Positions 1 through 64,000 of a stretch of 64,000 nt of DNA are shown in pieces. The notes beneath the pieces were generated by a model. It did no database searches and was not told the DNA's origin. It saw only the letters and a list, made by a program, of their open reading frames with translations. The stretch covers positions 19,096,001 through 19,160,000 of the forward strand of contig CM052833.1 of NCBI GenBank assembly GCA_028534125.1, written 5' to 3'. The DNA is from Lama glama (Eukaryota). Made by a program: the position numbers and the translations under genes. The stretch's first letter is position 1; the number at the start of each line of letters is the position of its first letter.

Positions 1-1020
1 GGCCACCGCTCCGCAGCCTGAGCCTCTGTGGGACCCAGTATGCATTCTCACCCTGTTCTTATCGGGTCCTCCTCACAGCCAGCTCAAGTTTCAGATGCTG
101 CAGTGAGGTGGAGAGCAAAGCCAGGTTCTAACTGCGAAGGCTCATGTGGAGAATCCTTGATGCCCCGTCTGCCAGGTCACCAGGGAAGGGACCGAGCGTC
201 GGCTTAGCAGAACGTGGGCGCCGGCTCATCGTGTTGTGTAACTGGGGAGGCTGGTATAACCAGGGCAGAGGTGCGGGGGCCAGGGGCCAGGTTTGCTGCT
301 GCGTGGGTTCAGGCTGGGACTTACTCGGTCGGGCTCCCTGGCTCTGGTGGGTCCCGCGTCAGAGACCACCGACCGGCTCAGTCCCCTGCAGCTGCCCCAC
401 TGGAAACAGGCTGGGTGGTAGCCCTGGAGAGGAGCCAGGTTGAGTGGGGACTGCTGTCCCTCCAGCCAGTGCCCCCTCACCGCCTCCAGCTGCAGCTTGT
501 CGCCTGGGCTGTGAAGTTCAGAGATAGTTCTGATTAACCAGGTGACATTGAGAAACCACTCTGAGCCTCACTTTCTCATCTGAGACTTGGGGTCACACTT
601 CCATGTACGCCTGAGTTGGAGTCAGCTGATGCCGTGAGGAGCCGACACGTCACGGCCAGGGCAGCTGCTCAGATGCCCCCGTCACCAGGCACTAACGTGA
701 CGCCCGCTGGATGTGCTTCAGACCAAATTCTTGCTGACGCTGTAGGTAAAAGTGTACTGGTACCAACTCCAAACGGTAAGGCTGGGGCGGGGGCCTTTCC
801 CCCGCCCCAGCCTTCCTCAGATGCCAGCAGGGTGTCCGTCCAAGAACTCAGCTCAATTCGGACACCATCTGCCCAGAGACAGCATCAGATTAAGGACTCA
901 GCCCCACCAGACTGTCCCCTCCCCACCCACTGCACCTCAGACACCAGTCCCAAGTCCAGGTTGGTGCCTTTGTTCATAAGGAATTCCAGTCTGATTGGGA
1001 AAATGAAGCGTAGATAACTC

Positions 1021-1126
1021 TGTGTGGGGGGGGTGTGTGTAATATGTGTATATATACACATGCGTGTGTGTGGGTGTGCCTAGTGTGCACACACACTAAG
1101 TATATACACGTGTGTGACACGCATGT
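1021..1126. repeat. Degenerate TG/CA/TA simple repeat with internal palindromes
   Basis: Alternating purine-pyrimidine tract. Confidence 0.7.
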
Positions 1127-2090
1127 AAGTATCCTTAGTGTGTGGCCCCCAGACCACGCTGAAGAGGCAAAGACCACGTGCCTGCGCCGAACCCTGGCTC
1201 TGAGCCCTGGGGCTGCTCTCTCGTCTGTGTCTCCTTGTCTGCAAATTGAGGAAACCAGGGTTTTCTGAGGATTGAGTGAGGTGATATTTGTAAGGCAGAA
1301 TATGTTTGCTAAGTCACTGTGGACGTAAGGAGCTTCTTGGCTGTTTCTCGTTTGGCCCTCATTTACTGCTTCTCCCTGGTTGCGAGGTAACAAACACTTC
1401 CCGGTGTGAGATTTTTCCCTCAGAAAGTCAAGTCTTGACTTGGCTTCGCTGTCATGGCTCTTTTCCTGTGTTAGTTCTCTTTTATGGTGAGTTTCTGAGT
1501 TGCTTCTCTGATAAACGCGGAACTCACTCCAAAGTGCCAAGTGACTGAGCGCTTGTTCTCGCAGCGTCCGTGGTGGCGATGTTCGGCTGTTCCTTGCGTA
1601 TCCTGAGCTCCCAAAGCGGGCTGACGCTCTAGTGCCAGTGTCTGGCGTTTACAGTCCCGTCTTAGCCTTTCTGTGCACGTGTAACTATGTGTGTCTGTGC
1701 CTGTTTCTGTATCTCTGTTCAGCTACCCCACGGCCTCAAGAAATCTTCTTAGGTTTCCAGCCCTAAAGCCCACGTTTGCAGAATACAGCTCTCATCAGCT
1801 TATTGACTTTGATGCCCGGACCATTCCTTCTCAAATGGTCACTGCAAGGACGTCGAGTGTTCTGGTGAAACAGGTGCAGTAGTGGTTGTGCTTTAAATTT
1901 TCTGTGTAATTCGTCTGTTTCTTGGAGATCACGTACATGGTTTTTAACAGTCCTCAGCCACTGGATTTCTTTCTTTTAGGTGCAAACATGAACGTTCTGT
2001 CATTTATGTGCCCCTCAAACCTCTCCTTGAAAACTTTTTTTTTTCTTTAAGGAACGTCAAAGATGTTTTACTCCTCTGCTCCGTTTCCAG

Positions 2091-2235
2091 GCCCCTGACA
2101 TTCATGGGGTCGCAGACGAAGAAGGTCCTGCTGGCTCCCCTGAAGCATCCCGCTCGCCCCTTCCGGGTGTCCAGCCACGACCGCAGCAGCCGGCGCGGGC
2201 TGATGGCAGGCAGCCTGGGCGAGCTCCTCAGCAAG
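2091..2235 (+). CDS. CIDEA: CIDEA exon 2 (145 bp)
   Basis: ttccag|G CCC CTG ACA ... AGC AAG|gtagcg; encodes PLTFMGSQTKKVLLAPLKHPARPFRVSSHDRSSRRGLMAGSLGELLSK. Confidence 0.95.
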
Positions 2236-3669
2236 GTAGCGCCCGCGGCGCGGCCCGCGGCTCCCTGGGCCCCGGGGACAAGCCGGTGCAGGAAGTGTCT
2301 GTCTTGGTTTCAGAAGGTTGGAGGGAGCCTTCTTCTTTGCTTTTAAGTATTTGGGTTGAAATATTTATTTTTGATAGATGGGGTATCAATATCAAAACCC
2401 CAAACCGCAAAAATTTAGGAAAATCTGTGAGAAAATTAAACATATATCGTAACGTCATTTTAAAATTTTCATTCGGTCAAAAAGTGATTGAATACCTAGC
2501 ACACAGAGAGTGTTTATTTTGTAACGTGTACATACAGCATTTATAGTTGTAATTATTATTGAAAAATAGACAAACGGGTTGGAGGTGCCTTCTAAGGGGC
2601 TAAAGGGAAGGTGTAAAGAATCAAAGTGAACAGTGCTGTGTCCCTGTGTCGTACAAGATTCACGTATTGAGACCAAAACCTAACGTAGCTTCATTTCCTT
2701 GATGAGGGAGAGTACTAGGGGCGGCAGACTTCAGAAATCTGGTTTTGGTTATAAAGATGAGGAAAGAAGAGTCCTTCGTCTGAAAGTGTCCTTGGGCACC
2801 AAGCAGGGACGAACCATCGGCTCCCACAGAGACCAGAAGTGAGTGCCCGGCACGCAGTCTCTGAACAGAGACCTTTAAGCACGCCACCCGACATGTGGGC
2901 TCTTTAAGTCCCACGTGTACAGGGGCGTTTTCTGTTTGTCCAGATAAGCAGGTAATTTTCAAACCTGTGACTGTTATCCCGTGTCATCACTTAGCCTCTG
3001 AGGAACACACGTCTGTGACGGTTTTCAGCTTCTTTTTCCAAGCAGAGACTGAGTCCCAGGACATTGTGCCATTAAAATGTTCTCAGAATCAGCCAACACT
3101 TCTGAAACCATCACTTAGTCAGTCAGGCCTCTTGACTGGTCCCAGTGGAGTCTCCCTTCACTCTGTGACTCCGCCTGGTCCAACCTAGACCCTGGACGCC
3201 CTGATGATCACCAGCAGACTGGTCACTCTGGTGCTGGAGGAAGACGGCACAGTGGTGGACACAGAGGAGTTCTTCCAGACGCTGGGGGACAACACGCACT
3301 TCATGGCCTTGGAGAAAGGACAGAAGTGGACGCCGGTAAGTGCTGTCACCCGACAGCTCCTGGGCAGGCTTCTCACCTGCAGACGTGCGGTCCCCACCTC
3401 GGTGTCAACCGGCCGGCTTTCTAAACTTTTCCTTTGTGTTCACTTCATAACTGGACCCACTGTCCTCAAAGGGAGTCTTTTAAGCTTTTCTAGGAAACCT
3501 AGCATCTTTGTGAACTTGGGCTATATGATTTAAGGCCAGTAATTCTGAGGGACAGGCTTTGGCCAGTGAGTAACTACAGATCCTTAGAACATGCGGTCAT
3601 GACCCGGTGACCACTCACTGTGACCCCGAGAGGCGGCAAGCTAACATAGCTGGTGAAATTAGCAGGGGA

Positions 3670-3723
<54 letters not shown>

Positions 3724-6700
3724 AGTATTTAGAAAAGCAAGAGATAGAATAAAGGGTTTTACTTCTGACAAAACGTTAGATTATGTATCTTGGGAAACAC
3801 TCCCACCATAACACACCTAAAAATGTAAAGCAAAACATTAAAACATCTTGTTTTTTTTTTAATGGAGAGACTGGGGATTGAACCCAGGACCTCATACATG
3901 CTAAGCATGTGCTCTACCCCTGAGCTATTACCCTCCTCCCCTAAAACATGTTTTTATGTGCCTCACTGGCCTTCAAAACCAGGAGATCCTCAGCGGCCAA
4001 GGTTTTTAAGGGAACCAGAATCCAGAGAGGAAAGCGAACGCTGAGGCGGGGGCTCCCCCGGCCCAGGGCCACAGGGCTCCAGCTCTGCCCTCACAGACTC
4101 TCGTGGAGGAAGTGTCAGTGGAGGTTCCCTCGCTGGGTTCCCGGCACCCAGCCGGCCCCGCCCTCCAGCCGCAGGGACCATGGCCTCCCCCCAGAACCTG
4201 GGGACGCGCTACTTTACATGGCAAAGGGGACTCGGCAGATGTGATTACGGGAAGGATCTCGACATGGGGTGATGGTCCTGGATTATCCGTGGGCCAGTGT
4301 CACCACAGCGTCCTGTAAGAGGGACATGGGAGGGTCAGCGTGGGGGCAGGAGGCGGACGAGGAGGAGTGATGAGGGGACGGGCCACGGGCCACGGCATGC
4401 AGGAGCAGGGCCGGCAGTCCCAGCAGGACAGCCCGTGGTGTCTCAGGGTGCCTGACCTGCAGAACCGAGCCGTCTGAGCATAAATCTGCGCTGTCTTTAA
4501 GGCACTCAGCTGGTGGCCACGTGTCTCAGCAGACCCAGGAAACTGGTGGGGCTGGTATTTTGTTTGCTTTGTGAATGAGACGCTCGTTTACTCCCTGGGG
4601 GAGACAGTTCCCGCATAACAGGTTGAAGCCCTCGCGTGGCAGGTGCAGGGCTGGGGCACAGGGTGACGGCAGGATGCTGGGGACGAGATGTGAGGGTCCC
4701 GGGGGCGTGAGGCCCCTCGGTCTGGGACAGCCTGGCTGACGTGAGTCTCACCCGGGGTCGGTCCTTCAGGGTGGGGACGGGCTCCTCGCAGGGAGGGAAG
4801 GTGCTGCCCCCCGGGAGGGGTTCCTCTCAGCGAGGCCACTGTGGTTTGACCTGGACGAGGACTTCTGAGAAGCAGCCGCCAGGGGGCTCCCTGCTTCCAC
4901 GCAAACACCTTAGAGAACAGATCCCTGGGAGGCAGGGGTGGGGTTTGGTGGGGATGATGGAAGCCACACCCCATTAGGTCTCCACCTTGGGGAGGTCATC
5001 TTGACGTTGACGTAAGACCAAGACTTGAGGGGGAGGCTGGGGGAGCGACGTGAAAACTCAGCGTCAGAGAGCTGGGCGGGATCCCAGATGGAGCCCCCGC
5101 ACCCCAACTCTGTCGTCTTAACTTTTAACATTTTCTGAAGGATGGGCAGCCCCCTCCCCTCCCCATCGCGCATGGGAGTTGATGGGCTGAAACCAGGGTC
5201 TCTGGTCGTGTCCACGGAGGGGGGTATCTGGCAGGGAGGGTTTGGGTGCTTTGAGGGGGATGTGCGGTTTAACTTCAAATTTAGTAGATTTTTGCCAGTG
5301 AATTTAACGTTCAGCTACTCCCGACTCCTAAGGTTCACGATAGCTGTGCCTCCGTGTGAATCCTGGACCCTGCAGGCCTGCGTGCGCGGCAAACCCCACG
5401 GACGTGTGCCCAGCACATGTGTCCTGGGACGGCTTTCCCTGCCCTGTTTCTTCAGGGCTTTTGTGGGGAAGATTGTTTATAAACCCAGGATTTACAGGGG
5501 TCTCTGCCCTCTCCCGATGTCTCGGGTAGACGGAGAGTGGGTCCCACGAGTGTCCCCAGGAAGTTGGCGTCCCTCCAGGGCAGGTCCTCCAGCGGAGGAT
5601 GCAGGGCAGCTCCCACACTGGCCTTCGCTCCCGCCGAGGGGTCTGACCCGCCCGCCGGCAGAGTCCCTGTGCCGCGGGACAGCGCTGACCACCGGTCTCC
5701 AGGCAGACGGTGTCACAGCTGCGGGCGGCCCGTCCACGTCCGCCAGATGGCCCTGGGTGACCCTGGTGAGTGCGTCTCCACCACAGGTCACTGGCACAAC
5801 CGTCCACCGATCCCTGCACCCTGAAACCCAGGCCCAAGGCCAGGTCTCCTGCATCTCCTGCATGAGACAAGGCAGCTTAGGGGGTTGGCCCCACGGCAGT
5901 CTGAGCACACTGGTCTGTGACATTCCTCAGATAATTAGCGGCTTAGTCATGAACTGATTTTAAGCTGACAGGAGAGTGGAGACCAGCCTAAACCCAGAAT
6001 CACAGGGTTCGCAGGTCACAGCTGGGTTGGTGCCTAAGCCTCCCTCCCTCCACGGCCCTAGGGTGGGAACTGTGTCCCAGCCCGCCAGCCGCCGAGGAGA
6101 TCGGGGATAGTGAGGGTCACCTTGGACTTGTACAAGCTGAACCCCAGGGACGTCATCGGCTGCCTCAACGTGAAAGCCACCATGTACGGGATGTACTCCG
6201 TGTCCTACGACATCCGGTGCATGGGGCTCAAGGCCCTGCTGAGGTAACGGTCGTCGGGTCCTGGGGGGCCGGGAAGTGGGGGGCGGCTCCCCTGCACCCA
6301 GAGCCCGGCCCTCACGTTGTCCTAAAAGTTCTTATGCCACAGACTTATTCGGAAGACAGTCTTGAGTTCACAATTTGTTTTCCCCCAAGACCATAAAATA
6401 CTAAATAGAAAGAAAAACTAGTAAGTAGAGAGTGAGGACCCGAGTTCGAGCCACGGTTTCCGTCTGGAACAGCAGAGGCCGCATCAGCCCTGGGACTGAG
6501 ACGCCACAACGGGGTCAAGCCGGGGTGTCGCACCCGCGCTCAGAGCCCCGGGTCGTGGGGTCACGACCGCAGGACTGCTAGGACTCCTTCAGCCTGGGGC
6601 CCCTTTCAGGCTGGACTTGACCGATTTCGGCACCGAACCCCACACATCGACAAGGCTGCCAGAGTGAGCAGACAGACCCCCGGGCGTTCCAGTGACTCAG

Positions 6701-7084
6701 GGACAAACCTCGACTGGAGGAGGCCAGCGGAGGGTGGTCCCAGGCCCGGGGCAGCGGGAGCAGCTGGCAACAGAGTCCAGGCCCCACTCAACCCCGGGAA
6801 CCAGCGCAGCACCTCAGCGAGCCCCCGGGGCTGCGGGTCCTGAGAGCCCAGCTTCCCGAACTCGGAAGTACGGGGACGTGGGCATGTGCTGGAGGTGGGG
6901 TGAGGACCCCCGACGACCCTCGCCCCTCTCTTGCAGGAGCCTGCTGCGGGTCCTGTCTCACGCCGCCCAGGTGACTGGCCAGTTTCTTGTCTATGCGGGC
7001 ACATACATGCTCCAGGTGCTGGCCAACACGGAAGAGCAGGTGGTGGCTGGCTCGCGCTGTAGGCAGGGGGTCACAAGCGGATAG
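2091..7084 (+). CDS. CIDEA: CIDEA (lipid-droplet protein), partial gene: coding exons 2-5 at 2091-2235, 3189-3335, 6062-6243, 6937-7084; exon 1 is upstream of the window
   Basis: The spliced translation RPLTFMGSQTKKVLL..ARPFRVSSHDRSSRRGL..TLVLEEDGTVVDTEEFFQTLGDNTHFM..GCLNVKATMY.MYSVSYDIRC..AQVTGQFLVY matches the CIDE-N and CIDE-C domains. All introns are GT-AG and exon phases are consistent. Confidence 0.96.
3189..3335 (+). CDS. CIDEA: CIDEA exon 3 (147 bp)
   Basis: cctag|ACC CTG GAC ... ACG CCG|gtaagt; encodes TLDALMITSRLVTLVLEEDGTVVDTEEFFQTLGDNTHFMALEKGQKWTP (CIDE-N EDGT motif). Confidence 0.96.
3671..3718. repeat. (TG)24 microsatellite in CIDEA intron 3
   Basis: Perfect TG run. Confidence 0.97.
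3850..3941 (-). mobile_element. tRNA-derived SINE, short form (camelid Vic-1-like)
   Basis: Reverse complement shows an A box (TAGCTCAGGGGTAGAGC), a B box (GGTTCAATCCC) and a poly(A) tail; TSD TAAAACAT at 3839-3846 and 3942-3949. Confidence 0.85.
4130..4545 (+). mobile_element. MaLR (MLT1-like) LTR remnant
   Basis: tacatggcaaaggggactcggcagatgtgatta..tcctggattatcc..ataaatctgcgctgtctttaaggcact..aggaaact resembles the MLT1 consensus; boundaries approximate. Confidence 0.65.
6062..6243 (+). CDS. CIDEA: CIDEA exon 4 (182 bp)
   Basis: ccctag|GGT GGG AAC ... CTG CTG AG|gtaacg; encodes GGNCVPARQPPRRSGIVRVTLDLYKLNPRDVIGCLNVKATMYGMYSVSYDIRCMGLKALL(R). Not present in the ORF track; read manually. Confidence 0.95.
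6937..7084 (+). CDS. CIDEA: CIDEA exon 5, coding part (148 bp to TAG)
   Basis: ttgcag|G AGC CTG CTG...; encodes SLLRVLSHAAQVTGQFLVYAGTYMLQVLANTEEQVVAGSRCRQGVTSG*. Confidence 0.94.
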
Positions 7085-7284
7085 GGCAGCCCAGCCAGGG
7101 GCTTGGCCAGCCCTTACCCAACCCATCCGTCTCCAGTGACGAACCCAGAAGACACCGTGTTCACACCACTGCACGTGTGGGCTGCGGGCACTGCTGCTCA
7201 GGAAGCAAAGGGCCTTGGCCGCACCTGGATGCGGGGAGGGGCAGGCGGGGGCGGGGCACGGCCTTGCGGCTGCTGGCCTCCAGC

Positions 7285-7290
7285 AATAAA
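7285..7290 (+). terminator. Probable CIDEA polyadenylation signal AATAAA
   Basis: First AATAAA after the CIDEA stop codon, about 200 bp downstream. Confidence 0.7.
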
Positions 7291-8844
7291 CCAGTGGCAA
7301 GAGTTACCTGATCCAGAATGCCTGGCGGGCGGGAGTCCCGTACCGTGGGGCGGGACCCCAGGCTGCGAATGATGCCGGGAGGGCGCGGGGCTGTGGGCAG
7401 GCGCCGTGGGACTGGGACCCATCTCTCGGTCCTGCTCCCCTCTGAGAGGCACTGTCTTCGGGGAGGCCTCCTCCCCAAGAAGCAGATGTCAGCCCAGCCC
7501 CAGCGGGAAGTCCCGGGGCTGCGGATGCCCCATGGTGCCCACACAAAGTAACGGTGGCCACAAGACGGGCAGGGAGAGTAAGCACCAACCATGCGGCCTG
7601 GGTGGAGGCAGCTCCCCACAAGGAAATGGGGATGCTGACGCTAGACTAGGGGCACAATGTGTGCTTTTCCTACAAAGAGACACTGCCCAGGAGGCCTGCC
7701 GCTTCCCGCTGCATCCGGGCCAACAGCGCAGGACACGGGAAGACCCCTCAGGTGGTCCCAGAAGCCCAAAGCGCCTGCGTGGTTCCTGCCTCTGCAGTCA
7801 TTAGTCCCCGGGCCCTGCTCATCCTATCCTGCCCATGACCGACCACAGCCCGGGGCCCCTTCTGGCCTGACCCCCACTCTGCCCTTCAACGGGGAGCTGC
7901 GGGGCGGGAGCCGAGGCCACAGGCAGGAGGGCAAAAGCAGAGGGTTTGCAGCCACAGCCCCCAGAACACAGCCTCTCCTGCAAACACAGCAAAACAGGCA
8001 TCGGAGAATGCCCCCTCGCCCGCCTCTCTGCTCTGCGGGAGGTTCACAGAGCCGGTGACGGCAGCCCCGCAGGGGCCTCCTGTGTAAACGTTTCCCATAC
8101 AAGGAGCTGCTCCCGGGCGGGCCAGGGAGGGGGCGGAGGGAGAGTCCGGCTGCCCGCGGCAGGCGAGGCGGCTTCCCGGCACCTTTCTCTCGCTGACCGT
8201 GGGCTGCGTCACTTCCCAGGGACTCGGGAGTCCTGGAAAGTGACTGCCTGGCTTCCAAAAAAGGCATTTTCACCGAAGTGCTGGAGCCCGTGGACTCAGC
8301 TGCAGCCCTGACTCAGCGCGTCGTCTGCCTACCAGACCCTGCTCACCAGGAGCTGGTCCCCAGAGGGTCCGCTCGGTGCCTGCGCCCCTTTCCAGGGCCC
8401 AGGGTCTCTCTGTGTTGCCCTCGGTGGGCTATTTACTGATCTCTAGAATCACAGTTCTGAAAAAAGGGGGCCGTCCCTGTAGCTCGGTGTCTGTGCCCCC
8501 ACGTCTGTGGGCACCCCCATGCTTCTTACCCCAGCAGAGGTGCACACAAGGTGGCCCCACACCCCTTGTCCACCGCGGACTCAGGGGACAGGCCTGGCGC
8601 AAACTAGGGGCCTTGGGTTGAAATATGTTCACAGCTATTACCTCCCGGCCAAAGACACAGACTCAGACTGTTAAAACCGCCCGGCTGGGGACAGCCTCCT
8701 GTCCTTCAGCTGTGAAACGGGGACTGAAACGGGCTGGCCCAGGAATTCAGAATTCCAGTCCCAGACGTCTGCTGCCCGGCTGCCCCAGGCCCATGTCAAG
8801 GGCATCTCTGAAGGCTTTGCTGGATAAGGATCCTCAAAGGAGAG

Positions 8845-8920
8845 AGTTCTCTCTCTGTCTCTGTCTGTCTGTCTCTCCCTCTCTCTTTCAGTCTCTGTCT
8901 CTAAGTCTCTGTCTCTCTCT
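8845..8920. repeat. Degenerate (CT)n/(CTGT)n simple repeat
   Basis: ctctctgtctctgtctgtctgtctctccctctctct... Confidence 0.75.
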
Positions 8921-11900
8921 CCCCGCCCCTCCCCACCATGGGGCAGCACCTTCCCACACAGGAATGAGGTGGGCACGCCAACTCCTGGGGACGACGGGGC
9001 CGCCTCCCTTCCCGCCCGAGGCCTGGGAGGCTGTGGCTGTCCCCAGGAGGCTGGGCCCTGCGTGCTCACTGCTGTCCTTCCCACTTGGGGCCCCGTGCCT
9101 CCTGCCCCAGCTGCAGTGTGATGGATAAATCGTGTGCAAAGACTTTGGATGCACTCCCTCTCCTTCCTGCCGCCCTCCTCTCTGGGGATGCAGGTTCCCT
9201 CTATGATGATCTTAGTTTCTACAAAGGCGCCGGACTTTGTCCCGGAGGTTCTCAGTCAGGTGGGCAGCAGGGATCCCGGCTCTATCTGCGTGTGTGTCCT
9301 CAGCAGAGCACTTGCTGCACCCCCTCCCCTGTGGCGGCGAGGCCCACAGCTGGCTGGAGCATCTGACTCGTCACCCAGACTCAGACAGAGCAGGCAGGGC
9401 TGGCCGCTGCTGCACAGAGATGGGAGGCGGCCAGGCACCCATCGCCCCGAGCTGCCGCGGTACGGCACCCGCGTCTCCTCCCTGTCCTCACACCACATTT
9501 CCAGCCTCCCCAGAACAGCACTTGGGGCCGGGCCGTGCATCCTCAGCTGTCCGGGTGTCTCCCACCTGCTGCGGGATTCCTTGGGCCTGTCGCTGCCAGC
9601 CAGGCCTGGTCGGGGACAGATGGCCACGTAAAAATAGTCGTGGGCCTCGAGGTGCCACCTCCCCAGCTGTTCTCTTGAGCAGGAGCCAGACGAGAGGGTG
9701 GAGATGGCGGCCTCGGCGAGGGCCCTGGGCAGAGGCTCCCGTCCAGCGAGGATGCATGGTGGGGGTGCGGGGGGCCTCACCGGCGAGAAACGGCTCGTGG
9801 CCCCCCAGCTCTCCCTGGAATGAACACCAGACAAAACGGTTCTCCCTGTTGATCAGTTTCCAACCAGTCCTACCTGGGCGGGAACAGGTCTGACGCACAT
9901 GCATCTCAACAGCCCCACAGCCCACGGCCTGCCTCCAGCTCAGGGAGCCGGGTCCGGGCAGCGGGGGGTTACGGTTTCTGTACACCCCGGAGATCTCCTG
10001 GCTGCACCTGGAGCCAGCAGTTACCCAGGGCACACCTGAGAACCAGGAGACGTGTTCTCACCACAATAAAATGAAGTTTAAACAGTTGAAGACGCTGGAG
10101 TCTCGGTGCGTGGCCCAGGGCGGTTTACCTGGCTTCCTGGCCTGGGAAGACCCGGAGGGCACCTGCCTCGGGTAGGGCGGTGGGTAACCGCAGTGGACCC
10201 GCTCACGCCTCCGGGAGTGCATGCGTGAGCCACGTGGCGGACGTCTGGGAGCCGCTCACGGGGTCATTAGCAGGAAAGCAGGATGAGCTGTGGGGATGGG
10301 CGGGAGAGATGCTTTCTGAATCCCGGGCCAGCTGGGGACTGAGGGTGCGGCCGCCGCAGCATTCCCGGGACAGCTGAGGCAGCTGCGCGGTGTGCTCGCC
10401 TGAACGGCATTTGATCTCCGAATGGCCAGGGTTTCCTGCGGAGAAACAGTAAGAATCTGCACCTACCGCATCCCAGGTGCCCTCAGAGCAAGCCTGTCAG
10501 CTGAGACGGCGCGGTCCGCCTCAGAGCCTCAGAGGAGGCAGGGCGGCTGGACGCCTCCCCTCCCGCCCTGCACGTCCCCGCCCTGCACAGAGCAGCCAGG
10601 CCGCAGACCAGATGGATACCCTGAGCTCAGCGGGACCAGCCGGAGCCACTAGGAAAGGACTCGGGCAAATACCTGGCTGATCATAATCAGTTGTGAGCTC
10701 TTCTCTTTTAAAAGCATCGCCTGAATTTATATTTAATTCTGAGCAAACTCTGGTGGAAGCCTTTTTGTTGAGGGAGGCATTATTAAATTTTAAAATAAAC
10801 ATTCTGGGTCCTCCTTGTAGAAGAGGAAAGTCCTTGGATGCTGCGAACTTGCCCTTTTCTATTTTTTTCTTTCACAGTCACTTACTAAGTGCAGTTGTGT
10901 GTGAATGCATGTGCTGAGGGCTGTGGGCAACACGCAGGTGGTCAGGTCTCCAAGCGGGGGAGTTTACAGTCTAGCCCAGGAGGCAAGCGTCCTCAATGCA
11001 GCGCACTGGACAAGGGCCTGGTGATGCGGTTGAGACAGACGGGGGTGTCAGGGGGCAGATGGAAGTTCAGCTCTGACACGCCGCTGTGACGTCCAGCCAG
11101 AATCTGGGACCAGAAAAAGGGCACATCAGATAACCCCAGCTGCAGGTGGGGGTAGCACAGATCAACTTAATTTAATCCAAGCCACAGGCTTAAGCAGCAA
11201 ACAAACCCTGAACATTCCCATCAGAGCTTTTAGTTGCAGAAGCACAGCTGTAAATGCCTTTCCCATCAGCTTCTGCTCGCACACCAGCCGGGGGCGGTAA
11301 GGAGGGCTGGAAAAAGCAGACCAGGTCCGAAGGCTCTAGAGACGCGCAGGGGAGGGGCAGGCAGGCTCCGAGTGCTGGGGGAGGTGAGGAGGTGGCCTGA
11401 GGGTCTCTTGCCGGAGCGGGGGTGGGGGAGTCCGTGAGATGGACCGAGCTAGGCCGGGGTCTGAGGTGCGAGCTGTCTTCCCTGTGCTCGGAGCTCTGCC
11501 TGCCCCCTCTGTGTCGTCTTCCCTTTCCCCTCCTGTCCACTAAAAGATGTAACTGTTTCTTCTGTCAACGAGGTCAACACTTGATTTTAAATAAAAGGCA
11601 GCTGAGTATGTATTTCTCCATCATACACACACACACAAATCTACCTTCCAAATCACATAACCACTTAGATCAGTTTCTCCTCTGCTTAGTGTAACCTAAT
11701 TTTTTCATAGCCCAGTGGTCTCAACCAAGCGAGCAAGGCTGTCTTCTAGCACCCGGGACGGAGAGGGGCGCTTATGGGGTCCCAGCCAAACTCCACAGGA
11801 GTTTATGGGGTGTGCAGTGCCTGCTGTGCCAGACCCCTTGGGAAGGGACTCTTGACAGACCCACACAACCTGCCCGGTGGCCTGTAAGGCTGCAGTTACA

Positions 11901-12464
11901 GACGCAGGTCCTGGGTGGCAGAGCCGAATTGAAGCCTCCCCCTCTGACCTCCAGGCTCCCCACCTTCCTTAGCAGGCGAGTTCTGTGCCCCAGTGTTCCC
12001 AGGAGAGGACACTGCAGGAGTCTTGGAGACGGGGCAGAGAACACTTTGCAAACGGAGCCGTGGGGACAGTCTCGTGCGAGGGCTGCTCTGGGCAGAGCCG
12101 ACGGGAGAGCCCCTCCCTCCTTCCCTTCCTCAGGCTGGCCTCCGAGAAGACTGGGGAGCAACAGGTCCAAGTGCCACTAAGTAATCGGCGGCGTCTGGGG
12201 TGGGAGTTCGTCCTTTGATACTTTTTAGTCTTTTAGAACTTCCCTGAAGCTCATCTATTTCTCTCCTACCAAAAAAGTTTACACTGCAGTAAAAAGCTCG
12301 GCACCTAGAACGCAGCATCGTGGCCGTTTTTAACCGTCCAGTTCAGTGACGTTAGGTTCATTCGCAGTGTTGCGTACAGACCTCCAGAGCTTTTCATCTC
12401 GTGAAACTCGCCCTTCAGTTTTTACTGGAAAAATAACACAAAGACTACTTTTAAAAATATAAAA

Positions 12465-12584
12465 TAACAACAGCCTGTAATGAAAAAGAATATGAAAAGG
12501 TATGTATGTATATAACTGAACCACTGTGCTGCACACCAGAAATTAACACAACATTGTAAACCAACTACACTTCAACTAAAAAAA
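12465..12584 (+). mobile_element. L1 3' end fragment (artiodactyl type)
   Basis: tataactgaaccactgtgctgcacaccagaaattaacacaacattgtaaaccaactacacttcaact followed by an A tail. Confidence 0.75.
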
Positions 12585-12764
12585 CCCTGCTGAAGGCCCG
12601 CCTCGCCCCCCACCCCTCTGCCGTGGCCCTGACGGGACCCTCCAGTCCAGCTCGCCGGGCAGCCCCACCCCACCCCACCCAGCTTGTGTCCCCTCCACAG
12701 TCCTGGCTGGCTGCTGTCTCTGCCCCCGTCCTGCACCTCTTGCCTCTTGTGTTCAAGATGAGGG

Positions 12765-12897
12765 GCCGGGGAGGGGGACGTATGGCCCAGTTGTAGAGCA
12801 TGTGCTTAGCACGCATGAGGCCCTGGGTTCAGTCCCCAGCATTAAATACAGAAACAAACCTAGTTACCCCCTCCCCACCCAAAACAAACAAACAAAG
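12765..12897 (+). mobile_element. tRNA-derived SINE, long form (Vic-1-like)
   Basis: tggcccagttgtagagcatgtgcttagc...ggttcagtccccagc, then an aaacctagttaccccctcccc extension and an (AAAC)n tail. Confidence 0.85.
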
Positions 12898-15800
12898 AAC
12901 ATGACATGGCACAATCCGGCTGCACTTCAGGTGAGCTGGGTTTCCTCTTATGGACGTTGACCAGTCACGGAACGTGAGAGCTGGGAGAGAATTTAGAGGC
13001 CCTCTGGTCCCACTCACCCACTGCCCAACAGGCAGACTGATTTTATCTGAACCCAGACTTCCAGGAGGTGGGCTTAAGGATCACATCAGCGTTTCAGTTC
13101 ACTTTCCAGTCCAACAAAACAGGCTGCAGCCCCCCCTCCACCACCGCCTGGCTATCCAGGGAGTTACAATTCCACAAACACAGCACTGCTTCATGGTCAC
13201 ACGTCCCCCACCTGTCTGACCCTTGTCTAGGAAAGACACAGGAAACAGGGTTTACATTTTTGTTCCCAACTCCGCACAAAAGTGGCCGAGGTGGGGTGAG
13301 GGGAGGCATGCCTGTCACCTGACCGTTACCACTGTCTGAATGAGCTCAACTCAGAAATGGAGGGGGTGGCCGGGGCTGCAAGGGAGGGGGCCATCTCCTC
13401 AGTTCTTTGCTGTTACTTATTCAACCTAGTTAGACAGCCAAGCAGTTGGCCGTGTCCCAGCCAGCACAGGGCTGGCACACGACAGACACACAGCTCAAGC
13501 TGGTGGGTTAGATCTCAAGGAACTGTGTCCCCTGCTTCCCAGTGACCATCATGTCCCCAGAGCCTGGACTTCTGGAAGGAACAGGGTTTGCACTTGGCTC
13601 CTGTGGATAAACTTGCCCTGTTTTGAAGACCTCCAGCCTTTGGAAGCCCTTGGGAGATGGCGTCCTGGCCGCTGCCTCTCCGACCTTCTCTGTCCCGGGT
13701 CAGAGGGCAAGCACCACACTCTTGGCCGAAGATTTTTACCTACAAAACCCAGAGACTACTGCTGGCTGGCTGTGTCCCCTACTCTCTGGGCTAAATCTTT
13801 CAGTTCATCCACCATCACTGTTCCATTTGCAAAGTTTCCAAACGTACAGGCAAGCTTAAAGAATGGTATCACAGCAAAACACACAGCCACACCCTGGTCT
13901 GGATGCGGCTTTGTGACCATGTGGCTGCATTTCTTCCTTTCTGAGCACACACACCCATTTCTTCTATGAAGCGCGTGAAAGCAGGCTGCCTGGACCCCTA
14001 CACGTCATCACCACACTTAAAATAACACCAGTTAGACGTCATCCCCCAGTTGTTCTCCAAATGCATGCGAGCGATGACAGTGACAGCTCCCCTCCGGGTC
14101 CGACCAGGGCCAGTGCGTCTCCTTCATGGTTCTCTTCTACTCTCATTTTTTTTTCCTGAACAATCTTTGTGGCTTTATTCTGAACTCGCTGAGTTTCCCA
14201 GATCTCCTGTAATTAGATTTACACAGGAATAGAAGGCCTTGCCCCTCTGGACTCGCACATCTAGGAAGGCAGCCCCTCAGAGGCCCTCACTTGGGGCCAC
14301 CTTCGTTGCTGAGAAAGCAGGCCCTTGCATCTTAAAGTAAAACCAGAGGTGCCTGCTGCCCTCGGAAGTGCTGAGCTGGCCTGTCTTTAAGCAGAATAAC
14401 GAATCTGCAAGGCAGATTCCAAATTGCTTTGCTGAAGGTGCCAGGCATCAGGGAATCCTAACCCAAGAGTCAGCTTGGAGCTGCTCATCCCGGGTGGTGG
14501 CCAGAGCCCACTCACCTTGGCGACGGGAGAGCCACAACCAGTCCCAGCACCTGCCCCTCCCCGCGCAGGGCACAGGTGCGTAGCCGCGCCCTCCCCAAGA
14601 ACCACCCTCCTTTCACCAAGAGTCACATCACATAAAAGCACCTAACTCCTCTGTCGCCGTGCACTTCAGACACACGCGGGGAGGACTGAGCCCCTGTCCC
14701 CTGGGTTGGAGGTGCTTTTCAATACCGTGTCCAGACCGGGGCAGTCCCCAGAAACCTTACTCCAAGTGGTGACCACGGAGCACAGAGGAGGGGGCGAGGG
14801 ACTGTGGGAACAGACAGGACTCGAGGACCTAGAACTCTGTCGCCACCCAGACCTGGTCCTGGGCTGCACCCGTCCCTGCAGGGCCTGGGACATGCCCACC
14901 CGGGGTGCACGGCACTGCCTGCACCCTAGGACCTCAGGACTCCCTGCCCGAGCAGCCCTGAACCTAGTGACCATGACAGGGATGTGGCCCAGGGACAGCC
15001 ATGTGGGCTGGGTGTGCACGGGAGATGCTTCCCAGGGTGGGTCAGGCAAGGAAAGAGGCCAGCCCTCTGCCTCCACCACCCCTGATGCAAATCCCAAGGA
15101 GTCAGAGAACCCTACATTGGAACTGGCTCTCCAGACAGGAAGGTGAGTTGTGGAGGTAGGAGGGCAGAACGCACACTCCAAGGGTTCTGCAAGCTCGACT
15201 GGCGATGCTACGTCTTCAGCCCTGCTCGTGGTGGGCCGCTCACTGCCCCCGCCCCAGCTGCAGTGACACCTACCTGGGAGGGTTGTCATGCAGATTCTGT
15301 ACAAAAGCATCCAGCAAAAAGCCCTCGTCACCCACGCTCCCTCCTCGTGGTGTGGATGGCAGGTTGGGGTGGTCACCAGGGAGTGTCCATCAGAAACTCA
15401 AGTATAAGTCAGCTTCCCCCATCCACTCCATTCCGGGTGACCCCGGGGCCACACTGACACCTACTCTCTGGCTCCAGCAAAGACCTTGGACTCAAATTCT
15501 GCCGAAGGACTAGCTCTGAAGAGGTGGCTGTTTCAGCAAAGTCCTGAAGCTGCCAATAGGACCGTCTTCTTTAAACTCCTTAGGGGCTGGCCTGACTGAG
15601 TGGCCAGCGCCGAGCAACGTCTCTGCCAGGAACCACAGGCCCTCCACTCCCCAGCTCCCTGCCCCAGACGCCACACCAGCCCTCAGATAAAGGGAGCATT
15701 TCCTTGCAGTCAGTCATTAAGTTGAACAAGTAAGGTGAGCCGATGGGACGAGGGAAGCGGGAGACTGGGTCATCTTGGTTCGTGATGGACGGGAATGGGC

Positions 15801-17710
15801 AGGGCCTCAGCCAGGTCACCTGCTTCCCCAGGCGTCCTGCGTGTAAGCAGAGATGTGAGGCCCTACAGGAAGGCCAAGTGGCAGCAGTGCAGGGCGGGGG
15901 GCAGGGGGCAGGGATCCAGTTGAAAGAAATTAAGCCCTGAAATTGGGAATGTTTGAAAAACTCCAAGAAAGAATGTTTCTAAGCTTTCCACCTCTTTCCA
16001 ACCACACACACGTTAGGATTTTCCCCGAGTTTTCGAGTATCTAAAAGGAAACTGTGAGTCACAGAACAGCTGCTTCCTCATCGGCAGGCACTTCCACTTG
16101 GGGGGGGGCGGGCAGCCCCTGGTTTCAGTCTCCTTCATGGAAGTGTTCTGGGGAGGACACACACACTCATGTCCGCCAGGACAACCCTTCCATTTCAGAG
16201 ACTTGCAAACTGAAGCGCAGAGGACGTGCGGGGACACAGAGCTCACCGGAAACGGAGGAGGACCTGAAATCAAGTCACCCCGACTCACTGCGCGGTGGTC
16301 ATTCCACAGGACCGCCCAGAAGGGGGCTGCTGCTCCCGGAGGAACTGACTCCCACCCAGAGGTGGCTCTGCCTTGCCGCCCGGCACACGGGGACACCTGC
16401 TGCGCAGAAGCACTCCAGCGAGCGAGCTGGCCGGCCGGGGCTGCCACCCGGGGGCCCTGGAGGGAGCCCCGGGCGTCCGGGTGGAGCTCGCCCGGGGGGG
16501 GCGGGCAGCAGGGGCCCGGGCTGCGTGGGGCAAACCGGCCCTGCGGGGAGTGAGGCCGACTGAGCAGGGAGAGTGGGGGCCCAGAGCCCAGGGGGCCTGA
16601 CGCAGGCGGCTACCGAGTGAGGGCTGTTTACCTGCTGGAGGGGCCGTCGGGGAAACTCGGCGATGGGCGAGCCCGGCGCGCCCCGCGTTATGTTAGGAAT
16701 GCAGAGCCTGGGGTCACACAGCAGAACGGCCTGCGGGCCCGCGAGGGCTGAGCTCACTCCGCCGGGAATCCCCTCGGAGAGAGAAGGCAGCCCAGCCCCG
16801 TACGACCAACGCTTCCTTCCTGCGGACTCACTCCCCCGGCCCTGTACTTACCCGCACACAGGACGTCCGCGTCCACACCCCCCCCGCGACAGCAAAAAGG
16901 AGTCCCCGGCCGCACGCGCACGGGACGTGACGGCACCGGGGCCGAGAGCCCACCCCTGCGCCCTCCCGGGCCGCGGCGCCTTCCTCAGTGACTCGGGCTG
17001 GGGCGGCTGCGTAGACGCCCGTGCAGGGCGTGTGTGTTGGTTTTCTGGTCCGGTCGTGTGTTCCCTTTGACCAGACTCCACCACAGACGGTTCGGGTCGA
17101 CAGAGCGGAATGGTACCGGTAGAGGCAGGACGGGGGGACACAGGAACGCGCGCCCGCGGCGGGGTTGGGGGACAAGGGTCAGACTCACCCCGAAAGACGC
17201 CACTCCCGTGTCCCGCAGCCCCTCTACCCGCTGGGCGTGAACCCGAGGCCGAGGGGTCCCCGGTCTCCCTCCCCCCACCCCGGTGGGCGGCAAGCCGGGG
17301 AGAGGCGCTAGTCCTTCCGGCCGCCGGCCGCCCACCAGCTGCGTCTGCGCCCGGGCCCGCTCGAATGGGCGCTCCAGGGACCGGCTCTTTCCCGGCCCGG
17401 CCCCCGAGGGGGGTCCGTCCACTCCCTCGCAGCGTCGAGGCGGCATCGGGAGAACAGCCAGGGGTTAGGGAGCCAGGCATCCGCAGGCGGCGAGGTGCCT
17501 GGAGAGAGAGGCCCGGGGGGCGGTGAGGGGAGCGGGGAGGGGCAGGGGGAGGCGCACGGACGGCGGGGGCGGAGGGGGCGCGCCCGGGGGCGGGCGGACC
17601 GCGGCCATTGGCCCGGGCGGCCGGGGGAGGGCCGGGGAGGGGCGCCGTGCGCAGGGTCAAGAGCCCGGAGCTGCGGGGCCCGCAGTCGCCCTGCGGTCCG
17701 AGCGCGCGCC

Positions 17711-24139
<6,429 letters not shown>

Positions 24140-24368
24140 TGTGGTCCCTGCCGCCACCACCCCGGGCCCAGACGTCCTCCCTCCAGCTCCAGTGGCCGAG
24201 CGGAGCCCTGGTCTGAGTACATGGGTCCAGGCCCCTTGGGAAGGCAGCGGGACTGCCCTGCCAGCCACCCGGGATAAAGGACACCAGAATGCAGGGACCG
24301 GCGGCCCTACCCAACGACGTCAGACCAGAGATCTCCACCTGAGGGCTTGAAAGAATGCACGGGCCATA

Positions 24369-24390
24369 AATAAAGGGCTGGAGAAATAAA
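24369..24390 (+). terminator. Candidate TUBB6 poly(A) signals (AATAAA at 24369 and 24385; a third at 24532)
   Basis: AATAAA hexamers 230-400 bp after the TUBB6 stop codon. Confidence 0.6.
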
Positions 24391-26294
24391 GCTTCACCTT
24401 CTGTTAAGTGTTCAACCAGGGTTGAGAATCAGGGGGAGTTAGAAACAGTGTGTGTTCATGCTGTGGGGACACCGGGCGCTGTGAGGCACTGCCCCACAAT
24501 GTGCGGCCCCGCACTTGGAAACCACCCTCCTAATAAAACCCTGCACTGCCTTTGTCTCCTCTAGCCTCTGCTTCCCCATGGTCCCCCCGTCAGGAGGGCT
24601 GTCCCTGCAGCACGCTCGGTGCGGGGGAGGGCTGGCCTGAGGGTCTTTAACAGTGGCCAGGCCCTCTGGCGGGACAGTAGCACACCCACAGATAAAGCCG
24701 CGTCCCCAGTTGCAGCCAGCACTCGCACCCCCGCAGAATCTTTCACTTCCCTGCCTCCAGCCCTGGCTGGTCTGCCCAGCCTTCCCTGACAGCCCTGCTG
24801 AGATCCAGCTGACATTCACCGGAGCTCAGAAAATGACCTTCCAGCCCAAGATGCTGGGCGGGGGCGGCCCTGGGGGCTACCGGCTTCCTTCTAGGGGGAG
24901 GTGGGGAAGGGCTCTTTCCCAGGTAACAGGCGAGGAGTCACTCCAGGTGGAGGCACTTTAACGCCAGTGCTAGACCCTCCGCTCACCTCTCCACCCCCTC
25001 GTGGGGACACCAAAGATCTGCTGAGCTGAACCCCCGCCCCACAGCGCCCCAGAGTGAACCACTGAACACGCAGCATAGCTTGAACTGAGGTGGGAACAGA
25101 TTCTGTTCTTGCAGAAACCTGAATGGTTGTCAGACTATGCAGAAGAATCCTGCCACCCCGTCTAAGCTGGACACGGACGAGGTCTGCCTGACCTTGGAGC
25201 AGATGGGTCAGGCTAGTCAGGCCCTGACACGCTCGCGCTCTGGGCTGTAGGCCGCTGGCCATGCAGGCCTTCCCTGTGCGGGGGGCCGTGGGTCACCTCC
25301 TGGCCCGCAGTCCCGCACAGCTGTCAGTTCTGCCAAGACAGGCCCGACTCACATCTGGCCCAACCCTGGGGGCTCCGCTGGGACCCGCAGGCTGGCACCC
25401 TTCCCACAGAGAGGGAGTAAGTCACCCTCACCCACGGGCTTCGCTGACCGACCCGCCACTGCATGCTCTGAGGAAGGGAGGCGGGGACACAGGGCTCCTG
25501 CAGCCCCGGGCTCCCAGGACGGAGGGGCCTGCCCGGGCCGCCTGCTGCCCACTGGTCGGCTCCTGCAGGGACACTGCCCCGTGCTGCACCTTAAGTCTGA
25601 CAGTCACGGGCCCACAACACTTACCTGCATCAGGAACACACAAGGCAAGCTGGAGTAACACTAAAGGAGGCTGCTGAGAAAGTGCAGAAAATGCAGCAAT
25701 GTTCAGCGCCTCCAAGTTCAAAAGGCAGCGTCTGGAGCTTCCCTGAGTTTCCCTGTGCCTCCTCAGGTGGCAGTTCTGACCGAGGTCTGCAGCGTGTGGA
25801 CCCTGCGTCTCTGCAGCCTGGCACACACAACTCCCCCAACGGGACCAGCGAGCTCACGACGTGGACCTTGGCCTGGACCTCTGGGACATGCAGGGGGGCA
25901 GACTCCCCAGCTCAGGGCAAGGCCCTGCTCTGCCATCCTGGGCGGCCTGGACAGCCCACGACAGTCACAGACCGGCTTCCAGACCATGCAGAGGGACCAA
26001 GGCCTGCTCGTGACCCGCAGAGTGAGGACGTGACCCGCCACCATCGTCACCTGGCACCGACTCACTTGGTGTCAACACTCTTTACTCCCAGAGTCATCCT
26101 TCCGGGCGGGACGCACAAATCCAAAGGGGCTGAGCCTCTTGGAGCTGAGGAGGACCCGCCAGCCTGGATGCTGAAGGATTCCTCCCTAAAAAGCAACAAC
26201 TTTTCATTCCTTTCCATTATGTTTTCTGAAAGTATCCGACGCGTAACCCGGGACCCTCTGTGTGTTCACAAGGAAAGAAGTGCAGTGTTTGTAC

Positions 26295-26300
26295 TTTATT
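26295..26300 (-). terminator. AFG3L2 poly(A) signal (AATAAA on the - strand)
   Basis: TTTATT on the + strand at the end of an AT-rich 3' UTR block, about 430 bp beyond the stop codon. Confidence 0.75.
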
Positions 26301-26729
26301 TTTGACATAAAGAAGCTGTATTTACATAATACATTCATTTTTTTAAATATGTTACACTCTCCGTAGAAAAACATTCTATCGCAAAAGAGCAACATGTGAT
26401 CTGGACTCAATCTCTAAAATATTAAATCAAATGAAAATACTCTATCAGGACTCCAGTTTAATTTCACAGCCATCACAGAGGGAGACCCTGAAGGAGTGAA
26501 GAGGGGTGAGGTGAGAATAAGGCCCCCCGAATCCGGCCCCAACAGGGGCACGGGACCCGCTAACCCAGCCGCTGCCCGAGGGCCCGAGGCGGGGCACGTC
26601 CCCCGCCCCCAACTTCCCTGTCACCTGGGCTGCAGCCGGCTGACACGACGTCGCAGGGCCTCCTGCGAGCCGGCGCTGACATCGTGTGCACACCGAGGCT
26701 GCGACACAAGACGCGCCACAACGCCCCCC

Positions 26730-49665
<22,936 letters not shown>

Positions 49666-50134
49666 GGTCGCCGGCGGCCCCCTCGGACCGCGCCGGACGA
49701 GCAGGCGGCCTCGGATCGCCTGGCAGGCTAGAAGCAGCGGCCACGGGACGGCGCGCCCGCGACCCCACGCTCTCCTCGCCCCCGCCACGCCCCGGCGCGC
49801 TGACGTCAGCCGCACGGGGGCGTGTCCTCGCGCGCAGGAACGCGGCTCCGCCTCCGCTGCGCCCTCCCTTGGCCAGGGACAGAGGCGGGGCCTAAGGGGA
49901 GGAGCTCAGAGGCCGAGGGCGAGGCTGGAGGCGGGCCTAGTGGGGGACTTGGAGGCGATGTGGGCGGAGCTGAGGGTGGGGCTAAGGGAGGGGCGGGGCC
50001 GGGCGCGTGCGGCTGCGCTGGAACGGCTGGAGCACGGGAGGGCCATGCAGAGGTGCTTGAGACCCGACATATGACTCCTTTTCCTCAGCGCGGAGGCCAT
50101 CTTCCACACTTTTGGTCTCTCTCGGTAGGTCCTT

Positions 50135-50245
50135 CGTCAAATACTTTATTGAGCGTCCATTCCTTGGCGCCGTCTCTGTGGCAGGCTCCGTCTGTCCTAG
50201 GCTCTGGAAGAGCCGAGAACGAACAGCCCTGATCTCTCAGAGAGC
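50135..50245. mobile_element. Degenerate L2 3' end between the AFG3L2 promoter and the tandem array
   Basis: caaatactttattgagcg..tgtggcaggctccg..tcctaggctctgg..gaacagccctgatctctc resembles the L2 terminal consensus. Confidence 0.5.
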
Positions 50246-50269
50246 AGTGCAAGTGTCACAACCACGGAG

Positions 50270-53050
50270 CCTAGGGAGACAGTGACGCCGTCAGGAGCCC
50301 TGCGACGCGGCGTGCTTACTCATTGACATTGACATCGACAGCTCTGAAGCGGGGAGGGCGTGGCCTGTGACGTAGGGACCCTGGGGGAGGAGGGCGTGGC
50401 CTTGACGTCATGGACCTGGGGACTGGGATGGCGCAGGCTGTGACGCCAAGAAGCCTGAGACGAGGCTGGCGCACACAGTGACACAAGCAATTCTGAGACG
50501 GGGAGGGCGTGGCCTGTGAAATCGGGGACTCTGGGAGGATGGAGCGTGGCCAATGACGTCAGGGACCCTGAGCCAGGACGGCGCAGACTGTGACGTCAGG
50601 AGGCCTGCGACTGGACCGGTGTAGAGTGACATCAGGAAGCTGGCCATGGAGAAGGAAGACTGTGATGTTGGGAACCCTTTCACAGGGAGGGTGTAGACTG
50701 AGATCAGGAACACTGCGATGGGACGGGTGTAGACTGTGACGGAGAGAGTGCAGACTGACGTCAGGAACCCTGCGACTGATGGCGCGGGCTGTGAGGTCAG
50801 AAACCCCGGGAAGCGGAGGGTGAGACTGTGACCTCGGGAACCCAGCGACAAAGAGGGCGAAGTGTGTGATGTCATGAACCCTGTTAGGAGAATGGTGCAG
50901 ACTGCGACATTAGGAACATGTTGTGGGGAGGGCGCACACTGTGACGCCAGAGACTGCGACTGAGGACGCAGCTGTGACGTCATGAACTCTGATCTGGTGG
51001 GTGTAGACTGTGACCTCAGGAACTCTGCGACTGAGGGCGCAGGTTGTGACGTACACAACCCTGCGACCAGGTGAGCATAGCCTGTGATGTCATGGACTCA
51101 GACGGAGGACGCAGCTGTGACAACAGGGCCTCTGCGACTGAGGACTCAGGCTGTGACCTCAGGAACCCCGTGACAGTGAGGGCAAAGTGAGTGATGTCAC
51201 GAACCATGTTACGATGAGGGTGTGTGAAGGAAAAGCTGGGCTGGGCCTACTCGTAAATCGAAGTTTAACAAGTGTCGGATTACTGACCTGAGTTTTGCTG
51301 GCCTAACTCATAAATCTGTGTGTTGGTTTGCTCATTCCCTCCTCACGTTTTTTTTTTTTTGCTAGTCAGGTAAATTTTCAGAGAGACATATCTGGCCTTG
51401 GAATGTCAGTTTGCTGCCTCCCTGACTCTGCTTTTGTGATAATGATGCTGCTCAGGGTGTTCCATGCCTATTGGCGAATACCCCTAGCTTGTAATTAACT
51501 CTATAAAACCTCATGCACACGTTTTGGAGGTGCTCAGAGCTTCGGAGCAGAAGCCCCTCTGAGCCCAACGGCATAATAAATCTGAGTACTCCAACCTTCC
51601 GAGTGGTGCTTGTTTCTTGGCTGGTCTGTCGTTTCCGTAACAGGTGCAGACTGCGACGTTAGGAACGTGTTGCGGGAGGGCACACACTGACGTCTATGAC
51701 TCTCAGAAAACCCGAGAAGAGAAGGGCCAAGACTGTGACCTGAGGAACCCAGCGACAGGGAGGGCGAAGTGAGTGATGTTGCAAACCCTGTTATGAGGAG
51801 GGTGCAGACTGCGAGGTTAGGAATATATTGCTGGGAGGGCACATACTGTGACGTGATGGACTGTGAGACTGAGGACGCAGGTGTGATACCATGGACTCTG
51901 CGACTGACGGCGCCTGCTGTGATGTCATGACCGCGACAGATTGGTCTCAGGATGTGACGTCATGGGCTGTGCGACGGGGCTCAGTTTGTGGCGTACAGAG
52001 CCCTGCGACCCAGTGGGCGCAGGCAATGACGTCATGGAGTCGGCTATTGAGGACGCAGCTGTGACTACAGGGCGTCTGTGACTTAGGACGCAGGCTGTGA
52101 TGTCAGGGCTTCTGTGACTGAAGACGCAGGCTTTGACAGGGAGGGCGACCGAGAGGGCGAAGTGTGTGATGTCATGAACCCTGTTATGAGGAGGGTGCAG
52201 AATGCAACAGTTAGGAACATGTTGTGGGGATGGCGCACACTGTGACAGGGGCTCTGCGACTGGGTGGGCAAGGCTATGACGTCATAGAGTCTGCGACTGA
52301 GGTCGCAGCTGTGACAACAGGGTCTCTGTGACTGAGGACATAGGCTGTGACCTCAGGAACCCAGCGACAGGGAGGATGAAGTGTGTGATGTCACGAACCC
52401 TATTATGAGGAGGGTGCAGACTGCAACGTTAGGAACATGTTGCGGGGAGGGCACACACTCTGGCGTCAAGGACTCTGAGACGTGGTGGGCGCAGGCTATG
52501 ACATCATGGCATCTGCGACTGGGTGGGCGCAGGTGTGATGTCAGGTACTGTGCGACTGAGGACGTAGTGGTGATGTCATGGACTCTGCGACTGGGTGGGC
52601 GCAGGCTGTGATGTCAGGGACTCTGCGACTGAGGGCTCAGGTTGTGACGTACACAATCTTGAGACCGAGTGGGCGCTGAATGTGATGTCAGGGACTCTGC
52701 GACTGAGGATGCAGATGGTGGCGTCATGACTCTGCGACTTAGAGCGCAGGCTGTGACGTACAGAACCCTGTAACCAAGTAGGCGCAGGCTGTGACGTCAG
52801 AAAGCCTAGGACGATAAGGGCTAAGACTGTGACCTCAGGAACCCAGGGACAAGGAGGGCGAAGTGTGTGATGTCACCAACCCTATTATGAGGAGGGTGCA
52901 GTCTGCGACGTTAGGAACTGTTGCAGGGAGGGCGCACACTCTGACGTCAGAGACTCTGCGACTGGGGACGCAGCTGTGACGTCAGGACCCTGGGATGGGA
53001 GGATGCAGGCTGTGAACTTTGACGGTGAGGGTGTGTAGTGACGTCAGGAA
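50270..53050. repeat. Diverged tandem array, ~36 bp monomer (approximate consensus GACTCTGCGACTGAGGGCGCAGGCTGTGACGTCAGG) with a higher-order unit
   Basis: CTGCGACT...GCAGGCTGTGAYGTCA recurs at 35-37 bp spacing; six copies of a distinctive ~110 bp sub-block. Confidence 0.92.
51223..51642 (+). mobile_element. Solo LTR (420 bp), probably ERV1 / gamma-like
   Basis: TG...CA termini; 4 bp TSD GGTG (51219-51222 and 51643-51646); TATAAAA at 51502; AATAAA at 51575. Removing it restores the repeat text atgagggtg-cagactgcgacgttaggaac. Confidence 0.88.
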
Positions 53051-53969
53051 CCAGGCCCACAGCAGGTAAAACTGTGTGGGGTCAGCCTTGCCTTGAGAGA
53101 AACTTCTGCCCCCAGACATGCTGGGGTAACAGGGCGACTCCTTGTGACCGTATTGCAGAGGGAGGTTGGCTCTGGACCTTGTGTGTTGTGCCTGTGTGGC
53201 TGTGGAGCCTCCTTGTCTGCTTCTGTGGTTACCTCAGTCTGACCAGCGGTATTGACGTCGTGCCGCGGGTTTTGTGAGCAGCTGCGGGTACTACCCCCGC
53301 TCAACCAGAAGGTCCAGGTCTGGCCTGTGGTCGAGAACGAAATTTGCTAGTGAGGCCAGAGAAGTACAGGGTCCTTGTAAAGCATCCGTCGTATTTTAGG
53401 ATAATTTCTCAAGGTCTGGCGTGAGATTCTGTAGACTGGTTTCATGGTTTGTGAAACCTTCCCCTGGGACCCCCAGTCTGAGAGCAACCCCACTCCTGCC
53501 AGGCTGGGTCCTGGTGCCCTTTAAGTCAGGGCCAGGTGACATTACGAATGGTCATACCTGGGCTCCTGGAACTTGGCCGGCCTAGCGTGCATTGCGCACA
53601 AAGTGGGCTTTATCTAAGCAAGGACAGGCCAGAGCCTGTCCCGGGGAAGGGACAGAGGACTTGGGGGTGTTCTGATGAGACAGCTGATTCACTCTTGGGC
53701 CGCAGAAGATCCGGCACCCGGGGTGGGGGGGTGCAGGCGTGGTGCACTTCTGAGGAGCTGAACCACCTCCGTAAGCAGCCAGCCCGAGGCGGAGTGTCCT
53801 TGCAGTGTGGGAAGAGAGGCCCGCCTGCACAGCGGGGCCACTGGGGGATTCGTGCCTAGTGGCTTTTACCTGCCCCCCCCCGCCTTAGGTGGGCCATATG
53901 CTAAACACCTGGCAGCTGGCGTCTTCCCTCCCCACTGAGCGCACCTCCTGACTGATTCCTGTGCGTATT

Positions 53970-54445
53970 CAGTGAGTTGGTTCAGAGGGAGTGAACCTGG
54001 GGGGCACATAAATCGAGGGGCGATGGTGTCACCGGAGAGCAAAGTTTTGTCTCATCACAGAAGGAATGCAGAGATGAGACGTGGAGATGAAGAAAGCAGA
54101 GCGAGGGTTTATTGCGATAGCACACTCGGAGTGGTGAGCCGCTGCCCTGAGTTACACGGGGTGGAAAATGAACGGGGGGGATATTCACGGGGAGGGAGGG
54201 GCCTGCGGTCGTGTTCCCTGATTTTCATCCCGCTGCACCTTCTGGAGGAAGGGAGGCCAGGAGGGATTTCTGTCCTTGTTTAGTCTGGATCGAACGTATC
54301 TCGGCCTCGGCACATGATGGGCACTTCTCGTTTAGGAGGCTGATCGTGTTAAAATGAGGGCATAATGAGCAAAAGGTTACATTCGGACACCAGAGATTCT
54401 GGCCTTTTCCCACCTTTTTCTGCCTCTGAGACCCCTGTCACCTCA
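53970..54445 (-). mobile_element. Possible second LTR, antisense; ends uncertain
   Basis: TTTATT at 54108 preceded by an ERV-LTR-like R/U5 text (ttttgtctcatcacagaaggaatgcagagatgagacg); ends in cctca; no convincing TSD found. Confidence 0.4.
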
Positions 54446-57400
54446 AGACATATGACGTCTTGTCAGTCCGGAGGTTCTTGCTTTTCTTTGTCTGCCCAGG
54501 GAGCCCTGTTTAGCAGATGTGTGGCTTCCTGCCGCCTGGTGGTGCTCCTTTTTCTGCTCCTGTCTGGCCGCATGCCAGTTCTAACAGTGGAAGAGGCACT
54601 GGTCAGAGTCCAGAGCAGCCCCAGGGTGTTCCTGCAGGTCCCTGCCTTGGGTGGGGGCAGGGCAGGTGCGTTAGGGGCGGGGTATAGGAGGGGCAGGTGT
54701 AGCAGACCTGTCAGCCCAGGTGAGAATGAGGGGGTTGTTCTCGGGGTAAAACGTAACAACTTTAATCCATAAATGTCACTTTGAGGGTGGGGGTGACCGA
54801 TCCAGCACGGGGACAGGTTCTGTCCGTGGGCTGTGATTTACTGTTGTGTTAAGTCCCCGCTCCTCGTGGCGGCTGTAAGAGGGGAGCAGACAAGGAAGAA
54901 CAGACGGCAGCGGCCACGTGTGCTACTCGCAGTATTAATGTCCCCAGCGCCCAGCAGGGACGGGGAGGGGGCTTGGCAAAACAGCAGAAGCCAGGTAAGG
55001 CCAGCTGCTAAGTCTGTCCCTGACGTGACTCACCTACTGGTAAGTTTGTCCTTTTGAAAGTAACGTAAGGTCTGTGACAGGTTCCAGGTGTACCGAGTGT
55101 CTTCACTCAGGTAAGGTGAACCCAGGGGGTCATGCCCTGTGATTTTAAGGCAGAACGAGGAGTCAGGATCACTAGTTAAGGTCCTGTCCACCTGGGTCTC
55201 CCTGGTCCTGTGGATTTCCAGCCTTCCATGTTCTCAAACCCAGACCTCAGGGGAGAGAGGATGTAAAACCGCGTCAGGAGGGGAAGGCAGCTCTGGGTTC
55301 CCCTGGGAGTCTTTCAGTCGGACACCCCCCCCCGAGGCTGGCTGTGCAGCTGGTCCTTCGCGGGTGGCTCTCCGTACATGAGTGCGTGTGGACTGAGCCT
55401 GTGCTTTCCTGTGGGGGAAGAAGGGAGAGCCGGGGCTGATGGCTCTCTTGACGTAGTTTGTTGGAGTTTGTTTTGAGGGTTCGATGTGTTCTTGCTGCTT
55501 TTCCTGAGGGTTGTGGTCTCCACACGGCATATACACCCCGTTTGTTATTAGGGCTCCCCTTAGTAACTTGGGGAGCAAAGCTGGGCTGCTGTCACTCTGG
55601 ATGGACTTGGGGAGCCCAAGCTGAGGGGCTGTTTCCTTGGGCGGGGCCTTAGAGACCCCCAGACAGTCTCAGTTCAGGTGGGCTGTCAAAAACAGCAAGT
55701 ATCTGAAACTTCCTTGCGCCTAGGGCATTACTGTAAAATCGGCTTGCCAGACTGGACCTGCATGTATGCCTCTCTCTGTACTGTTGTTTCCTCTTATTCT
55801 TTCTGCTTCTCGCTTTTGGTGGCCTCGGCAGTGATAACCTCCTTTGGCAGGAATACAGCTTCCAGCAGCCACATGGGTTTCCCACTGCTTTTAATCTGTT
55901 TATGCCCTGAGGTCAGCATTCCCCTCTCCCTGCAGATGGCCCCACGAGTGTAGTGTTGAACAGGCACATTTAGAGCCATGCAGATAGTTCTGGGGGCCTG
56001 ATTAGGGCAGTTAGCTTGGCCTCCTGGGCAGAACAGGCAGCCCCCTTCTGTGACGGAAACCACCCTGTATCCTGCCTTCAGCAACTCCCGTCGGTGGACT
56101 GTTCAGCTCTGCATTCTGTACAGGGGAGCTCTCTGGGGCGGGCCTGCTGGCGTGAACCTGCTCCATGACTCCCTCACGGCCGCGTCTGGGGTCGCAGGGA
56201 CGTCACAGACGGGTGTCTAGAAGCACGCCTTGGACATGCAGGGTTCGCCAGGGGACAACTGGTCTGGCTTCTCTCCTAATGAGGGGCTGGAGGTGGCGGG
56301 GGTCCGGACGGTCAGGGGCTGTCCCAAAGCTAATTCGTTAGCCTCTGGGAGGCGCTGGGAGGCAGCAGCTGCAGCCGCAAGCATGGAGGCTTCCTTCAGC
56401 GCTTGGCCCGGTTGCTTAGGAAGACAGGCCCGAGTCAGAGGCCCCAGTTTTGTGTGAGCCCCACGCAGACGAAGGGGCGGCTCAGGCTGCGAAGGTAACG
56501 CAGGGGCTCACGAGCTGGTCTTTCAGTTCCAGGAGCGGCCGGTCACAACTGGGGGTCCACGCGAAGTGGTCAGGGTCCTTCCCTTTTAGCTGTTCATACG
56601 AGGGCTTAGCCTTTAAGCCAAAGCTGGGGAACCGCGGGCAGCAGAGCCCGGCGCCCTGCCTGCTGAGGGAGGGCTGGGCTTCTTCCTTGAAACGTTCTAT
56701 CCCGCCTCAGCTGGATGGCTTAAGGGGTCAGCTGTGCTCAGAAAGCTCGCTGGTGGGGCTGGGGGCTCGAATGTCTTCCACACGTCGAGGTACAGACCTT
56801 GTTCTAACTGCAGGCCATCAAAGCCCTCGGCTGAAAGCTTTCCTCGGAGGGCGGGGAGCTTTTTACACCCCTTGGGAGGATATTCCAGAGCTCAGGGCGC
56901 ACAAAAGAAGGTGTCCTTTAAACCCAGCCCTGAGTACCAGGTCCTCTCAGGGACTCGGGTGGAAAGCCAGGGGTAGCTGGGGACCAGGGGGTGAGTCTCC
57001 TCAGTGGCTTCAGTTTCGGCCGGAGGTCCTGAGCTGGCTGGCGCTCCCACTGGCTCCTTTCCTGGGGGCAGGCGTGCCGACGGGGCTGGGTGTCTAAGGA
57101 GCCATGGTTCGAGCAGGCTTTCTGTTCTGGGGCTAATGCCCGCTGGGCCTCCTTGCTTAAGGCCTCTCGTTTGTTATCTGGGTGCTGGTGACCGGGTCAC
57201 AGCTTGACTACGACTGGTGGTGCCCCTGGCCCTACGCCTGGTGGTGTCAGAGGCCCACGCTGACACTGACGGACTAACCCCTCAAGGTTACGTGGGCTGT
57301 TATTGTCAGTGGAGGGCCCAGCGCTGGGGCTGCAGGATGGAGGGGAGTGGGGTGTTCCGATGGTCAGGGTTTTGTCTTAGGGGTAGGTTGTGGCTCCCAG

Positions 57401-60400
57401 TTTGTATAATGTCTCTTCCTATTAGGGGAATCGGGCATTTGGGACACATAAGAGAGTGAGATGACACTTTCCCTTCCAAGTCGCACTCAAGGGGCTCCAG
57501 AAAACTGTGCCCCTGGGGCTTCTCTTCCACTCCCTGTGTCTTACACTTACCTTTGGGCGTTCTGCCGTCGGGTGTTCAAGACCGAGGAGGTGGCCAACCT
57601 TCTCGCCCCCTGTGGTCAGGGTCAGCCGAGGCTCCTCGGGGGTAAGTTCCAGGGTTCTCCGAGGAGGCCCTGGGCCCCTCCAGTCCTCCTCTTCTTCCTT
57701 GTGTGAGAGGTGGCCAGGACACGCAGTCCACTTAGCTTCCTCTCAGACGTCTGGAGACACCTCTGCCAGTGGCCCTGCTGTGTGCAGTGTGCACACTGAT
57801 GGCTCTGAGGGCCTCTCTCCACTGCAGGTGTGGTCTCTGAATCCTGGGGACACTCCTCGATGTTGCAGTGGCAGGAGTGGGGGCCCCATCAGCCAGGAAG
57901 TGGGTGTGCTGGGCCCTAGCTCCAACCTCTGTAACTTTCTCCTAAAGTCTGGGGCGCTCTGGGAATGAAACGGGACTGAAGAATGGCCTGCCCTTCTGCT
58001 GACTCTGGGCTCACGTTCGTGCACACCCAGAGGCACTCCCTGGGGCTCTCGGGGAAGGCCGAGGGATTTTCCTTCCATCCTTGGTTGGCTCCCTGAACCC
58101 TGCTCCAACTTCAGGGTTTCTTCCTGGCCGACTGAGTGTCCTTGAGAGTCAGACGGCTGAAACGTGTGAGGCGCTGCTTTCTTCCCGATGGCCCCACCCA
58201 GTGTCGGTGTCGGGAACGACCTGGCCTCCAGGCTGGTCTGCAGCGTGCCCTGGACCTTTTCCATTTGTTTTCTCAGGTCCCTCCCTTGCAGTACTTACAA
58301 TCAGTGCCTTCTCTTCCCTGGAGAGCAGGATGTTGAGGAGGGTTAGGCCGCACGCCCAAGTGGGGAAATGGGTGTGCAGTATTCCTCAGTCGAAATCAAG
58401 GACTTGCTCGGGTTCCCCCCCACCCCAAACCCTCAGATGGACCCTTCCAGTCGTACAGCTCTGAGGATGAGAAGGGTGCGGGCACAGTGGCCAGCCACCT
58501 CTCCACTGGGGGCCTCCCGACCCCAGAGTGCTGGTGCTGAGCGCCGCTGTGGGTGGGGGTGCGCTGGACCTGTCCCTGGGTCGAGAGATGGGGGTGGGAG
58601 AGCTGGGGAGGGGCCCTCCTGTCGGGAGGAGGTGAGTGTGAGGGAGGAGAGGTCGGGTAGATGTGAGTGAACCGTCGGAAGGGGGAGCGGCTGCCCCCTG
58701 GGGAAGGAGGAAGTGGAGAGGACCCTCAGGCTGAGATGCAACACCAGGGAGTGAGATCTGAACTAGCCTCGCGTTTCTTACCGAGGCCCTTGTTTTGGCA
58801 AAGCACCATGAAAAACTGGGTAGGAGGGCTCTCCTCCCATTTTTTCAAGTGCTGGCGATAGAGGTCCAAGTGAAAAGTGATACTATAATTCAGGGAGCCG
58901 TCGGTTAGCCAGCTTTCTGCATCCGCCAGCTTGTACTGGCCACGCAGTGACGCGGAGGGAAGCAGGCTGGCCGTACTGGCACGGGGCTCCCGGTACCGAC
59001 TGCGCGCGCTCGTGGCAGGCTTGCTGGGTAGAGGCTTGGCTGTTGGGATAGACTCCTTATTTCTAGTCTGCTTTCTTTTCTTTTTTTCTTTCTTTTTTTA
59101 TTGTTGTTGCTTTTTTAGTGGGCTTTGTTTGGATTTGGATTTGGGTTTTGAAAAAGAGCGTCTAGACAACAGCTGTGTCTGTGACAAGAGGTTGACAGCT
59201 GGGAAAGGAGTGAACCTGCAGGGGAAGATGAGTCCTCTCCTGGAGCTGCTCCTGTTGTGGGATTTCAGCATGGCCTGGCAGGCGGCGGGCGGGCTCTCTG
59301 GTCTGCCTTCACCCTCCCAGCGGCCTCTTCCTAGGGTGGCCGCTTCCAAGTGGTCTAGGCGTGCTCACTGAAGCGCGGCCCCGTCTTCGGGGGGCTGCAA
59401 GGGGAGACACTGTCTGAGAGGGCCTTAGTTAAAGCCCCCCCAACTCAGTGGTTAGACGTTCCTGGACCCACCCTGGGGCTGTAGGAGGTCCTGATGCAGG
59501 GGGTGCTCTCAGCAGTCCCGGAGACGGGGTGAAGGCGAGTGGGATTTGGGGTTCTCCAACCAGATACATTGCCCGGAGAGCCTCTCTGGCACCAAGTCAA
59601 GGAGACTTGTTCACAAAGGGCTCTGCTCCGTTACAGGCGGCCGGGCAGGGAGGCCGAAGTCCCGCTTGGCCTGACCTTGTGCTGCCGTGCCTGGGAAGTG
59701 TGCCCCAGTGAAGGGTCCTAGAGAGAGCAGTGTCTACCTGCCAGGTGACAGTGAGCAGCAGAGTGAATCAGACCCCGGCAATGCAAGTTCCACGCATGGC
59801 AGGGCAGAGTACCCCCAGTCATCACTTGGCAGTGATCAGGTGTTCTTCTAAAACTGCTGGCCACAGTAGTGCACAAAAATCATACAGTTCCTAGATTTTT
59901 CCTAGTTGTATCTTCTTGCGAGAAAAGTGAGAACTGTTTTGGACACCAGTCCCCTTGGTCATAAGCCCTCTTTGCAGTGCCAGAGGCATTAAGGGATTGG
60001 ACAGAACAAAGTGCCCGGGAGCAGAAATAAGGAGTGACGGGCTGGCTGTGTGCTGGAGCTGTGCTTCAGGAACTGTGTGTAGGGCTGGGACAGAGAAGCA
60101 CGTGCCATAGAAAGTAAAAGGTCAGAAGTGTACTCTGTTTTAATAAAACGTGAGAATGTCTCGGCTGCGTTGAGGTTCGGGATACTTCTGGTGTTGGCTG
60201 GAGAACTCGCCCCTGGATTCCAATAATGCTCCTGCCTAGGCTCTGGGCCTCCTGCCCTCCGGCCCCGACCGCCGGCGGGGTGAGGGGGTCCCTGCAAAGC
60301 ACACCTTCCCAATCACTGCACCTGAGGATCAAGCAAACGTCAGAGCCTAGTGAAGAGCACCGCTCACTGACAGTGGGAAAGGACCAGGCCCCTCACCTCC

Positions 60401-63400
60401 TGGGAGATGGATTTTTGTCCCTAAATTAAAAAGCTATTCTGCTACAGTAGTCTTCAAACTTACTTATTCTCAGCAGCAGACTTGTAAAAGTGAAATTTGA
60501 ACTCAGTACATAGAACACGAATAGAGAAAAAAACAAACATTAGACTGCTGATTGAAGAACCTCTCGATTTACCCCACAGGTGATCCCCGCAGGTACCAGG
60601 GCTTCCTGGACCTTGACCAGGTGGCTCTGCAGTGGTGACAAGGGGTGGAGCCCCACCCGCCCCGGCCGAGCCGCTCCCGGGCACCCTCGGAGCCATCCTC
60701 GGCTCCCTGAACAAGCAGTCGTCAAGTGCATCCTGTTTGCCAGGTGCTGAGACAGAGCCTGGGCACACAGAACTGAGCCAGGCCCGCCCTCCCAGAGCTC
60801 AGTCTGGTGCGGGACGTCTTTCCAGGCCTTATGGCCCCAGGATTGCCCCAGCTGCCCATTAACAAAGCCTGATCCCGGATCTCACCCCAGAGATGCCAAC
60901 TGCAAAGGTAAGAGAGAGGCACAGAGGCTCACCTGCCTCCTGAGGAGCTCTAGCCTGTGGGAGAGACGAACACACAGGTGTGGAGATGCTAGAACAACAC
61001 GTGGAGCATCGGCGGGGGTGTGGGGAGCAGCCCCAGGAGGACCAAGGAGCAAGGGCACCCCAGGGATGGCCAGCCAAAGCTGGGGGGTCAGGCTGATGGG
61101 ACACCACTGAAGGGCCAGCTAGGAGGCTGTCAGGTAACCCGGAGAGGGGTGACAGTGGACGGAGTGGGGCTGGCGTCCTCACACAGTCATGGCGACGCCA
61201 GCCACCGCTCTCAGGACTTTACGTCCGCCCTCATTCTTTCCCACAAGTCCCACAGGGTCCTACTATTAGTGTCTCCATGTCATGGGTGGTGACTCATGTC
61301 AGGGGAGGTTAGCAGGTTGCAGAAGGGGAGCCAGGACTGGATCCCAGGTTTGTTCCTCTTCAAACCCGTACCTTCAGCTACAGCTGTTACATCATACTGG
61401 CTCTTCCAGAATCTAGGAGAAGGGATGGGTTGAAACAGTCTGTAAGAGGTGAATCCCAAAGGATGACTGGTTGGATGGAGGGTCAGGGTTGCTCTAGCTT
61501 GGGGCGCCTGGGTGACGCCGTGAAGCTGAACAGTGAATCCTGGAAGACGGGGATGCTTGGCAATGATGCATTTGAGGGGAACGCAGGGGATGCCCGCGGG
61601 CAACTGGGCAGGTGGGGAGAGATGGGGTGGAGGTGCAGGCTGGGGAGCTGGGGAAACTGACACGCAGTGAGTCCGCTCAGGGAGAAGGTGCAGAGGGAGA
61701 CGAGAAGGACGGGGAACAGAGAGGGCGCAGTTCCCAGGAGAGAGTGCCCAGCAGTTCTCAGGCAGCACGGGCCGGGGGAGGGGCTGGAGGCCCTCCTCTG
61801 GGAGGAGGTGGGCTATGGAGTGGACGGCAGAGGGCAGTGGGAGGAGCAGGTGTGGACTCTCCCTGACAGGTGCAGAGGAGTGGGCGCAGCCCGCCAGATG
61901 CTGCGGCTGCTCACGGGGAAGGGTGGTCTTTGAAAATGGAGGTGGCAGTGCCGGACTTGAGGCAGGGTTACTGCTCAGCAGTCAGTTACGTGTGCCTGCT
62001 GTATTTCGGAAGTTCCTGGCGGTCATAGCATGTGGTGGTGAGTCTCAGAGGGAGGCGTGTACAAGTGGTGATGTCACCGCAGAAGGCTGACACCTGAGCC
62101 GGGTGTGGCTGGCCGGACCCCACAGCTGTGTGCCAGGTAGACCTGAAGGCACGGCAGGCCCAGAGACAGCGAGACTGGGGCCACCCTCAGTCACGCCTGC
62201 TCTGGGACCCCGGCTCCGCCACGGAGGAGTGTCTGCACTGAGAAGGTTCCTGGCCAGGGCCTCACTTCCCCACAGACTCTCACTCCAGTGTCCTCTGATC
62301 CTCACCACCTGCCCCGTTTCTTCCGCCTCATGCTCAGTACGTGTTTGTGCAAAATGCCTATTGTAAATAATAATGCTTTTTAAAACCAAAACGACAGCCC
62401 TGAGCCCAGAGCCTCACGCAGGGTGTGTTCCACAGCTGGCCTGGCCACACCGCTGGTCCCTGCAGCACGGCCGTGACGGGGACCCTCACAAACGCGGTCC
62501 TTCTGTGAGCTCTGCCTCTGTCAGCCCCGTGAACCCCGCCTGCTCATTAGTACAGCAGGGACGGTGGCACCACCTTGGGAGGATCACCAGGAGGTTAGAG
62601 TCACATGTGGGAACGGCCAGTGAGGCCTCTGGCTGCCCCCTGCTGTCTCCCCTTCACTCGCTCCCCGCGCAGGTGGGCTCCCCACTCCCACCCAGGGTCG
62701 TGCAGTGGCTCAGTAGCCGGCTGATGGAGTCCGTGCCTCCTGCCGCAGGCCACCCTGCGGGAGCCACCCTGTTCTCAAACTAGCATCTCACTTGAATGCA
62801 CTCGACGGCTTTGTGGTAGTGCAGGGTTACAGGCCTAACAAGGAAAAAAAGACTTCCCTAGGTGCAGAAGGGGAAGAGCCTCTCCTCCCCGGGCTGGGAG
62901 CAGCTACTCTCCAACACTTGTCAGTTCCTTGTCTTTTTGAGACGGACGTAAACGTTTGTAAAGGCTGCGCAAGCCTTTTGCCAGTCGCAAACCCAGGACT
63001 GCTTTCTCTCCAAGACTTGGGAGCCATCCCTTTGAAACATCAGCCTCCATCTCCCCTGTGGATGAAGACAGTAGCGAACCCCGTGGCCGCGCCCACTGCC
63101 AGGTGGACTGAGGGTGCGCGCCGACCAGGTGCTGTCGCGGCCCCTCGCGGAGAGCGGGGACGCGGGGGTCGCACGCCTGGTCCACGAGGGGTGGGCTTCC
63201 CGGGGCCTTCAGTCCTGTGCGGGGCGCGCGCCCTGGTCTAAAGCAGGCCTACCCACCACCGACACCGGTTCCCTCCTCTTCCACTCCTGGCGACCTTTCC
63301 TTTGTCCTTCCCCCAGGGGACCCGCCGGGCTGCAGCGGGGCTGGGGGCGTTCAGACAGCCTGAGCCGCGGGAACGCGGACGAGCCGCGGGAACGCGGACG

Positions 63401-63537
63401 AGCCCCGCCCCCGCCCCGCCCCCGCCCGCCGCACACGTGACCGCCCGCCCCGCCCCTCGCGTCCGCACGCCCCGCCCCGCGTGGAGCGGAGCATCCCTGC
63501 TGCAGCATCCCGGGGCCGAGCATCCCCAGCCCGCGCT

Positions 63538-63597
<60 letters not shown>
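63538..63597 (+). repeat. (CGG)20 trinucleotide repeat in the PRELID3A 5' UTR
   Basis: Uninterrupted CGG x20 followed by CG-ATG. Confidence 0.97.
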
Positions 63598-63599
<2 letters not shown>

Positions 63600-63600
<1 letters not shown>

Positions 63601-63634
63601 TGATGAGGGTCTGGAGCTCAGAGCACGTGTTCAG
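63600..63634 (+). CDS. PRELID3A: PRELID3A (SLMO1) first coding exon; the gene continues beyond the window
   Basis: ATG ATG AGG GTC TGG AGC TCA GAG CAC GTG TTC AG|gtgagc encodes (M)MRVWSSEHVF, matching the PRELI-domain N-terminus MKIWSSEHVF; expected syntenic position, divergent from AFG3L2. Confidence 0.88.
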
Positions 63635-64000
63635 GTGAGCCGGCTGCGGCCGCAGTGGGTCCGGACCGGCCTGGGCGGGCTCTATCCCTCCGGGGCCGCA
63701 GGGCCGGCGGGGACGCGGTCCAAGGCCCCGCAGGCCTGGCCTCGCCTCGCGTACCGCGGTCGCGCGGGGCGGGGGCCGAGACCCTCCGTGAGGCTGGTCA
63801 CGCGCTCGGGAGGGGGCCAGCGTGGGCACGTGGGGGTCTTTGGCCCCGAATGCGCGGTGCGCGTGGAATGCGTCCAGCTGAGTAAAGATGCCCTCGTGAC
63901 CCAAGTGGCATCTTCTCTTGTCACTTCATCTGTGACACTTTGAGCTCATTCTTTCCTATTTTTAAAGGAACAGAGATATTTAAATTCCCTGACCCCACTT

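Follow-up and report, generated by a model that had tools for sequence, protein, structure and literature searches.

The 64-kb stretch of DNA analyzed here (the window; all coordinates are positions within it, and + denotes its forward strand) carries the first exon and promoter of AFG3L2 and, upstream of them, a long tandem array built around the CRE palindrome TGACGTCA and its variants (Table 1). The AAA+ and HEAGH exons of AFG3L2 were located by a motif scan further along the minus strand; the one AFG3L2 exon that was checked matched, among solved structures, 6nyy (AFG3-like protein 2) best, with E 1.8e-28. The same type of scan did not find exon 1 of PRELID3A (MKIW...) within the 64-kb window, and the promoter of this gene may correspond to an 80% GC island at 63.2-63.8 kb. 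CIDEA likewise lies outside the window. The AFG3L2 promoter possesses a CRE of its own at 49801, the sole site in the canonical promoter-proximal position, while the nearest that any site of the array comes to the ATG is 738 bp. A literature search returned no CRE minisatellite, nor any VNTR, described at AFG3L2.

Table 1. Features of the AFG3L2 promoter and of the upstream tandem array (window coordinates)
Feature	Position	Strand	Details
AFG3L2 promoter CpG-island core	49000..50000		GC 76%, CpG observed/expected 0.94
AFG3L2 exon 1, coding part	49549..49665	-	ATG 49665-49663; 39 codons; donor GT 49548-49547
Promoter CRE, single, perfect	49801..49808		136 bp upstream of AFG3L2 ATG; GC boxes on flanks
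Array, left part	50270..51222	+	~27 monomers; CREs at 50403, 50554, 50591, 50756, 50975; cassette starts at 50819, 51143
GC/KLF-box-like block GGGCGTGGCC	50310-50580		in proximal monomers
Polymorphic core CpG transition	51085..51092		TGATGTCA in the window; C at 51088 in X6 and X8 gives TGACGTCA
Solo LTR	51223..51642	+	420 bp; TG...CA ends; AATAAA on + strand
Array, right part	51647..53055	+	~38 monomers; CREs at 51955, 52027, 52277, 52792, 52942, 52977, 53039; cassettes at 51725, 52123 (partial), 52337, 52819, with D-like monomer runs in between
Polymorphic site	52240..52250		TGTGACAGG in the window; CGT behind 52245 in X6, X9 and X15 gives perfect TGACGTCA
Four-monomer higher-order cassette, one copy	52337..52487	+	five-copy alignment; repeat families D1, D2, D5

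The preliminary description of this locus had reported an array of ~36-bp monomers extending over 2.8 kb from about 600 bp upstream of the AFG3L2 ATG. The exact span is 50270-53055 and contains ~65 degenerate monomers interrupted by a solo LTR. TRF, one of the checks proposed in that description, reported periods of 35-38 (63-88% matches), as well as 74 and 109, and a wraparound alignment resolved 64 complete and two partial monomers of 36 bp in a single orientation, with the consensus GGCGCAGGCTGTGACGTCAGGAACTCTGCGACTGAG. Unit size is thus as described, and given the position of the ATG on the minus strand the array begins 605 bp upstream of it. The 2.8-kb span is also present, but 420 bp of it are occupied by the LTR, and the array proper therefore measures 2362 bp. 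It has the head-to-tail unit of 10-100 bp at one locus that characterizes minisatellites. Folded as a single strand, the array is strongly self-complementary (z-score -4.6).

Part of the array is organized into a four-monomer higher-order cassette. The four monomer types of the cassette differ in their cores, which are TGACCTCA in type A, TGATGTCA in type B, CGACGTTA in type C and TGACGTCA in type D. The five aligned cassette copies have a mean column identity of 87%. In the copy listed in Table 1, the C core reads CAACGTTA and the D core has decayed to TGGCGTCA.

The solo LTR was inserted within a type-C monomer and is bordered by a 4-bp target duplication, GGTG, at 51219-51222 and 51643-51646. 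Its family is highly dispersed, with a read depth of 10^3-10^5 as compared with 6.5-19 across the array. The borders of the LTR (51221/51223 and 51642/51643) are the exact points at which dozens of contigs diverge. The LTR junctions were found in all three DNA runs (X6, X8 and X9).

In each of these runs the read depth of the array equals that of its unique flanks, and a search of the other 61 kb of the window revealed no further copy. The array is therefore specific to this locus, and the preliminary description had not recognized it as a named satellite; its single-copy depth and euchromatic gene-promoter setting differ from the many genomic copies or arrays of satellite DNA, and a known or dispersed satellite was rejected as its source on read depth and the search of the window. 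Several other origins were considered as well. The array has no Rfam match (a tRNA-like element at 3863-3934 gave the sole match of the window), and a 25-base degenerate pattern of the monomer had no match in metagenome contigs. A coding repeat was rejected: open reading frames of up to 216 aa arise from the 36-bp period and lack a Pfam match, and the variation in unit length (35-38 bp) interrupts them. Duplication of the GC-box-plus-CRE module of the AFG3L2 promoter found no support, the best local alignment score of 24 being reached by 31 of 300 shuffles.

The array is old. The LTR with its target duplication inside a monomer is common to the three DNA samples, the array is present in a relative that is ~5% diverged, and the cassette copies have themselves diverged to the average identity given above. 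Contigs of X6, X8 and X9 are free of joints and length differences and vary by just a 3-bp indel and single-base changes. No difference in monomer number, as the suggested copy-number tunability might entail, was seen among these three near-identical samples; short-read contigs are a weak test of such variation. The contigs of the relative contain a joint (51073>52090) and two places where the order goes back, for which either a different arrangement or repeat-induced mis-joining may account. Overall, the array is an old, single-locus minisatellite.

An exact search of the window returned 13 copies of TGACGTCA, of which 12 lie between 50403 and 53046 and one at 49801, with coordinates identical to those of the earlier hand count. 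Dinucleotide shuffles of the window gave a mean of 0.72 copies and a maximum of 4, so the large excess over chance claimed for this motif is confirmed. With one mismatch allowed, the window contains 65 CRE matches versus 18 expected, ~38 of them within the array. The 2.36 kb of the array thus hold 12 exact and ~26 one-mismatch CREs, a homotypic cluster as far as sequence alone defines one, as well as 24 TGACG and 15 CGTCA half-sites. One of the variants, TGATGTCA, is a CRE of lower affinity (PMC1796609).

We next consider the base composition of the array, taking as a CpG island any stretch of >200 bp with GC >50% and a CpG observed/expected ratio >0.6. The left part (953 bp; GC 59.7%, ratio 0.68) and the right part (1409 bp; GC 57.1%, ratio 0.67) both qualify and are contiguous with the island of the AFG3L2 promoter; by comparison, the right flank has a ratio of 0.43 and intron 1 one of 0.32. 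Transitions at CpG sites exceed those at other sites 2.6-fold in the cassettes (Fisher p 0.007) and 1.6-fold in the monomers. In methylated DNA, the excess of CpG transitions is ~10-fold. GC skew is +0.2 to +0.34 over the array, the positive skew of the + strand starting at ~49.75 kb; such skew is associated with unmethylated CpG islands and with the formation of R-loops (PMC3787257).

RNA libraries of the ~5%-diverged relative, labelled as reproductive system, contain the array. In X15, an RNA library of 847 million letters, contigs cover 50.0-53.3 kb at a depth of 5-20 and include both non-repeat flanks. Uniform carry-over of mammalian DNA would give a calculated depth of <0.5 and is therefore insufficient to explain the presence of the array in this library; the array is probably transcribed. 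Constitutive methylation in the germ line and closed chromatin are hard to reconcile with its composition, mild CpG decay and occurrence in RNA libraries; together with the GC skew, these properties suggest an array that is probably open and free of germ-line methylation. CREB/ATF factors could then bind it. CREB1 is methylation-sensitive and binds almost exclusively to unmethylated CpG-island CREs (PMC9729108), and its binding to the array is plausible. A CpG-island composition lasting tens of millions of years might itself require bound factors.

The reading that we favor, with a probability of roughly 0.6, is that the array is an old single-locus GC-rich minisatellite in which a CRE-containing founder unit was amplified, the sites have since been decaying, and the array extends the AFG3L2 promoter CpG island. 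The founding 36-bp unit would have carried the full palindromic CRE by chance, and the unit and its CRE would have multiplied through unequal exchange or replication slippage, probably favored by the hairpin-prone nature of the unit. The CREs would then have been lost and regained like other parts of the unit, chiefly through CpG transitions (TGACGTCA to and from TGATGTCA or TGACATCA) and small indels. The present array would act as a 2.4-kb extension of the promoter island; CpG-rich, strongly GC-skewed and transcribed, it would probably be unmethylated in the germ line and accessible. Its 12 full and ~15 half CREs might be occupied by constitutive CREB1/ATF-type factors, as at unmethylated CpG islands generally. 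The predicted effect on the promoter is at most a redundant accessory boost or buffer, with no tuned cAMP switch.

This reading has to be weighed against a functional homotypic cluster, that is, an enhancer or promoter extension whose sites turn over under collective selection. Such a cluster would raise the expression of AFG3L2, of a divergent transcript or of both, or make it cAMP-responsive; reproductive tissue, with its active CREM/CREB, is one possible setting. The density of full sites, TGATGTCA variants (12) and TGACG half-sites would fit such a cluster, as would the CpG-island composition that is still kept and the reproductive-system label of the RNA libraries. However, intact sites are not above neutral expectation: 12 perfect cores were observed versus 13.4 expected under independent per-position identity. 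Three other octamers are as common in the array as the CRE or commoner (CTGCGACT, 14; TGCGACTG, 14; TGATGTCA, 12), four-fifths of the units have decayed, and the D-type CRE core is intact in one cassette copy and lost in the other four.

Differences between sequencing runs point in the same direction. In a listing of 40 of the 107 rows of between-run differences, nine of 28 listed differences fall in the eight core positions (22% of the unit), so that the listed recent changes strike the core as often as other positions. Among the differences listed, CREs are gained at 51088, 51923 and 52245 (+CGT), as turnover would have it, and lost at 52032, 52946 and 52981. The three lost sites are window CREs that are changed in the ~5%-diverged relative, whereas 51088 and 52245 are polymorphic. 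Conservation of the CRE beyond the neutral rate between related genomes was thus not seen among the differences listed. Functional CREs cluster 1-150 bp upstream of the start site (PMC1796609), a zone that includes 49801 and that the array CREs, spread over 2.7 kb at 0.7-3.4 kb from the start codon, do not reach; the promoter is already supplied by the former.

One observation favors some constraint on the core. It is the best-conserved octamer window of the monomer by information content (mean 1.31 bits versus 1.02 elsewhere), and the six most conserved monomer columns include G13, A14 and A19; because the core ranks highest per position, there may be weak collective constraint on half-sites. 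Strand-biased mutation was considered as a cause of the asymmetry among decayed cores (12 TGATGTCA versus 2 TGACATCA) and rejected, because TGATGTCA is passed on as part of the cassette and CpG transitions between runs occur in balance (6 versus 4).

The earlier interpretation of the CRE array is supported in part, and we regard a selected homotypic cluster as unlikely. The excess of CREs is the product of amplifying one unit rather than of motif selection, and the sites resemble passengers carried along by an old minisatellite in slow decay more than sites retained by selection. A broader version of the cluster reading appears quite improbable: the array would be a CpG-island-embedded landing pad for CREB/ATF/CREM under collective selection with turnover, driving or buffering AFG3L2 together with a divergent R-loop-forming transcript in reproductive tissue, and would represent one case of lineage-specific bidirectional-promoter growth by tandem amplification of a CRE unit.

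There is a slim chance that the transcript, or the act of transcription, is the functional unit. A divergent non-coding RNA would run from the AFG3L2 island through the G-rich array, its R-loops would keep the island unmethylated and open, and the CREs would be incidental. The positive skew that runs throughout the array, its self-complementarity and the RNA-library contigs that reach both flanks are consistent with this, and GC skew predisposes unmethylated CpG-island promoters to R-loops (PMC3787257). On the other hand, contigs carry no information on strand, start site or level, no Rfam family was matched, and CpG islands in general show upstream antisense transcription, which need not serve a function.

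That the array serves as a methylation switch, a factor sink or a nucleator of heterochromatin is very improbable. Such an array would be silent and methylated in most tissues and, once demethylated or through ATF2/ATF7-type factors, would titrate CRE binders or set a boundary between AFG3L2 and the next gene. CpG methylation blocks CREB1, methylated CRE-bearing repeats activate once methylation is removed, and the CRE of mouse IAP LTRs is gated by DNA methylation (PMC9729108). The many decayed TGATGTCA cores point to some deamination of methylated CpG (PMC1796609). However, CpG decay is only 1.6-2.6 times the background, and a CpG ratio of 0.67 persists in an old array, which argues against long-term germ-line methylation. 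Genomic CREs number in the thousands, so that 12-27 sites are unlikely to make a meaningful sink. Finally, short-read assemblies frequently mis-size tandem repeats, but the array is almost certainly neither an artefact of assembly nor a collapsed or expanded repeat, as independent contigs from three DNA runs, which bear three organism labels, cover 50000-53300 in colinear order, show 0-3 differences and no joints, and have a depth even with the flanks, and the monomers (63-88% matches) are diverged enough for unique assembly.

As an old minisatellite, the array belongs among the promoter-proximal minisatellites that carry a factor site, which are a known kind. The 28-bp repeat of HRAS1 carries NF-kB-family sites and the 68-bp repeat of PDYN an AP-1 site; the INS VNTR and MAOA uVNTR are further promoter-proximal VNTRs that multiply a factor site. 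The MNS16A minisatellite at TERT carries GATA-1 sites (PMC5438627). Like these, the AFG3L2 array has a GC-rich unit of 10-100 bp repeated head-to-tail at a single locus by a promoter, with a factor motif in every unit and the number of sites set by copy number. Unlike them, it is far longer (~65 units, 2.4 kb), old and degenerate, possesses a higher-order cassette and carries a full palindromic CRE, and its contigs from three samples revealed no polymorphism in copy number. Multimerized CREs are known from the 19-bp repeats of the human cytomegalovirus immediate-early enhancer, the 21-bp Tax-responsive repeats of HTLV-1 and 4-6xCRE reporters. The array shares with them the repeated TGACGTCA-type sites near a promoter and the central CpG that makes binding methylation-sensitive. 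Those multimers have 3-6 sites within 100-400 bp of the start site and a demonstrated dependence on CREB/ATF, whereas the AFG3L2 sites are dispersed over kilobases.

Two further classes share part of these properties. Like the unmethylated CpG-island promoters that are GC-skewed and prone to R-loops (PMC3787257), the array is CpG-rich, positively skewed, contiguous with the start-site region and present in RNA libraries; unlike them, it has its skew in a tandem repeat that lies upstream of the annotated gene, on the divergent side, and its R-loops are predicted from skew. With classical satellite DNA it shares tandem monomers and higher-order repeats but, being single-copy by depth and at a euchromatic gene promoter, it is not a member of that class.

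If the binding of CREB-family factors is true, the array would be a natural counterpart of the multimerized CRE reporters of the laboratory, placed beside the gene of a mitochondrial quality-control protease, and would offer a clean system for relating site number, distance and methylation state to promoter output. It also provides a worked example of a motif excess within a tandem repeat that arises by amplification and is no proof of selection; the two can be separated by repeat-internal tests, namely per-position identity, cassette copies and the differences of relatives. As an old repeat that keeps its CpG-island character and GC skew, the array is relevant to the growth of CpG islands and to their unmethylated state.

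The cAMP-response element (CRE) TGACGTCA occurs 13 times in the 64-kb window by exact search, compared with a mean of 0.72 and a maximum of 4 in dinucleotide-preserving shuffles, and all 13 coordinates listed in the preliminary description were reproduced to the base. Matches with up to one mismatch number 65 in the window versus 18 expected, about 38 of them at 50.27-53.05 kb, in the tandem array beside the AFG3L2 promoter. We favor, with a probability of about 0.6, a minisatellite that lengthens the CpG island and carries the CRE as a passenger motif: a unit containing one CRE would have been amplified, producing the excess, and its sites would then have turned over almost neutrally.

The array consists of 64 complete and two partial monomers in a single orientation (wraparound alignment), with consensus GGCGCAGGCTGTGACGTCAGGAACTCTGCGACTGAG. 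Tandem Repeats Finder places the period at 35-38 bp (63-88% matches), in agreement with the ∼36 bp proposed earlier, and also detects periods of 74 and 109 bp. The tandem organization is confirmed, and the suggested length of ∼2.8 kb is reduced to 2362 bp once a 420-bp solo LTR is removed. Four monomer types (A, B, C and D), with cores TGACCTCA, TGATGTCA, CGACGTTA and TGACGTCA at the eight CRE positions, form a higher-order cassette; runs of D-like monomers separate its copies, and mean column identity across five aligned copies is 87%. The unit holds an inverted repeat (CGCAG...CTGCG) flanking the palindromic core, and a 293-nt stretch folded as single-stranded DNA scores z -4.6 against shuffles; such strong folding fits a slippage-prone repeat. 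The left edge adjoins a stretch (50060-50300) with a possible likeness to an old MIR-type SINE (TTTATTGAGCG...GGGAGACAGTGAC), whose tail may have given rise to the first monomer.

Coordinates of the AFG3L2 start, cassette copies and solo LTR in the window
Feature	Position	Strand	Remarks
AFG3L2 start codon	49665-49663	minus	39 codons, then GT donor at 49548
Cassette copy	start 50819		
Cassette copy	start 51143		split by LTR
Solo LTR	51223-51642	+	420 bp; TG...CA ends; intact AATAAA on + strand
Cassette copy	start 51725		
Cassette copy	start 52123		partial
Cassette copy	start 52337		
Cassette copy	start 52819		

The LTR was inserted within one monomer, with the 4-bp target duplication GGTG on both sides, and the array is older than this insertion. 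Its junctions are common to all three DNA runs, and its contig depth is 10^3-10^5 with dozens of different continuations at the exact ends. The LTR family is very abundant and dispersed (summed contig depth up to 10^5 in DNA runs and 10^4 in an RNA library); the + orientation points away from AFG3L2.

Given the position of the AFG3L2 start codon, the array begins 605 bp upstream of it, close to the ∼600 bp first estimated. Downstream exons on the minus strand encode the Walker A, Walker B, second region of homology and HEAGH motifs (motif scan), and among exons searched singly, one by one, the best solved relative of one was AFG3-like protein 2 (6nyy, E 1.8e-28). The gene body contains two N runs (221 and 464 bases) at 23407-24098. 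A separate CRE (49801) lies 136 bp from the start codon and is the sole site at the canonical position under the rule known for CREs relative to promoters (PMC1796609). Between it and the minisatellite lies a short array whose units resemble GC boxes (GGCGGGGCCTAAGGGGAGG and the like; 49880-50000), where the + strand GC skew begins rising. Neither PRELID3A nor CIDEA was recognisable within the window by motif scan. A perfect (CGG)20.7 repeat (63538-63599), with a perfect 19-bp duplication just ahead of it (63362-63404), lies in a CpG island of 80% GC (63.2-63.8 kb), which may be the promoter or 5' UTR of the neighboring gene; synteny suggests PRELID3A, no exon of which was found in the window. 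A tRNA-Ala(AGC)-like element on the minus strand (3863-3935; 46 bits in Rfam, also called by ARAGORN) could represent either a genuine tRNA gene or the head of a tRNA-derived SINE.

Collective selection of the sites as a CRE enhancer appears unlikely, although the core is marginally the best-conserved octamer window: its eight columns average 1.31 bits versus 1.02 in the other 28, and G13, A14 and A19 rank among the six best-kept columns. Perfect cores number 12 among 65 monomers versus 13.4 predicted from the product of per-position identities; CTGCGACT and TGCGACTG (14 each) are commoner than TGACGTCA, and TGATGTCA (12) is as common. The D-type core, with consensus TGACGTCA, reads TGACGCCA, TGACGTGA, TGAC---A, TGGCGTCA and TGACGTCA in five cassette copies, the CRE having been lost independently in four. 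Among the differences listed for other runs (40 of 107 rows), 9 of 28 hit the core, which makes up 22% of positions. Compared with the window, those listed include CRE gains by T>C changes at 51088 (two near-identical samples) and 51923 and by a CGT insert behind 52245, which makes the site perfect in three runs, as well as CRE losses at 52032, 52946 and 52981. Interchange of TGACGTCA and TGATGTCA is the deamination pathway reported for CREs between mammals (PMC1796609). The CREs of the array are mostly not protected.

Across the whole array the + strand has a GC skew of +0.2 to +0.34, which rises from ∼49.75 kb and is absent on the AFG3L2 side; skew of this kind favors R-loops when the DNA is transcribed and is a mark of CpG-island promoters free of methylation (PMC3787257). 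Contigs of RNA library X15 (labeled reproductive system metagenome; 847 million letters in total), from a relative, span almost the entire 50.0-53.3 kb interval, with depths of 5-20 and ∼95% identity. Since uniform mammalian DNA carry-over from that many letters would give at most ∼0.4-fold depth, transcription of the region in the relative is likelier, its strand and ends not being given by the contigs. Five further RNA-type runs contain 10-14% of the words. Within 51022-52108, the X15 contigs jump once from 51073 to 52090, with 3 letters between, and join backward twice; the relative's array may be differently arranged, or the repeat may have confused the contig graph. A function residing in divergent transcription and R-loops is doubtful.

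Less probable still is the methylation switch suggested in the preliminary description, or a factor sink. Repeats with methylation-gated CREs are already known in IAP LTRs (PMC9729108).

The array qualifies as a CpG island (GC 57-60%, CpG o/e 0.67-0.68, compared with 0.94 in the promoter core, 0.43 in the right flank and 0.32 in intron 1). Transitions in cassette copies affect 13.5% of consensus CpG positions versus 5.2% elsewhere (2.6 times, Fisher p 0.007), and the ratio is 1.6 across all monomers. Germ-line-methylated DNA shows a roughly ten-fold excess; judged by this signature, the array has probably been mostly, but not completely, free of germ-line methylation.

An artefact is scarcely credible: contigs of three DNA runs with three different organism labels, aligned to 50000-53300, cover the interval in colinear order, with 0-3 differences. 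The array and its unique flanks have the same depth (6.5-7.3, 12-19 and 9-11), and the window holds no further copies of the unit, which together indicate a single-locus minisatellite; the dispersed satellite without locus specificity that had been considered beforehand was rejected. Because the ∼5% diverged relative also has the array and cassette copies are ∼13% apart, an assumed substitution rate suggests that the array is tens of millions of years old and has not been homogenised recently.

Promoter-proximal minisatellites multiplying a factor site are already known, including those of HRAS1, PDYN, INS and MAOA, and the array adds a further case. As the array does with the CRE, MNS16A multiplies a GATA-1 site (PMC5438627). 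No CRE minisatellite, nor any VNTR, was found described at AFG3L2 in the literature. Methylation-sensitive CREB1 binds unmethylated CpG islands next to active promoters (PMC9729108), and the array, by its predicted methylation state, would permit such binding. Since a passenger-motif minisatellite of this kind would lie in an unmethylated-CpG-island-like state beside an active promoter, it is plausible that CREB1 occupies it incidentally and that it adds modestly and redundantly to the promoter.
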